Source of the DNA: an uncultured Methanosarcinales archaeon
GTDB lineage: Archaea > Nanobdellota > Nanobdellia > Woesearchaeales > GW2011-AR4
Direction: 5' to 3'
DNA: 64,000 nucleotides
Assembly: GCA_964650285.1 (NCBI GenBank)
Contig: CAZYSP010000002.1
Location: 9,827-73,826 of the forward strand
Part shown: positions 1-64,000 of the stretch, piece after piece
How the letters are laid out: every line of letters starts with the position of its first letter
Numbering within the stretch: the first letter of the stretch is position 1
Program-made: the position numbers and the translations under genes
The notes under the pieces: model-generated
Told to the model about the DNA's origin: nothing
Seen by the model: the letters and a program-made list of their open reading frames with translations, nothing else
Database searches by the model: none

Positions 1-159
1 CAAGGGACCTGTATATTAAATTAGAGTATTTGGAGAAAAAAGAGATATATAATGAGCTGACTGCGCTTTATAACAAATTAAGCAAGAGTAAGTGATATTT
101 GAGTTCTATAATTATGAAATTGATAAGTATTTTATATTGATTAAAGTTATTTTTACAAA

Positions 160-1284
160 ATGGATAAATCTATTGAGGCTAAAAAAGAGAAGAAAGATTT
201 TTTATTAGAGAGGATTAGAGAACTAGAGGAAAGAATATCCAAGACAAAGTACAATAAAAAGACGCAGCATGCCATTGGTTTGTACAAGGCGCAGCTTGCC
301 AAGCTAAAAGAAAAGCAGAGAGCAAGATCAAAGGGCAAAAAAGGGAAAGGTTATGCTGTAAGGAAAACAGGAGACGGAACTGTTGTTTTGCTGGGTTTTC
401 CGTCTGTTGGAAAAAGTACATTGCTTAATGCACTGACTAATGCCAAATCTCCTATAGGGCATTATGCCTTTACAACATTAACAGTTATTCCGGGAATTTT
501 AGATTATAAATATGCAAAGATGCAGGTCTTAGATGTACCAGGAGTTGTAAGAGGAGCTGCTGCAGGAACTGGTCGTGGAAAAGAGGTTTTGGCTGTAATA
601 AGGAATGCTGATCTTATTTTGTTTTTGATAGATGTTTTCCATCCAGAACATTTTGATGTATTAAAGAAAGAAGTTTACGATGCTGATGTCAGGATAAACC
701 AAAAATTTCCTGATGTTAAAATTGTCAAGACAGCAAGAGGAGGAATTAATATTGGTGCAACAGTGAAATTAACAAGAATAGATAAGAAAACTATAGAAGA
801 CATTCTTAAAGAGTTTAAGATTGTTAATGCAAATGTTGTTGTGAGGGAAGAGATTAATGCAGACCAGTTAATAGATGTCATTGAGGGTAATAAGGTGTAT
901 TTGCCAGCAATTACTGTGCTGAATAAGATTGATATGGTGACAGAAGAGGAGATAAAGAAAGCCAAAAATAGGATGAAGCCTGATATCTGCGTTTCAGCAG
1001 AGGAAAATACTGGAATTGGGGAATTAAAAGAGCTGATTTACAGGAAGCTGAGAATTATCAATGTATACCTTAAGGAGTTCAATAAAAAGGCTGATATGGA
1101 AGAGCCTTTGATAATGTGGGAAAATGCCACATTAAAGGATTTGTGCCTTAAACTGCATAAGGATTTTGCGGATAAGTTTAAGTTTGCCAAAGTGTGGGGC
1201 TCGTCTCGCTTCCCGGGTCAGCATATAACTAAATTAAGTTATGAGTTAAAAGATAAAGATATAATTGAGTTAAGGATGAAATAG
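160..1284 (+). CDS. OBG/DRG-family GTP-binding protein (developmentally regulated GTPase homolog with C-terminal TGS-like region)
   Basis: P-loop G1 motif GFPSVGKSTLLNALT, later DVPG (G3) and NKID (G4) motifs; length about 370 aa typical of archaeal DRG. Confidence 0.8.
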   Translation: MDKSIEAKKEKKDFLLERIRELEERISKTKYNKKTQHAIGLYKAQLAKLKEKQRARSKGKKGKGYAVRKTGDGTVVLLGFPSVGKSTLLNALTNAKSPIGHYAFTTLTVIPGILDYKYAKMQVLDVPGVVRGAAAGTGRGKEVLAVIRNADLILFLIDVFHPEHFDVLKKEVYDADVRINQKFPDVKIVKTARGGINIGATVKLTRIDKKTIEDILKEFKIVNANVVVREEINADQLIDVIEGNKVYLPAITVLNKIDMVTEEEIKKAKNRMKPDICVSAEENTGIGELKELIYRKLRIINVYLKEFNKKADMEEPLIMWENATLKDLCLKLHKDFADKFKFAKVWGSSRFPGQHITKLSYELKDKDIIELRMK

Positions 1285-1285
1285 C

Positions 1286-2188
1286 TCATGATAAACTCTG
1301 CAAATATTCTTTTTTTGTTTTAAAGCCGTGTTTTTTTGCTAATTTGTCAATGCCTTTTACAAAATTACTGCCGTACTGTGCTGCTTTCTTTTTGCGCCAT
1401 GCAAATTCTTTTTCTATTCCAAATTCTTCTGCTATTTCTCTTAGAATTATTTTTTTGTTTTCCTTATCAAGTTTGTACATTGGGTTAATATTCATTGCTG
1501 CTTTTATTATTTCTAAATCCATGTATGGTGTTTTTAATTCTATGCCAAGGTGTTTGGCAATTTTATAGTCTCTTAACAAGTCTCTATACCACATATTTTT
1601 AAGGCCGTTCCATGATTCTTTATGCACAGCTTCAAAATTATTTTTTTTCATAGCATCTTCATGTCTTGCATAACCAGCAAATATTTCTTCTGTTCCTAAA
1701 CCACCAAATAGTATTTTTATGTTATCTTGTAATGCTAGTTGTGCAGTTGCATACAGAACAGAACCGACAGAAACCCAAACAATTTCATCATTATTCAATA
1801 CCTTAATAGTATTTTTTATAATATACTCAAATTCTTCTAAACTTAAAATTTTATATTTTAAATCAAAGTTGTATTTATCTGCAATGCGTTTTGCATACTC
1901 TATATCTTGGGAATTTTCCAAGCCAATAGTAAAACAGGTAAAATTGTAATTATGCTTTTTGCATAAGAAAGCTATTAAGGTGCTGTCAATGCCGCCAGAA
2001 AATGATATTCCAAATTTTTCTATGTTTTTTGCTCTTGAAATTACTGTTTTTTCTATTAAATCTTTAAGTTTTCTTTTTGCCCTTTCCTTGTTTGTCTCTA
2101 GATTATCATACGCAGTTTCTATGGAAGAGGTGAGCTTTTCCCATTCTTCTTTTTTTATCAGATTGTTTTCTTTAATGTAGATTTCCAT
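1286..2188 (-). CDS. Asparagine synthetase-like PP-loop ATPase (synthetase domain only, no glutaminase domain)
   Basis: SGGIDS PP-loop motif and GTEEIFAGY resembling the AsnB GADELFgGY motif. Confidence 0.55.
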   Translation of the reverse strand: MEIYIKENNLIKKEEWEKLTSSIETAYDNLETNKERAKRKLKDLIEKTVISRAKNIEKFGISFSGGIDSTLIAFLCKKHNYNFTCFTIGLENSQDIEYAKRIADKYNFDLKYKILSLEEFEYIIKNTIKVLNNDEIVWVSVGSVLYATAQLALQDNIKILFGGLGTEEIFAGYARHEDAMKKNNFEAVHKESWNGLKNMWYRDLLRDYKIAKHLGIELKTPYMDLEIIKAAMNINPMYKLDKENKKIILREIAEEFGIEKEFAWRKKKAAQYGSNFVKGIDKLAKKHGFKTKKEYLQSLS

Positions 2189-2276
2189 TTGTTTAAGGAT
2201 ATAGTGTTATTTTAAAAAGTTTATTGATTATTCTGATTTCGACAGATTTAAATAATATAATTAAATAATTGTTAGA

Positions 2277-2525
2277 ATGGCAAAAAAAGAATCTAATGCG
2301 AGCAATGAAGAGCAGATTGGGTTTCATAAAGGTGCATTAACTACTTTAGCCAAAGAAAGGGAAGAGATGCTAAGGATACTGCAAATAGTTGAGCAGTTAA
2401 TGCAGATGCACATAAAATCATTAAATGAGCTAGGAGTGAATCTGGAAAAAGCAGCAAGGGACATGAAAAGTGGTTCTGGGAAGAAAGAGATAAAGAACGT
2501 GCCAATAGAAGATATTTTAAAGTAG
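2277..2525 (+). CDS. hypothetical small helical protein
   Basis: ORF only, no recognisable motif. Confidence 0.3.
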   Translation: MAKKESNASNEEQIGFHKGALTTLAKEREEMLRILQIVEQLMQMHIKSLNELGVNLEKAARDMKSGSGKKEIKNVPIEDILK

Positions 2526-2552
2526 GTTTTGATTCTTATTAATCTGGTATAA

Positions 2553-2981
2553 ATGAAATATTCATTTACTTGTTATGGGCATGAAAATATTACATCAAAG
2601 CATAAAACTACATTGGAGTTTACAAAAGATAAGGATTTAAGGTTAGATGGTGATTGTATTGTTGGTGTTAGGGCTGATTTTAATTTAGAGGAAATCAAGA
2701 GATTCATTAAGAAATTAAACAATAATAAAACTACAATAATAATAAAAACAATGGATAATAAAACAAATAAAATAAAAAATAATAAAATAATTGAGAAGAT
2801 AAATGCTGAGATTAATCCGGGCTTTAATTCTGGCAAAGAGATGGTAATCAGGAAGACTGATTTTGTTTCTGAGAGGACTTTTGCTATAAAGTCAGATAAA
2901 GCTGCTTTTGAGTTAAATAATGATTTAATTGTGTTTTTGAAGAAAAAAATGAGTAAAGTAAGGGTTATTGTTGAAAATTAA
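2553..2981 (+). CDS. DUF371-like archaeal protein
   Basis: N-terminal pattern GHENI..HKTTLEFTKD..L...GDCIVGV recalls the archaeal DUF371 family; Asn/Lys low-complexity insert. Confidence 0.4.
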   Translation: MKYSFTCYGHENITSKHKTTLEFTKDKDLRLDGDCIVGVRADFNLEEIKRFIKKLNNNKTTIIIKTMDNKTNKIKNNKIIEKINAEINPGFNSGKEMVIRKTDFVSERTFAIKSDKAAFELNNDLIVFLKKKMSKVRVIVEN

Positions 2982-2990
2982 TTTGGAGAA

Positions 2991-3446
2991 TTATAATACG
3001 GAGTTTATTCTTCTGCTCTTATTAATATAATTTAGAATCCTGCTTGTTGTATATTTCCCAGTCCCTAAGAAATAATTGTTGTGTTTTATTATCACAAAAC
3101 CGGAATAATTTCCATTGATTTCCAAATCTTCTCCATGTAACCATTGTTTTGCTTGTTCTTCATCAACTTCCACAATGTTTTTTTCTGCTTTTAGACCAAC
3201 CATCTGGGAACCTTCAATGCTTAACCTTATGCCAAGTTTGTCAATTTCGCAAAAATACATCCCAACAGAATTAATCCTTAATTTCGAGAAATCTATTTTT
3301 GAAATGTCCCTGTTAACAATAAAAATCCTGTTTTTTGTATTCTTTAGAAAAGCATAGTCGGGCTTTAATTTAGCTCCCCACTGGGCTTCTATTAATTTGA
3401 GAATTTCTTTTATTTCCTTGCTGTTGATGATTTTTAGCTGGGGCAT
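2991..3446 (-). CDS. hypothetical protein, possibly NIP7/UPF0113-like PUA-domain protein
   Basis: weak similarity pattern (LSIEGSQ..., WLHGEDL) to the archaeal UPF0113 family; low confidence. Confidence 0.3.
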   Translation of the reverse strand: MPQLKIINSKEIKEILKLIEAQWGAKLKPDYAFLKNTKNRIFIVNRDISKIDFSKLRINSVGMYFCEIDKLGIRLSIEGSQMVGLKAEKNIVEVDEEQAKQWLHGEDLEINGNYSGFVIIKHNNYFLGTGKYTTSRILNYINKSRRINSVL

Positions 3447-3461
3447 TTTGAATTTAGAGTA

Positions 3462-5222
3462 TCAAACTCCCCACATGGGATTTTTTTCCCTCATTATGGA
3501 TGCTATTTCTTTCAAAATTCCTATTTCTTCCTGTGACAGGTGCTTCTTAAACTCTTTTAGTTTTCTGAAGTCTTCTTCCGGTACAGCCGAATAAAGAATA
3601 TCCCCTTCATTTATTTGCCTGCCTACAGTAACCTTGGGTAATGAAATGGCAACCTGCTTTCCTTTCTCTGCTTCATTAATATTCTCCTGATTTTCCTGAA
3701 TGCTTTTTATTTCTGTTATTTTGTTTCCATCTTTTTTCATCAATGGCGTGTCAACTTTTATTTTTCCTTCTAAGACCTCGGCTCCGACAACAGCCGGATT
3801 ATTCTGCCTGAATACATAACCTTTCATAATTTGCATTTTACAGGGCCTGACCAAGAACTCTATTTCTTTTCCTTCTATTCTTTTTCTCTCTTGTTCCTGG
3901 TATTTTTCAAAATCCTCAATTAATTTGTAAATAACATTGTTTTTTATGACTTTGACATTTTTTACCTGCACGTCCGGCATTAGCTCAACATTAAATCCAA
4001 GAACTGCTGCATGTAATGGGTCTTTTTCGTAGCTTATTGATGCGTCAGAGATGTCTTTTTTTGAAATATTGCCGATAGATGCTTTTTTTACAGGGATGTT
4101 TTTTTCTTTTAGTAGTTTAGTTAGTGCTTCCAAACTTCCCAATGAATCTGCTTTTATCACTATGCCTTGCATGTCTGTTTCAATTATAACTTCTTCCACT
4201 TCTTTTTTTATTTCCTGCTTTACTTTTTCTATCTCGTTTTCTGAACATGATCTTAATGGCATTCCTGCAACTACATTTTCCAGTTCAGGGGAGAAAATCT
4301 TAACTCCAGAAGCTGCTAAAACCTGTTTGACAGAACTAAACTTTGTTTTTTTATCCCTCATGTCTGCCAGAGGTATTGGTTCTAATAATGCTTTTACTTT
4401 TGTTGCTATTGGCTCGTCCAGGGTTCCTATTACAATGATATCATTCTGCTTTAGAGTTCCGTCATAAATAATTACATCTATTGTTTTTCCTATGCTTTTT
4501 TCTTCCTTAACTTCCAATATAGTACCACGGGCATTTCCTTTTATGTTTATTTTTAGACTCTGCTCCATAAATTTCTGGGCTAGGCCTGTAAGAACCATTA
4601 AAAGTTCTGGGATGCCTTCTCCTGTTTTTGCTGAAGTTGGAACAATTGCTATTTGCTTTGTGTAGTCCTCTATCCTATCAAAGCGTTCTGCATTAAAGCC
4701 CAGCTCTGAAAGCTTTCCAACGAGCTCATAAAGTTTTGTATCCAAAAGTTTTTGAATAGTTTCTGACTGGGAGTTTATGTTTTGGAGCAAGAATATGTTT
4801 TTGCTCTGCCATCCCTGCAGCAGGTCTATTTTGTTTAAGGCAATAATGAAGGGCGTTTTATACTGCTTTAGTATGTCAATACATTCCAATGTCTGGGGCA
4901 TAATGCCCTCACTTATGTTTATAACCAAGATGGCTATATCAGCCAGATTTCCTCCTCGCTTTCTTAATGAGGTAAAGGCTGCATGGCCTGGAGTGTCGAT
5001 GAAAAGCAGTCCTGGAATGGTAAGATTCAATTTTAGTGTGTCCAGAAGCTTACCGCACAGTTTTTTGATTATTTCTAAAGGTATATTGCTGGAGCCAATA
5101 TGCTGGGTAATTTTTCCAGCTTCTGTTTTGGTGATAGAGCTCTGCCTAATATAATCCTGCAAGCTTGTTTTTCCATGGTCTATATGACCGACAAAAGTTA
5201 TTATTGGTTGCCTTAATTTCAT
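3462..5222 (-). CDS. infB: Translation initiation factor aIF5B (IF-2 homolog)
   Basis: N-terminus MKLRQPIITFVGHIDHGKTSL with GHVDHGKT-type P-loop, DTPGH, NKID motifs; about 590 aa typical of aIF5B. Confidence 0.9.
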   Translation of the reverse strand: MKLRQPIITFVGHIDHGKTSLQDYIRQSSITKTEAGKITQHIGSSNIPLEIIKKLCGKLLDTLKLNLTIPGLLFIDTPGHAAFTSLRKRGGNLADIAILVINISEGIMPQTLECIDILKQYKTPFIIALNKIDLLQGWQSKNIFLLQNINSQSETIQKLLDTKLYELVGKLSELGFNAERFDRIEDYTKQIAIVPTSAKTGEGIPELLMVLTGLAQKFMEQSLKINIKGNARGTILEVKEEKSIGKTIDVIIYDGTLKQNDIIVIGTLDEPIATKVKALLEPIPLADMRDKKTKFSSVKQVLAASGVKIFSPELENVVAGMPLRSCSENEIEKVKQEIKKEVEEVIIETDMQGIVIKADSLGSLEALTKLLKEKNIPVKKASIGNISKKDISDASISYEKDPLHAAVLGFNVELMPDVQVKNVKVIKNNVIYKLIEDFEKYQEQERKRIEGKEIEFLVRPCKMQIMKGYVFRQNNPAVVGAEVLEGKIKVDTPLMKKDGNKITEIKSIQENQENINEAEKGKQVAISLPKVTVGRQINEGDILYSAVPEEDFRKLKEFKKHLSQEEIGILKEIASIMREKNPMWGV

Positions 5223-5337
5223 ATTAAATAGTAATAGAATTTGTTTTTTAAAGGTTGTTATTATTATGTATATTAAAATATAGAAATATTTAAATACAAG
5301 ATACCATTTCAGAATAGTATCAGTTTGAGGTGGTTAA

Positions 5338-5682
5338 ATGTTGAGTCACAGAATCTTATTTGTTGTGTTTCTTGTATTTGGCTTGATTGGGGCTATTAGA
5401 ATCAGCGATCCTGTTGGCTCTGATGATTTATTTTTTGTGCACGTCAATGTTAATAATGAGGGAACAAGGGATTTAGATGATTTAAGTGTAAGAGTGCTTT
5501 TTTATGATTTGGGCATTATTTTGCAAACAAATTCCTTTGACTTAGATGATGGTGATTCAACTGGAAAACTTATTTTCTGGGATGCACCTAGTTATATTAA
5601 GCCGGGAAATTATTTGGTTAGGATAACTGCGAGCAATGATGATGTCGGGGAAGTAAGGCACAGGATTGTTACTATTGCTTAA
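5338..5682 (+). CDS. hypothetical secreted protein (N-terminal signal/TM segment)
   Basis: hydrophobic N-terminus, no recognised domain. Confidence 0.35.
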   Translation: MLSHRILFVVFLVFGLIGAIRISDPVGSDDLFFVHVNVNNEGTRDLDDLSVRVLFYDLGIILQTNSFDLDDGDSTGKLIFWDAPSYIKPGNYLVRITASNDDVGEVRHRIVTIA

Positions 5683-5763
5683 ATTCAGTAGGTTTTATCC
5701 AATTTTTTCTTAATTTTTAATTAAATAGATAATCTTTTATTTGAATTAATATTCTAATGTTCT

Positions 5764-6705
5764 ATGTATGAAATTGTAAGGGAAGGGAACGCAGTTATAA
5801 AGATAAAGAAAGCTAGTAAGGTGTCCAAGGAAATGGATGTTTTCTATAATCCTGTTATGGGGATTAATAGAAGCATTTCGGTTTTATTGTTAAATTCTAT
5901 AAGGAAGAAAAATATGCAGATTGCATTGCCTCTAGCAGGATCCGGCATCAGAGGGATAAGATTTTTGAAAGAGTTAAAGAAGAATAAAATCAAGAGTATA
6001 AGTTTTAATGATTATAACATAAAAGCAGTAAATTCAATTAAAAATAATTTGAATCTCAATAAAATCAACAAATTTACAATGCTTGGAAATCAAAGATTTC
6101 CGGCACCAACTTCGTTGGTAATAAAAAATATAGTAAATAACTCCAATAATAACAAAAAAGCAATAAAAAAATTCGACAATAATTCAATAAACAATAAAAA
6201 AATAATAATTTTCAATGAAGATGCCAACTTGTTCTTATTAAATTCTAGTGGTTTTGATTATATTGATATTGACCCATTTGGAACTTCTAATTCTTATGTT
6301 GATGCTGCAATTAAGAGAATTTCCAGGAATGGTATCTTGGCTGTGACAAATACAGATACAGCAGCTTTGACAGGAACTTATCCAAAAGCATGTATGAGGA
6401 AATACTGGAGCACGCCTAAAAGGGATTACATGATGCATGAGACTGGATTGAGGATATTAATCAGGAAGATACAGTTAGTGGGGATGCAGTATGAAAAGGC
6501 TTTAGTACCAATATTTTCGTATTTTAAGGAGCATTATTTCAGGATTTTCTTTCAGTGTGTTAAAGGAAAGAAGTTATGTGATGAAATAGCTGCAAAGCAT
6601 GGAATGTTTAATGGTGCTGGGCCTTTGTGGTTAGGAAGTTTGTGGGATAGTAAGTTAGTCAATAAAATGTATAGTACATTATTAAAGAGCCCCAATAAAA
6701 AATGA
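5764..6705 (+). CDS. trm1: tRNA (guanine26-N2)-dimethyltransferase Trm1, N-terminal 313 codons (reading frame interrupted)
   Basis: Start YEIVREGNAVIKIKK...VFYNPVMGINRSISV and later GPLWLGSLWD match Trm1; ends prematurely at TGA 6703-6705 next to an A6 run. Confidence 0.8.
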   Translation: MYEIVREGNAVIKIKKASKVSKEMDVFYNPVMGINRSISVLLLNSIRKKNMQIALPLAGSGIRGIRFLKELKKNKIKSISFNDYNIKAVNSIKNNLNLNKINKFTMLGNQRFPAPTSLVIKNIVNNSNNNKKAIKKFDNNSINNKKIIIFNEDANLFLLNSSGFDYIDIDPFGTSNSYVDAAIKRISRNGILAVTNTDTAALTGTYPKACMRKYWSTPKRDYMMHETGLRILIRKIQLVGMQYEKALVPIFSYFKEHYFRIFFQCVKGKKLCDEIAAKHGMFNGAGPLWLGSLWDSKLVNKMYSTLLKSPNKK

Positions 6706-7024
6706 TGCAGTGAAAATAAGTACAATAATAAATAAAAATAATCGAACAATGAAAAATAAAACAATGATAAACACCAATAAAAATAATAATGAACTATTGA
6801 AATTCTTAAAAATTATTAAAGAGGAATCTAAAATAAATGCTGTTGGGTTTTATGATATACACCAGATAGCGAAAAATAAAAAATCAAGAACAATAGTGAG
6901 AAAAGAAGAGTTTATTAGAAAAATAAGGAAAAAAAGATTTAAGGCTTCTAGTACTCATTTCTCAGGTACCGGAGTTAGGTCCAATATTTCCTATGATAAA
7001 TTATTGATGTTGTTAAAAGAATAG
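6686..7024 (+). CDS. trm1: Trm1 C-terminal segment in the +1 frame (continuation of the interrupted trm1)
   Basis: C-terminal FKASSTHFSGTGVRSN resembles the conserved Trm1 C-terminus (..aSrTHFdptgiKTdap..); frame open from 6686, overlapping the upstream stop. Confidence 0.6.
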   Translation, partial: RAPIKNDAVKISTIINKNNRTMKNKTMINTNKNNNELLKFLKIIKEESKINAVGFYDIHQIAKNKKSRTIVRKEEFIRKIRKKRFKASSTHFSGTGVRSNISYDKLLMLLKE

Positions 7025-7113
7025 ATTTTTATATTAGATATTCCGTAGTATAGATTATTATTGCTGAAAAAAAGAGGCAAGATGAAAAAAAGGGAATTAA
7101 GTTTAATACTAAT

Positions 7114-7878
7114 TTGATTTATTTAATAATAGTCATTATAGTTATTCTTATGCTTGTTTTAGGAAGAAAGGGTGGAGAAGAGATTGAGGTCTTGGAAGAA
7201 AATCTAGGCTTAGAAGAAGGTGCAGGCTCTGGGTTTTTGGAGATAGAAACTATGCCAGATAATGCGGAAATATTTCTGGATGATGATTATAGTGGTGCAA
7301 GTCCAACTACTGTATACAATGTTCCTGCTGGACAGCATAATGTTGTTATAAAAAAAGAAGGCTATGAAGATTTTGTAAGCGAGGTGAGCATAGAAGCAGG
7401 CAGGAAAGCTTTTCTGGAAGCTAGTTTAGTATTAATGCCAGTTACTGAAGAAAAGGTTGAGATTATAGACATTATAGAGGGTGATGTTGAAGTTATAGGG
7501 TTCGTTGAAGAAGAAGAAACCTTAACAGAAACTCCAGAAGCTAGTAACATAATAAACATTGGTGAGAAATTTTTGCTTTATTATGATTTCAGTGAAAAAG
7601 AATTTACAGATAAAAGAAATTTTGATCAGGATATTTTCTCACAAAGGAACACTAGACATTTTGTTTTTACAAGGATTAACCCTGCAAATATAAAGGCTGT
7701 TGAGAAAGATATTGGTGATGTTGAGAAAGAAGATTGTGTTGGAATAAGAGGCCAGTTTGAATGGCTGTATTCTGGGCAGAGTTTGTGCATCATAACAAAA
7801 GAAAACAACATAGTGGCATTAGGCGGAACTTGGGATGAGACAAAAAATACAGATCTTAAGTGGAAGGTGTTGAGCTAA
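7114..7878 (+). CDS. membrane-anchored PEGA-domain protein
   Basis: N-terminal TM helix; PEGA-like block VYNVPAGQHNVVIKKEGYEDF. Confidence 0.45.
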   Translation: MIYLIIVIIVILMLVLGRKGGEEIEVLEENLGLEEGAGSGFLEIETMPDNAEIFLDDDYSGASPTTVYNVPAGQHNVVIKKEGYEDFVSEVSIEAGRKAFLEASLVLMPVTEEKVEIIDIIEGDVEVIGFVEEEETLTETPEASNIINIGEKFLLYYDFSEKEFTDKRNFDQDIFSQRNTRHFVFTRINPANIKAVEKDIGDVEKEDCVGIRGQFEWLYSGQSLCIITKENNIVALGGTWDETKNTDLKWKVLS

Positions 7879-7884
7879 TACTCA

Positions 7885-7950
7885 ACACTTCAAGCCTCCC
7901 CATTAGTGCAGCACAACATTATAAGCCCACCCCAACAGAAGATCAAATTA
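7885..7950. repeat. partial copy (3' half) of the GC-rich intergenic repeat family also seen at 13638, 15306 and 15974
   Basis: shares AACACTT..AGTGCAG..ACAACATT and the C-rich GCCCACCCC block with copies B and C. Confidence 0.3.
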
Positions 7951-7962
7951 TTACACAACTAG

Positions 7963-8241
7963 CTAGCCAATAGCTCTTCTTATATCAATTGCTTCAACAG
8001 AATTAACACCAGAAATTGTTTTTATGCTTTCTTCTAATGGTTCGGTTGAACCTTTGCTTTCGTCCATTACAAAGATTATTTTTAATGCTTTTAGCCCAAA
8101 AGCTATTGGCTCAAGTTCTGTTTTAGTTTCTGTATTTCCTGCAAATTTTTTGATTTCTTCTTCTGCTTTATTTTGAATTAAAGAAAACTCGACTTCTGGA
8201 CTTTCCGGCATTATTTTTAATGTTACAACTACATTGGCCAT
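7963..8241 (-). CDS. ef1b: Elongation factor 1-beta (aEF-1beta)
   Basis: MANVVVTLKIMPESPEV...GLKALKI...VEAIDIRRA typical aEF1B; start taken at the internal Met (8241), not the longer ORF start. Confidence 0.85.
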   Translation of the reverse strand: MANVVVTLKIMPESPEVEFSLIQNKAEEEIKKFAGNTETKTELEPIAFGLKALKIIFVMDESKGSTEPLEESIKTISGVNSVEAIDIRRAIG

Positions 8242-8242
8242 T

Positions 8243-8419
8243 TTAATTGGGACCTTCAAATTGACATTGAGAACATGTATACTTAGCCGCTATTTCCCTG
8301 CAATGCATGCATCTAATAATTTCCTGCTTATTGCAGTTAGGGCAATTAAATGCAGCTGAGCCTTTTGAATTTGTAACATTCTTTTTGCACGATGAGCATA
8401 CTGCTTTTTCTTTTGACAT
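8243..8419 (-). CDS. Zn-ribbon RNA-binding protein (COG2888-like), 58 aa, not in the supplied ORF track
   Basis: Hand translation MSKEKAVCSSCKKNVTNSKGSAAFNCPNCNKQEIIRCMHCREIAAKYTCSQCQFEGPN; paired CxxC motifs; conserved archaeal position just upstream of EF-1beta. Confidence 0.7.
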   Translation of the reverse strand: MSKEKAVCSSCKKNVTNSKGSAAFNCPNCNKQEIIRCMHCREIAAKYTCSQCQFEGPN

Positions 8420-8563
8420 GCTTTTTAGTATTTGAGTTTCATTTATAAAGGTTTTTAATTGGTATAGTTGCCAGTTAGCCGCAATAATTCACAAACTACA
8501 ATATTCCTATAGTGATATTTTTAACAATTGGTTATTTATATCAGTATTATTATCCAGTAGCAT

Positions 8564-9376
8564 ATGTATTTGCCAACTACTCACATTGGTGGATTGCCGT
8601 ATACTGGAGAGAATAGTATTCAGAAAGCTGTAGATTTAAGTGTTGAATGTTTTGATATACCTTTTTTGCCTGAACTAGGATCAAAAGGAGATAATATAGA
8701 TAGTCCTATTAAAAATCCAGGCAAATTAAGTTGTCTGGATGAGTTTGTAAAACGTATAGGAGATGGAACATATGAAACAGTAAAAATTCAAATTGCTGGT
8801 CCTGTAACAGCATATAAATATGATAAATACTTTAGCAGTTGTATCGATCACCTTAATGCTATAAAGAATGTTCTTCCTTCGAATATAAAAGAAGTTGTAG
8901 TTTTTGCAGATGAACCAAGTTTATCTGATGTAGTTTTTGATTTTGATTATGAATGTTTGCATAAGGACTGGTTAGCAATTGCCGAATCTTTAAAAACTGA
9001 ATCTTTTAAAATCAAAACTGGAATTCATTCATGTGGTGATCTAACTGATAGGATGGAATTACGTAGATTTGATGCATTATTTAATTCTGAAATTAATATT
9101 ATAAATGTTGATGCATCAAAGTATGATACTACAAAATATCCAAATTATAGGGGTGATGAAAATAAGAGTAAAAGAATAGCATGGGGGGTAGATTTTGGTA
9201 ATGACTTAAGATTTAAAAATATAAATGAAATTGTTGAGTACCTTGGACAACATGCTCAAGATGGAGACTTATTGACGCCGCCTTGTGGTTGGAGTCATAG
9301 ATTATACAATGAGGGTGATGTTATGGGGGGTGTTGAAACGCTAAAAGCAGTTCAGTCTCGTTTGAATGAATTATAA
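8564..9376 (+). CDS. MetE-like (cobalamin-independent methionine synthase C-terminal-domain family) protein
   Basis: LPTTHIGGLPYTG at the N-terminus (MetE lPtTtIGSfPR motif), IHSCGD and C-terminal PPCGWSH resembling MetE zinc-ligand motifs. Confidence 0.45.
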   Translation: MYLPTTHIGGLPYTGENSIQKAVDLSVECFDIPFLPELGSKGDNIDSPIKNPGKLSCLDEFVKRIGDGTYETVKIQIAGPVTAYKYDKYFSSCIDHLNAIKNVLPSNIKEVVVFADEPSLSDVVFDFDYECLHKDWLAIAESLKTESFKIKTGIHSCGDLTDRMELRRFDALFNSEINIINVDASKYDTTKYPNYRGDENKSKRIAWGVDFGNDLRFKNINEIVEYLGQHAQDGDLLTPPCGWSHRLYNEGDVMGGVETLKAVQSRLNEL

Positions 9377-9379
9377 TTT

Positions 9380-10474
9380 TTAGTTAATTGTAGAAATTAT
9401 ATTATTATTTTCGTCAATTTCAAAGGTTTTCCCAAGAAATTTCTCTATTGTGTAGATATTTGTCTTAGTGTGGTTTGTTATTTTTGATGTTTTGATTTTA
9501 TTGCCAGCTAGAGCCGTAAACGGCAAAATTTGGTCTGCAAGATGCATATCAACGGGTGCTTTGCTATTTATTTCTGCTGCAAGTGTTTGAGCTGCTTCTT
9601 TGCCAACGATTTCTGCTTTTTTTCCTCTTTCTCCTAGTGAATCTGCACCAAGCCTTATTGGATTTTTAATATCAATCTCATCTTTATTTTTTGAGAAAAT
9701 TGCCCACAAGGTTATTCCAGAGCCAGTTGATAGTGTCTCACTATAATGTATTTGGATGTTTACTGGACATTTATAATTACTTAAGCTTACTTCAGCTGCT
9801 TTTGCCTGCCTTTCAGCAACATTTGCATTTTGCAAATCTAATGAAGCATGGGAAATACCTTTTATTTGTATTAAGCTTCCTTGTTCCATTAAATTAATCT
9901 TTGGAGCATTATTTTTTATATTATTATAAAATTCATTAAAATCCTTGAAATCTGAAATTTTGTATATTGGATTAATTTTTAGCTGTACATTGCCATTTCC
10001 TTTTGGATAATAGCCGCGCTTTATCAGCCTGTATTCTATATTTGAGTATTTTTTAATTTGGGGTAAAAAAATTTCATTGAAATATTCTATAGAAGAAGCC
10101 CATTTTCCGTTTGTGCCTCCAATTACGTTTAATTTAACTGGCTTGTTTGCAAACATTGATGGCAATAAGACTGCTTGTAGGAATAAAGATATAGAGCCAG
10201 CTGTTTGTATGTCTATATCTATGGTTTTGCCTTCTATTTTTTCTGGAACATATTTTAATGATGTAGAGCCTAGAGAAGCACCTTCTGTTTTAGCATTGCA
10301 TAGCTTTTCCAGAGCTTTGATGCAGAATAAATGCTGGTGCTTTAAACCTGACTGCGGCCTGTTTTTTCTAATGTTTGTTATTTCAAAGGGTTTTTGGGTT
10401 AATGTGGATAGGGCTAATGCTATTCTTGCTATAGAACCACCACCTTCAAGATAACTGCCATCTAACTCTATCAT
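9380..10474 (-). CDS. rtcA: RNA 3'-terminal phosphate cyclase
   Basis: MIELDGSYLEGGGSIARIALALSTL...IRKNRPQSGL matches the RtcA N-terminal signature. Confidence 0.85.
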   Translation of the reverse strand: MIELDGSYLEGGGSIARIALALSTLTQKPFEITNIRKNRPQSGLKHQHLFCIKALEKLCNAKTEGASLGSTSLKYVPEKIEGKTIDIDIQTAGSISLFLQAVLLPSMFANKPVKLNVIGGTNGKWASSIEYFNEIFLPQIKKYSNIEYRLIKRGYYPKGNGNVQLKINPIYKISDFKDFNEFYNNIKNNAPKINLMEQGSLIQIKGISHASLDLQNANVAERQAKAAEVSLSNYKCPVNIQIHYSETLSTGSGITLWAIFSKNKDEIDIKNPIRLGADSLGERGKKAEIVGKEAAQTLAAEINSKAPVDMHLADQILPFTALAGNKIKTSKITNHTKTNIYTIEKFLGKTFEIDENNNIISTIN

Positions 10475-10515
10475 AAAAACAAAGAATAAGGGTTATTATT
10501 TAAAAATTGTTAAAG

Positions 10516-10764
10516 TTAGATGTTTTCTATCTCTGCAAGTATGCTATCAACATCATCCAGCTCAGATGTATCAAGCTCTTCATCTGTGTCAGCAGCATCA
10601 GAAATATCTGCTGCAACCTCATCTACAGAGGCTTCTCCTGTCACCGGAGCTTCTACTTCTGGTTCTTCTGCAGGAGGTACAGGAGTTGGTTTAGGAGCAC
10701 AACTCACTATTAAAACCATTACCAACATTATTAACACACTAAAATTTAATTTTTTAAGCTTCAT
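10516..10764 (-). CDS. small secreted acidic protein (signal peptide, lipobox-like VSCAP, poly-acidic tail)
   Basis: start placed at the internal Met before the hydrophobic stretch; composition protein-like, but the opposite-strand low-complexity ORF makes it uncertain. Confidence 0.35.
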   Translation of the reverse strand: MKLKKLNFSVLIMLVMVLIVSCAPKPTPVPPAEEPEVEAPVTGEASVDEVAADISDAADTDEELDTSELDDVDSILAEIENI

Positions 10765-12265
10765 TTTCTTCTTCATCCTCAGTTTCATCTTCAATTTCTT
10801 CCTCGTCTTCTTCATCTTCTATCTCAATTAAATCGTCTTCATCATCTGTTTCAAAGTCAGCTTCTCTGTAAGATGCTTTGATCTCTCTTACAATCTCTTT
10901 TAAGATATCATGTGCCTCTTTTAGGTCATCATGAGCTTCTCTTGCTAATGCTTTTGCTTCTTCAAGCAAAGTTTTTCTATCTTCATCAACGCCAGTTGCT
11001 TTTGCTTCTTTGAATTTTTCATTGGATTGTCTTAATTTGTCTCTGGCTTCGGCTATTTTGTCGCTAAATTGTGTTACTTTCTCATCTATACCTTCTACAT
11101 CAATTCCCTTTTCTTCCATCTCTGCCAGAATTCTGTCTAGCTTTTTTTCTAAGTGCTCGCTTCTTTTTACCAAGCTTCTTACTTTTCCATTAACAACTTC
11201 TCTAGCATGTATCTTTGATTTTGCCTTTATTCTTTTCCAGGCTACATTTATTTTTTTAGCTGCTGCCCTTATTTCTTCTTTTGTGGTTGCTGCTTCTACA
11301 TCTGCTTTTGCATCATTTATCTCATCAATTTTTGCATTTATATCGGCTATAATAGACTCTGTTTCTTTTTCATCCAAATCTTCTGATTCCTGAACTTTGC
11401 TTTTTACCTTTTCAAGATGATTTATTATTGCTTCAGCTGCCCTTAACAATCCTTTTTTTGCGTGCTCTATTATTGCTTCATCATTTCCTGCTTCTTTAGC
11501 CTCAATTAATGAACTTCTTCTTTCTTTTATTTTCTCTTTAGCTTCATGGAGTCTTTCTTCTGCTCGTTCAAATCTTTCTCTTATCTCCACTTTTTTATTT
11601 TCTGAAACTATTCTTTTCTTGAATTTCAATCTTACATCTACTTTCCTGATTTTAATTTTATCGAGCCTTTGTTTTATCTTGGCTTTGTCAAGTTTAGAAA
11701 TTTCGTCCAGCCTTGCCCTGTCCAGATTGGAAAGTTTTTCAATCTGTCTTGCATCTAAATCAGCAATTTTCTTGAGCCGCTCTTCACTTAAGCCGAGCAT
11801 TTTGCTTAGCCTAGCTTCTTTAACTGTTGTTAACCTAGTTATTTGCTTTTGTCTTAGATTTGAAAGTTTTTCAATCCTTTCTTTGTTTAATTTGCTAATC
11901 CTTTCCAGCTTCTCTTTTTCTAAATGCTTTAATTTTTCAAGTTCTTCTTTTCTTAGTTCTTTTAACCTATCTAACCTTTCTTTTCTCAGATCTATAAATT
12001 TTCTTTCTTTTAGAATATCTTCTTTTGTTATTCTAACTGCTGTGACTCTTTTTTTCTGAATTTCTTTCGAGTTTTCTGCTTTTTCTTTTTGCAGTTCTTC
12101 AGCCGCCCTGAGTTTTTCTTTTTGTAAGTCTTCAGCTGCTTTTAGCCTATCTTTTTCTAATTCTTCAGCTTCTTTTTGATTGTCTGTTAGGTCTTGGGCA
12201 ATAGAAATAGGTATTAAGCTTATTAAAAAAATCATTAATACAAATATGGCTCCTTTTTTTTTCAT
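10754..12265 (-). CDS. secreted coiled-coil protein with repetitive KEKL/EEL heptads and an acidic D/E tail
   Basis: N-terminal signal peptide MKKKGAIFVLMIFLISLIPISIA, long charged coiled-coil, C-terminal DEDDLIEIEDEEDEEE. Confidence 0.5.
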   Translation of the reverse strand: MKKKGAIFVLMIFLISLIPISIAQDLTDNQKEAEELEKDRLKAAEDLQKEKLRAAEELQKEKAENSKEIQKKRVTAVRITKEDILKERKFIDLRKERLDRLKELRKEELEKLKHLEKEKLERISKLNKERIEKLSNLRQKQITRLTTVKEARLSKMLGLSEERLKKIADLDARQIEKLSNLDRARLDEISKLDKAKIKQRLDKIKIRKVDVRLKFKKRIVSENKKVEIRERFERAEERLHEAKEKIKERRSSLIEAKEAGNDEAIIEHAKKGLLRAAEAIINHLEKVKSKVQESEDLDEKETESIIADINAKIDEINDAKADVEAATTKEEIRAAAKKINVAWKRIKAKSKIHAREVVNGKVRSLVKRSEHLEKKLDRILAEMEEKGIDVEGIDEKVTQFSDKIAEARDKLRQSNEKFKEAKATGVDEDRKTLLEEAKALAREAHDDLKEAHDILKEIVREIKASYREADFETDDEDDLIEIEDEEDEEEIEDETEDEEENEA

Positions 12266-12381
12266 TTTGATTATTTGATGGTTCGGAGTTTATAAATTTT
12301 TTGCTATATCAGTTATTGATTTTAAGAGTAGAAAACCTTATAAATCTGAACTATTTTGGCATTTTCGGGGGGTGTAGTTAC

Positions 12382-13170
12382 ATGTCAGCTGAAAAAGAGT
12401 TGGTTAATTTCTGGCTAAACAGGAAAGGATATTTTACTGTCAATAATCTTAAAAGCGGGAATAAGGATATTGGAATTCTAGCGCTAAAGTTTGATAAAGA
12501 AGTTTTGACCCATATTACGCATGTTGAGATAACTTGCTCAATAACTGGTTTTAATGAACAAAATTATGCTATTGATAAACTCATTAATGAGAAATTCGAT
12601 GACAAGAACATTACTGCTGCAATAAAAAAATACACAAAAGATATGAGCAAGGATATTGATATAGAGAACGTTGTTGTTCTTAACTCTCTGCCAAAAGAAA
12701 AGGACAACATAATAAAAAATTTAGGAAAAAAGGGCGTAATAATGGTAGAGTTTGAGGCCATACTCTCTGATGTAATGAAAGAGCTAAAAACAGGTTATTT
12801 CAAAAATGATGTTATAAGGACGATGCAGATTACAAAGTTTTTGTTATTGCAAAATCCAAAAAAGTTTGTTGATGTTTTGTACAATACATTGAGTCAGGCA
12901 AAAATAAGGGAATTTTTAGCTGAGCTATTAAACAGAGATGAGATAATAAAAGAGTTCAAGAAGACAAATGAAGAAAGACTGGCTTTGATATTAAAGCGAG
13001 CTACGATTAAACCAGAGAAATTAGCTGAAATGCTGGAAAAGGGTGTCTTGAACAGGAAAACAAGAAAGCCTTTTATCACATCCCTTATGGAGCAGAAGAA
13101 GATTGGCAAGGTGTATAAAAAAGAAGCAGAGAGAAGAAAAGAAACACCCTTGAAGAAGTTTTTTGGATGA
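12382..13170 (+). CDS. hypothetical protein; N-terminal region resembles a PD-(D/E)xK (Hjc/restriction endonuclease-like) fold
   Basis: pattern E..LV.FWL...GY.....SG.KDIGILALK.....H.EI.C resembles the Hjc-type E..D..E.K arrangement; start moved to ATG 12382. Confidence 0.35.
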   Translation: MSAEKELVNFWLNRKGYFTVNNLKSGNKDIGILALKFDKEVLTHITHVEITCSITGFNEQNYAIDKLINEKFDDKNITAAIKKYTKDMSKDIDIENVVVLNSLPKEKDNIIKNLGKKGVIMVEFEAILSDVMKELKTGYFKNDVIRTMQITKFLLLQNPKKFVDVLYNTLSQAKIREFLAELLNRDEIIKEFKKTNEERLALILKRATIKPEKLAEMLEKGVLNRKTRKPFITSLMEQKKIGKVYKKEAERRKETPLKKFFG

Positions 13171-13175
13171 TTTTT

Positions 13176-13610
13176 TTATTTAATTTTAGCCATATGCAAA
13201 GCAGCTTTTACAGCTCTTTTTGAATATTCTATAGCACGTGCGTCAGCTTGCTGCCAGGTTACTCTTGGGCCTATTATTCCGAAACCAATAGGTTTGTTGT
13301 AATGCAGAGAAAGTTCCAGCAGTTTTTGTGCAATAGTATTTACAATCACTACATCGTGTTGAGTATCACCCTGGATTACAGCTCCTAAAGTCACTACTGC
13401 ATCTATCTTTTCTCTTAAGGCTACACTTGTACTTATTTTTTTGTCCTCAAGCAAATTTTTTACAGCAAAAGGGATTTCAAATGTCCCAGGAACATGAATT
13501 TTTTTGACTACTTTTGCGCCTAAAGATTTTGCAACCTTTTCAGCATTCTTTTCCATCTTTGATGTTATTTTTTCATTAAAATCTGAAATAACAATAGCTA
13601 TTTTTGTCAT
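13176..13610 (-). CDS. ribH: 6,7-dimethyl-8-ribityllumazine synthase
   Basis: MTKIAIVISDFNEKIT...VPGTFEIPFAVKNLL...DAVVTLGAVIQGDTQHD matches archaeal lumazine synthase. Confidence 0.9.
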   Translation of the reverse strand: MTKIAIVISDFNEKITSKMEKNAEKVAKSLGAKVVKKIHVPGTFEIPFAVKNLLEDKKISTSVALREKIDAVVTLGAVIQGDTQHDVVIVNTIAQKLLELSLHYNKPIGFGIIGPRVTWQQADARAIEYSKRAVKAALHMAKIK

Positions 13611-13637
13611 TTTATTTTTTAATTGATTTAATGGTTT

Positions 13638-13750
13638 TTGCCAGAGCGGACCGTAGTCAAAATGGGTATTTTTTAAAAAACAAAAAATGCAAGCATTTTA
13701 ATTTCAGATTTATGGTTATTCTGCCCACCCCCATCCCCTAAATTGGCAAA
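13638..13750. repeat. GC-rich intergenic repeat element, copy A (between ribH start and phosphoesterase end)
   Basis: TTGCCAGAGCGG...C-rich GCCCACCCCCATCCCC...TTGGCAA; ends are mutually complementary. Confidence 0.5.
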
Positions 13751-13764
13751 AACCTTTTTTATTT

Positions 13765-14310
13765 TTATAATTTAATTATCTTTCCCTTTATTTCGTCATT
13801 TATTGTTAATATTCCAAAGGTGTTTATTGTCGCAAAGACTGTGTCTGTTGGACTGCCGGGATTAAACATCAATGTGTTGTCTATTTTTCCATTAAATGGT
13901 CGGTGGGAGTGGCCAAATATTATGCAGTCAGGCTTTTCTTCAAAATAATTTAAAATGCGTTCAGCAAGACCTTCTGGTGGACCAGAGCCGTGTGTTACTG
14001 CAATCTTAAATTCTTTGTCATTGTTTTTTATATTGATAATGGCTTTTTCCGGCATTTTCTCAGCAACGTCATCAGAGTCCATATTTCCATGCACACCAAC
14101 AAAGTTATTATTATTTTCCAGGCTGTTGGCAACTTCTATTGTTTGAAAATCTCCGGCATGGATTATTAAATCAGCATCCTTAAAGTGCCCTATAAGCTGC
14201 TCTGGTATTTTTGCTGCCCTTACAGGAATATGCGTGTCTGATAGGACAACTATTTTTTTTATATTTTCCAGATTTTTTACTTCTGTTTTAGAGCTTAACA
14301 GGACCTTCAT
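13765..14310 (-). CDS. metallophosphoesterase (MJ0936/YfcE-like)
   Basis: VVLSDTHIP, HAGDF, GNMD, GHSHRP motifs; start trimmed to the internal Met to avoid overlap with ribC. Confidence 0.7.
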   Translation of the reverse strand: MKVLLSSKTEVKNLENIKKIVVLSDTHIPVRAAKIPEQLIGHFKDADLIIHAGDFQTIEVANSLENNNNFVGVHGNMDSDDVAEKMPEKAIINIKNNDKEFKIAVTHGSGPPEGLAERILNYFEEKPDCIIFGHSHRPFNGKIDNTLMFNPGSPTDTVFATINTFGILTINDEIKGKIIKL

Positions 14311-14752
14311 CCTCTTTTCCTTGTCTCCTGCCAGTACCCGCATATTTTGTTAAGATTGTTTTGCCTTTTAATAGCTCAAGAGCATTTAAGGCATGTTTTT
14401 CTGAACGGTTTTTTGCTATTTCATAAAGTTCCTTATCATCTTTTGCCTCATCCATGTGAACAAAGACTTCCAGAATATGCTTCTTTACTTTCAATTGCGC
14501 ATTTTGAATTCCTGTTGAGGCTTCATGAGCGCACTGCCTGTCTATTGGAGCAGCTCCTGCCATTCCAAATGCCATAACAATATCGCAATTATGATCTTCA
14601 AAAAGTCTTAAGCATGCCACTAGCAAATCCTTAAAGCCCGGCACTGTATATCTTTCTATTTCACACTCTGAATTTTTTTTAATTATATCTATTGCAAAGC
14701 CTGCCATGTTCACTCTTGCAAATGTTGTATCAGCAATGCCTATTTTTGTCAT
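14288..14752 (-). CDS. ribC: riboflavin synthase, archaeal type (MJ1184 family)
   Basis: MTKIGIADTTFARVNMA...IVMAFGMAG...CAHEASTG...EVFVHMDEAKDDKEL matches the archaeal riboflavin synthase family. Confidence 0.85.
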   Translation of the reverse strand: MTKIGIADTTFARVNMAGFAIDIIKKNSECEIERYTVPGFKDLLVACLRLFEDHNCDIVMAFGMAGAAPIDRQCAHEASTGIQNAQLKVKKHILEVFVHMDEAKDDKELYEIAKNRSEKHALNALELLKGKTILTKYAGTGRRQGKEDEGPVKL

Positions 14753-14877
14753 TTTATATCATTATTTTGTTCAATTTTTTAATATTTTTATCTCATTAAT
14801 TTATCCAATTTTTTATTAATTTTAATTCAATAATTTTATTATTGATAATTTTTAATTATATTGGATATTTTTTATTG

Positions 14878-15246
14878 TTATTGGAGCATTAATTTTATTT
14901 TATCCCCTTCTTTAAGGTTTAATTTTGATTTTAAATGTATTGGTGCAATAAACTCTATAATATCCTTATGCTTGTTTATGTCTGGTATTATTATAAAGCC
15001 ATTTGTATTATTTATTTTTGCTTTATAACAATTTACTCCATAAAATGTTCTATTATCTTTTTCATAGCCGTTAATTCTTATTGGACTGGTTTTTTTTAAT
15101 GGATCTATTTGTGTTTCGTTGACTTTTAAATTTAATGTTCCTGGATATGCCTCAAAACCAAGCTTTTCCTTGATTTCCTTTTTGTAGTGCTCCATGGACA
15201 TGAAAAAAGAGCCTTCTCCTAGTCCAGAAGTTACGATGCCTTCCAA
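14878..15246 (-). CDS. ribK: CTP-dependent riboflavin kinase, archaeal type (MJ0056 family)
   Basis: GIVTSGLGEGSFFMSMEHYK...EAYPGTLNLK...FYGVNCY...IAPIHLKSKLNL; the longer ORF (to 15330, TTG) would translate the upstream repeat, so an internal TTG at 15246 is the likely start. Confidence 0.7.
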   Translation of the reverse strand: MEGIVTSGLGEGSFFMSMEHYKKEIKEKLGFEAYPGTLNLKVNETQIDPLKKTSPIRINGYEKDNRTFYGVNCYKAKINNTNGFIIIPDINKHKDIIEFIAPIHLKSKLNLKEGDKIKLMLQ

Positions 15247-15305
15247 AATTATTGCACCCCCATGCTTAGAAGAGTTATTTTGCTTATAAAGTTTTGTGTG
15301 AATAA

Positions 15306-15511
15306 GGGCTGTGCCAGAGCGGTGTTGCAAGCGGCATTCGACAAAGTCGAATGCAATTCACGGCAAAATGCTGCATCTTGATTTTATTTTTTAAAACACT
15401 TAGTGCAGATTCACAGCATTTTAATTGATGTCATTTGATGCTATTTCCCACTCACCGCCCGTGAATTGCGAGCGGCTCGGAGTCGCTCGTCGCGTTCACT
15501 AGACACAGCCC
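15306..15511. repeat. GC-rich intergenic repeat element, copy B (longest copy, perfect 8-bp terminal inverted repeat GGGCTGTG/CACAGCCC)
   Basis: shares CCAGAGCGG, CAAAATGCTGCATCTTGATT (20/20 with copy C), AAAACACTT, ACAGCATTTT and C-rich blocks; carries extra internal hairpins. Confidence 0.55.
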
Positions 15512-15529
15512 TATATTTTTATGTAGAAA

Positions 15530-15961
15530 TCATCTAAACAAATCCTTAAAGCTTATATTGAGTTTTTTTCCTGTTTTGATGTCTTTTGCAAAGACCTTTT
15601 TTTGTATGCTGATTACCTTTATTTTGTCTCCTTTGTATTCTATTATGTCTCCTTTTTTGAATTTTGGGATGCGGAAAAGCACATTTACCCTATAAAGGTC
15701 TTTGCTGGTTACCCTGCTTCTGGTGTGCAGCTTTCTGCTCACTATTAACTGGCCAGAAAAATGGTGCTGGAGTTTGTTTCCAAGGCTTCTTAGGAGTTTT
15801 TGCGGAGCTACGTAAATATCTATTCCGTTTGTTACCTTGCTTATCTTAGCTATATTTGCATTTTCATTTTTTTCTATTTCCTTCACTGCAAATTCAACTA
15901 CTTCATCGCCTATATTTCTTAACTGCAATGTTCCTTCAAAATAGTCCTTATTGTGCATCAT
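15530..15961 (-). CDS. hypothetical protein, possibly NMD3-family related
   Basis: weak resemblance only; basic C-terminal region. Confidence 0.3.
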   Translation of the reverse strand: MMHNKDYFEGTLQLRNIGDEVVEFAVKEIEKNENANIAKISKVTNGIDIYVAPQKLLRSLGNKLQHHFSGQLIVSRKLHTRSRVTSKDLYRVNVLFRIPKFKKGDIIEYKGDKIKVISIQKKVFAKDIKTGKKLNISFKDLFR

Positions 15962-15973
15962 TGTAAAATTGGT

Positions 15974-16110
15974 CTATGCCAGAGCGGAATTGAAGCCAAA
16001 ATGCTGCATCTTGATTCTTTCCGTAAAAACACTTGGTAAAGGTACACAGCATTTTTATTAATGTCTTTGCATGCTTTTGCCCGCCCGCCTCCCCTAGAAA
16101 GGCATAGCCC
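15974..16110. repeat. GC-rich intergenic repeat element, copy C
   Basis: CTATGCCAGAGCGG...CAAAATGCTGCATCTTGATT...AAAAACACTTGGT...ACACAGCATTTT...GCCCGCCCGCCTCCCC...GGCATAG; termini complementary. Confidence 0.55.
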
Positions 16111-16173
16111 CTTTTTATATATATTCAACAAAAACAAAAGCTTTTTATGCTTTCTTGTTGTTTTTTGGGGTTT

Positions 16174-16776
16174 ATGGGTAAAAGGAAGTTTAAAAAACTA
16201 CTTAAAAAGGTGTGGTATTTCATTTGGGAAGACAACAGTATATGGAGCTGGTTTGTTAATGTAATACTGGCATTTGTTCTTATTAAGTTTATTGTGTATC
16301 CTGGTTTGGGTTTTTTATTGACAACTAGCCATCCTGTTGTTGCGGTTGTAAGCGAGAGTATGGAGCACAATATGGAGTTTGATGCGTGGTGGGAAAAAAA
16401 TAATGATTGGTATATTGAAAATGGAATTAATAAAGAATATTTTGAAAAATTTCCATTAAAAAATGGCTTTAATAAAGGGGATATTATGGTTTTAGTTGGC
16501 AAGGATGTAGAAGATATTAATATCGGGGATATAATAGTTTTCAAAAGCAACAGAAAAGATCCTATAATACACAGGGTTGTTAAAAAAATGCAAAATGGTG
16601 AAATTCATTTCCAGACAAAAGGCGACAATAACAAGGATTCCATAAAAAATAGCAAACTTGATGAGACGAATTTAAGAGAAAATATTATAATAGGAAAAGC
16701 TGTTTTTAGAGTGCCTTTATTAGGATACATAAAAATATGGTTTGTTGAGATACTTAAATTTATAGGTCTGGCATAA
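16174..16776 (+). CDS. signal peptidase I (archaeal/eukaryotic S26B type)
   Basis: N-terminal TM segment then VVSESMEH (S..SM.P active-site box) and a GD..KGDNN-type downstream box. Confidence 0.75.
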   Translation: MGKRKFKKLLKKVWYFIWEDNSIWSWFVNVILAFVLIKFIVYPGLGFLLTTSHPVVAVVSESMEHNMEFDAWWEKNNDWYIENGINKEYFEKFPLKNGFNKGDIMVLVGKDVEDINIGDIIVFKSNRKDPIIHRVVKKMQNGEIHFQTKGDNNKDSIKNSKLDETNLRENIIIGKAVFRVPLLGYIKIWFVEILKFIGLA

Positions 16777-16825
16777 TGATTCAGTAAGATTATTATATAA
16801 GAACTAAAAATGAGGCTTAAATAAA

Positions 16826-17140
16826 ATGTTTTGTCCGAAGTGCGGTTCTGTATTGTTGCCGAAAAAGGAGGGAAATAAGAAGAGCCTAGTGTGCAGTTGT
16901 GGATATAAAAGCACTAATGTAGAGGGTATAAAGATAACTGAAACTGTGGCTAAAAAGGAAAAAGAAGTTGAGGTGATAGAGAACAGTATCGATATACTTC
17001 CAAAAACCAAGGTTAAATGCGAGACGTGCGGGCATAAGGGGGCTTTTTTCTGGACTGTACAAACAAGAGCAGGAGACGAACCAGAGACTAAATTTATGAA
17101 GTGTGAGAAGTGCGGGCATATATGGAGAGATTATGATTGA
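16826..17140 (+). CDS. tfs: transcription factor S / RNA polymerase subunit M (TFIIS-type Zn ribbon)
   Basis: N-terminal CPKCG...CSCGY Zn ribbon and C-terminal CETCGHKGAFFWTVQTRAGDEP...CEKCGH TFIIS C-terminal motif. Confidence 0.85.
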   Translation: MFCPKCGSVLLPKKEGNKKSLVCSCGYKSTNVEGIKITETVAKKEKEVEVIENSIDILPKTKVKCETCGHKGAFFWTVQTRAGDEPETKFMKCEKCGHIWRDYD

Positions 17141-17235
17141 TAAGGCTTTTATCAAAAGTTTTAGGGTATAGAAAGTTATAAATAATAAACATTTAAATAT
17201 TATCTTTGAAATACTAATTAAAAAAGAGGTGCTAG

Positions 17236-18393
17236 ATGGAGTTGGGGCGTTTAATAAATCTTGTAGTTATTTCTGGTATTTTTAGTAAAAAGGATGATGA
17301 ATTAGACATATTGCCACCGCCTCCGCCATTTCCCGAGATTGGAAAAGAAAGTGGGGGGGTGAAAGAAGCCAGGAAAATAAGAGAAGAGCAAGAAAATCAA
17401 AAACAAAAGGAAATTGCGCTTAAAAGAAAAAAAGTGGAGCAGGAGAAAAGGCACAAAGAAAGAAAAAAAGCAGGGTTAGAGAGAGAGAGAGAACTGGAGG
17501 AAAAAAGAAAGTTAGCTGAAAAACACAGAAAGGAGAAATTAAGGAAAGAGAAAAGAAAAGCTAGAGGAAAAGGAGTTTTTGATTTCTTTCATGGCGTGGG
17601 TTTAGTTAAAACTGAAAAAGAAAAAAAGGAATACAGAAGGCAGAAGCAAAAAGAAAAAGAGCAGAGGGAATTGGAAAAGAAGAAGAGAGAGGAAGAGAAA
17701 AAAAGATTAGAGGAAGGGAGAAGAAAGCAACAGGAGGAATCAAGGAAAGAGAGAAAGTTGGAGGAAAAGAGAGAAAAAGATCTTGCACTTAAAAGGGAAG
17801 AAGAAAAAAAGAACCAAGTTAAAGAGAAAACAGTACAAAGACCAAAAAAGGCAGTTTTTGGAAAAATTTTCAAGAAAAGAGAGGAAACTGAATTTGCTAA
17901 AGAACTAAAAGAGATAGAAAAAATAGCTCAAAAACCAGTAAAAGAAAAAAAGAAAGGTGTGAAAGCAAAGTTAGAGATGCCAGAGCTTATATCCTTAAAG
18001 ACAGAGAAATTTGAGAAGGAAACAACAAAGCCAGAGGAGGTTGTGAAAGCAGAGGAAGAGATACAAAAAGCAATTAGTGGAATGAGAAAGGCAAAGAAAG
18101 CTTCTGTTGTAAAGGGCCTGTTTAGGAAGAAAAAACCTGCTGAGGAAAAGGTAGAAACTCTTGAGGTAATGCCAAGAACTTATGACAAGATAGACCATGT
18201 TGAGCTAATTGAGGAAAAAGTACACAAAGCAAGGTTAGCGTTGATGGACTTCAAGTTTGATGAAGCAAAAAGAAGATACATAGAGATAATGAAGATGTAT
18301 AATGAGCTAGAGCCTAAAAAGAAATCAAAAGTTTACCATGACATTAAGGATTTGTATTATGAGAGGAAGTCTGCAGAGAAGTTTGTGAAGTAG
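17236..18393 (+). CDS. Lys/Glu-rich low-complexity charged protein (KEKR repeats)
   Basis: extreme KE composition, proline tract PPPPPFPE near the N-terminus, globular-looking C-terminal 80 aa. Confidence 0.45.
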   Translation: MELGRLINLVVISGIFSKKDDELDILPPPPPFPEIGKESGGVKEARKIREEQENQKQKEIALKRKKVEQEKRHKERKKAGLERERELEEKRKLAEKHRKEKLRKEKRKARGKGVFDFFHGVGLVKTEKEKKEYRRQKQKEKEQRELEKKKREEEKKRLEEGRRKQQEESRKERKLEEKREKDLALKREEEKKNQVKEKTVQRPKKAVFGKIFKKREETEFAKELKEIEKIAQKPVKEKKKGVKAKLEMPELISLKTEKFEKETTKPEEVVKAEEEIQKAISGMRKAKKASVVKGLFRKKKPAEEKVETLEVMPRTYDKIDHVELIEEKVHKARLALMDFKFDEAKRRYIEIMKMYNELEPKKKSKVYHDIKDLYYERKSAEKFVK

Positions 18394-18617
18394 TTAGTTC
18401 AATTTTGTTGTTTTTTACTAGAAAAGCGTAAATAAAAAAGAGCATAACTTATTATTAATGGAGAATAAAAAACTTAAATAAGAGGTTAGATGAAGTTCTA
18501 GAAAGATTACATTATCTGGAGAGGGTTATTAGGAACCTTAAAGATAGAGAAGGAACGTTAATTACAGGGGTTGGAGGGGTTGATGAAAGACTGTTTAGAG
18601 AGATAGCAAATTATGAA

Positions 18618-18935
18618 ATGTCAACGGAGGAATTGAAGAGGGCCTTTGTGTTGCTTCTGAGGCAGGATGCCAGAAGATTGAAAGATATGTGTATTAATAA
18701 TATCGACCTCTTTGGTAATGTATCGGAAGGGTTTAGCAAAATTGATAGAATTCTTGATTTTATAAGGGAGCATGAAGACCATGATATAAAAAAATCAAAA
18801 GAATTACAGGAATTTGTAGCGAAATCTAAGATCAGATTGAACAATATAAGAAAAAAGATGGTTGATGGTGTCAATAAAAAAAGAGGAGAGAAAAAAGAGA
18901 TGCGGGATACGAAAAGGTTGCAGAGATGGAAGTAA
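18618..18935 (+). CDS. hypothetical protein (open frame continues upstream to about 18459 without an ATG)
   Basis: ORF only. Confidence 0.3.
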   Translation: MSTEELKRAFVLLLRQDARRLKDMCINNIDLFGNVSEGFSKIDRILDFIREHEDHDIKKSKELQEFVAKSKIRLNNIRKKMVDGVNKKRGEKKEMRDTKRLQRWK

Positions 18936-19012
18936 CAGTCCCAATAAGTACTTCTTGATTTATAATTTATTTTTCCGCAAAGTTAATAAATTATATATTT
19001 TTCTAGATTTTT

Positions 19013-19633
19013 ATGGTTAAGGGATTTTTTATTGTTATGGATGGTATAGATGGCAGTGGCAAGAGTGAAATGGTAAAGCTTCTGCATGACTATCTTTTGT
19101 CAAAGAGCAAGAAATACAGGATTTTGACAACTAGAGAGCCGACAAATGGTATGTATGGCAAGGAAATAAGGGATATTCTGGCAAAAGAGAAGGATCCTAA
19201 CATAAACGGGCAGAAGATGCTTGAGCTGTTTATAAAAGACAGGGAAGAGCATTTGAAAAACACAGTTATTCCGTTTTTAAACAAATCAAATGACCATGAG
19301 GCGAATATAGTCATATGCGACAGGTATTATTACTCAACTATTGCCTTCCAGGCTACACAAGGCTTGGATATGAAGATGCTTATAGAGATAAATAAAGAAT
19401 TTTTAATGCCAGAGATTGCCTTTATACTTGATGTGAGGCCAGAGGTTGCTTTGGAAAGAATAAAGAGCAGGGAAAAAGAGAAGTTTGAGCAGCTTGAGTT
19501 TATGAATAAGCTAAGAGAAAGGTTTTTAGAACTTCCTAGATTATTGAAAGATAATATAAAGATAATTGATGCTTCTAGAGTCCTGAATGAGGTTTTTAAT
19601 GATATAAAGAAAGAAGTAGACAAATTATTTTAG
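19013..19633 (+). CDS. tmk: thymidylate kinase
   Basis: MDGIDGSGKS P-loop and DRY motif (ICDRYYYS). Confidence 0.85.
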   Translation: MVKGFFIVMDGIDGSGKSEMVKLLHDYLLSKSKKYRILTTREPTNGMYGKEIRDILAKEKDPNINGQKMLELFIKDREEHLKNTVIPFLNKSNDHEANIVICDRYYYSTIAFQATQGLDMKMLIEINKEFLMPEIAFILDVRPEVALERIKSREKEKFEQLEFMNKLRERFLELPRLLKDNIKIIDASRVLNEVFNDIKKEVDKLF

Positions 19634-19750
19634 ATTTTAGAAAAATTAAGCTTGCTCTTCCTCATCCTCTTCTTCCTTTTTCTCTTCAAACTCATCCAAC
19701 TTTTTGTTTTTTTGTGTTGTTTTGTAGCTTACTGGCATTTTGCACCTCTT

Positions 19751-20182
19751 TTATAAGCCTGTACTTCCGAAACCATTCTCGTTTCTTGTTGTTTTTCCCA
19801 GTTCTTTTACTTCCTCAAATACAGCTTCCTCAACTTTGGCGAATATAAGCTGTCCAATCTTTTTTCCCTTTTCAATCTTATAAGGCTCATTGCTGAAATT
19901 TATTAGTGGAACTCTTATTTCTCCCCTATAGCTGCTGTCTATTGTACCTACTGCATTCGCATGGCTTATTCCATGATTTAAGGCCAAACCAGATTTTGGT
20001 CTTACCTGAGCTTCATAGCCATGAGGGATTTCCAGCTTTAATCCAGTTGGGATTAACTTGCGTTCCATTGGCTTAAGAGTATGTTCCTCTGCGGAATAAA
20101 GGTCAACCCCCGAATCACCATCATGGGCATAGCTTGGTGCCGGGATATTGGAAATTTTTTGCATCTTTATTGTGAGGGACAT
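19751..20182 (-). CDS. dut: dUTP diphosphatase (trimeric dUTPase)
   Basis: AHDGDSGVDLY, IPTGL, RPKSGLA, GTIDSSYRGEI, NGFGSTG motifs I-V; start set at the internal Met. Confidence 0.85.
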   Translation of the reverse strand: MSLTIKMQKISNIPAPSYAHDGDSGVDLYSAEEHTLKPMERKLIPTGLKLEIPHGYEAQVRPKSGLALNHGISHANAVGTIDSSYRGEIRVPLINFSNEPYKIEKGKKIGQLIFAKVEEAVFEEVKELGKTTRNENGFGSTGL

Positions 20183-20253
20183 TTTTAGAAATAAATTTTC
20201 ATTAGCAAGCTCATATTTAAAGAATGTGGGAATAGAAAGTATATTTTGCAAAG

Positions 20254-20757
20254 TTATTTTTTGACAAAATCCATTAGAGACTCTAAACTATGATGCATTA
20301 CTTTCCCGTTTTCCGGATTTATTTTCATATTTAATGTTTTAAATGAATGCGTCATGTAGGTTATGTTCCATATATTTCCATACTCTTCAAGGTTTTGCAA
20401 TATTGCTATTGTTCTGCTTACTAACTCCTTTGGGTATTTGTTCTTTTGAAATTCCTTTGCTTTTTTTAAGATGCTTTTAAATGAAATTTCTATTTTTTCA
20501 GTATCTATTTGCTTTACTACTGTGTCTGGTTTTTTAAATACCTCTTCTTCTTCTTTTATTTCTATCATGTCTTGATCAACAATAAAAGTGATTATTTTGT
20601 CTGTCGCTTTATGATAAAAGCCAAACTGCCATGGGACTTCTTTATTGTCCTCAAGCATTTTGAATGTATAAGAAAGAAAAGCATCTTTATTTTTAATGTT
20701 CCATTGTTTAAACTCTTTGCTTTCTTTTAATTTTTTTAGTGCTGAATCAAACTCCAT
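20254..20757 (-). CDS. hypothetical protein
   Basis: ORF with protein-like composition, no motif recognised. Confidence 0.4.
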   Translation of the reverse strand: MEFDSALKKLKESKEFKQWNIKNKDAFLSYTFKMLEDNKEVPWQFGFYHKATDKIITFIVDQDMIEIKEEEEVFKKPDTVVKQIDTEKIEISFKSILKKAKEFQKNKYPKELVSRTIAILQNLEEYGNIWNITYMTHSFKTLNMKINPENGKVMHHSLESLMDFVKK

Positions 20758-20809
20758 GCTCTACTGATAATAGTGAAAATTTAAATATGTTTGTAAAATA
20801 CTTAAGAGT

Positions 20810-21781
20810 ATGGCAATTACAGTAAATGCAGTACATGAACAGAAAGAGCTTAAAGACAGAAAGAGATACAATGAGGGCTATCGTTTAGTTGGAAATCACT
20901 CTGCTGTTAAGATTTGTGGTTATTGCAGGAAAGCCGTTACTGGTAAAGATGTTTGTTATAAAAATACTTTTTATGGAATAAAGAGCTGGAGATGCGTGCA
21001 GATGTCTCCTACTTTCTTTTGCGACCACAGGTGTGTTTTTTGCTGGAGAAATATTGATTATGTATGGCCTAAGTGGCAAGGCCCTATTGATGAGCCTGAG
21101 TTTATTGTGGATGAATGCATTAAGGCTCATATTGAGCTTCTGCAAGGGTTTAAGGGCAATTCTAATGTAGCTAAGGAAATGATTAAGGAAATTGAAAAAC
21201 CACTGCACTTTGCTATTAGCTTGACAGGAGAACCAACAATGTATCCTAAGCTAGCTGAGATGATTGACTATATTAAGGAAAAGGGAATGAGTGCTTTTCT
21301 GGTTACTAACGGAACAATTCCAAATATGATTAAAAAACTAATTAATCATCAACCAACTCAGCTTTACATTAGTGTTTATGGTCCTGATAAAGAGATTTAT
21401 CAGAAAACAGCTAATCCAATAAATAAAGATGGATGGGAAAAACTACAGAAAAGCTTGTCTATGATAAATAAGTTTAATAGAAATGTAATAAGGCTGACTT
21501 TAGTTAAGGGATTTAATTTTGTTGATCCTGAAGGCTATGCAGGATTAATTGAGAACTACAAGCCAATGTTTGTAGAAGCAAAAGGATATAGTTATGTTGG
21601 TCATAGCCAGCAACGTTTAGAAGTAAAAAATATGCCTTATCATCATGAGATAATGGAATTTGCAGAAAAAATTGAGGAAAACTCAAGCTATAAGGTAATT
21701 GATCAAAAGAAAGAAAGTAAGGTTGTCTTGTTGGTTAGAGAAGATTTTGAAGGCAGAAAGATGGATTTTGAGGATTTGTAG
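20810..21781 (+). CDS. taw1: tRNA 4-demethylwyosine synthase (radical SAM, Taw1/TYW1)
   Basis: GNHSAVKICGYC... and CDHRCVFCWR (CxxxCxxC radical-SAM cluster) typical of TYW1/Taw1. Confidence 0.85.
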   Translation: MAITVNAVHEQKELKDRKRYNEGYRLVGNHSAVKICGYCRKAVTGKDVCYKNTFYGIKSWRCVQMSPTFFCDHRCVFCWRNIDYVWPKWQGPIDEPEFIVDECIKAHIELLQGFKGNSNVAKEMIKEIEKPLHFAISLTGEPTMYPKLAEMIDYIKEKGMSAFLVTNGTIPNMIKKLINHQPTQLYISVYGPDKEIYQKTANPINKDGWEKLQKSLSMINKFNRNVIRLTLVKGFNFVDPEGYAGLIENYKPMFVEAKGYSYVGHSQQRLEVKNMPYHHEIMEFAEKIEENSSYKVIDQKKESKVVLLVREDFEGRKMDFEDL

Positions 21782-21835
21782 AAGATTTTAAATATAGTTA
21801 TTTATTAGTTAATGTTTATGGATAAAGAATTTAAA

Positions 21836-22438
21836 CTAGATTTTTATGATTTTTCCATAAGGACCGGGATTAATAACTTCAGTTTTCTTTATCTTGTCTT
21901 TTTTGCCAAAGGTTTCATGCAAATGGCCGCATATATACAAATCTATTTTGTTTTTGATTACAAAGTTCCTGAATGTCTTGTTTCCGCAGTGGCTGCCTAC
22001 TATTAAATCAACCTTTGTTTTGTAAGGACTTGCGTGTGTTATGAAAATTATTTTTTTGTCCTTGTTCTTCCTCATTATTTTTTTGAATTTTTCTCCTGTT
22101 TTGTAGAAGCCTGGAGTTGTTAATGAAAATCCTTCGCCACCGTAGCCCAGGAAAATGTGGTTATTCTGCCTGTATTGTTTCTTATGGATGAAGATCAGAT
22201 TTTTGTATTTTTTGCATATTTTTCTTAGCACTTTGTCTGTTTCGTGGTTGCCAGGGATTATGAGGGTTTTTTTCTTTAACTTGTTTAATTTATTTAAAAT
22301 AAAATTAAGGTCCTGCTCGAAAATAGAAACATCTCCTGCGCATATTAATATGTCAGGATTTTGCTTTTTTACCTTTGATTTTATTTTTTTGAATGCGTAA
22401 GATGAAAGATGCAGATCTGTAAAGGCTAAGAGTTTCAT
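21836..22438 (-). CDS. calcineurin-like metallophosphoesterase
   Basis: FTDLHLS, CAGDVS, PGNHE, GHLHE motifs. Confidence 0.7.
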   Translation of the reverse strand: MKLLAFTDLHLSSYAFKKIKSKVKKQNPDILICAGDVSIFEQDLNFILNKLNKLKKKTLIIPGNHETDKVLRKICKKYKNLIFIHKKQYRQNNHIFLGYGGEGFSLTTPGFYKTGEKFKKIMRKNKDKKIIFITHASPYKTKVDLIVGSHCGNKTFRNFVIKNKIDLYICGHLHETFGKKDKIKKTEVINPGPYGKIIKI

Positions 22439-22682
22439 TCTATTTATTTTTTAATTAATGATATATAAATATGTGTTTTTTATACATTATAAAGTTGTAG
22501 GGGTTAGATATTCCTCAATTTTAGAGTAGAATTTTTAAACAATTAAAAATATACCATATATAAATGCCGAAGAATAAACCAATTGGTGTATATTTTCTTA
22601 GTATAATTGTACTTCTGGGAGCAATTTACACTATAATCATCTTTTTACCTTACTTATCATTGTTTTCAAGACTGATTTTGAA

Positions 22683-23024
22683 TTGAATCTCAAAAATAGT
22701 TTGATATTAATTTTAGCTATGCTACCAACAATTTATGCTTCTTTAATAGTTTATGTTTCAATTAAAACTCTCCAATTTAAAGAATCAGGGAGGAAATATA
22801 TGATATTAGTATCCGTCCTAAATATTATAATCAAAGGTACACCTTTTGTTTATGACTTATTCTATAAGCAATATAATATTAATGATTTGATAACTACTCT
22901 ACTTACTACAATCTTTTCTATAGTTATAATATTCTATTTTGGAAGTAAACGAATAAAAAACATTTCAAAAAAAATCAAACTGCACCATAATAATCTTCTA
23001 AAACTATTTTATCAATATTGTTAA
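22683..23024 (+). CDS. hypothetical small membrane protein
   Basis: three hydrophobic segments; overlaps the 3' end of the VWA gene on the other strand, so uncertain. Confidence 0.25.
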   Translation: MNLKNSLILILAMLPTIYASLIVYVSIKTLQFKESGRKYMILVSVLNIIIKGTPFVYDLFYKQYNINDLITTLLTTIFSIVIIFYFGSKRIKNISKKIKLHHNNLLKLFYQYC

Positions 23025-24159
23025 CATCCTTAACGACATATAACTTTCCCTCTCCTAATTCAACTATTTTTTCAGCTAATTCTTTTCCTTTTTCATTCAG
23101 GTTGATTCCTATCAAGGATATTGTAATTCCTTTATTTCTTGCTATAGAAGCTTCCTGTAATGTTTCTTTTTCTGGCTCTTTTCCTATTGTTGGCAATGCG
23201 TCTGTAATTAAGATTAAATGTTTAGTAATATTTTCATTTGGAAACAATTCTATTGATTTTTTTAATGTTTTAACTATGTCTGTTTCTCTTGATGCCCTTA
23301 TGCTTGTGATGTTTTTCAATAAATATGAAAAATCAATGGTAGGCTCTATTGTTGTTTTTATTTCTGAACCAAATACTATCAGTCCGACTTTGTCTTTTTC
23401 ATCTATTGCCTTATATGCCAGGGCTATTCCTGCACGCTTGCAGGCATCTATCTTAGAGCCTTTCATACTGCCAGAAGCATCCAGGGCATAAACAATATAG
23501 TTTTGACCTTTAGACTGCCTTTCATAAACCTTAAGGTCTTTTTCTTGCAGCTTCTTATGGCCCCTTCTTATTGCTAATTTTGCTGATTTTTTTATTGCTA
23601 TGTCTTTGTATCTATCACTTTTTTTGTAATTCCTTACATCTTCTTTGCTTCCGTATATAGAAATGCGTTTATGTATTTTTTCTCCTAAAATTCCCTGAGG
23701 TATTATTTTGTCAAGTTCTTCAAAATACATTACTAAAGATGCTAATTCGATGCCCTTATCAGTTATTTCATCATCTTTATTCAGAAATCCTTCTTCTTTT
23801 AATTTTTCAATATTCTTTTGTATTCTGAATTTTAATTCTTTTTGGAACTCCGGGATGTTGATATTTTTCTTAATATAGTCTGGGTTATAACCTGTAGCCA
23901 GCTTTAACAAAGAAGGGCCAAATATGTGTTTTGCCATTGAATAATTTTTTACAAGCTGCTGGTAGAGCAAGTCTGGAGTAAAAGAATTTAGGCCCTGGTT
24001 TATTGAATCTCTTATCAGTTTTCCTTGCTCTATTGTTTCCTTGTCATTTTCCAAAACAGAATGCATCAGTTTTTTCTCTTCTTGTGAGGAAAGCTTTCCT
24101 GCTAGTTCAGTTATTTCATCTTTTTCTTCAAAATGTTGCTGGCTGTCAAAGTAAATCAC
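22975..24159 (-). CDS. VWA (von Willebrand factor A) domain protein, partner of MoxR ATPase
   Basis: MIDAS-containing block YALDASGSM...; C-terminal VWA fold; overlaps the MoxR gene by 14 nt (operon). Confidence 0.7.
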   Translation of the reverse strand: MIYFDSQQHFEEKDEITELAGKLSSQEEKKLMHSVLENDKETIEQGKLIRDSINQGLNSFTPDLLYQQLVKNYSMAKHIFGPSLLKLATGYNPDYIKKNINIPEFQKELKFRIQKNIEKLKEEGFLNKDDEITDKGIELASLVMYFEELDKIIPQGILGEKIHKRISIYGSKEDVRNYKKSDRYKDIAIKKSAKLAIRRGHKKLQEKDLKVYERQSKGQNYIVYALDASGSMKGSKIDACKRAGIALAYKAIDEKDKVGLIVFGSEIKTTIEPTIDFSYLLKNITSIRASRETDIVKTLKKSIELFPNENITKHLILITDALPTIGKEPEKETLQEASIARNKGITISLIGINLNEKGKELAEKIVELGEGKLYVVKDVNNIDKIVLEDYYGAV

Positions 24160-25078
24160 CTTTTTTTTCTTCTAAAACTTCGCTGTCTACAATGTTTTTT
24201 TCAAACTGTTCCTGTATGTATGCTTCTGGAGTTTGTAAATATTTGATTGATGGTTTTAATCTAATTCTATGTGCTAATACAGAAACAACAATCTCTTTTA
24301 AATCATTAAAAGTTACATTTTTTCTTTTGCTTAACAAGGCATTTGATTGTGATCTTTCATACAAGCCTAATGATGCACGTACAGAAGGCTTTTTTTCCAG
24401 GTTCTTGTCTTCTCTTAATATTCTAATAAAATAAATCATTAACTCCAATAACTTACTGCTAACATTAATATTATCGATTTTCTTTCCTTTTTTTATTATT
24501 ATTTCTTTTTCTATGTCAAGATTTTCCGGATAATGCATGTATATTAGGTCAAACCTGTCAAGCAGAACATCTGAGAGCTTTTCTGTTGATGTGTCTTCTG
24601 GATTCATTGTTCCAATAAAAATAAAATCAATGCCAAAATCAACATCATAAGAGCCAATAGTGGCCTTTTTTTCTTCCAGAACCTGCAGTAAGGCATTTTG
24701 CACTTTTTCCGGGCATCTGTTTAATTCATCAAAGAATAAAATTCCCTTATCAGCTTTGAAAATCTTTCCTTTTGTAAATGCTTCTATGCTTAATGGACCG
24801 TATTTCAGGGCTTTAACAGGGTCTATATCACCCAGTAAGTCTTCAACTGTAAGGTCAGGACTTCCCTGTATCCTTATAAAAGGGGTTTTTTTACCTAATA
24901 ATTTTGCAATGTTTTTAGCCAAAGTCGTCTTTCCAATTCCAGGTGGGCCTACAAGAATAATGTGTCTGTCTGTCAATAAAGCGGATTTTACTGCTTGTTT
25001 TACCTTATCCTGGCCAATTATATCTGTAAAAGGGTCTTTTTCTTGCAACAATGTGTTTCTTAGGTCTTTGGTTATCAT
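24146..25078 (-). CDS. MoxR-family AAA+ ATPase
   Basis: HIILVGPPGIGKTTLAKNIAKLL Walker A, DELNRCPEKVQNALL (Walker B, sensor). Confidence 0.8.
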   Translation of the reverse strand: MITKDLRNTLLQEKDPFTDIIGQDKVKQAVKSALLTDRHIILVGPPGIGKTTLAKNIAKLLGKKTPFIRIQGSPDLTVEDLLGDIDPVKALKYGPLSIEAFTKGKIFKADKGILFFDELNRCPEKVQNALLQVLEEKKATIGSYDVDFGIDFIFIGTMNPEDTSTEKLSDVLLDRFDLIYMHYPENLDIEKEIIIKKGKKIDNINVSSKLLELMIYFIRILREDKNLEKKPSVRASLGLYERSQSNALLSKRKNVTFNDLKEIVVSVLAHRIRLKPSIKYLQTPEAYIQEQFEKNIVDSEVLEEKKGDLL

Positions 25079-25147
25079 TTTGATTTATTTTATAAAAACA
25101 TAATAGTAAGTTTTGTGATTTTATAAAGGTTGGGGTTTTGTATGTGT

Positions 25148-25738
25148 TCAGAAAAAGAGTCTTACAACCCAGATAGCACTAGCTGCAACTAAAGGTATTA
25201 TTAGATTATCATCAACCTCTTCTGCCCCTATCTTTATTTCTATGCCTTCTACTAACATTGCAAAGAAAGAGGCTGCAAGGGCCTCATACCAAGCTACAAA
25301 AATAATGGCCCCTATGAATCCTGCTATAAAGCCTGCAATCCAGCCTTCTACGAATTTTGTGCTTACAAAAGGATGGGGTATTTTTCCAAACTGGATTCCA
25401 AACAGATGACCTATGGAATCTGCAAATGTAAGAACAAGGATAGATGCTAGTACTATATCCATTGGAAATAAAAATAATACCAATAAGATACCTATGAGAT
25501 AGAAAATTATTCCCTTGCCTGGAAATTTTTTGATATATGCTGCTCTTTCAAAGTGCTGCATAAACCAATATATACCAGGAATTTTATATTTTTTGCTCAG
25601 GAAGGATATTATAATGCCTATTATGGCTGAAAAAAATATATGTATTTTTCCTATGAATCCGAACTTAAGCAGGACAACTACTACAATCCCAAAGATAATG
25701 TGTATAAGTTTCCTTTTTACTTCAAGTTTGGTCAACAT
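25148..25738 (-). CDS. CTP-transferase-1 family membrane protein (dolichol kinase/CdsA-like)
   Basis: multi-TM; FADSIGHLFGIQFGK resembles the cytidylyltransferase family signature. Confidence 0.4.
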   Translation of the reverse strand: MLTKLEVKRKLIHIIFGIVVVVLLKFGFIGKIHIFFSAIIGIIISFLSKKYKIPGIYWFMQHFERAAYIKKFPGKGIIFYLIGILLVLFLFPMDIVLASILVLTFADSIGHLFGIQFGKIPHPFVSTKFVEGWIAGFIAGFIGAIIFVAWYEALAASFFAMLVEGIEIKIGAEEVDDNLIIPLVAASAIWVVRLFF

Positions 25739-26597
25739 CTTTCTCTAAATGAGTTATAAAATAAACTATAAACACTCCTAAGAGCAAAAAAACTACCATC
25801 AGTGCAATATTATAAGCCTCAAATGAAGCAGCAGTCTCATAAATTCTTCTCAATGGTATGCTTAACGATCCAACAACCAGCCCTAAAAGCACATACAAGG
25901 TCTTGCACCTGTCTTTTCTAAACAAAAATGAAATAATACGTGAAATAGTGAATGCGCCTAAACCAGCTCCTAAAATAAAAACTAGAAGATAATAAAAATT
26001 ACTAAATGGATCATATAAAACCTTAAGCATAAACTCATAAATACCTAAAACCAGCAGTATAAAGGCCCCGGAAATTCCCGGCAAAAACATTGCGCTAATT
26101 GCCAAAAAACCCCCAATAAAGACATAGAATAAACCAGGAACTATTGAAACAGGAGAAAGAACAGATAGTAAAATCCCTGCTCCAAAACCCACAAATCCAA
26201 ACAAAATATTTTTTGGCTTATGATTCTCGATTTTTTTATAAATAACAGTTGATGAAGCCAAAATCAAACCAATAAAAAATGATATAGTAAAAGCAAAATA
26301 TCTATCCAAAAGAAATGAAATTACTCTGGACATAATCAAAAAAGCAGTTCCAATTCCAGCTACTAAAGTTATCAAAAAGATTAAATCTAATTTTTTAATG
26401 CTCTCAATTAATTTGCCTTTATTTTTTGGATATTGAAAAAGGTCAAGAATTAGTGAGGGAGAAAAACTTTTGACAGCATTAATAAGCCTTGCATAGATTC
26501 CTGTAATAAACGCTATTGTGCCTCCGGATATGCCTGGTATAATATCGCAAATCCCCATCAACATCCCTTTAAGATATATTTTAACTGAGTTTTTCAT
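25722..26597 (-). CDS. DUF368-family polytopic membrane protein
   Basis: GISGGTIAFITGIY near the N-terminus and a second internal repeat GISGAFILLVLGIY, as in DUF368 proteins. Confidence 0.5.
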   Translation of the reverse strand: MKNSVKIYLKGMLMGICDIIPGISGGTIAFITGIYARLINAVKSFSPSLILDLFQYPKNKGKLIESIKKLDLIFLITLVAGIGTAFLIMSRVISFLLDRYFAFTISFFIGLILASSTVIYKKIENHKPKNILFGFVGFGAGILLSVLSPVSIVPGLFYVFIGGFLAISAMFLPGISGAFILLVLGIYEFMLKVLYDPFSNFYYLLVFILGAGLGAFTISRIISFLFRKDRCKTLYVLLGLVVGSLSIPLRRIYETAASFEAYNIALMVVFLLLGVFIVYFITHLEKDVDQT

Positions 26598-27625
26598 TGC
26601 ACATCCTCTTTAATCTCTCCTTTTATTTTTTTATTGGGCCATATCTTGCATCCTGCATTAATAATTATGTTTTCTGCCCTGACGTTGTCAGATATTATAG
26701 CTCCTAATCTATCAATCTTTATTTTTTTATGTTTTACATTTGAATAGATATTGTTTTTAGCAATTATTGTACCATTAAAATACACATTTTCTCCAATAAT
26801 AGAATCTTCAATAATAGAACCTTTATCAATAATCGTATTATCCATTATGATTGAGTTTATTACAGTTCCATTTATTATGCAATTGTTTCCAATAGATGAA
26901 TTTTTAATGTTTCCATATGTTTTTGAATTTTTTCCAATTATGTTTTTGTTTTTTCTTAGTTTACGGTCAGCTGTCAACAAATCCCATGGGTGGCTTATCT
27001 GAAAGCAAAGAGAGCTATTGACACAATGAATTTTATTGTGTGCTGCAAGAATTTTTATTGCATCTGTAAGTTCGTATTCATTCCTTTTGGATTTTTTTAT
27101 TTTTTTAAGAGTATCAAATATTTTCTTGTCTAGGGAAAACAGTCCACAGTTTACCAAGTTAGAGATAAATTTTTTTGGCTTTTCTACTATATCAACTACG
27201 ATATTATTTTCTTCTTTTATGACTCCAAAGTTTTGCCAGTTTTTTACTTTTTTTACAAGAATTGAGTATTGATACTTTGTTACTTTATTTATATCATTTT
27301 TTGAATAGATATTATCCCCAAGCATAAGAATAAATTTGTTTTTTATTTTATCCTTCAGAATAGAAACTGCATGCCCAGTTCCGAGCTGTTCTTTTTGCTC
27401 AACAAATTTTACTTTTAATTGCGGATAATTTTTTTGGATAAATTCCTTAATCATGTCTTTTTTATAACCAACAACTAAAATTATTTCTTTGGTTATATCT
27501 TTAACAGCCTCTAAATTCCACTCAAGAATCGTTTTATTGGCAACCTTAAGCAATGGCTTTGGTTTTGTTATTGTAAGAGGATGTGTTCTTGTAGATTTTC
27601 CAGCTGCTAAAATAACTGCTTGCAT
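26594..27625 (-). CDS. sugar-phosphate nucleotidyltransferase with C-terminal left-handed beta-helix (GlmU/GalU-like bifunctional)
   Basis: MQAVILAAGKSTR...KPLL nucleotidyltransferase N-terminus; C-terminal hexapeptide repeats (I.G..V......II.D..I). Confidence 0.7.
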   Translation of the reverse strand: MQAVILAAGKSTRTHPLTITKPKPLLKVANKTILEWNLEAVKDITKEIILVVGYKKDMIKEFIQKNYPQLKVKFVEQKEQLGTGHAVSILKDKIKNKFILMLGDNIYSKNDINKVTKYQYSILVKKVKNWQNFGVIKEENNIVVDIVEKPKKFISNLVNCGLFSLDKKIFDTLKKIKKSKRNEYELTDAIKILAAHNKIHCVNSSLCFQISHPWDLLTADRKLRKNKNIIGKNSKTYGNIKNSSIGNNCIINGTVINSIIMDNTIIDKGSIIEDSIIGENVYFNGTIIAKNNIYSNVKHKKIKIDRLGAIISDNVRAENIIINAGCKIWPNKKIKGEIKEDVQ

Positions 27626-27626
27626 C

Positions 27627-28868
27627 TTAAATAAGTTGGATATTTTTTACATTATCCTTAACGTTAGGGATTTTGATTATATTTTTTACCAAATCTCTTG
27701 GATTGGTAAATTTTCTTTTTTCTATGGCAAATATTTTTTTATTTTTGATAAATGTTTTTTTGTGTGCTTTCTTAAATAAAGCTACATGATATTTGACCTG
27801 TAATGGAGGTCCTGGAAGCTCTATTGTTTTTGGAAGCTTGATGTTTTCAAGAACATAATAAAACAAGGAGTTGGCTTTAACATGCCATAACATATCACTT
27901 TCGATTACTTTAAAGTTGTTGGAAATCAATTTTTTTTCTATAAAATGGAGTGCCTTGAGCATTTTTGCTCCTGCAACATCCTCTTTTTTGTTTAAAGGCT
28001 TGGCTTTAAGCATTATAAGGCTGTTTTTCTGGAATTTTTTTCTTATACTTTGTTCTGTCAGAACTTTTATCTCAAAGAATTCCTTTGATGGTTTTTTTAG
28101 GAATTCTTTTGCTCTGTATCTTAAAATATCCAGTTTTTCATGATCCAAAGCGGCTGCGGCATTCCTGTCTTTTTGTGTTGGGTCAATAACAATCAAAGGG
28201 CTTGTTAATTTAGAGCGGTTTATTTCAAGAAATACATTTTTGTTTTTGTAGTAATTTTTTATGTCGATAACTGTTTTTTCCTTTATTTTAGATAATGCTT
28301 TGATGCAATTTATAAAAGAGCCGTAGTAGATTGTCAAAAGTTCGCAAACATATCCAGAAAATCCATGGATGTAGCTTTCAGCTCCGTAAACTTTTGCTGC
28401 TTTGAAAAATTGTTTTGTAAGCCTCATATCATCAATAAGGTTTTTGTGCCTGAGGATAAAATTTGAATGTAAAGGGCTAACGTCAGTTATGTTTTTGGCC
28501 TGCTCTGCTTTTTTAATGTCCAGGATTGGGATTACCTCAAAAGTAAATTTTCCCTGCTTTATCTGGAAATAGTCTCTTGAGCCATGAAGCCTTCTTATTT
28601 TAAAGCTTTTTTTCAGAAATTTCTCCAGAATGTCTGACAGCTCATCGCTTCTGTCCTTAAATTTATTGTAATTAAATTTGACGAAAATATCTGCATCAAA
28701 GGTTTTTAGCCATGTGCCTTTTGCTCCTGAGCCACCTAAAATTGCTTTAGCATCTTTTACGCCTTTGTTTATTTTTTTGATTATGCTGTTTGCTTTGTCC
28801 AGTATTTCTTTCTTGTATTGCTTGTTCGGTTTTATGTTGTTTAGGACTTCTGAAAGCAGCTTTTTCAT
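27627..28868 (-). CDS. cca: CCA-adding tRNA nucleotidyltransferase (archaeal class I)
   Basis: GGSGAKGTWLKTFDADIFV (Pol-beta-type GS..G.W....D.D), size about 410 aa as in archaeal CCA enzymes. Confidence 0.65.
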   Translation of the reverse strand: MKKLLSEVLNNIKPNKQYKKEILDKANSIIKKINKGVKDAKAILGGSGAKGTWLKTFDADIFVKFNYNKFKDRSDELSDILEKFLKKSFKIRRLHGSRDYFQIKQGKFTFEVIPILDIKKAEQAKNITDVSPLHSNFILRHKNLIDDMRLTKQFFKAAKVYGAESYIHGFSGYVCELLTIYYGSFINCIKALSKIKEKTVIDIKNYYKNKNVFLEINRSKLTSPLIVIDPTQKDRNAAAALDHEKLDILRYRAKEFLKKPSKEFFEIKVLTEQSIRKKFQKNSLIMLKAKPLNKKEDVAGAKMLKALHFIEKKLISNNFKVIESDMLWHVKANSLFYYVLENIKLPKTIELPGPPLQVKYHVALFKKAHKKTFIKNKKIFAIEKRKFTNPRDLVKNIIKIPNVKDNVKNIQLI

Positions 28869-28965
28869 ATGTTTTTGATATATTTGTTTTATATAAAAAG
28901 ATTTAGTTTTTTACGATAACTATTTATATGTGCTTTTTTCTTTTAAATGTTAAAGGGGTATATGG

Positions 28966-30159
28966 ATGGCTGATGTTTTGCTGTTTTTGACGTATCTTGC
29001 AATTATTTTACTGGTAGGGTTATTGACTTCTATTGTGGGCCAGAGGTTTGGAATACCAAATATTTTGCTGCTTTTGCTTATAGGTATTGCTTTGGGGGGA
29101 GTGGAGTATAAAGGAGGGCCTTTGATAGAGTTTCCAGAACTTTTTTTGACTGGCATAAGCATTCTTGCTTTAGTGATGATTGTATTTGACAGCGCATCAA
29201 GGTTTAAGTTAAAAAAAGTGGATTATTTTTCCCTGCATACACTATGGCTTTCAGTTGTTTTTTTGGTCTTTAACCTGATTTTTTTAACGATTTTTATAAT
29301 ACTTATATTTGATGTGAAATCAATATTTTTGGCATTGATGTTTGCAGCGTTGATGTCGGGGACAAGCCCGGCAGTTGTCTTATCGATATTTAGAAATGCC
29401 AAGAACAAGGTGTTTGAATTTTTGCAGTTGGAGGCTTTGCTGAATACGCCGTTAATTGTTTTATTGCCATTTATTATCCTGGATTTAAAGACAACATTAA
29501 AAGATGAGCTTATAATATCAACATTCATAGAGCAATTTGTTCCTTTACTGCAGCAGTTTGTTGTTGGCATAGGCTCAGGAGTCCTGATTGGACTGATTAT
29601 GTTCAAATTCATGAGGAAGCGGTATTCTGTTGTTTTATCACCTTTAGCTGTCATTACTTCTGCTTTGCTGGCTTACATTATAGCAGAGAACCTGGATGGT
29701 AATGGTGTCTTGGCTGTTACAACAATGGGGATCTTGTTCGGCAATGTTTATGTGAAGCAGAAATTCCAGCTTAGGGAGTTTGCTTCTGTATTCTCAAACT
29801 CATTAGAAATTTTGGTCTTTGTCCTTATAGGCCTTATAGTTGTAATTCCTTTTTCCCTTGAATTCTTTATAAAATCTGTTGCATTATTTGCATTGCACCT
29901 GATAATAAGATTTTCTGCAATAATCTTTTCATTAAGAGGCATGGATTTTACATTAAAGGAAAAAATATTCATGTCATTGAATGCACAGAAAGGGATTGCG
30001 GTTGCGGTTGTTGTTTTTTCGTTTGCCACCTTAAACATATCTGGAATGGATGTTATACTTAATCTTGTTTTGGCATTTATGCTTTACTCTATAATTTTGT
30101 CTTCTGTTGTTTTTAGGATGGCGAAATTTTTTGTTGAAGGGATTGAAGGGAGAAAATAA
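28966..30159 (+). CDS. cation/proton antiporter (CPA family Na+/H+ exchanger)
   Basis: about 12 predicted TM helices, Na_H_exchanger-like organisation. Confidence 0.65.
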   Translation: MADVLLFLTYLAIILLVGLLTSIVGQRFGIPNILLLLLIGIALGGVEYKGGPLIEFPELFLTGISILALVMIVFDSASRFKLKKVDYFSLHTLWLSVVFLVFNLIFLTIFIILIFDVKSIFLALMFAALMSGTSPAVVLSIFRNAKNKVFEFLQLEALLNTPLIVLLPFIILDLKTTLKDELIISTFIEQFVPLLQQFVVGIGSGVLIGLIMFKFMRKRYSVVLSPLAVITSALLAYIIAENLDGNGVLAVTTMGILFGNVYVKQKFQLREFASVFSNSLEILVFVLIGLIVVIPFSLEFFIKSVALFALHLIIRFSAIIFSLRGMDFTLKEKIFMSLNAQKGIAVAVVVFSFATLNISGMDVILNLVLAFMLYSIILSSVVFRMAKFFVEGIEGRK

Positions 30160-30204
30160 GACCACTATTTCTTTAGTTTTAAGATTGAGAAGCTGATATT
30201 TATT

Positions 30205-32661
30205 TTACTCTTTCACAATCTTGGCTACACTTACAAGCTTGTCATCCTGATGCAAATCAATCAATCTAACACCTTGTGTTGCTCTTCCTATGATAGAGAT
30301 TTGGGAAACTGGCATCCTTATTGTAATGCCTTTCTTTGTAATTAACATTATTTGATTATCGTCGCTTACATAGTTTATTGAAACAACTTTTCCATTTCTT
30401 TCAGAGCAAATGATATTCCTTACCCCTGATCCGCCACGGCTTATAAGCCTATATTCAGAAATTTTTGTCCTTTTTCCATAACCGTTTTCTGTTACAGTAA
30501 GCAAAGTTTTTTCATCTGTGGCTACAACCATACCTACAACATAATCATTTTCTGCAAGCCTTATTCCTCTTACTCCTTGTGCTGAACGACCAGTGGCTCT
30601 GACATTTATTTCTCTAAACCTAACTGCTATACCATTTCTAGTAGCTAAGATAATTCCTTTTGTCCCATCTGTAAGCTTGACATTGATTAAACTGTCATTA
30701 GTGTCGAGAGTGATTGCTATTATTCCTCCATGTCTTGGATTGGAATACGCTGCAAGGTTTGTCTTTTTTATTGTCCCGTTTTTTGTGGCCATGATAAGGA
30801 AATGATTGCTGTCGAAATTTTTAACTGGCACGTATGCTGTCACTTTTTCATCACTTTTTAGGTTTAGCAGATTAACAATAGCTTTTCCTTTTGCTTGTCT
30901 TGATGCTTCAGGTATATCATAAACTTTTAACCAATGAACACGCCCCTTATTTGTGAAAAGAAGTATATAAGAATGAGTAGATGCAATGAAAATATCCCTT
31001 ACAAAATCCTCTTCCTTTGTTGTTGTTGCTATAATGCCCTTACCACCGCGTCTTTGCTGCCTATAAGTTTGGAGAAGCTGCCTTTTTATGTAGCCAGAGT
31101 GGGTAATTGTTATAATGCAATTACTTTCTTCTATTATGTCTTCCATTTCAAAACTTGTTGCTTCTGCTTCTATAATCTCTGTTTTTCTTTTATCATTATA
31201 GCTTTCCTTGAGCTCTAAAAGTTCTTTTTTGATTATATCAAGAATTTTTTGCGGGGATTCTAAAATGATCTTTAGATCTGCTATCAGCTTCAGTAAATCT
31301 TTTAACTCATTCTTTACCTTTTCCTGCTCCATGGAGGTTAAACGCTGCAAGCGCATCTCCAGGATTGCTATGCTCTGTTCTTCTGAAAGATTAAAGTTTG
31401 TTATCAAGCTGTTCTTAGCTTCTTCAACTGAACGAGATTCTTTAACCAGCTTTATTGTCTTGTCCAAATTGTTTAGTGCAATGATTAAACCTTCTAAAAT
31501 GTGGGCTCTTTTTTGTGCTTTGTGCAAATCAAATAATGTGCTTTTCCTTACAATATCTTTTCTATGCTCTATGTAATGTTTTATTAACTGGCTTAAGTTT
31601 AGTATTTTTGGAACATTATTTACTAAAGCGACTGTTATGATTCCAAATGTAACCTGCAAGCGAGAATGCTTGTAAAGCTGGTTTAACAGGACGTCAGTAT
31701 TTGCGTCTTTTTTTAATTCTATAACAACTCTAATGCCCTGCCTATCCGATTCGTCTCTTATATCGCTTATGCCATTTATCTTTTTATCTCTCACTAAATC
31801 TGCTATCTGGGTTACCATCTCTGCCTTGTTTACCATGTAGGGTATTTCTGTAACAATGATTCTTTTCCGGTCTTTTATGTCCTCTATTTGGGTTTTTGCC
31901 CTGACTATTACCTTTCCTCTTCCTGTTTTATATGCGCTTATTATTCCACTTTTACCGCAGATAATTGCTCCTGTTGGGAAATCAGGACCTTTGATATGCT
32001 GCATAAGCTCTTCTATAGTGATATTTGGATTGTCAATTTGTTTTATTATTCCATCAACGATTTCTGACATGTTATGTGGTGGAATATTTGTTGCCATTCC
32101 TACTGCTATGCCTGAGGAGCCATTAATCAGCAGATTTGGAACCTTTGATGGAAGAACTGTTGGTTCCTTAGAAGTGTTATCAAAATTTGGAATAAATTTT
32201 ACTGTCTTTTTTTCTATGTCTTGCAGCATTTCTTCTGCAAGTTTTGTTAATCTTGCTTCTGTGTAACGCATTGCTGCAGGATTATCACCATCTATAGAGC
32301 CAAAATTTCCCTGTCCATCTACCACTAGGTATCTCATAGAGAAGTCTTGGGCTAACCGGGCTAAAGTGTCGTAAATAGCTGTATCACCATGAGGATGAAA
32401 TTTAGCCATACAGTTTCCAACTACGTTTGCTGATTTTCTGAATGGTTTATTGTGCAACAATCCTGATTCCCACATTGTGTATAAAACGCGCCTGTGGACT
32501 GGTTTAAGGCCGTCTCTTACGTCTGGTAAGGCTCGGCCAACAATAACAGACATGGAATAGTCTAGGTAAGACTGCTTCATTTCGTCTTCTATAACGCGCC
32601 GGATTATAGTAGTTCCAGAGCTTGTTTCCTGTTCCTTTTTTTCATCAGTTTTTTCATCCAT
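30205..32661 (-). CDS. gyrA: DNA gyrase subunit A
   Basis: YLDYSMSVIVGRALPDVRDGLKPVHRRVLY with catalytic-Tyr region; C-terminal beta-pinwheel repeats; no gyrB adjacent. Confidence 0.9.
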   Translation of the reverse strand: MDEKTDEKKEQETSSGTTIIRRVIEDEMKQSYLDYSMSVIVGRALPDVRDGLKPVHRRVLYTMWESGLLHNKPFRKSANVVGNCMAKFHPHGDTAIYDTLARLAQDFSMRYLVVDGQGNFGSIDGDNPAAMRYTEARLTKLAEEMLQDIEKKTVKFIPNFDNTSKEPTVLPSKVPNLLINGSSGIAVGMATNIPPHNMSEIVDGIIKQIDNPNITIEELMQHIKGPDFPTGAIICGKSGIISAYKTGRGKVIVRAKTQIEDIKDRKRIIVTEIPYMVNKAEMVTQIADLVRDKKINGISDIRDESDRQGIRVVIELKKDANTDVLLNQLYKHSRLQVTFGIITVALVNNVPKILNLSQLIKHYIEHRKDIVRKSTLFDLHKAQKRAHILEGLIIALNNLDKTIKLVKESRSVEEAKNSLITNFNLSEEQSIAILEMRLQRLTSMEQEKVKNELKDLLKLIADLKIILESPQKILDIIKKELLELKESYNDKRKTEIIEAEATSFEMEDIIEESNCIITITHSGYIKRQLLQTYRQQRRGGKGIIATTTKEEDFVRDIFIASTHSYILLFTNKGRVHWLKVYDIPEASRQAKGKAIVNLLNLKSDEKVTAYVPVKNFDSNHFLIMATKNGTIKKTNLAAYSNPRHGGIIAITLDTNDSLINVKLTDGTKGIILATRNGIAVRFREINVRATGRSAQGVRGIRLAENDYVVGMVVATDEKTLLTVTENGYGKRTKISEYRLISRGGSGVRNIICSERNGKVVSINYVSDDNQIMLITKKGITIRMPVSQISIIGRATQGVRLIDLHQDDKLVSVAKIVKE

Positions 32662-32830
32662 TTTAACCTAGAAAGAATGTGTGTTTTCCGTCGATAAAGG
32701 GTATATTTTGGGCTTTATAAGAGTTATGCTTTTTATGCCTTATTTTTCAAAATATGGTGTATTATTTTCTATATGGAAAATTATAGGGTTTTGAAAACAT
32801 TTAAAATATCCTGCAGGTATCCTACTATCA

Positions 32831-33886
32831 ATGACTCATGGAAAATTATTGCCATCAATGTTTATTGGTGTTCAAGGCAAAGATATCATTTCATTTGGCG
32901 CTGGACAACATGATTTGCCTCCGCCTAAAGAGGTGTTTTCGTGCCTTTCAACTTATAAGGATTTTAAATACGGCCTTATAGCAGGCAATATAAATTTGAG
33001 AGAAGCTTTAGCTGAGAAATATGAAGGATTTACACAAGACAATTTTGTTATAACTAATGGTGCATCTGAGGCTTTAGACCTTGCATTCAGGGCAATTGGA
33101 AAGCCAAAAGACAAGATATTATTGCATGTTCCCTATTACTATTCTTACAAGCCTTTGGTTGAGATGAATCATCTTACCCCGGATTATGTTAAGACCAATA
33201 AGGGCAAAATAGATGTTGATGATTTTGAAAAAAAGGTGCATGGGGCAAAAGCAGTCTTGATTAATTCTCCATCTAATCCTACAGGAAGGATACAGGACAT
33301 AAAAACATTGAAATTTATAGAAAAGATTACCAAGGATTTGGGAGTTCCATTGATATCTGATGAAGTCTATAAAGACCTTATTTATGAACGTGAAAATTAT
33401 ATGCTTTCTGGAAAGCATGTTGTGACAATAAACTCTTTTTCAAAGACATTTGCAATGTGCGGCTTTAGGGTCGGCTATCTTTTTTCCAATGATAAATCAA
33501 TTGTGGACAATGTAATTAAGATAAAAACTCATACTTCTATGAACACGAGCATCTTGGCGCAGGAGATGGCATATCACGCAACAAAAGTTTCAAAAGACTA
33601 TATTAATGCACAGGCGAAGATATGGAAAAGCAGAAGAGACTTGATTTACAAAAGTATGCTTGATTTGGGTCTTGATGTCTGGAGGCCTGAAGGGGCTTTC
33701 TATGTTTTTCCCAAAGTTAAAAAACCGAGGGATTTTGTCTGGAACATGTTCAAGAAGCATAAAGTTATCACTTACCTTGGAGAGTGGTTTGGAGACAGTG
33801 ATAGGGTAAGGTTTTCGTATGCATTGGATGTTGAGAAGATTGAAGAGGGGATGAAAAGAGTTAAGAAATATTTAGATGAGAATTGA
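32831..33886 (+). CDS. class I/II pyridoxal-phosphate aminotransferase (AspAT-like)
   Basis: NSPSNPTG, SFSKTFAMCGFRVGY (PLP-lysine region SxSK). Confidence 0.75.
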   Translation: MTHGKLLPSMFIGVQGKDIISFGAGQHDLPPPKEVFSCLSTYKDFKYGLIAGNINLREALAEKYEGFTQDNFVITNGASEALDLAFRAIGKPKDKILLHVPYYYSYKPLVEMNHLTPDYVKTNKGKIDVDDFEKKVHGAKAVLINSPSNPTGRIQDIKTLKFIEKITKDLGVPLISDEVYKDLIYERENYMLSGKHVVTINSFSKTFAMCGFRVGYLFSNDKSIVDNVIKIKTHTSMNTSILAQEMAYHATKVSKDYINAQAKIWKSRRDLIYKSMLDLGLDVWRPEGAFYVFPKVKKPRDFVWNMFKKHKVITYLGEWFGDSDRVRFSYALDVEKIEEGMKRVKKYLDEN

Positions 33887-33894
33887 ATTCCTGT

Positions 33895-34041
33895 TTAAAC
33901 AATCTTTTTAATTATAGTGTCTCTGACAGTGTATGATTTTCCGCAATAAACACATCTTTTCTTATTTTTTTCAGTAATTGGTTTTTGAGTTTGATACTTC
34001 ATCTTATTTTTGCATTTCGGACATTGGAGAAGAAACATCAT
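33895..34041 (-). CDS. 48-aa four-Cys Zn-ribbon protein (possibly RNAP subunit P/Rpo12-like), not in the ORF track
   Basis: hand translation MMFLLQCPKCKNKMKYQTQKPITEKNKKRCVYCGKSYTVRDTIIKKIV; CPKC...CVYCGK. Confidence 0.35.
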   Translation of the reverse strand: MMFLLQCPKCKNKMKYQTQKPITEKNKKRCVYCGKSYTVRDTIIKKIV

Positions 34042-34046
34042 TTTAT

Positions 34047-34955
34047 TTATTCTTTCTTTTCTTCTTTTTCTTCCATTGAAGCTTCTAAAAGATCTTTGGG
34101 CTCTTCTTCCGGCTTGCTTTCTTCCTCTTTTTTGCTTTCTGGTTCTTTTTGAGTTTCCTGCTCTTCTTTTGGAGGATGTAAAATTTTTTCTACTTTCTCA
34201 TCAACTATCTTTTCTTCCTCTTTGCTTAATTTAATTCCTTCTCCTTTAAAGCCCGGTTTTTCTTCTAATTGCCTGTCTTCTTCCTTTGTCTTTTGGATTC
34301 TTTCCCTTTCCTTTTCTTGTTCTTCTTCAGAGGACTCATCAACAACCTCTAAATTGCCGAGTTTTTCTTTTTCTATGCTCTCGTATTTTTGTTTTTCTTC
34401 CTGGGCTTGTGCTCTCTGTTCATGTTTAATCTTTTCTATTTGCATTTCTTTATCCTCGATGGCCTTGGCTATGCTTGCAAAATCATTAAAATGTCCTTTT
34501 AGCTTATCTTCGGGAAGATCAAAATACTCAAAGAATTTTTGTGTTAGCTTTATCAGATTGGTTCTGCCATGCTTCTGCCTGGTTATGTAGCCCATTTCCT
34601 CTAATTCCTTAAGATGATCATATGCCTTATTTGTTCTTATCTTAATAAGATTGGATTGTTTTATTGGATATTTGAATGCTATAACTGCAAGTGTTTCCAT
34701 CACTGTTTTGGTTAGTTCAGTTTCTGTGACAATTTTCTGCACCAAGGGAAGGAACTGCTCGCGCACAGTAAGCTTCCATGAATCACCTTCATTGACAAGC
34801 ATTACGCTCGAGTTTTTTTCATCATACTCTTTTTTTAGTTCTGTCAAGGAGCTTTGTATATCAACAGGCTTTGCATTAGATAATTTAGAAAGCTCCTCCA
34901 TATTCATCTTTCTCCCAGAAGAAAATAGCAATGCTTCCAGCTTGTTCTTAAGCAT
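34047..34955 (-). CDS. scpB: segregation and condensation protein B (ScpB) with a charged C-terminal extension
   Basis: LEALLFSSGRKMNMEEL... then tandem winged-helix regions (KPVDIQSSLTELKKEY ... ETLAVIAFKYPIKQSNLIKIRTNKAYDHLKELEEMGYI). Confidence 0.65.
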   Translation of the reverse strand: MLKNKLEALLFSSGRKMNMEELSKLSNAKPVDIQSSLTELKKEYDEKNSSVMLVNEGDSWKLTVREQFLPLVQKIVTETELTKTVMETLAVIAFKYPIKQSNLIKIRTNKAYDHLKELEEMGYITRQKHGRTNLIKLTQKFFEYFDLPEDKLKGHFNDFASIAKAIEDKEMQIEKIKHEQRAQAQEEKQKYESIEKEKLGNLEVVDESSEEEQEKERERIQKTKEEDRQLEEKPGFKGEGIKLSKEEEKIVDEKVEKILHPPKEEQETQKEPESKKEEESKPEEEPKDLLEASMEEKEEKKE

Positions 34956-34968
34956 ATTTGTCCTCTTT

Positions 34969-35556
34969 TTATGTTACTAAGCTGTAAAGTTTGTTTTCTT
35001 TACGTATTTTATCCTCTTTGATTAAGTTACCTAAAAGTATTTCAAGCTCCTTATTAGCTATTCCAGTAATTTTTGAAAGCTTTTCCTTGTCCAGGCTTCC
35101 TGATGCAAGGGCTATAAGGATTGCATTACTTACAGATTTGTTCAGATTTTTCCTCAAGAACTCGTTTTCATTTTTCTGCTGTTTCACTATCATATCCACT
35201 TGGTGCAATCTTGCCTGCAAGTCATTCAACAGGTCCTCAATAGTGGATTTTTTCATGCTGAATTCTTCTGGCTTCAGGATTTCCACAGATGAAGGCATAT
35301 AGTCAAAACAGAAAGCTATGAGATTTGGAATCCCCTTGATGATTAATTCCAATTCAACAAATGTTGCCCATAAATCTTCTTTTTCTTTGGCATCTGCAAA
35401 CTCAGACTTTAGGACTATAAAACCTGAGTCATTTTTGATCTTATCCACATACATTCTTATGGTTTTTTCCACATGCTCTTTGGGTTTTCCAAGTACCTCT
35501 ATTATAATTTTACATCTCATATGTGTCTCTTCTGCAATTAATTTTTCCTCTGGCAT
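34969..35556 (-). CDS. hypothetical protein (position consistent with an ScpA-like partner, but no clear kleisin motifs)
   Basis: ORF directly upstream of scpB in the same orientation. Confidence 0.3.
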   Translation of the reverse strand: MPEEKLIAEETHMRCKIIIEVLGKPKEHVEKTIRMYVDKIKNDSGFIVLKSEFADAKEKEDLWATFVELELIIKGIPNLIAFCFDYMPSSVEILKPEEFSMKKSTIEDLLNDLQARLHQVDMIVKQQKNENEFLRKNLNKSVSNAILIALASGSLDKEKLSKITGIANKELEILLGNLIKEDKIRKENKLYSLVT

Positions 35557-35714
35557 AATGTTTTAGAATGAAGTTAGATTTAAAAAGGTTTTGATGTCAG
35601 ATGTTTGATCTTGATTTAACTATTCTATTTTAAAAAATATATCTTATTTTTCTAAGGACTTTCATAACCTAAATAGGAAAATTATTTATATGGGATTTAA
35701 ATACTTTATTTTTT

Positions 35715-36353
35715 ATGGTGAATGTGGTCCACTGGCTCTTGCCAAAAGAAGTGGAATTCTTCCATATGCTGCAAGAGCAATCTTCTAATGTTGTTGATGG
35801 TGCTAATGAATTTAAGAACCTGATTCATGATTACAACAAACTTAGTTACTCTAAAAAAAATGAGTATATAAAAAATATAAAAGACATAGAAGATAAAGGC
35901 GATCATCTGACTCACAAGATAATAGGGCTTCTAGATAAGACATTTATAACTCCTATAGACAAGGAAGACATACATCATCTGGCTGTGCTTTTGGATGATG
36001 TACTTGATTTAATTTGTGCGACTTCCAGAAGATTGCTTGTTTTCAAGATAAACAGAATTAACAGCTATATCAAGGATTTTACTGACATTGTTGTAGAGAT
36101 CTCTAAGAAAATTAACAAAGGGATTATGAGTATTAACAAACTAAAAACTATGAATGAATTCTACATTGATGTGCATACCCTGGAAAATAAGGGGGATGAA
36201 TTATATTATACTGCCCTTTCTAAGTTGTTTGATAGGAAAGATCCTGTTGAGATTATAAGATACAAGAGTATCTATGATTTTTTGGAAGATACAATAGATA
36301 AGTGCGAAGATATAGCAAACGTAATAGAAAGTATAGTGGTCAAGCATGCCTGA
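35715..36353 (+). CDS. DUF47/PhoU-like phosphate-transport regulator
   Basis: helical repeat protein immediately upstream of, and overlapping, the PiT gene; DUF47 arrangement. Confidence 0.65.
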   Translation: MVNVVHWLLPKEVEFFHMLQEQSSNVVDGANEFKNLIHDYNKLSYSKKNEYIKNIKDIEDKGDHLTHKIIGLLDKTFITPIDKEDIHHLAVLLDDVLDLICATSRRLLVFKINRINSYIKDFTDIVVEISKKINKGIMSINKLKTMNEFYIDVHTLENKGDELYYTALSKLFDRKDPVEIIRYKSIYDFLEDTIDKCEDIANVIESIVVKHA

Positions 36354-37347
36354 AATCTTTTTTATGTTAGTAGTGTTCACTATTGTAGTTGCTCTAATTT
36401 TTGATTTTGGTAATGGATTAAATGATGCTGCGAATGCTATTGCTACCGTAGTTGCGACAAGGGCTTTGCCTTTATGGGGTGCAGTTTTACTTGCCGCTCT
36501 TGCAAATTTTATCGGTGCATTTGTTTTTGGCGTTGCTGTGGCTACAACAGTTGCTAAAGGCCTTGTTGACCCATCCATTGTAACTGTTTATGTCATTCTT
36601 GGAGGTTTAGTTGGATCTATTTTTTGGGTATATTTTGCATCATTCAAGGGTATTCCTGTTTCTGCTTCTCATGCTTTATTGGGTGGATTTATTGGAGCCG
36701 CTTTTGTTAAGGCTGGTGTATCTTCATTAAAACTCGGGGGTATTGCTAAGGTGCTGGCCTTCATAGTTATTGCCCCGATTTTGGGGATGATAGGTGGATT
36801 TGTATTCTTCACCATAATAATGTGGATTTTTAGGAAAAAAAATCCAAGTAAAATAAATAAATGGTTTAAAAGGCTGCAGTTGATTTCTGCCACTTCTTAT
36901 GCAGTCACTCATGGAACGAATGATGCACAAAAAACTATGGGAATAATTGCACTTTTATTGTTTACAGCTGGTTTTCTTGGAGAAGAATTCTATGTTCCGT
37001 TCTGGGTTGTTCTCTCATCTCATGCAGCTATAGCTCTTGGAACCTTTTTTGGTGGTTGGAGAGTCATAAAAACTATGGGAATGAAGCTGACTAAGCTAAA
37101 GCCAGTGCATGGCTTTTGCGCTGAAAGTGCTGGTTCATTGGTTTTGGGCTTTACAAGTATGACTGGAATTCCAGTAAGTACAACTCATGTCATAGCTGGA
37201 TCTATTGCAGGAGTTGGAGTAACAAGGAGATTATCGGCAGTAAGATGGGGACTGGCAAGAAATATAGTGTGGGCATGGATATTAACAATACCTGCAGCCG
37301 CTACTGTATCTGGAGTTAGTTATTTTGTGATTAGTTTGTTTATTTGA
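36346..37347 (+). CDS. pit: inorganic phosphate transporter, PiT family
   Basis: GNGLNDAANAIATVVATRAL and second repeat HGTNDAQKTMGIIA, the PiT GANDVANA signature. Confidence 0.85.
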   Translation: MPEIFFMLVVFTIVVALIFDFGNGLNDAANAIATVVATRALPLWGAVLLAALANFIGAFVFGVAVATTVAKGLVDPSIVTVYVILGGLVGSIFWVYFASFKGIPVSASHALLGGFIGAAFVKAGVSSLKLGGIAKVLAFIVIAPILGMIGGFVFFTIIMWIFRKKNPSKINKWFKRLQLISATSYAVTHGTNDAQKTMGIIALLLFTAGFLGEEFYVPFWVVLSSHAAIALGTFFGGWRVIKTMGMKLTKLKPVHGFCAESAGSLVLGFTSMTGIPVSTTHVIAGSIAGVGVTRRLSAVRWGLARNIVWAWILTIPAAATVSGVSYFVISLFI

Positions 37348-39117
37348 TTACCTTCTCCATATCAAAACAATATTTATTAAAATTGATAAAATAATCAAGA
37401 ACAATGGTATGAGATTTTTTGCTTTTTCTGTTGTTGATTCGTAAACAAGACCATAATTTCCCGTTAATATATTATTTGCAATTTGTTTTTCTGTTTCAGT
37501 ACCAATATTTTCTTTATTTTGTTTTGTATCTATTTTTTCGGTTTTGATATTTTCATTAATAACTATATCTTTGATTATTTCGTTATTTGTTTTCTGGTTG
37601 TTTTTATTGACTAAAACTTTAAATTTGTAATTTCCTGACTCTGCATTTTCCACAGTATTTTCTAATTCTACTATGTGCAATGAATTTGCCTTTAAAATAA
37701 ACTCTTTCATGTTTTCTTCCCTGTCTCCGGAATAAGATTTTGGGCCGCGGTAAACATAACTCCATACTTTTATGTTGATGTCCTGATCGTTGTTGTTATC
37801 AAATACTACTTTTGTTGTAAATTCCTTGCCTACTTCTATGTTTTTATTAAAATCTTTTAATTCGAAACTGAATTTTTTTGAAGAAATGGATGTTTCTTTG
37901 ATTATTTTAACATCACACATTGAATCTGTTAAATCCTCGATTTCTAGTTCTTCCTCATCTTCTGAATCCAAACCCAGAGTTTTTATTATATGACTGCCAT
38001 CTTTGAATTTTTCATCACAATTTGGCTTTATTTGTACAGGTAATGTCAAGGAATAATTTGTGTATTTCAAATCCAGATTTGTTTTTGAATGCTTGCTTAG
38101 TCTTTCTTCTTTCTTGTTTTCTATCCAAATTGCAATGCTGTTTTTGTTTGTGTTCCCTTTGTAGGCATTTAATTTGATCCTTATTGTCTGGCCGAATTTG
38201 GCTTTCTTATCACTTCCTAAGTCATAAATCCTGACTATGTCTATAGAAGAAAACTCCTGCAATGGCTTTCCTTTTATTGTTATAATTCTTGTATCAAAAT
38301 TATTCTGTATATTAGTGTCATTGCACTGCACAGTTATGTTAGAATATATTATGTAAGATTTTCCTTCCTCAAGGTTTGGTGTATATTCTGTTGATGTTCT
38401 TTGCTTTGTTATTGATTCATTGGTAAAAGGTTTGTATTCTTTTATTAGCTTTCCATTAAGGTCTTCTATTTTAGCCCTCATTGTAAGATTAGTTTTTGAG
38501 CCAGATACTTTTGATGCTCTTACCTTAAATGAAAATTCAGAAGAATTATCGAACATTGTTTTTGCAAGAATAAGCTCAACTGCATAATCGCAACCTTGTT
38601 CTGCTATAATGCTGCCATCATTAGGAAAACCAGGTGTTGGGTTTGAATTATGTAGACTTCCATTTAAATATGCCCAACTCAAGTCCTCAGTAGTTGCATT
38701 ATAGGTTTTTTTATCTATTAAGTTGTTATTTTTGTTATAAAGATGTATTGTTTCTCCATTATTGCTTAAGCCGTATCCACCAATTGAGGAATCATCAACA
38801 TATAGCCTTACTGCGTCAGAACTTATATTAAAGTTATTATAAACTCTAGTTGCTTTATCTGTTATTATAGCATAACCAAAAGCTTCTATTATAGTTCCTT
38901 CTTTATCATATAAACCTCCTTCTATTGTATCATTATCGTTATCATCCCCGATAACCCAATTGCTGACATTGATGCTTACACTTTCATTATTGTAGAGCTC
39001 TATCCATTCATTTAATGTTTCATCGGCAATAGGATCTGCCATTATTTCATTGATCATTACGCCATTAGAAATCTGTATTAAAAATATAAAAAATAATAAA
39101 TAAACTAAGAGTTTCAT
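37348..39117 (-). CDS. secreted lamin-tail-domain (LTD) protein with C-terminal TM anchor
   Basis: signal peptide, INEIMADP...NEWIELYN LTD signature, C-terminal hydrophobic helix plus RR. Confidence 0.55.
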   Translation of the reverse strand: MKLLVYLLFFIFLIQISNGVMINEIMADPIADETLNEWIELYNNESVSINVSNWVIGDDNDNDTIEGGLYDKEGTIIEAFGYAIITDKATRVYNNFNISSDAVRLYVDDSSIGGYGLSNNGETIHLYNKNNNLIDKKTYNATTEDLSWAYLNGSLHNSNPTPGFPNDGSIIAEQGCDYAVELILAKTMFDNSSEFSFKVRASKVSGSKTNLTMRAKIEDLNGKLIKEYKPFTNESITKQRTSTEYTPNLEEGKSYIIYSNITVQCNDTNIQNNFDTRIITIKGKPLQEFSSIDIVRIYDLGSDKKAKFGQTIRIKLNAYKGNTNKNSIAIWIENKKEERLSKHSKTNLDLKYTNYSLTLPVQIKPNCDEKFKDGSHIIKTLGLDSEDEEELEIEDLTDSMCDVKIIKETSISSKKFSFELKDFNKNIEVGKEFTTKVVFDNNNDQDINIKVWSYVYRGPKSYSGDREENMKEFILKANSLHIVELENTVENAESGNYKFKVLVNKNNQKTNNEIIKDIVINENIKTEKIDTKQNKENIGTETEKQIANNILTGNYGLVYESTTEKAKNLIPLFLIILSILINIVLIWRR

Positions 39118-39226
39118 TTTTAAATATATTTTAAGATTGGTATATAAATATTTGTCACTTTACTATTTTAAAATGATAATAAAAGTTTAATAAAGACGTG
39201 TTTTTATGTAATAATGTGGTGGTTTT

Positions 39227-39958
39227 GTGGGTTTTTTAAAGTTCTTAAAAAGGGATAAGAGCAAGGAACCAGAGTTAGATTTGGAAAATCTGAATAATTT
39301 GGATATTCCTCCTGCTCCTCCTGAGGCTGGAAAGAAGGATTTTGGGATTGCAGAAGAAGAATTGCCAGAGCTTCCGGAATTTCCAGAGATGCCTGAAGCT
39401 GAAGAGCCTTTTTCTAAAGCAGAGGAAAAATTAATTCGCGAAGATGTTCCTAGTGAAAAACCTAGTCCTGAGCTAAAATCTCCTCCTATGCCTGAGTTTC
39501 CAAAATTAGAAGAAGCTGTAGAGCCAAAATTTCCGCAACCTCGTAAACCTTTGTTTGGTGTACAAAAACCAGAACCAATTTTCGAGTCGGAGAAGCCAGA
39601 GCCACGTGTTAGTATTGGAAAACCAGATATAGAAAAACCTGAAGTTGAAGTGCCAAAACCGAGGCAACCAGAAATAAAGCCTTATGAAAGGCTGGAAAGG
39701 GCTGCTGTCAAAGAAGAGCGGGCTGTGTTAAAGCACAAGGAAGCAAAAGAGCCTATTTTTGTAAGAGTTGACAGGTTCAGGGATATTTTAACTGGAACTG
39801 GCACAATAAAGAATAATTTGAAAACAGCATCTCAATCTATTGTAAAATTGAATGGAATCTGCGCAGACAGAGATAAAGTACTTGAAAAGTGGAGTAATGT
39901 TATGATGGACCTGCAAAAAAAACTTATTTTTATTGACAAAACATTATTTAAGAAGTAG
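39227..39958 (+). CDS. Pro/Glu-rich protein with C-terminal conserved domain (paralog 1 of 3)
   Basis: PEx repeats then PIFVRVDRFRDIL...IDKTLFKK. Confidence 0.4.
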   Translation: MGFLKFLKRDKSKEPELDLENLNNLDIPPAPPEAGKKDFGIAEEELPELPEFPEMPEAEEPFSKAEEKLIREDVPSEKPSPELKSPPMPEFPKLEEAVEPKFPQPRKPLFGVQKPEPIFESEKPEPRVSIGKPDIEKPEVEVPKPRQPEIKPYERLERAAVKEERAVLKHKEAKEPIFVRVDRFRDILTGTGTIKNNLKTASQSIVKLNGICADRDKVLEKWSNVMMDLQKKLIFIDKTLFKK

Positions 39959-40053
39959 CGAGAAATTAAAAATGCTCAAAAATCAAAGATTTTTGGCACC
40001 ACGTAAAGTGGTTTCTCATACCTCAAATTTTAAAAAATTTAAGGTGATATACA

Positions 40054-40293
40054 ATGAAAGGAACAGGAGAAGCTCCGGTTTTTGTTAAAATAGCGGATTA
40101 TAAGGATATAATAGATGTGCTAGAGCTTATTAAAGACAGATTGGCAGAAGCAAAAAGGACTTTGGCAGATATCAGTGAACTGAAAAATGATGAAGATGCT
40201 GAGCTTGAATTATGGGGCTCAACATTAAATGAAATAGAAAAAAAGGTAGAAGATATTGACAGGACTTTATTTGAGCCTGAAAGCACTTATTAA
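40054..40293 (+). CDS. small protein, paralog 2 of 3 (PVFVKIADYKDII...IDRTLFEPE)
   Basis: shares domain with the C-terminus of the 39227 protein. Confidence 0.4.
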   Translation: MKGTGEAPVFVKIADYKDIIDVLELIKDRLAEAKRTLADISELKNDEDAELELWGSTLNEIEKKVEDIDRTLFEPESTY

Positions 40294-40678
40294 GATGGAA
40301 AAAGAAAGCAGGGACATTTTTTTTGTAGAGGTCAAAGAACCAGAAGAAGTTAGAAGAAATATTCTGGAGTCCCTTAAAGACATAGTTGAAAGCCTGCAGA
40401 GGTTTGAAAAATTTAAGGAAACGAGAAAAGATAAGATAGAGCACATAAATAAGTTAGGAAAAATTGTGAAAGATACCAATAAGCTTGTTTCAGATCTAAA
40501 AACGTCTTTGCCTGAAACAAAAATCAGGACTGTAAGGACAATAAGCAAGACTGCTGAAAGGAAAAAGACAGTTGTCAGGAAGAAGAAAGAAGGGGTAGAG
40601 AAAAAACCTGCTACAGAGCTGCAGAAACTTGAATCTGAGCTGAATGAAATAGAGAGTAAATTAGAGAGTTTGAGATGA
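40256..40678 (+). CDS. small coiled-coil protein, paralog 3 of 3 (DIFFVEVKEPEEV...)
   Basis: same N-terminal F(V/F)xVxxxxE(V/I) block followed by coiled-coil. Confidence 0.4.
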   Translation: MTGLYLSLKALIKMEKESRDIFFVEVKEPEEVRRNILESLKDIVESLQRFEKFKETRKDKIEHINKLGKIVKDTNKLVSDLKTSLPETKIRTVRTISKTAERKKTVVRKKKEGVEKKPATELQKLESELNEIESKLESLR

Positions 40679-40732
40679 GGATATAATTCTTAGTAATGTT
40701 TTTAAATTGTATATTAGTTCTTCTATTATCCT

Positions 40733-40890
40733 GCGGGGATGCCGGAGTGGCCAATCTCTGAAAAGAGGGCTAGACGGGATAGACTCAAGGCATTTGAGTG
40801 TCGAGTGTTGCTTTGCAATGCGATGAAAGAATCATTTGTAAGTCATCTATTGGCTTAGTGCCTACGCAGGTTCGAACCCTGCTCCCCGCA
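40733..40890 (+). tRNA. tRNA-Leu(CAA) with two introns (about 20 nt in the D-loop, about 55 nt at canonical 37/38)
   Basis: Acceptor GCGGGGA/UCCCCGC, T-arm GCAGG-UUCGAAC-CCUGC, anticodon stem AUAGA/UCUAU with loop CUCAAG (anticodon CAA), long variable arm UGGCUUAGUGCCUAC, D-stem CCG/CGG; 158 nt in total, so about 75 nt of intron. Confidence 0.7.
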
Positions 40891-40936
40891 TTTCTTATTA
40901 ACAAGATTTTTAAACATCGTGTTTTCTTATTAGGTA

Positions 40937-42265
40937 ATGATTGATATCTATGCAGTTGGAGGCTATAATGATGTAGGTAAGAACTGCACAGCGATAGATG
41001 TTGATGGAGAGGTTATTATAATAGATCTGGGCATTCATCTGGATAACTACATAAAGCTGACACAAGATGAAGATATTGTGAAGATAAGTGCAGAGAAGTT
41101 AATGAAGGTTGGAGCTGTTCCTGATATTTCTGTTTTGGACAAGGTAAAAAATAATGTCAAAGTTATTGTGGTGGGCCACGCTCATCTGGATCATATAGGG
41201 GCAATCCCTTATATTGCGGATAAATTTAATGCTCCTGTTATATGTGCACCTTACACTGCCGAGGTAATAAAAAGCATTTTGAAAGATGACAGAATTAAAC
41301 TTAAAAATGAAATAAAAACAGTAAACCTGAATTCTTTTTATAAGGTAAGCGATAATCTGAAAATTGAGTTGATATATATTACTCATTCTGTTCCGCAGGC
41401 TACTTTAGTTGCGATACATACAAAATATGGCGTAATTATTTATGCGAATGATTTCAAATTGGATTTACACCCTACTTTGGGAAAAGCACCTGATTTCAAA
41501 AGGCTGGAAGAACTTGGTAAAAAAGGAGTTGTTGCCTTGGTAGTTGAGTCAACTTATGCAAATGATGCAAAAAAGATGCCTTCAGAAAAGGTTGCAAAGG
41601 AGATGCTTAGAGATGTTTTATTGGGTACAAACAACAAAGACAATTTGATTATAGTTACTACTTTCTCCTCCCACATTGCGAGACTCAAATCAATTATAGA
41701 GTTTGGCAAGAAATTGAACAGGAAGATTGTTTTATTAGGGAGGTCTTTAGCAAAGTATGTGGGGGCTGCAGAGAATATAGGGATAGTAAATTTTTCCAAA
41801 GATGTTAAAATTGTAAAATACAGCAGACAAATAAAAAGAATGCTGAAAAAGGTTGACAAGGACAGAAAAAAATATTTGCTGGTTGTTACAGGACATCAAG
41901 GAGAGTCAAAATCTGTTTTATATAAGATTGCTAAAGGCGAATTTGAATTTGATTTGCACCCGGAAGATAATGTAGTGTTTTCCTGCAGAACTATACCAAC
42001 ACCAACAAACATAGCAAACAGGGAAGCTTTGGAAAATGAGTTAAAGCAAACAGGGGTAAGAATCTTCAAAGATATACACCAATCAGGCCATGCTGCAAGA
42101 GAGGATTTAAGGGATGTAATAAACTGGTTAAAACCAGAGAATATTATTCCTTCCCATGGAAATAAAGAGATGAAAGATACTTTAGCTGAATTGGGAGTTG
42201 AGATGGGGTACAAGATAGGTAAGAATATATTTTTAGTAAAGGACGGACAAAAAATTAGCATTTAA
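40937..42265 (+). CDS. beta-CASP metallo-beta-lactamase ribonuclease (archaeal RNase J-like)
   Basis: VGHAHLDHIGAIPYI (HxHxDH), about 440 aa, beta-CASP region. Confidence 0.8.
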   Translation: MIDIYAVGGYNDVGKNCTAIDVDGEVIIIDLGIHLDNYIKLTQDEDIVKISAEKLMKVGAVPDISVLDKVKNNVKVIVVGHAHLDHIGAIPYIADKFNAPVICAPYTAEVIKSILKDDRIKLKNEIKTVNLNSFYKVSDNLKIELIYITHSVPQATLVAIHTKYGVIIYANDFKLDLHPTLGKAPDFKRLEELGKKGVVALVVESTYANDAKKMPSEKVAKEMLRDVLLGTNNKDNLIIVTTFSSHIARLKSIIEFGKKLNRKIVLLGRSLAKYVGAAENIGIVNFSKDVKIVKYSRQIKRMLKKVDKDRKKYLLVVTGHQGESKSVLYKIAKGEFEFDLHPEDNVVFSCRTIPTPTNIANREALENELKQTGVRIFKDIHQSGHAAREDLRDVINWLKPENIIPSHGNKEMKDTLAELGVEMGYKIGKNIFLVKDGQKISI

Positions 42266-42324
42266 AAACGCAAAAATATATAAATCAAGAGTCATTTTCT
42301 AAATGCTATTGGGGGTTAAATAAT

Positions 42325-43071
42325 ATGAGACTTACTCTTGCAGAGCCCAGGTACCTAAAGGAAAGCATATCAATAATTTCTGATCTAGTTAATGAGGCAA
42401 GATTTAAAGTAAATAAGGAAGCTATTGAGCTTGTAGCTATGGATCCTGCGAATGTTGCCATGGTTATTTTTAAATTGCTAGCGAGCTCTTTTACAGAGTA
42501 TGATGTAAAGAAAGATGTTGAAATTGCGATTAATTTAAGCAGTCTGAAGCAGATAATGAGGAGGGCAAAACCAGATGACATGCTCACTCTTGAGCTTGAT
42601 CCTGAAAATAAGTTAAGGATACAATTAAAAGGAAACAATTTGAGAACATTTAATCTGCCGATAATAGAGTTTGATGAAAAAGAGCAAAAAATACCTAATT
42701 TAAAATTTCCTGTTTCTATAAATCTTCCTTCAGGGATACTGAATGATGCTATTGAGGATGTTGATGTGGTTGCAGAGTCTGTCACTTTTATAGCAGAGCC
42801 CAAAAAGTTTATGATAAGTGCAGAAGGAGACTTGAGCCAAGCAAAAATTGAGGTTAAGGAAGACAGCAATACGAAAATAAAAGTAGATGGAAATGAAAAA
42901 ATAAATGCAAAGTACAGCATTGAATATCTTAAAAAGATGATAGCTGGTAGCAAGATTGCTGATGATGTTTCTATTTATTTTAATAAAGATTATCCATTAA
43001 AGCTTGAGTACAAGACAGTTGATAAGGTAATGTTGAGTTTTATTCTTGCTCCAAGAGTTGAGAACGATTAA
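42325..43071 (+). CDS. pcn: DNA polymerase sliding clamp PCNA
   Basis: 248 aa, N-terminal MRLTLAEPRYLKESISIISDLVNEARFKV typical of PCNA; two-domain repeat. Confidence 0.85.
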   Translation: MRLTLAEPRYLKESISIISDLVNEARFKVNKEAIELVAMDPANVAMVIFKLLASSFTEYDVKKDVEIAINLSSLKQIMRRAKPDDMLTLELDPENKLRIQLKGNNLRTFNLPIIEFDEKEQKIPNLKFPVSINLPSGILNDAIEDVDVVAESVTFIAEPKKFMISAEGDLSQAKIEVKEDSNTKIKVDGNEKINAKYSIEYLKKMIAGSKIADDVSIYFNKDYPLKLEYKTVDKVMLSFILAPRVEND

Positions 43072-43091
43072 CTTACTCGTAAGAGCTAAAG

Positions 43092-43700
43092 TTAAATTGC
43101 CAAGAAGAGAATCTGACCTATGAAGCCACTTACTATTGGGACTATTAAATTGTCATCTAATTCATCCACTATGGTTTCTGTGATTGTCGCTGCAAATGCC
43201 ATAATTATTAGGATATAAATATTGATTGAGAACAACAAGCTTATTGCTACTGCCACTATCAAATTTGTTATTAGTTCTGTTACAAATCCTACAACTGTCT
43301 TATTGCGGAAGAGTATTGTTGTTCCGTGCTTTTTTCCTACAACAGCAGCCAACATATCGCCAAAAGTTGTCATCAATAAAGCTGCAAGCGCAATAGGAGT
43401 GTCAAAAGCTGCAAGAGCTATTATTGTTGATGAAAGAAAAAATATAACACCATAGGCCCTGTATTCTTCTTTGGGTCTTATAAACTTATGAAAAAATGGG
43501 ACCTTGAAATTAAGATCTAATCTAAAGTACTCTAAAATTAGGAATATTATCAGTAATGCGACCAGGAAAAGAAGTGCTGCTTGCTGTCCTGCCTGGTTTT
43601 TTATTGCAAAGTATATTATAAGAACTATTAAGATTGTTATATGTATTATTTTTTTGCTTATTTCATGAAGAAATTCCCAGACCATAGCTCTTATAAACAA
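43092..43700 (-). CDS. CDP-archaeol synthase-like / CTP-transferase family membrane protein
   Basis: TTFGDMLAAVVGKKHG resembles the CarS/CdsA cytidylyltransferase motif; about 5 TM helices. Confidence 0.45.
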   Translation of the reverse strand: MFIRAMVWEFLHEISKKIIHITILIVLIIYFAIKNQAGQQAALLFLVALLIIFLILEYFRLDLNFKVPFFHKFIRPKEEYRAYGVIFFLSSTIIALAAFDTPIALAALLMTTFGDMLAAVVGKKHGTTILFRNKTVVGFVTELITNLIVAVAISLLFSINIYILIIMAFAATITETIVDELDDNLIVPIVSGFIGQILFLAI

Positions 43701-43770
43701 AGCATAGTTTATATAGTTTTCTTAAGTTAAAAACAAAATATATTTAAACCCCGAATAAAATTAGGATGTT

Positions 43771-43986
43771 ATGCCTAAAGAAGGACTTTTTGAAAATTTG
43801 GTTGTGACAGTAATAGCATCACTGCTTCTCGTTGCCTTAGGGGTAATCTATTTTATAGCGGCATTGTTGATTATAAGGTTCAGCTCTGGTTTGATGGGTT
43901 ACTCTCCAGACGCGAACTGGGTTGTTTTATCTTCGGCTGTTATTGTAGTTGGTATTATGGTTGGTTCTGCAATTAAGAATGCTTAG
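43771..43986 (+). CDS. small two-TM membrane protein
   Basis: ORF only. Confidence 0.3.
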   Translation: MPKEGLFENLVVTVIASLLLVALGVIYFIAALLIIRFSSGLMGYSPDANWVVLSSAVIVVGIMVGSAIKNA

Positions 43987-43988
43987 AA

Positions 43989-44099
43989 TACGGCAGCCGG
44001 GACTCACAAATCCTGAAGGATTTCTGGTCTCCCTCTGGGATATTTGAACCCGGGTTAGAGGCTTGGGAAGCCCCTGTCTTACCACTGGACCACTGCCGT
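43989..44099 (-). tRNA. tRNA-Gly(CCC) with a 40-nt intron in the T-loop/T-stem junction (about position 59/60)
   Basis: Minus strand: acceptor ACGGCAG/CUGCCGU, D-arm GUCC-AGUGGUA-AGAC, anticodon stem GGGGC/GCCUC with loop UUCCCAA, T-stem CCGGG...CCCGG with UUCAAAU loop split by a 40-nt insert containing a perfect hairpin AAAUCCU-UCA-AGGAUUU. Confidence 0.65.
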
Positions 44100-44155
44100 A
44101 TATTATGTATTATGAAAACACAAAGTATTAATAATAATTATGCAAATTTTAGGTT

Positions 44156-45178
44156 ATGGTTGTTATAAGTCAGAATCCTGTTGATAATGTTATAATTGGG
44201 GTAATAGCTATTGTTTTTCTTGTGTTTGTTGCAGACAAGGTAATTGGGAAATTAATAAAGCTAGGTAAAAAATTTGGTATTTCCCAAATTTTTATAGGAC
44301 TGACTGTAATAGCCGTAGGTACTAGTTTACCAGAGATAACAACAGGTGTTGTTGCCAGCTTGGATATAGTAAGTGGGAATATAGACTCTTTCATAGCATC
44401 TGGTACTGTTTTAGGGACAAATATAGGCTCGGATATTGTACAGCAAAGCCTGATTATAGGCATTGTAGGACTTTTAGCAGTTACACACTTAGGAGCTATA
44501 CATGTAAGGAGGGATTTTCTAAAAACAGATGGACTTGTAATGATTATGGCAGCAATTTTGCTTCTGTTATTTGCGCTTGATAAAGAGATAAGCAGGGCAG
44601 AAGGAGCAGTATTATTTTTTGGCTACATTTTTTTCCTGTGGTTTTTGTGGATGAAAGAGGATGAAAGGATACATAACCACAAGAAAGTTGAGCTGAATTG
44701 GAATGATAAAAAAAATATTTTTATTGATTTATTTTACATTCTTGCAGGACTTGTTATTATAATTTTTAGTGCAGAATATATTTTGAGGATTACAGAGTTT
44801 TTTGTAATAAGGTATGAAATTGGAAGCTCTTTAATAGGAATTTTGGCTATAGGCATTGCAACCGCACTTCCAGAATTAACAGCTTCTATTACAGCTATCT
44901 TAAAAGGCGCTTCATCAATCTCATTAGGGACTTTGATAGGGAGCAACATAACTAACCCTATGTTTGCTTTAGGACTGGGAGCAATGATTTCCTCTTATCA
45001 GGTTCCAAGACCTGTAATAGTATATGACATTCCAGTTAAGATAGTAAGCGGGCTTATTTTAATGTGGTTTTTATGGACAAACAAAATATTTACAAAAAAA
45101 GAGGCAATGACTATGATAACTATTTATCTTGTTTATGTGTTGGTAAGACTAAGGTATTTTCCTGTGGATATCATATAA
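44156..45178 (+). CDS. Ca2+/Na+ antiporter (CaCA/YRBG family)
   Basis: two alpha-repeat signatures GTSLPEITTGV and ATALPELTASI. Confidence 0.8.
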   Translation: MVVISQNPVDNVIIGVIAIVFLVFVADKVIGKLIKLGKKFGISQIFIGLTVIAVGTSLPEITTGVVASLDIVSGNIDSFIASGTVLGTNIGSDIVQQSLIIGIVGLLAVTHLGAIHVRRDFLKTDGLVMIMAAILLLLFALDKEISRAEGAVLFFGYIFFLWFLWMKEDERIHNHKKVELNWNDKKNIFIDLFYILAGLVIIIFSAEYILRITEFFVIRYEIGSSLIGILAIGIATALPELTASITAILKGASSISLGTLIGSNITNPMFALGLGAMISSYQVPRPVIVYDIPVKIVSGLILMWFLWTNKIFTKKEAMTMITIYLVYVLVRLRYFPVDII

Positions 45179-45294
45179 ATCCGATAACTAGAGACTATCG
45201 TTAAGAGTTTTTAATAAGTCTAAAAGGTTAATCGGATTTCTAGGATGCCAAAAATGCAAAGCATTTTTGTGCATATAAAAAAAGAATTAAAAAA

Positions 45295-45567
45295 TTATTC
45301 CTCCTTCTGCTGCTCTTCTTCTTCAGAATATGAAGGAATAGCAGCCCGGCTTATTATCATTATATCGCCAATGGATTTTACAAGCTGGTGGGGCACTATT
45401 ACGCCTTTTGCAGAACCAAGAACCTTATTAAGAAATGAGCTTTTTGTTGCTTTTACGCGCCACCCAAACACCTTGTTTTGGGTTATTATAGATTCTTCAA
45501 CATCTCCAAAATATTCTCCTGTATCAGTAAATACCCTCATGTCAAAAGCTTCAGTTATTTTTTTCAT
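45295..45567 (-). CDS. PRC-barrel domain protein with acidic tail
   Basis: about 90 aa, AFDMRVFTDTGEYFGDVEESIIT...GVIVPHQLVKSIGD pattern of PRC barrels; start set at an internal Met. Confidence 0.45.
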   Translation of the reverse strand: MKKITEAFDMRVFTDTGEYFGDVEESIITQNKVFGWRVKATKSSFLNKVLGSAKGVIVPHQLVKSIGDIMIISRAAIPSYSEEEEQQKEE

Positions 45568-45674
45568 CTTAAGCATTAAGCACCACCTTTGTTGGTACTG
45601 ATTTAATAGTAGCAAGTATTTAAAATCTTCGTTTTTTAGGAAGTTTTTTAAAAATACAGCTTATCTTAGAAAGT

Positions 45675-46364
45675 ATGAATTACAGGAACCTTAGAATAAT
45701 AGGAACTTCGCATATAGCGAAACAAAGCTTAGATGATGTAGAGAAAGAAATAGAAGGGAGAAAACTAGATATAATTGCCCTGGAGCTTGACAGGAAAAGG
45801 CTATATGGCCTTTTTAGGAAATCTGGTAAGATAAGGATTTATGATATAAAAAGAGTGGGCATTAAGGGTTTTATTTTTTCCTTGATAGGCGCATGGGCTG
45901 AAAAAAAGCTTGGAAATCTGGTAGGAGTATCTCCTGGCTCTGAGATGAAAAAAGCTGTCAGACTGGCAAGAAAGCATAACATAAAAATAGCGTTAATTGA
46001 CCAGGATATAGAGATTACATTGAGAAATTTCTCAAAAAGTCTAACTTGGAAAGAAAAGTGGAATTTTATTGTTGATATAGTAAAGGCTGTTTTTACCAAG
46101 AAAAAGGTTATAGAATTTGATTTAACAAAAGTTCCAAGCAAAAAGGTCATTAAAAAACTGGTTGGGCAGGTTAAAAAAAGATATCCTAATATTTATAAGG
46201 TTCTTATAGAAGAGAGGAATAATGTTATGGCTGATAATTTGAGAAAGATTATGGAAACACATCAAGACAAAAAAATACTTGCTATTATTGGAGCTGGTCA
46301 TGAAGATGATATTTTGGAGCTAATAAAAAGGCCTAGTATTAGTTATTCTTTTAAAATAGGGTAG
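45675..46364 (+). CDS. TraB/PrgY-family protein
   Basis: IIGTSHIAKQSLDDV...LDIIALELDRKR and a later GAGHE resemble the TraB family (GTAHVS...VELC..R..., G.GH). Confidence 0.5.
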   Translation: MNYRNLRIIGTSHIAKQSLDDVEKEIEGRKLDIIALELDRKRLYGLFRKSGKIRIYDIKRVGIKGFIFSLIGAWAEKKLGNLVGVSPGSEMKKAVRLARKHNIKIALIDQDIEITLRNFSKSLTWKEKWNFIVDIVKAVFTKKKVIEFDLTKVPSKKVIKKLVGQVKKRYPNIYKVLIEERNNVMADNLRKIMETHQDKKILAIIGAGHEDDILELIKRPSISYSFKIG

Positions 46365-46428
46365 GTTGTTGATTTGTTATTCTTTTAAAACAACACATTT
46401 AAATATAATATTTATAAAAGTAAAGTCC

Positions 46429-47187
46429 ATGGGAGAAATAGTTGATTTATTGAATAAGATAAAGAGGTATTTCAAGTTTACTCCATTAGAGATAAGAAGC
46501 CTTATTATAGCAATTGTGGTTATAGCTTTTATAATTTCTTTTTCAGAGTGGGGTTATGGAGATGTTTTTAGTTTTAGAACAGGGTTGTTTAATTGGTTCA
46601 ATGCTATTTTGATTGTTGCTTTGTCTTTTCTGGTGCATCTGTCTATCCAAAGAATATGGTCTTTAGGTACTGGATATAAATTGGAATGGAAAATGTGGAG
46701 TTTTGGGTTGTTGTTTGGCTTAATAATGGCCTTTTTGACTAATGGAAAAATCTGGCTCATACTTCCAGGAGGATTTATTGTACACCATATGGCAGGGCAT
46801 AGGCTTGGGTGGTTTAGGTATGGAATCAATTATTGGGCTGTTGGATTGATAGCAGCAACAGGACCTGTTGCAAGCATAGCCCTTGCTGCAATATTCAAGG
46901 CTTTAAGCGGTTTAGTGGTCAGTTCTTTGATACAAAAAGTGATTGTTTTTAACATTGCTTATGCTCTTTATAGTTTACTTCCTATACCGCCGTTAGATGG
47001 CAGCAGGACTTTTTACGGAAGCAGGATGCTTTATGCTTTTTCAACAGCTGCTATTGTAGCAGCCGCAATATTATTAAACTTAAACATAAGTGTATGGGTT
47101 GCAGCAGTATCATCGTTTTTCATTGGAGTTGTTTTATGGATATTGTATTACATATTTTTTGAGCACAAGGCTTGGAGTGGGGAGTAG
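46429..47187 (+). CDS. site-2-protease (M50)-like polytopic membrane protein, catalytic HExxH apparently degenerate
   Basis: C-terminal LLPIPPLDGSR (M50 LDG motif); the expected HExxH position reads HLSIQ. Confidence 0.45.
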   Translation: MGEIVDLLNKIKRYFKFTPLEIRSLIIAIVVIAFIISFSEWGYGDVFSFRTGLFNWFNAILIVALSFLVHLSIQRIWSLGTGYKLEWKMWSFGLLFGLIMAFLTNGKIWLILPGGFIVHHMAGHRLGWFRYGINYWAVGLIAATGPVASIALAAIFKALSGLVVSSLIQKVIVFNIAYALYSLLPIPPLDGSRTFYGSRMLYAFSTAAIVAAAILLNLNISVWVAAVSSFFIGVVLWILYYIFFEHKAWSGE

Positions 47188-47188
47188 A

Positions 47189-47521
47189 ATGGCCGAGTTT
47201 TTCTTCAAGAACTGGGCAGAGTTTTTCTTTTTTGTAGTTATGGTTATTGGACTGATTGTTGCATTGTGGGCTACAAGCTTTAGCGCGGTTATAAGCTATA
47301 TTGTTGTTTTTTTGAGCGGCATGATTGGTGGAAGATTGTTGTATGACAGGAAAAAGAATCTGACATTCCCATATTACATAATTATAATCGGGTTTTTAAT
47401 AGGATATGTTGCAGGAACTTATTATGGCAGCAGGAAAGTTGTCATTATATTGTTTATTTTTGGGATTTTGCTCAGCTACCATCTGTATAATAAAGGCTAT
47501 ATCAGGGATGTGCCTTATTGA
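47189..47521 (+). CDS. small hydrophobic membrane protein
   Basis: start set at the Met just after the upstream stop; three TM segments. Confidence 0.35.
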   Translation: MAEFFFKNWAEFFFFVVMVIGLIVALWATSFSAVISYIVVFLSGMIGGRLLYDRKKNLTFPYYIIIIGFLIGYVAGTYYGSRKVVIILFIFGILLSYHLYNKGYIRDVPY

Positions 47522-48081
47522 AGATTTATATTATGAAATTCAAGAAAATAACAAGTTCGCATTCTGAAAATTTTAATGAAATTTGGGAGCTATATGAATC
47601 TTCATTTCCACCTGATGAAAAAAGAGATTTTGAAAAACAGGTTAAAATATTTTGTAAAGAGCCATACACTTTCTATGCAGTATACAATAAAGACTTATTG
47701 ATAGGAATCATGGATATATGGAATCTTGGTAAATTTGTATTTATTGAGCATTTGGCAGTCAAAGAAAAATTGAGAGGACAAGGCTTTGGAACAAAATTGC
47801 TAAAAGACTTTATTATTCAAAGAAATAAAAAGATTATTTTAGAAGTGGAAAGGCCAAATACTAATGCAGCAAAAATAAAGATAAAATTTTATGAAAAACA
47901 AGGATTCAAACTAAATAAGTATAATTATATACAACCACCATACAATAAAGATAAGAATTCGGTGCCTTTATTCTTAATGACTTATCCTAAGGCAATAAGC
48001 AAATCTGAATTTTCAAAAATTAGGAAGAAAATCCACGCAACAGTTTATGAGTGTGAAAAACCATATCTTGGCATTAATTAA
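47518..48081 (+). CDS. GNAT-family N-acetyltransferase
   Basis: acetyl-CoA binding motif LRGQGFGTKLLKDFI. Confidence 0.75.
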   Translation: MKIYIMKFKKITSSHSENFNEIWELYESSFPPDEKRDFEKQVKIFCKEPYTFYAVYNKDLLIGIMDIWNLGKFVFIEHLAVKEKLRGQGFGTKLLKDFIIQRNKKIILEVERPNTNAAKIKIKFYEKQGFKLNKYNYIQPPYNKDKNSVPLFLMTYPKAISKSEFSKIRKKIHATVYECEKPYLGIN

Positions 48082-48146
48082 GTGGATTCTTTATTTTTCT
48101 TTAAAACTTCATAATATATATAAATAAAAACGTATTCTTAGATGAC

Positions 48147-50369
48147 ATGGTTAGTATCAAAAACTTTACTCCAAGGCTGTATCAGGAAACAATAATGGCT
48201 TCCTGCGCTAAGGGTAATTGCCTGATTATATTGCCTACTGGCTTAGGGAAAACAAAGACGGCTATATTAGCAGCTGCACAAAGGCTTAATTCTATTCCTA
48301 ACTCAAAAATACTTTTTTTGACAGTAACAAAGCCATTGGCTGAGCAAATATACAATGAGGTCAGGGACTGTATTGACCTGAATGGTGATAATATAGCATT
48401 GTTTACTGGTTCTGTTACACCAAAAAAAAGGGAAGAATTATGGGAAAATGCTGTTGTAGTTGTAAGCACACCGCAATGTATTGAGAACGATATCATAAAC
48501 AACAGGATTAATCTGGAAAATGTCTCTTTAATGATAGCTGACGAGGCGCATAATGCTGTCAAGGATTATTCTTATACGTGGGTGGCTAAGCAGTATCATA
48601 AAAAATCAAGATTTCCGAGAATAATCGGTCTGACTGCTTCTCCGGGTTCTGACCTGGAGAAAATCCAGGAGGTCTGCAAGAATCTGTATATAGAAGAGAT
48701 TGAAATAAGAACAGATAAAGATCCTGATGTCAAGCCTTATGTTCATGAAATTGAAATTAATTGGGTTAAGGTAGAACTGCCCAAGGTATTTTTAGAGACC
48801 AGGAAATATTTGCGGGATTTTTTAAATGACCGTTTAGAGAAATTAAAGAAATGGGGCATTTTGAGAAGAACAAATCTGAAGTATGTAAATAAAACAGAGC
48901 TGTTGGCTTTACAAGCACAATTACGCGGCAGAGCTTCTATTGGAGGAAAGGATTTTGTTGTGTGGACTGCAATTTCTGTTTTAGCGGAAATAATGAAAGT
49001 AAGCCATGGCCTGGAGCTTTTGGAAACACAGGGAATTATTCCTTTGTTTACCTATATGCAAAAGATGCAGCATGATGCACTTAATACAAAGGTAAAGGCT
49101 GTAAAGAATGTTGTTAAGGATTTGAACTTTCGTTCTGCATTTGTTAAAGTCTCTAAGCTTTATGAAGAAAAAGTGGAGCATCCGAAATTAATAGAACTGC
49201 AAAAAATAGTTAAGAATGAAATTGGCGAAAAAGCTGACAATAAGATGATAGTTTTCAATCAATATAGGGATAGTGCTGTTGATGTTGTAGAGAAACTTAA
49301 TTCTGTTGATGGTGTCAATGCAAAATTGTTTGTTGGGCAGTTAAAAAAAGGAGAGACCGGTTTAAGCCAGAAAGAGCAGAAAGCTGTTTTAGATGACTTT
49401 CGTGCAGGAAAGTTTAATGTCTTGGTTGCTACATCAATTGGAGAGCAGGGTTTGGATATTCCACAAGTTAATGTGGTTATTTTTTATGAACCTATTCCTT
49501 CGGCTATCAGACAAATACAAAGAAGAGGCAGAACAGGAAGGCATGAAAAAGGGAAGGTAATTGTTTTAATGACTAAGGATACAATGGATGAGGGCTTTAG
49601 ATGGTCGGCCCATCATAAAGAAAAAAGAATGTACAGGAATTTGGATAATTTAAAGGGAAAATTGACTCTATTTTTGAATACAAAAGAGGAGAAGATTACA
49701 AATTATGTGAAAGATGATAAAATAAAAATTTTTGCTGATTATAGAGAGAAAGGCTCTGGCACAATAAAAGAGCTTATTGAACTGGAAGTTGAGCTAAAGC
49801 TTGATGCTTTGCCAAATGCAGATTACATTTTAAGCTCTAGAGTGGGTGTTGAGGTCAAGACTGTAGATGATTTTGTTCAGAGCATTATTGATGGTAGGTT
49901 ATTGCAGCAGATTAAGAATCTGAGAAATAATTTTGAAAGGCCTTTACTGGTTATAGAAGGTATTGAGGACATTTATTCTGTAAGGAATGTGCATTCCAAT
50001 GCTATAAGAGGTATGCTGGCTGCTATAAGTGTAAGCTATGGTGTTCCAATTCTTTATACTAAAAATTTTAGAGATACTGCTATGTTGCTTAACATAATAG
50101 CAAAACGCGAACAGGAAGAAACTGGAAAAGATTTCTCATTACATCCACAAAAAAAAGCATTGAGCATCAAAGAGCAGCAGGAATATATTGTAAGTTCTTT
50201 GCCTGGAGTTGGCTCTGCTTTAGCAAAGCCATTGCTTAAATATTTCAAAAGCGTAAAGAATGTAATGACTGCAGAGCAAAAAGAACTTGAAAAAGTAGAG
50301 AAAATAGGAAAGAAAAAAGCAGAGAAGATAAGGGATATTGCTGATAGGGAGTACCAGACATTAGATTAA
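48147..50369 (+). CDS. hef: Hef: helicase-associated XPF/ERCC4 endonuclease for forked DNA
   Basis: N-terminal SF2 helicase (LILPTGLGKT, DEAH-type MIADEAHNA, QRRGRTGR) plus C-terminal ERCC4 nuclease (ADYILSSRVGVEVKTVDD) and HhH2. Confidence 0.85.
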   Translation: MVSIKNFTPRLYQETIMASCAKGNCLIILPTGLGKTKTAILAAAQRLNSIPNSKILFLTVTKPLAEQIYNEVRDCIDLNGDNIALFTGSVTPKKREELWENAVVVVSTPQCIENDIINNRINLENVSLMIADEAHNAVKDYSYTWVAKQYHKKSRFPRIIGLTASPGSDLEKIQEVCKNLYIEEIEIRTDKDPDVKPYVHEIEINWVKVELPKVFLETRKYLRDFLNDRLEKLKKWGILRRTNLKYVNKTELLALQAQLRGRASIGGKDFVVWTAISVLAEIMKVSHGLELLETQGIIPLFTYMQKMQHDALNTKVKAVKNVVKDLNFRSAFVKVSKLYEEKVEHPKLIELQKIVKNEIGEKADNKMIVFNQYRDSAVDVVEKLNSVDGVNAKLFVGQLKKGETGLSQKEQKAVLDDFRAGKFNVLVATSIGEQGLDIPQVNVVIFYEPIPSAIRQIQRRGRTGRHEKGKVIVLMTKDTMDEGFRWSAHHKEKRMYRNLDNLKGKLTLFLNTKEEKITNYVKDDKIKIFADYREKGSGTIKELIELEVELKLDALPNADYILSSRVGVEVKTVDDFVQSIIDGRLLQQIKNLRNNFERPLLVIEGIEDIYSVRNVHSNAIRGMLAAISVSYGVPILYTKNFRDTAMLLNIIAKREQEETGKDFSLHPQKKALSIKEQQEYIVSSLPGVGSALAKPLLKYFKSVKNVMTAEQKELEKVEKIGKKKAEKIRDIADREYQTLD

Positions 50370-50370
50370 A

Positions 50371-51099
50371 ATGGTAAGAGTAGCAGCTGCACAGATTCCA
50401 GTAACAAATAGTACATTAAAAAATTTAGACACTATAATTAACTATATTAAAAAAGCGTCATCAAAGAAAGTTGACATAGTTTGTTTTCCGGAAGCGTCAT
50501 TAATTCATTCAAAAAATAAAGATACAATTAAAAAAATTCCAATAAAAAAATATATTAATATTATAAAAAAATCATGTAAAAAGAATAAGATTCATTGTAT
50601 TTTTGGGACGAACTTGGTTGAAAAAAATAAAATCTATAATTCTGCTTTTTTTATTGATGATAAAGGCAAGGTAATTTATAGATATAATAAAGTAAATTTA
50701 TGGATTAATGAGAGAAAAAGTAAGGCCAATGGAAGAAAAAATAATGTTGTAAAGACAAAGTTTGGCAAGATTGGGATAATAATATGTTGGGATATTGCTT
50801 ATCCGGAATATGTGAAAAAGCTTGGAAAGCAAGGAGCGTGGATAATATTCTGCCCTTCTTATGTAATAAATTATAAGCGGGAATTATACTCTTATGAGCA
50901 TCTGCCTTATGCAAGGGCTTTTGAGAACTCTGCTTATTTTATCTATTGCGATGCTTATGCCAAGAATACAGTAAGGTACAGCTACATCTGCGGGCCGTCA
51001 AAGATTTATTCAAAGATAAGAAATAAAGAAGGTTTAATTGTTGCTGATTTGGACAGAAGGAAGGTTGTTGGGTTGAGAAGACATTATGGGTTGGTTTAG
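50371..51099 (+). CDS. carbon-nitrogen hydrolase (nitrilase superfamily)
   Basis: VRVAAAQIP...CFPE (catalytic Glu), IGIIICWDIAYPE (catalytic Cys region). Confidence 0.75.
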   Translation: MVRVAAAQIPVTNSTLKNLDTIINYIKKASSKKVDIVCFPEASLIHSKNKDTIKKIPIKKYINIIKKSCKKNKIHCIFGTNLVEKNKIYNSAFFIDDKGKVIYRYNKVNLWINERKSKANGRKNNVVKTKFGKIGIIICWDIAYPEYVKKLGKQGAWIIFCPSYVINYKRELYSYEHLPYARAFENSAYFIYCDAYAKNTVRYSYICGPSKIYSKIRNKEGLIVADLDRRKVVGLRRHYGLV

Positions 51100-51150
51100 T
51101 ACAATAATGAAAATTACAATAAATAAAAAAATTAAAAATATTACAAAGAA

Positions 51151-52002
51151 TTAAAATTTCATACTCTTTAATCTTTGGATTCTAATATTCATTGGCGGAT
51201 GTGTAGATAAAAGAGCCATCATTGCTCCTCCACGGAAGGGATTTGTAATAAATAAATGGGCTGTTGCTTGGTTTCCTAGTCTCATTGGATGAGTTTTTAC
51301 ATTATTCTCTAATTTTTCCAATGCTGATGCAAGGCCATTAGAATTTTGTATAATTTTTGCTCCTGTTGAATCTGCAAGATACTCGCGGCTTCTAGAGATT
51401 GCAAGCTGGATTATCATTGCAATAAGTGGAGTTACAATAGCTAAGAGTAGTAAGCTAATAATATTTCCACTATCTCTGTTTCTGCCACCAAAACCTCCAA
51501 ATATAGCTGCCCAACGGGCCATAAAAGCGACATAGGAAATTACACCTGCAATTGTTGCTGCTATGCTTGAAATTAATATATCTCTATTTTTTACATGTGA
51601 AATTTCATGAGCAATGACACCTTTAAGTTCATCATCATTTAATAAATTTAAAATTCCTTTTGTTGCTGCTACTGCTGCATGTTTTGGATTTCTGCCAGTA
51701 GCGAATGCATTTGACGCATCACTAGGTATTATGTAAACTTTGGGCATAGGAACTTTTGCTTTTTCAACAACTTCTCTCACTATTTTTAATAATCTGTGAG
51801 CTTCTGGTTCTTTTACTTCTTTAGCTTTATACATTGCCAAAACAATTTTGCCAGAAAACCAGTAAGCACCAAAATTCATTATTATTGCAAAGATAAAAGC
51901 TATTGTTAAACCACTCATACCTCCCAGTAAGTTGCCTACCCATAACAGTAAAGCGGTTAATAATCCCAACAATACAACTGTTTTTAATTGATTTACAATC
52001 AT
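51151..52002 (-). CDS. htpX: zinc metalloprotease HtpX (M48)
   Basis: HEISHVKNRD zinc-binding motif and four TM segments. Confidence 0.85.
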   Translation of the reverse strand: MIVNQLKTVVLLGLLTALLLWVGNLLGGMSGLTIAFIFAIIMNFGAYWFSGKIVLAMYKAKEVKEPEAHRLLKIVREVVEKAKVPMPKVYIIPSDASNAFATGRNPKHAAVAATKGILNLLNDDELKGVIAHEISHVKNRDILISSIAATIAGVISYVAFMARWAAIFGGFGGRNRDSGNIISLLLLAIVTPLIAMIIQLAISRSREYLADSTGAKIIQNSNGLASALEKLENNVKTHPMRLGNQATAHLFITNPFRGGAMMALLSTHPPMNIRIQRLKSMKF

Positions 52003-52083
52003 TAAAGCACCTTAGATATTATAATATATTTCTATTTAAAAATTTAATGTTTAGTTCAATGAATAAAAACCAAAACTATAAAA

Positions 52084-52557
52084 ATGAGTTTCCCTTCCTT
52101 TAATAAGGGTGGCAATATGGCAAAAGAAGAAATAACAAAAATGTTAAATCAAGCTTTAGAACTAGAGCATGCTGCAAGAATCCAGTATTTGAGCCATGCA
52201 GAACTTGTTGAAGGTGAGAATGCTGAGCCGATAGTAGCAAGGCTAAAAGAGATTGCATCTGATGAGAAAGAGCATGAAGATAAATTTAGAAATTTAATAG
52301 GAAATTTTCTTGGTGGAGTTCCCTCAATGAAAATTGTGCCTACAAAAAAAGCTAGGACAGTAAAAGAGATTCTCGAAACGAATTTGCAGGATGAAAAAAA
52401 TGCAGTAGAGGTTTACAGTAAAGTTTTGGATGCAATAAATAAAGAAAAGGGTGTTCTGCCTTATGAGTTCTTGACGCTAGAGCACGATGTAAGGCATGTA
52501 ATTATGGACGAACAGGAGCATATAGCTGAATTAAAAACATTATTAGCAATTAAATAA
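52084..52557 (+). CDS. ferritin-like/rubrerythrin-fold protein
   Basis: paired helices with LELEHAARIQY and EKEHEDKF (E..H pairs typical of a diiron ferritin-like fold). Confidence 0.45.
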   Translation: MSFPSFNKGGNMAKEEITKMLNQALELEHAARIQYLSHAELVEGENAEPIVARLKEIASDEKEHEDKFRNLIGNFLGGVPSMKIVPTKKARTVKEILETNLQDEKNAVEVYSKVLDAINKEKGVLPYEFLTLEHDVRHVIMDEQEHIAELKTLLAIK

Positions 52558-52611
52558 ATTTTTATATATAACTTTAATAACATTTAATAGTGTTATTTAC
52601 GTCACTTATTT

Positions 52612-53163
52612 CTATTTCCACTTAATTGAGCAGCCTATTGAAAAAAGAAACTCGTGTTTTGGTTTTTTGCCTTCTAAAACTGCATCTATTGCTTCATCCA
52701 TATCAAATTCTGTTGGTTTTTGATCTGGTTCCATTGCATTGTTTAGTCTTCCATGATAAACCAGTTTTTGCTCAGCATCAAATAAGAAAGGGTCTGGTGT
52801 GCATGATGCACCATAGGATTTTGCAACTTCCTGCGTTTCATCATGCAGATAAACAAAATTAAAGTTTTTTTCTTTTGCTACTTTTACCATTCCTTCAAAG
52901 CTGTCTTCTGAATATTTCTCTGATTCATTGGGATTAATTCCCACTATGACTAGGCCTTTATCTTTGTATTTTGTTTGTAAATCTTTTATTGTCTCTTGCT
53001 TGGCTTTTACATAAGGGCAATGGTTGCACATGAAAATAATTAATAGTGCTTTTGCATTCTTGAAGTCTGCAAGCGAGTATGTTTTCCCATCTATAGCTTT
53101 CAAATTAAAATCCGGGGCTTTGTCTCCTGTCTTTAGTTTTTCAAGTGATTTTAGCAGTACCAT
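52612..53163 (-). CDS. thioredoxin-fold redoxin (thiol-disulfide oxidoreductase/peroxiredoxin-like)
   Basis: redox-active CNHC motif in IFMCNHCPYV, size and pattern of AhpC/TSA-like proteins. Confidence 0.6.
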   Translation of the reverse strand: MVLLKSLEKLKTGDKAPDFNLKAIDGKTYSLADFKNAKALLIIFMCNHCPYVKAKQETIKDLQTKYKDKGLVIVGINPNESEKYSEDSFEGMVKVAKEKNFNFVYLHDETQEVAKSYGASCTPDPFLFDAEQKLVYHGRLNNAMEPDQKPTEFDMDEAIDAVLEGKKPKHEFLFSIGCSIKWK

Positions 53164-53190
53164 TTGTATTTGGAAAAACTTAGGGATTAA

Positions 53191-53562
53191 TTAATTTTGC
53201 GGTTTTACATTATTTTCCATATAAGCTGTTAGGCCTTCTATCTGCCTTAAATGGGTTTTTTCGAATAAAAAATTTCTGAAATTATTGTCTATTTTAACTC
53301 CAAATTGCTGCAGACCGGAATTTAATTTTCCATATAATTCCTTGCCTTGTTTATCCAGATCAGTTAGTATAATGCAGTTTTTGTTATTGGAAGAAATGTT
53401 TTCTATTGTTTCGAATATGGGTTTTTTGTTTAACTCAACTATGTTTTTTATTCCGAAACTTTGCAATGTAATTTTATCTTTCTTGCCTTCAACTATTACT
53501 AATGTTTCTGATTTTTTTATTTTATCGATATATTTAGAAAATTCGTTGTTTAAATTATTCAT
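53191..53562 (-). CDS. small Toprim-domain protein
   Basis: LVIVEGKKDKITL (Toprim Glu) ... ILTDLDKQGKEL (DxD). Confidence 0.5.
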   Translation of the reverse strand: MNNLNNEFSKYIDKIKKSETLVIVEGKKDKITLQSFGIKNIVELNKKPIFETIENISSNNKNCIILTDLDKQGKELYGKLNSGLQQFGVKIDNNFRNFLFEKTHLRQIEGLTAYMENNVKPQN

Positions 53563-53641
53563 TGATATTGGAATATTAATAATATTATATAAATTTTTGG
53601 AATGGTAATTATTAAATATTGCAAAAGACTACCAAAGCTCT

Positions 53642-54970
53642 ATGCTGCCATTAAATGTTACTCTGAGCTATTATAAAAGAAGGGATATACAGGAAGAGAT
53701 AATAAAAAGTGCTGAAAACAGAGAAATTGCTGTTAAATATAACGATAAATTTGGTTCTAGACCAGATGTCCTTAATAATCCTAATGATGTTTTAGAGTTG
53801 GCAAAACAAAAAGCTACTTCTTTTCATGCGTCAGAAGAGTTGTGGAGCAATCCCCTGCAATTAAATCTTAACATGAAGAGGCATGAGACTGATGAGTTAA
53901 GGATTGGCTGGGACTTGGTTTTGGATATTGATTGCAGTTTCTATGAATATTCAAAGATTGCTGCTGACTTAGTAATAAAGGCATTAAAATTCAATGAAGT
54001 AAAATCTGTATCATGCAAATTTTCCGGGAATAAGGGTTTTCATATAGGTATTCCGTTTGAGGCCTTTCCAGAAAGAATAAGGAATGAAAAAACAGCCAGT
54101 ATGTTTCCTGATGCTGCAAGAAGAATTGCTTTCTACATTAAAGAGTTAATTAAAAAACCGTTAGGAGAAAAAATAATGCAGTTTGAGAAAAATAATTTCT
54201 CAAAAATAATAGAAAAAACAAAAGAAAATCCCAATAAAATAACTTATTATGAAAAAAATAAATTTGGGGATAATATTGCAAAATTGAATGCTGAGCCTTT
54301 CTTGAATATTGACACTATATTAATTTCCTTACGTCATCTTTTCAGGATGCCTTACTCATTGCATGAGAAGTCTGGTTTGGTTTCAATACCAATAGATCCA
54401 AATAAAGTTTTAGAATTTAAAAAAGAAAATGCAGAACCGAAAAATGTAAAGATTTCTAAATTTATATTTTTAAATAAAAAAAATGTTGCTGAAGGAGATG
54501 CAAAAAAACTGATTATGCAGGCATTTGATTTTTCTTTAAATAAAGAGGAAGAGTTAAATATCGAGACAAAAAAGGATTATGAGATTAAGGATGCTATGCC
54601 TGAACAATTCTTTCCGCCATGTGTAAAATTAATAAGTAATGGATTGGCTGATGGAAGAAAACGTTCATTATTCATTTTGATAAATTTCCTGACTAGTTTA
54701 GGCTGGGGCTATAAGGAAATTGAAGATTATTTAAAAGGATGGAACAAAAAAAATACTGAGCCAATAAGGGAAAACTATCTGCTTGGTCAATTACGATATC
54801 ATAAAACACAAAAGAAAAAGATATTGCCACCTAACTGCAATAATAATATGTATTATGTTGATATAGGTGTTTGCAGACCAGATAACCTTTGTAGCAAGAT
54901 AAAGAATCCTGTAAGCTATTCTATCAGGAAGTCTGTTTTTTTGAGGAAAGAAGGGAAGAAGAAAACATAA
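53642..54970 (+). CDS. priS: DNA primase: PriS catalytic core fused to a PriL C-terminal (FPPC) Fe-S domain
   Basis: PriS motifs LVLDID, SGNKGFHI, RMPYSLHEKSG; C-terminal EQFFPPCVKL...LFILINFL...GW plus three further Cys (NC, VC, LC), as in the PriL-CTD 4Fe-4S domain. Confidence 0.8.
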   Translation: MLPLNVTLSYYKRRDIQEEIIKSAENREIAVKYNDKFGSRPDVLNNPNDVLELAKQKATSFHASEELWSNPLQLNLNMKRHETDELRIGWDLVLDIDCSFYEYSKIAADLVIKALKFNEVKSVSCKFSGNKGFHIGIPFEAFPERIRNEKTASMFPDAARRIAFYIKELIKKPLGEKIMQFEKNNFSKIIEKTKENPNKITYYEKNKFGDNIAKLNAEPFLNIDTILISLRHLFRMPYSLHEKSGLVSIPIDPNKVLEFKKENAEPKNVKISKFIFLNKKNVAEGDAKKLIMQAFDFSLNKEEELNIETKKDYEIKDAMPEQFFPPCVKLISNGLADGRKRSLFILINFLTSLGWGYKEIEDYLKGWNKKNTEPIRENYLLGQLRYHKTQKKKILPPNCNNNMYYVDIGVCRPDNLCSKIKNPVSYSIRKSVFLRKEGKKKT

Positions 54971-55173
54971 GGAAAATATAGTAACGTTTATAAATAAGAC
55001 CAGTTACCCAATTCTTGAAATTAGCCTGAAAAGATGTCCTTTTCAGTACAGTTCAACAAGACTGTTTTCTACAAGAGGATATCAATAAAAGGCTTTTTTG
55101 CATGGGCAATTGACTTATCCATTATTTACATTTGTCTATGTCATTAGAGGGGTAATAAAAGCAACATACGAAG

Positions 55174-56160
55174 ATGCCAACAATAAGAAAACCAAGAAAA
55201 GGAAGTTTACAATACTGGCCAAGGAAAAGGTCAAAGAGAGTTTTTGCTAGAGTTAGGGCTTGGAATAAAAGTAATGAAGCAAAGTTGCTTGGGTTTGCTG
55301 GCTACAAGGTGGGTATGACTCACCTGATAATTAATGACAACAGAAAAACATCAACAACAAAGGGCATGGACATTTTTTGCCCTGCTACCATCATTGAGTG
55401 CCCTCCATTAAAAACTGCTTCTATAAAATTTTACAAAAACACAATAAACGGTTCAAAACTTGTTTCTGAGGTTCCTGCTGAGAATCTTGGTAAAGAACTC
55501 GAAAGAGCTATAATATTACCAAAAAAACAGAAAAAAGAAAGCAAAGAAAAAAGTTTTCCATTAGATTTTGATTATATCAGGATGTTAGTTTATACTTCTC
55601 CCAGCCTTACTGGAATAGGCAAGAAAAAACCAGAAATGTTTGAGATTGCTATTGGTGGAAATAAAGAAGAGCAGTTAAATTACGCAAAAGAAAAACTTGG
55701 AAAGGAAATAAATGTTGTAGAAGTTTTCAAAGAAGGCCAGCAACTTGATATACATGCTGTATCAAAAGGCAAAGGTGTGCAAGGGCCTGTAAGAAGGTTT
55801 GGAATTTCGCTAAAGCATCACAAGACAGAGAAAAGCAGAAGAAATCCTGGAAGCTTAGGAGGTTGGGTAGCCCAAGGGCATATCATGTGGAGACAAGCTA
55901 AAGCTGGGAAGATGGGCTATCATCCAAGAACAGAGTACAACAAATTGCTTTTGAAAATTGGCAATTCAGATGAAATAAACAAAAAGGGCGGTTTTGAAAA
56001 GTATGGTGTTATAAAGAATAATTATATCCTTGTTAAGGGTTCTGTGATTGGAACTAAAAAAAGATTGATAAGAATAAATGAGCCTATTAGGCCTGATAAA
56101 GGTATACCCAATACCCCTCCAACCATACAATACAGGAATTTAGAACAGGAATCTTCGTAA
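55174..56160 (+). CDS. rpl3: 50S ribosomal protein L3
   Basis: FAGYKVGMTHL, archaeal L3 pattern; first gene of the rp operon. Confidence 0.9.
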   Translation: MPTIRKPRKGSLQYWPRKRSKRVFARVRAWNKSNEAKLLGFAGYKVGMTHLIINDNRKTSTTKGMDIFCPATIIECPPLKTASIKFYKNTINGSKLVSEVPAENLGKELERAIILPKKQKKESKEKSFPLDFDYIRMLVYTSPSLTGIGKKKPEMFEIAIGGNKEEQLNYAKEKLGKEINVVEVFKEGQQLDIHAVSKGKGVQGPVRRFGISLKHHKTEKSRRNPGSLGGWVAQGHIMWRQAKAGKMGYHPRTEYNKLLLKIGNSDEINKKGGFEKYGVIKNNYILVKGSVIGTKKRLIRINEPIRPDKGIPNTPPTIQYRNLEQESS

Positions 56161-56161
56161 G

Positions 56162-56968
56162 ATGAAACTCAATATTTTTGATATTTCAAAGAGAAAAACA
56201 GGAGAAGTAGATTTACCTTCACAGTTTAATGAGGACGTAAGGGCGGATTTGATAAAAAGGGCTTTTCTTGCTTTACAGAGTAATAAAAGACATCCTTATG
56301 GAGCCATGGCTGAAGCTGGAAAAAGGGCGTCTGCAAAACTTTCAAAAAGAAGGAGAAAATACAGAGGAATGTATGGTTTTGGTATATCTAGGACTCCTAG
56401 GAAAATTTTGTCGAGAAGGGGTACAAGGATGTATTGGGTTGGTGCTTTTTCACCAAATACTGTTGGGGGAAGAAGGGCACATCCTCCAAAGTCTGAAAAG
56501 ATTCTTAGTAAAAAAATAAACAAGAAAGAGAGGAAAAAGGCAATAAGAATGGGAATTTCAGCTACAGTAAGAAACGATTTGGTAAAAAGCAGAGGACATA
56601 TTGTACCAGAAGGTTATCCTTTTGTATTAGATAAAAATTTTGAGGTTTTGAAGAAGACGAAAGATGTAAGAGATGTTTTAAAGAATTTTGGTCTTGAGAA
56701 AGAATTAGAGAGAGTAGGCAAAAAAAAGATTAGAGCTGGGAAAGGTAAATCAAGAGGAAGAAAATACAAAATAAAAAAGGGTCCATTGATTGTTGTTTCA
56801 GAAAATAGCAAGTTAGTAAAAATTGTAAATAATATTCCCGGAGTTAATGTTGTTGATGTAAAGAGTCTAAATGTTGGGTTGCTTGCTCCAGGAAACGTGC
56901 CTGGAAGATTGACATTATGGACTATGGTAGCGATTGAAACTTTGGAAAAAGAGGGGTTGTTTAAGTAA
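56162..56968 (+). CDS. rpl4: 50S ribosomal protein L4
   Basis: operon position and L4 features (RGGGRKP-like basic loops). Confidence 0.85.
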   Translation: MKLNIFDISKRKTGEVDLPSQFNEDVRADLIKRAFLALQSNKRHPYGAMAEAGKRASAKLSKRRRKYRGMYGFGISRTPRKILSRRGTRMYWVGAFSPNTVGGRRAHPPKSEKILSKKINKKERKKAIRMGISATVRNDLVKSRGHIVPEGYPFVLDKNFEVLKKTKDVRDVLKNFGLEKELERVGKKKIRAGKGKSRGRKYKIKKGPLIVVSENSKLVKIVNNIPGVNVVDVKSLNVGLLAPGNVPGRLTLWTMVAIETLEKEGLFK

Positions 56969-56969
56969 A

Positions 56970-57227
56970 ATGGATCCGTACAAAATTATCAAATATCCTT
57001 TGTCAACAGAGAAATCAATAAGGCTTATGGAGAGCCAGAATAAGTTGATTTTTGTAGTAGATATAGACGCTGATAAGAATATGATAAAAAATGCTGTCGA
57101 GAAGATGTTCAAAGTCAAAGTTGAAGATGTACGAACATATGTGCATGGCGGAGAAAAAAGGGCGTATGTAAAATTTTCAAATGAAAATCCTGCCATTGAT
57201 ATAGCAACTCAATTAGGCTTAATGTAG
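56970..57227 (+). CDS. rpl23: 50S ribosomal protein L23
   Basis: MDPYKIIKYPLSTEKS..., start at ATG 56970 just after the L4 stop. Confidence 0.85.
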   Translation: MDPYKIIKYPLSTEKSIRLMESQNKLIFVVDIDADKNMIKNAVEKMFKVKVEDVRTYVHGGEKRAYVKFSNENPAIDIATQLGLM

Positions 57228-57236
57228 GTGATGTAA

Positions 57237-57950
57237 ATGGGTAAAAACTTAATACAACAGGCCAGAGGCAAGGGGGGCCCAAGATACAGAGCTCCTAGCT
57301 TTAGATATAAAGGTGAAAGTAAATACACAAAATATGGAGAAGAAACTTTAAGCGGGAAGATAATTGATTTGGTGCATTGTCAGGGTCATAGTGCTCCTCT
57401 TGCACAAATAGAGTATGGAGATGGAAGTATGGTTTTAATACAAGCTCCAGAGGGGGTAAGAGTAGGAGATAAAGTAGAAATGGGGGTTAAGATTGATGTA
57501 AAAAAAGGGAATGTGATACCCTTAAAGAATATACCAGAGGGAATTGCCATCTACAATTTGGAAGCATTACCTGGAGATGGCGGAAAGTTTGTAAGAGCAT
57601 CCGGAGGTTTTGCAAAAATAATCACTAAGATGAAGGATAAAGTTGTTGTTGAGCTGCCATCTGCAAAAAGAAGGGTTTTTTTACCGGAATGCAGGGCCAC
57701 GATTGGTGTTATTGCAGGCAGTGGCAGAAAGGAAAAACCGTTTTTAAAGGCTGGAGAAAGGTATTATGCTATGAAAGCAAGGAATAAATTATGGCCTCAG
57801 GTTTCAGGAACATCAATGAATGCTGTAGACCATCCGTTTGGAGGTTCAAGCTCTGCAGTAAAAGGAGGACCTACACAATCTTCCAGAAATGCGCCTCCTG
57901 GAGCGAAAGTAGGAAAAATTGCACCTAAAAGAACTGGGAAGAGAAGGTAA
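57237..57950 (+). CDS. rpl2: 50S ribosomal protein L2
   Basis: GGGRYRAPS-like N-terminus, HPFGGSS, operon order. Confidence 0.9.
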   Translation: MGKNLIQQARGKGGPRYRAPSFRYKGESKYTKYGEETLSGKIIDLVHCQGHSAPLAQIEYGDGSMVLIQAPEGVRVGDKVEMGVKIDVKKGNVIPLKNIPEGIAIYNLEALPGDGGKFVRASGGFAKIITKMKDKVVVELPSAKRRVFLPECRATIGVIAGSGRKEKPFLKAGERYYAMKARNKLWPQVSGTSMNAVDHPFGGSSSAVKGGPTQSSRNAPPGAKVGKIAPKRTGKRR

Positions 57951-57965
57951 ATTAGAAATCACAAC

Positions 57966-58349
57966 ATGGCAAAAAAAGAATTCGCTTACGGGGGAAAAAC
58001 ACTTGAGGAGTTAAAGAAGCTAAGTTTAAATGAGTTAGCTACGCTGTTGCCGGCAAGGCAGAGAAGGAGTTTGAAAAGGGGGCTTACAGAGCAACATAAA
58101 ATTTTATTGAAAAAGATAAAGAAAAATGAGAGTAACATTAAGACTCATTTCAGAGACATCATAATTTTGCCTGAAATGGTGGGAAAAGTAATAAGGGTTT
58201 ATAGCGGTAAAGAATTCATCCCTGTAACAATAATGGAGGAAATGATCGGGCACTGCCTTGGAGAATTTGTTTTGACAAGAAAAATCGTTGCACACTCTGC
58301 ACCAGGTATAGGGGCTACAAGGTCAAGTGCTGCATTATCGGTCAAGTAA
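57966..58349 (+). CDS. rps19: 30S ribosomal protein S19
   Basis: [26 protein letters not shown]...GHCLGEF S19 signature. Confidence 0.9.
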
Positions 58350-58350
58350 A

Positions 58351-58887
58351 ATGGGAAATAGTTATTCGACAAAAAATTATAATAAAGAAAATATGGCCAG
58401 AGCTATTGGAAGATCGCTGCCTATTTCATTTAAACAAAGCGTAGAAATATGTGAGTTTATAAGAAATAAGAATGTAGGCTATGCAAAGGGTGTTTTAAGA
58501 AAGGTTATTGATCATGAGCAAGCAGTTCCATTTAAAAGGTTTAACACGAATATTGGACATAAAAAGAATATTATGGCTGGGAGGTATCCTAAAAGGGCAT
58601 CAATGGAGATTTTAAACCTTATGAGCAGTGTTGAGGCTAATGCGCAGTTTAAAGGATTGAATACAGCCAACCTTGTAATAACACACATAAATGCAAACAA
58701 GGCATCAAAAGTTATGCATTTCGGCAGAAAAAGGAGTAGATTGTCTAAGAGAACTAATATTGAAATTGTTGTTCAGGAAAAGGCCGTGGATAAAAAACCG
58801 GAAAAAAATGAAATAAAGGTAAAGAAGAAGAATTTGAAAGAACAAAAGAAAGAAGAAAAGAAAATAAAAACACAAAACAAAAAATGA
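58351..58887 (+). CDS. rpl22: 50S ribosomal protein L22
   Basis: ARAIGRSLPISFKQSVEICEFIR..., start at ATG 58351 after the S19 stop; Lys-rich tail. Confidence 0.85.
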   Translation: MGNSYSTKNYNKENMARAIGRSLPISFKQSVEICEFIRNKNVGYAKGVLRKVIDHEQAVPFKRFNTNIGHKKNIMAGRYPKRASMEILNLMSSVEANAQFKGLNTANLVITHINANKASKVMHFGRKRSRLSKRTNIEIVVQEKAVDKKPEKNEIKVKKKNLKEQKKEEKKIKTQNKK

Positions 58888-59660
58888 TTGAAAGAAAATT
58901 TATAGCACAGAAAATAAAAGAATACCAGATACAGGAATACATAAGCAGTAATCTGAAAAACGTTGGCCACAGCCATACGAAAATGGTAAAGACACCTCTT
59001 GGGGAAAAAATTGTCATTTATGCTTCTAGACCTGGGCTTATAGTCGGAAGAAAGGGCCAGAATATAAAGGAGTTAACAAAGACTTTAAAGAAAAGGTTTG
59101 GGCTTGAAAATCCCCAAATAGAAATAAGTGAAGTTGCAGACATTAATTTGGATGCAAACATAGTTGCTGAGAGAATTACTGATTCGCTGGAAAGATTTGG
59201 AGCTCAAAAGTTTAAAGCTATAGGCCATAAGGTAATGGGAAGTGTCATGGCAGCAGGAGCCTTAGGTGTTGAAATAATAGTAAGCGGTAAGATACCCAGC
59301 AGCAGAGCAAAGTCCTGGAGATTTTACTCTGGTTACCTTAAGAAATGTGGGGATATATCGATAGTTGGTGTTGACAAAGCACATGCACAAGCAAGGCTAA
59401 AAACAGGTGTTGTTGGGGTTAAAGTAAGTATAATGCCGCCTGGAACAATATTGCCAGATAAAGTTGAGCTTATTAAAGAAAAGGAAGAGAAAATCGAAAA
59501 AGTTGAAGAGGAAGATAGTGATGAGAAAAAAGAAACAAAACCCCAAGTCAAGAAAAAAGTGAAAGTGAATGCTCAGAAATCAAAGATTTCTGGCACCAAC
59601 TCCATTGGAAAAGAGACTGGAGATAAAAAATCTGATGAAGAAAATAAAAACAAAAAATGA
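58884..59660 (+). CDS. rps3: 30S ribosomal protein S3
   Basis: KH-domain block GLIVGRKGQNIKELT, operon order. Confidence 0.9.
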   Translation: MIERKFIAQKIKEYQIQEYISSNLKNVGHSHTKMVKTPLGEKIVIYASRPGLIVGRKGQNIKELTKTLKKRFGLENPQIEISEVADINLDANIVAERITDSLERFGAQKFKAIGHKVMGSVMAAGALGVEIIVSGKIPSSRAKSWRFYSGYLKKCGDISIVGVDKAHAQARLKTGVVGVKVSIMPPGTILPDKVELIKEKEEKIEKVEEEDSDEKKETKPQVKKKVKVNAQKSKISGTNSIGKETGDKKSDEENKNKK

Positions 59661-59950
59661 AATCTAAAGAAATAAGGAGTCTGGATAAAAATACGCTTGA
59701 TGAAAAAAAAATTGAGCTGAAAAAGGAATTGGTTAAGATGAATGCTCAGGTAGCTATAGGAACTGCGCTTAAGAACCCTGGGCAAGTGAGAGAAATAAAG
59801 AAAATTATAGCAAGAATAGTGACAATACAAAACGAAAAAGTTTTGCAAAAAAAAGATATAAAAAATATAAAACAATCTGAGGTACGAGGAAATCGTAGAT
59901 TTCCGGTACCTCCTAGTAAAAAAAGCTCGGAGGTGAGCAAAAAAGTATGA
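59657..59950 (+). CDS. rpl29: 50S ribosomal protein L29
   Basis: about 97 aa, IRSLDKNTLDEKKIELKKEL L29 start, operon order. Confidence 0.8.
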   Translation: MKSKEIRSLDKNTLDEKKIELKKELVKMNAQVAIGTALKNPGQVREIKKIIARIVTIQNEKVLQKKDIKNIKQSEVRGNRRFPVPPSKKSSEVSKKV

Positions 59951-60255
59951 GCGAAATATGTCCCAAGTGTGGGCTGGTGAAAGAGTTGTGTGTTTGCGAG
60001 ACAATCGCAAAAGAAAGCCAATTGATAAAGGTTTTCCTTGAAAGGAAGAAATTCAGGAAATTTTGCACAATAATTGAAGGCGTAGACCAGAAAGAGATTG
60101 ATATTAAGGATCTTGCAAGGAAACTCAAGGAGCAGTTTGCATGTGGAGGTACTGCCAAAGAAGGTAAAATAGAATTGCAGGGAAATCATAAAAACAAAGT
60201 TAAGGGTATCTTGATAAAGATGGGCTTTCCTCCAGATTCCATAGAAGTTAAGTAA
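59947..60255 (+). CDS. sui1: translation initiation factor SUI1 (aSUI1/eIF1 homolog)
   Basis: CPKCG...CVCE N-terminal Zn knuckle and the SUI1 core FACGGTAKEGKIELQGNHKNKV. Confidence 0.85.
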   Translation: MSEICPKCGLVKELCVCETIAKESQLIKVFLERKKFRKFCTIIEGVDQKEIDIKDLARKLKEQFACGGTAKEGKIELQGNHKNKVKGILIKMGFPPDSIEVK

Positions 60256-60276
60256 ACAAACGATAGGGTTGGTAAA

Positions 60277-60711
60277 ATGAAAGTGAAAAATATAGGTATA
60301 AAAGTTACAAAGCCTGCGGACAAATGTAAGGATGATAATTGCCCTTTCCATGGTAAATTGCGGTGTAGAGGGAGAATTTTTACAGGTACTATAGTATCAG
60401 TTAAGATGCAGAAAAGCGCGATTGTGGAATGGGAATATAGACAATTTCTAAAAAAATATGAAAGATACGAAAAAAGAGGAAGCAGGGTAAAGGTCCATAA
60501 TCCGGCATGTATTAACGCAAGTGAAGGAGATGTTGTTAAAATTATGGAGTGCAGGCCCTTAAGCAAAACCAAGAATTTTGTTATCGTTGAAATTTTAGGA
60601 AAGGAAAAAGGATTCAAGGAAAGAATGGAAGCGGAGGAAGAGGCGAAATTCAGAAAGGAAGTGAAAAAGGATGAGGAGCAGACTGATGCACAGGAAGAGG
60701 TGGCTGTATAG
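60277..60711 (+). CDS. rps17: 30S ribosomal protein S17
   Basis: DDNCPFHGKLRCRGRIFTGTIVS...GDVVKIMECRPLSKTK S17 core; acidic tail. Confidence 0.85.
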   Translation: MKVKNIGIKVTKPADKCKDDNCPFHGKLRCRGRIFTGTIVSVKMQKSAIVEWEYRQFLKKYERYEKRGSRVKVHNPACINASEGDVVKIMECRPLSKTKNFVIVEILGKEKGFKERMEAEEEAKFRKEVKKDEEQTDAQEEVAV

Positions 60712-61113
60712 ATGCAAGCAATAAAATCCAGGGTGACAAAAGCAATCCCTGTTGGAAGCCAAATAGAGACATGTGATAATTCAGGGGCAAAAGTAATCAA
60801 GATATTTACAGTTGTAGGGTGCAAAACCACTAAAGGTAAATACCCTGCAGCAGGCGTTGCTGATCTTGTAATGGCATCTGTTCGAAGAGGCAGACCTGAT
60901 ATGAGAAAACAGGTAGTTTATGCTGTTATAGTAAGACAAAAGAAAGAGTACAAAAGATCTGATGGAATAAGGATAAAGTTTGAAGATAACGCAGCGGTTA
61001 TTTTGAAAGATGATAAGGGAAATCCAAAAGGGACAATATTCAAGGGCGCTATAGCCAAGGAAGTATGTGAGAGGTGGCCTGGCATTGCAAAAATAGCCAG
61101 CATTGTTGTTTAA
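60712..61113 (+). CDS. rpl14: 50S ribosomal protein L14
   Basis: VGSQIETCDNSGAK...KGAIAKEVCERWP L14 pattern. Confidence 0.9.
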   Translation: MQAIKSRVTKAIPVGSQIETCDNSGAKVIKIFTVVGCKTTKGKYPAAGVADLVMASVRRGRPDMRKQVVYAVIVRQKKEYKRSDGIRIKFEDNAAVILKDDKGNPKGTIFKGAIAKEVCERWPGIAKIASIVV

Positions 61114-61188
61114 AAATTAGGTGTTTTATATGAAGCGGAAAGCGACAGACAATTTTGACCCGCTTTCCTGTCATTTTTTGAGGAAAAA

Positions 61189-61569
61189 ATGAAGACAAGA
61201 TTTTCAAGTTCGTGGGCAAGAAGCAAACAACCAAGGAAACAAAGGAAGTATAGACATAATGCTCCATTACATATAAAACAGAAATTTGTTAGTGCACACC
61301 TTTCAAAAGAGTTGAGAAAAAAATACGACAAGAGAAGCATGAACTTAAGGAAGGGTGACGGCATTAAGGTAATGAGAGGTCAATTTAGGAATAAAACAGG
61401 CAAGATTGAAGAGGTTAGTGTAAAGAAAACATTAGTTTATGTTAATGGCATTGAGATTGCCAAGAGAGACGGTACAAAAGCACGGTATCCTATAAGTCCA
61501 TCAAATCTGATGATTACTGAGATTAATATTGATGATAAAATGAGAAATAAAATTGTCAAAAGGAAATAA
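61189..61569 (+). CDS. rpl24: 50S ribosomal protein L24 (KOW)
   Basis: LRKGDGIKVMRGQFRNKTGKI KOW motif. Confidence 0.85.
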   Translation: MKTRFSSSWARSKQPRKQRKYRHNAPLHIKQKFVSAHLSKELRKKYDKRSMNLRKGDGIKVMRGQFRNKTGKIEEVSVKKTLVYVNGIEIAKRDGTKARYPISPSNLMITEINIDDKMRNKIVKRK

Positions 61570-61570
61570 G

Positions 61571-62266
61571 ATGTCAAAGCACCTAAAAAGATATTTTGCT
61601 CCAAAAACTTGGAAAATAAAAAGAAAGGGAATGAAATTTATTGCTAAGCCTAGTCCAGGAACTCATAAAATAGGTGCGTCCTTGCCATTAAACGTTATTT
61701 TAAGGGATATCCTTGGTTATGCAAACAGTAACAGGGAAGTGAAGTTTATACTGGAAAAGAGGAATGTTACAGTTGATGGGGTAAGAAGAAAGGATTGTAG
61801 GTTTCCTGTTGGAGTGTTTGATGTTCTGTCGTTAAATGATGTGGACGAGCATTTTAGAGTTGTTTTGGATAAAATGGGGAATATAGATCTTATTAAAATA
61901 GGAAAAGAGGAAAGCATGTTTAAGTTGTGCAAGATAATAGGAAAAAGTGCCCTTAAAGGGAAGCTGCAATTGAACTTATATGATGGGACAAATATTGTTG
62001 TTCAAGATGGAAGCTATAAAGTTGGGGATGCTATTTTGCTGGATCAAGGAAAAAAGAAAGAGATAAAGGAGAAGATAACCCTTGATAAGAATGTCTTGAT
62101 ATACCTCACTGGTGGCAGACATATCGGCCAAAGCGGAAAGGTGGAGGGCATAAGGGGCAATAGGATTTTGTACAAGACAGAATCTGGGGATGTGGTTGAA
62201 ACATTAAAGGAGTACGCATTTCCAATAGGCAAAGATAAGCCTTTAATCAGTCTAACAGGAAGATGA
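61571..62266 (+). CDS. rps4e: 30S ribosomal protein S4e
   Basis: MSKHLKRYFAPKTWKIKRK typical S4e start, placed at the Met after the L24 stop. Confidence 0.85.
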   Translation: MSKHLKRYFAPKTWKIKRKGMKFIAKPSPGTHKIGASLPLNVILRDILGYANSNREVKFILEKRNVTVDGVRRKDCRFPVGVFDVLSLNDVDEHFRVVLDKMGNIDLIKIGKEESMFKLCKIIGKSALKGKLQLNLYDGTNIVVQDGSYKVGDAILLDQGKKKEIKEKITLDKNVLIYLTGGRHIGQSGKVEGIRGNRILYKTESGDVVETLKEYAFPIGKDKPLISLTGR

Positions 62267-62772
62267 ACCAAATGAGGCAGATAAGCGTAGAAAAAGTCAC
62301 CTTGAACATCGGTGCTGGAAAAGACCAGGCTAAATTAGACAAAGGAATGAAGTTAATAAAAAATATAGCAGGTCATGTTCCGGTAAAAACCTTTACAAAA
62401 AAAAGAATACAGGAATGGGGATTAAGGCCAGGCTTGCCTATAGGATGCAAGTTGACTTTAAGGAATAATGAGGCTCTGGATTTATTGAAAAGGTTATTTG
62501 AGGCAAAAGATAATTTGTTGCAAGCAAGCAATTTGGATAATGAGGGAAACATATCATTTGGCATAAGCGAGTATATTGACGTCCCTGGAGTAAAGTACGA
62601 CCCGGATATAGGCATTATGGGTTTTCAGGTTTGTATCACACTTAAGAGAAATGGATTCAGAATAAAGCACAGAGCTTTGAAAAGACATGCAATTCCCATG
62701 AAACACAGGATAAGAAAACAAGAGGCTATTAATTTTATGAAAAATACATTTAATTTGGGTATAGGTGAATAA
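62263..62772 (+). CDS. rpl5: 50S ribosomal protein L5
   Basis: operon position; [26 protein letters not shown]5 block. Confidence 0.85.
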
Positions 62773-63004
62773 AATGACTTACAGCAATCATAGAAAGGTC
62801 TTCAAGCAACTTAAATCCAAACCAATAAAACTCAAAAAATTCCTTAAGCATAATGTTCCTAAAAAAAGGAGTTGCGGAATCGCTCTTAAAAAATGCGGAA
62901 GGTGTGGAAGAATGAGGAGTACTTTAAGCAGTTATGGATTAAATATATGCAGGCAGTGCTTTAGAGAAACAGCAACAAATCTTGGATTCAAAAAATATAA
63001 TTGA
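62765..63004 (+). CDS. rps14: 30S ribosomal protein S14 (type Z, zinc-binding)
   Basis: [25 protein letters not shown]. Confidence 0.85.
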
Positions 63005-63011
63005 GGTTAAA

Positions 63012-63404
63012 ATGTCATTAAACGACCCATTAGCTAATGCCTTATCATCAATTTTAACAGACGAGAAGGCAGGAAGAAATGAAAGTAGAATCAAGCCATC
63101 TTCAAAAATGATCAAGAAGGTGCTTGAAGTCATGAAAACTAACAAGTATGTAGGAGAGTTTGAAGAAGTAAAAGATAGAGTAGGCAATATAATCAAATTG
63201 AATCTATTGGGAAATATAAACAAATGCGGGGTCATAAAACCAAGGTACAGCGTAAAAAAAGACCAATTTGAGAGATTTGAAGAACGGTATCTTTTGGCAA
63301 GAGGAATGGGCATACTGATTGTATCAACACCTTTAGGGATTATTACACATATTGAGGCAAGAAAGAAAGGCATCGGAGGAAAACTTCTGGCTTATTGTTA
63401 TTAA
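63012..63404 (+). CDS. rps8: 30S ribosomal protein S8
   Basis: MSLNDPLANALSSILTDEKAG S8 start; start at ATG 63012. Confidence 0.85.
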   Translation: MSLNDPLANALSSILTDEKAGRNESRIKPSSKMIKKVLEVMKTNKYVGEFEEVKDRVGNIIKLNLLGNINKCGVIKPRYSVKKDQFERFEERYLLARGMGILIVSTPLGIITHIEARKKGIGGKLLAYCY

Positions 63405-63406
63405 AA

Positions 63407-63967
63407 ATGGGAAGGAAAGAAAGTAAGAGTAAAGGACTAAGTATTGAAATGAAAATTCCGGAGAAGGTTACGGCGCAATTAGATGGTAGCATATTGGCGT
63501 TAAAGGGTCCAAATGGAGAGTCAAAATATGACTTTTCAGATAAGAAGGTTGGTATAGAGCACAAAGAAGATACTATAACACTAAAAGTGTCTAGGTTCAA
63601 TAAAGTAAATAAGAAAATCATAAAATCATATGCTGCTCACATAAAGAACATGGTAAAGGGAAGCTTAGAAGGTTGCAAGTATACTTTAAAGATATGTTCC
63701 GGACATTTTCCAATGAATGTTTCTGTGAGTAATGGTCATCTTATTGTAAAAAATTTTCTTGGGGAAAAGGTTCCAAGAACACTTAAATTAAAACCTGGAG
63801 CAGAGGTTAAGGTTGAAGGAGACCTTATCGTAGTGGAAAGCCCGAGCAAAGAAATTGCAGGACAAGTGAGTGCTGACATTGAGCAGCTTACAAGAAGGAC
63901 AGGGTATGATTCGCGGATTTTTCAGGATGGCATCTGGATAGTCTCTAAGGGTGATAAAGAGGTTTAA
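63407..63967 (+). CDS. rpl6: 50S ribosomal protein L6
   Basis: two-domain L6 pattern (IPEKVTAQLDGSILALKGPNGE...), operon order; exact start uncertain (63395, 63407 or 63449). Confidence 0.8.
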   Translation: MGRKESKSKGLSIEMKIPEKVTAQLDGSILALKGPNGESKYDFSDKKVGIEHKEDTITLKVSRFNKVNKKIIKSYAAHIKNMVKGSLEGCKYTLKICSGHFPMNVSVSNGHLIVKNFLGEKVPRTLKLKPGAEVKVEGDLIVVESPSKEIAGQVSADIEQLTRRTGYDSRIFQDGIWIVSKGDKEV

Positions 63968-64000
63968 GTAAGAAAATGCTATCAATTAAAGAATTATTGG

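Follow-up and report, generated by a model that had tools for sequence, protein, structure and literature searches.

The window, the whole 64,000-nt stretch of DNA analysed here, carries GC-rich intergenic repeats whose ends are complementary within each copy and different between copies, which raises the question of whether they are genes for a structured RNA, regulatory leaders of the adjoining genes or mobile DNA. A sequence-only reading had preferred a structured non-coding RNA over a MITE. We find that the repeats are very probably copies of a non-coding MITE spread through marine Woesearchaeota genomes, a kind of element that is ordinary, although the family itself seems undescribed.

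Copies in the window and anatomy of the family

Exact motif counts, a pattern scan and a covariance model all bore out three homologous plus-strand copies with the same ordered blocks (Table 1). The motif CCAGAGCGG occurs exactly three times in the window; the pattern AGCATTTT-N24-CCCRCYCNCNNCCC matches copies A, B and C and nothing else, with 0 matches expected; and all three score (E 2e-15 to 2e-29) against model R1, a covariance model trained on the copies of relatives. The block AAAATGCTGCATCTTGATT is indeed identical at 20/20 positions in B and C, each copy is closed by a 9-10 bp stem of its own sequence, and in all three copies the 3' arm is followed by a run of T. Other parts of the earlier description needed correction. 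A partial copy at 7885-7950 gave no model match even at E ≤ 10 and was excluded from the family, and the C-rich block thought to be common to the copies is present in A and C and degenerate in B. GC contents put at about 50% against about 30% were measured as 38% (A), 47% (B) and 46% (C) against 33.6% for the window.

Table 1. Positions of the three copies, their parts and the associated target sites in the window.
Feature	Position	Strand	Details
Copy A	13633-13754	+	short form, 122 nt; model R1 86 bits, E 8e-17
Copy A arms	13633-13642 and 13745-13754		GGTTTTTGCC and GGCAAAAACC; 10/10 paired
Copy A internal hairpin base	13659-13664 with 13694-13699		AAAATG with CATTTT
Copy A C-rich block	13723-13738		
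Copy B duplication remnant, left	15292-15300		TTTTGTGTG; 7/9 match to right remnant
Copy B	15301-15516	+	long form; model R1 79.8 bits, E 2e-15
Copy B arms	15305-15313 and 15504-15512		(A)GGGCTGTG/CACAGCCC(T)
Copy B additional hairpins	15334-15354; 15461-15499		first: GCATTCGAC-AAA-GTCGAATGC
Copy B internal hairpin	15365-15373 with 15414-15422		
Copy B C-rich block	15446-15461		degenerate (TCCCACTCACCGCCCG)
Copy B duplication remnant, right	15517-15525		TTTTATGTA
Copy C	15971-16111	+	standard form, ~141 nt; model R1 143.5 bits, E 2e-29
Copy C arms	15971-15980 and 16101-16110		GGTCTATGCC and GGCATAGCCC; 9/10 paired
Copy C internal hairpin	15998-16006 with 16047-16055		
Copy C C-rich block	16079-16094		
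Empty target site, single AATTCTTAG	40685-40693		filled in L024 (CSMAG_1410), AATTCTTAG[element]AATTCTTAG, copy ~1237-1451; flank alignment and sequences
Empty target site, single TTTCTTATT	40891-40899		just 3' of a tRNA-like gene

Across the family, copies range from 103 to 237 nt and are bounded by an inner inverted repeat of 10 bp (consensus GGGCTGTGCC ... GGCACAGCCC), the "closing stem" of the earlier description, of which 8-10 of the 10 positions are paired in 57/57 copies. In many copies this repeat is prolonged outward into longer inverted arms, which reach ~35-45 nt in the metagenome-assembled genome (MAG) Woesearchaeota CSMAG_1410. The interior comprises a 5' block that is conserved (AGAGCGG-ACTTTAG), a hairpin (AAAATG.../...CATTTT) whose tip varies, 23 nt of spacer and a C-rich block (CCCRCCCRCCTCCCCTAAA) in which variation is confined to single bases between the C runs; the conserved core includes CCAGAGCGG and CCCRCCCRCCTCCCC, and the CCCRCCCRCCTCCCC block is invariant. 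This one core lies within three or more unrelated types of outer arm, two with 9-bp and the third with 5-bp duplications (element ends GGCTTCATCCAAAAA, GGCTGCGTTCAAAA, TGTAAAGTAAA and (A)ATAAGGGCTGTGCC). A search for the third arm type without the core found none, the sole isolated arm being a truncated copy. On inspection, short ORFs on either strand are not conserved between spacer variants, and a small protein was rejected on this ground.

Dispersal, target-site duplications and empty sites

Of the 54 loci recovered by a contig scan, 42 were contigs of CSMAG_1410; the covariance model counted 69 copies in the collected related loci, with ~50 in the CSMAG_1410 draft genome (42 contigs) and 2-4 per genome in several further MAGs. 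Many copies sit at contig ends, as expected of repeats, which break assemblies; the family accounts for breaks in the assembly of at least one MAG. By crude ORF calls, 54/57 copies lie outside ORFs, and scans of IMG/VR for viral carriage gave no match. The contig of the window is present in deep-ocean samples, among them JGI 3300022227 and Tara samples. A census places a Woesearchaea genome among the archaea of highest MITE density (PMC11602168).

At least 12 copies are flanked by exact direct repeats of 8-11 nt, typically 9 bp, at constant offsets just beyond the arms (for example ACTATAATA, AAGACTTAA, TGAAATAAA and TCTCTGATG). Copy B, itself flanked by remnants, has orthologs in the same NMD3-ribK spacer in the related locus L011 and in CSMAG_1410 (L048:678-860), so that one site is kept in three genomes; their duplications read TTTTGTGTA/TTTTGTGTA (9/9, L011) and TTTTGTGTA/TTTTGTATA (L048). 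No recognisable target duplication was found at window copies A and C.

Comparison of orthologous sites revealed insertion polymorphism in both directions. The two single target sites in the window (Table 1) are both occupied in CSMAG_1410, the second as TTTTTTATT[element]TTTTTTATT (model match L024:1688-1835), and the window likewise lacks the copies that occupy orthologous sites in L042 and L067. Conversely, copy C occupies its site both in the window and in CSMAG_1410 (L048:1311-1493), and the site is empty in L011, where the spacer measures 54 bp. The copy A site in L011 holds no family copy, nor does the rib locus of the more distant relatives L013 and L015-L018. The family records both recent and ancient transposition in genomes that are usually regarded as streamlined.

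The preference for a structured RNA over a MITE did not survive the comparison with relatives, which hold dozens of copies bounded by inverted repeats, the "closing stem" among them, with 9-bp duplications and with filled and empty sites. These homologous copies are dispersed and abundant, non-coding and shorter than 500 bp, and they combine inverted repeats, target duplications and insertion polymorphism, the features by which a MITE is recognised. On this reading, the ends that differ between copies and match within each are the terminal inverted repeats of the element. A transposase provided in trans would bind both ends, cut with a 9-bp stagger and insert the element; because a mobile lineage would need both its ends matched, the arms of subfamilies would come to differ in a complementary fashion, and single copies would decay neutrally after insertion. 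The three window copies are probably immobile relics, and whatever influence they have on ribH, ribK and the NMD3-like gene is probably incidental. A search of ~640 kb of related loci turned up no autonomous element with matching ends; multi-copy IS are rarely assembled in draft genomes. Arm probes returned small elements only, all matches (32/32) of a motif-only metagenome scan were small, and an IS adjoining ribK in L013 has ends unrelated to the family.

Several observations count against a MITE. Conservation is higher in the core than in the outer arms, opposite to what MITEs usually show, and one core occurs with unrelated outer arms and with duplications of either 9 or 5 bp. Transposase end recognition alone does not explain the compensatory changes in the internal hairpins. 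Copy B is held at one site in three genomes, A and C are without a recognisable duplication, and an autonomous partner was not found in the loci searched.

Among known systems, prokaryotic MITEs are similarly small, non-coding and mostly intergenic, with inverted repeats, target duplications, many dispersed copies, filled/empty polymorphism and a transposase acting in trans (PMC10969869, PMC11602168). They differ from the present family in the relative conservation of core and outer repeats, in its three or more outer arm types, in its 9-bp and 5-bp duplications and in a parent IS not having been found. Archaeal examples of MITEs include the SM elements of Sulfolobus. ERIC and BOX are structured modular bacterial repeats, likewise with stem-loop inverted repeats and optional modules, and repeats of the Correia, ERIC and BOX type can be co-transcribed with neighbouring genes. 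With the Correia elements of Neisseria the family shares stem-loop inverted repeats, length variants arising from optional modules and positions near gene starts or ends (PMC5039591). It has, however, no sequence relationship to Correia, ERIC or BOX repeats, its hosts are DPANN archaea, and its duplications are of 9 bp as against TA for Correia.

Palindrome-associated elements derived from IS200/IS605 and the guide RNAs of TnpB are also short, hairpin-rich and non-autonomous with asymmetric ends, and a TnpB-type gene is present in a related genome (L015/L016). IS200/IS605 elements insert without target duplications and have no terminal inverted repeats; such a palindromic element was ruled out because the family has both. 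ISL3-type ends start with GGCTCTT, which we regard as no more than a lead.

Base pairing and the possibility of an RNA module

The terminal arms and an internal hairpin have indeed kept their complementarity through two-sided changes. In these helices, closing stem and hairpin taken together, 96% of cells are paired and nine pairs are changed on both sides, a result reached by 0/500 shuffles; these figures come from copies related by transposition, with paired arms that are also inverted repeats and an alignment fitted to the model, and the shuffle controls overstate the support because of this shared descent and fitting. The optional hairpin shows at least six compensated variants. This covariation speaks for a rival reading in which the core functions as a structured RNA gene or module, a small RNA for example, spread by transposon ends. 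Its unpaired CCUCCCC would pair with G-rich or Shine-Dalgarno-like sequences, the transposon features would be real but secondary, and the window copies would act as RNA. The same reading draws on the occurrence of one core within differing outer arms, on the retention of copy B at one site in three genomes and on the T run after the 3' arm, as well as on the C-rich block, which is retained even in copies detected by the model alone without the motif scan. Motif conservation is nevertheless partly built in, since the scan patterns required the motif, and G·U does not exceed A·C among the mismatches in paired columns (20 vs 17; 18 pairs, 68 distinct sequences).

This near-equality, which favours neither RNA strand, is the expectation for neutrally decaying DNA repeats. 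A plus-strand RNA had been considered on the strength of G·U pairs and was rejected, as the wobbles were few in A and B and the signal was gone across the 68 sequences. Fold z-scores reach -4.5 for B but only -1.6 to -2.0 for A and C, inspection found no promoter at a constant distance from the element (the AT-rich flanks are full of TATA-like strings), and more distant relatives lack the element. Rfam returned no match for the window copies at E ≤ 10 or for diverse copies at E ≤ 1, in agreement with the earlier statement that no match to a known RNA family was found. Taken with these points, a functional RNA module carried by transposon ends appears quite unlikely.

A broader version would make the 100-nt core (closing stem, AGAGCGG block, AAAATG/CATTTT hairpin and CCCRCCCRCCTCCCC) a selected functional module, either an anti-Shine-Dalgarno-like structured small RNA or a DNA motif with a G-rich complement that folds into a quadruplex. 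Captured repeatedly by several unrelated transposon "jackets", the module would have been carried by them through DPANN genomes as a mobile element of regulatory or RNA type. This, too, we regard as unlikely, and a core shared by different inverted-repeat arms becomes notable only if expression proves that it is used. A lesson for annotation is that intergenic islands which are GC-rich and closed by a stem can, in AT-rich DPANN genomes, be relics of transposons and not RNA genes; where a closing stem doubles as a terminal inverted repeat, complementary changes in it are insufficient to call an RNA.

Neighbouring genes and remaining identities

Pfam confirmed the neighbours as lumazine synthase, a CTP-dependent riboflavin kinase and an NMD3-domain protein. 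All three copies do lie upstream of minus-strand starts, at distances of ~23 (A), ~58 (B) and ~10 nt (C), not the 30-60 proposed. Together with the fact that two of these genes are rib genes, this placement is what commends a reading of the copies as cis-regulatory leaders, for instance a riboswitch, or promoter modules, as does copy C, which lies between the NMD3-like gene and the promoter region observed in L011, the relative whose site is empty; the family has put 140 bp between this conserved gene and its former predicted promoter. Against it, rib orthologs carry no copy in L011 (A site), L013 and L015-L018, and copies elsewhere adjoin unrelated genes (tRNA genes, a translation GTPase, membrane proteins). 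Orientation in co-directional gene contexts is unbiased, with 14 antisense and 9 sense. A 31:13 bias at the 5' side was discounted because its source is divergent gene pairs, whose score does not depend on the direction of the element. Between copy B and the TTG start of ribK we read a TATA-like TTTATAAG and GGGGGTG, so ribK seems to possess a TATA box and a Shine-Dalgarno sequence of its own, and B would fall outside the predicted ribK mRNA. A promoter-proximal role is accordingly not upheld by the orientation, by the apparent signals of ribK or by the distant rib genes, and the leader or promoter reading is highly improbable.

An FMN or other riboswitch was rejected on the same absence of copies from the rib genes of relatives, the Rfam FMN model giving no match; tRNA genes with odd introns were rejected for want of a T-arm or D-arm on either strand, with ARAGORN and Rfam negative, and 5S, SRP and RNase P RNAs, C/D and H/ACA guides and small ribozymes for missing box motifs and no Rfam match. 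True intron-bearing tRNAs nearby look quite unlike the repeats.

A rearrangement at the strain level also falls at copy B. In the strain variants L009 and L010, synteny ends exactly at the 5' edge of this copy, a break consistent, as far as the sequences go, with recombination between repeat copies.

Three related GC-rich copies in the window

CCAGAGCGG stands at the head of each of the related segments A, B and C (see table) and nowhere else in the window. A degenerate pattern that combines AGCATTTT, a spacer of fixed length (23-24 nt) and a C-rich block matches exactly these three, with no match expected by chance. Copies B and C have an identical 19-mer in common. A covariance model trained solely on copy C and on copies from other genomes matched all three at E values of 1e-15 to 1e-29, which, together with the motif and the spanning pattern, bears out the relationship proposed in the sequence-only reading; the partial copy that it had placed at 7885-7950 gave no match to the model. 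Each copy is closed by a complementary arm pair of its own, as had been described, and the copies are richer in GC than the window (38-47% vs 33.6%), although the contrast is smaller than claimed.

Repeat copies, neighbouring genes, outer arms and other features
Feature	Position	Strand	Remark
Copy A	13633-13754	+	related segment, sequence reading of 13400-16400
Copy B	15301-15516	+	related segment, sequence reading of 13400-16400
Copy C	15971-16111	+	related segment, sequence reading of 13400-16400
Lumazine synthase		minus	neighbour of copies A-C
Metallophosphoesterase		minus	neighbour of copies A-C
Second DMRL-synthase-fold protein		minus	neighbour of copies A-C
CTP-dependent riboflavin kinase (ribK)		minus	start most likely TTG at 15246
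NMD3-domain protein		minus	neighbour of copies A-C
Outer arm kind 1			GGCTTCATCCAAAAA..., in CSMAG_1410
Outer arm kind 2			GGCTGCGTTCAAAA..., in CSMAG_1410
Outer arm kind 3			TGTAAAGTAAA..., in CSMAG_1410
44-nt repeat (AATGCTYRGAAATCAAAGATTTCYGGCACCA...)	6078-6121, 39971-40014, 59568-59611		length approximate
tRNA-like gene	40733-40890	+	acceptor arms GCGGGGA.../...TCCCCGC; T-arm GCAGGTTCGAACCCTGC
Trm1-type ORFs	5764-6705, 6710-7024	+	both match PF02005

The genes adjoining the copies lie on the minus strand in every case. From TTG 15246, riboflavin kinase comprises 122 aa, its Pfam domain match beginning at residue 5; some pipelines call an ORF at 14878-15330 (-) from a TTG at 15330, giving 150 aa and an overlap with copy B. 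Upstream of the 15246 start, between it and copy B, a TATA-like box (TTTATAAG) and GGGGGTG can be read by eye. Copy C lies 10 nt from the NMD3-like ATG and stands between this gene and the promoter region used in a relative with an empty site; we infer that the gene must now get transcription through or out of copy C.

Insertion sites and target duplications

In CSMAG_1410, the draft genome of a related Woesearchaeota MAG, the 10-bp closing stem extends outward as long inverted arms, which fall into three kinds or more. Just outside kinds 1 and 2, exact direct repeats of 8-11 nt lie at constant offsets in at least 12 copies, and kind 3 has 5-bp repeats (GTATG, TTCTT, AACAA, TAGAA). The window contains orthologs of sequences flanking CSMAG_1410 insertions. 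Locus L024 of that genome reads AATTCTTAG-element-AATTCTTAG and, after a tRNA-like gene, TTTTTTATT-element-TTTTTTATT; the window holds a single AATTCTTAG (40685-40693) and a single TTTCTTATT (40891-40899), both without the element, and likewise lacks a copy at sites orthologous to those filled in the related loci L042 and L067. We consider this comparison of filled and empty sites, drawn from aligned sequences, decisive for transposon identity. At the ortholog of copy B in another relative, L011, TTTTGTGTA flanks the element perfectly, with 8/9 positions matching in L048 (CSMAG_1410) and 7/9 in the window; no target duplication was found in the flanks of copies A and C.

Copies A-C are thus assigned to the miniature non-coding transposons or MITEs, an element type already known, as a new family. 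The family seems undescribed, no description having been found in the literature searched, and a search for a parent insertion sequence in about 640 kb of related loci found none. A published census counts a Woesearchaea genome among the archaea of highest MITE density (PMC11602168).

Maintained complementarity and the spread of the family

The preference of the sequence-only reading for a structured ncRNA over a MITE is unsupported given the inverted arms, direct repeats and filled and empty sites, with no strand favoured. The covariation it noted is present: in an alignment of 69 copies, 96% of cells are paired and 9/18 pairs changed on both sides, and none of the shuffled and slid controls came near the observed pairing. 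The optional hairpin also has compensated variants (GCATGCAAC/GTTGCATGC, GCATGTGAC/TCACATGC, GCATATGAC/GTCATATGC, GCATGCGGC/GCCGCATGC, GCATTCGAC/GTCGAATGC, GCATTTGAC/GTCAAATGC), and complementarity is therefore maintained. RNAalifold supported two helices only (the terminal stem and an AAAATG/CATTTT hairpin). We do not take the covariation as an RNA signature, because the terminal stem doubles as the inverted repeat of the transposon, its copies are kin by transposition in an alignment fitted to the model, and the paired-column mismatches (G·U 20 vs A·C 17) favour neither strand. This pattern is consistent with lineages that need matched ends, perhaps DNA hairpins too, for continued movement, and whose single copies then decay neutrally. 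The family may have an RNA role alongside transposition.

Some features remain odd. The core is more conserved than the outer arms, and one core is joined to several unrelated arm types with differing duplication lengths; one arm type also bears another cargo (L020:2578-2800, CSMAG_1410). The C-rich block is kept in 6/7 full-length copies that only the model detected, its apparent invariance being partly built in, since both collection scans required it.

Further copies in other genomes were plentiful. When each species was represented by a single genome, a motif scan gave 54 loci; apart from two chance matches they came from Woesearchaeota or Nanoarchaeota-labelled MAGs, and 42 were CSMAG_1410 contigs; the 69 model-detected copies across the collected loci include about 50 from CSMAG_1410, many at contig ends. 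A second scan, run on metagenomes with the C-rich block as the sole requirement, yielded 29 loci, all with complete small copies (103-184 nt), and IMG/VR scans gave no family copy. Size classes of about 103, 128, 149, 183, 203 and 237 nt arise from optional modules (the internal-hairpin tip, a 34-nt hairpin that follows AGAGCGG, and an insert of 55 nt). Copies are largely intergenic (54/57 outside crude ORF calls). In co-directional gene contexts the element is antisense in 14 and sense in 9; an excess of gene starts on its 5' side is due to divergent gene pairs, which carry no orientation information, and thus says nothing on orientation.

The locus in relatives and other features of the window

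The window locus is present nearly unchanged in many marine metagenomes, and riboflavin-kinase homologs place it among marine Woesearchaeota. Relatives preserve synteny well but not the repeat elements. In L011, whose kinase is 77% identical, the B site holds the single copy, the A site has none and the C-site spacer measures just 54 bp; relatives with 64-70% identity have the locus without any copy, and in CSMAG_1410 the B and C sites are both occupied. Orthologous copies differ in arm alleles and in presence of the 34-nt hairpin module, which suggests replacement or gene conversion among family members rather than slow change in place. Another relative carries an IS (L013:315-1576; weak DDE_Tnp_1 match) immediately upstream of ribK, within the spacer occupied by copy B in the window; its 16-bp perfect inverted ends (AGTATCTCCGAATATA) are unrelated to the MITE family.

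In strain variants L009 and L010 (L010:3040-3400), the 5' edge of copy B is the exact point at which synteny is lost, everything 5' of it being replaced by a block with genes for a response regulator and a membrane protein and with two tRNA-like genes that bear introns (one called by Rfam, at 43 bits; none by ARAGORN). In FT1_083, a distant MAG, the same block, about 80% identical, adjoins a copy of the family (L070:4880-5240), and the swap fits recombination between dispersed copies.

The tRNA-like gene of the window is interrupted by long non-canonical insertions and scores only 14.6 bits with the Rfam tRNA model. ARAGORN called zero tRNAs over the 64 kb, and standard tools probably under-call tRNA genes in this genome. 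The 44-nt repeat, a second small repeat in the window, forms two hairpins with compensatorily varying stems (GGAAATC/GATTTCC, AAAAATC/GATTTTT, AGAAATC/GATTTCT); read as its reverse complement, it resembles a section of the cargo in the different small element at L020:2578-2800, which bears GGCTGCGTTCAAAA arms. One copy lies within a Trm1-like ORF. The Trm1-type tRNA methyltransferase is itself split into two adjacent ORFs, and this split recurs in several independent assemblies.
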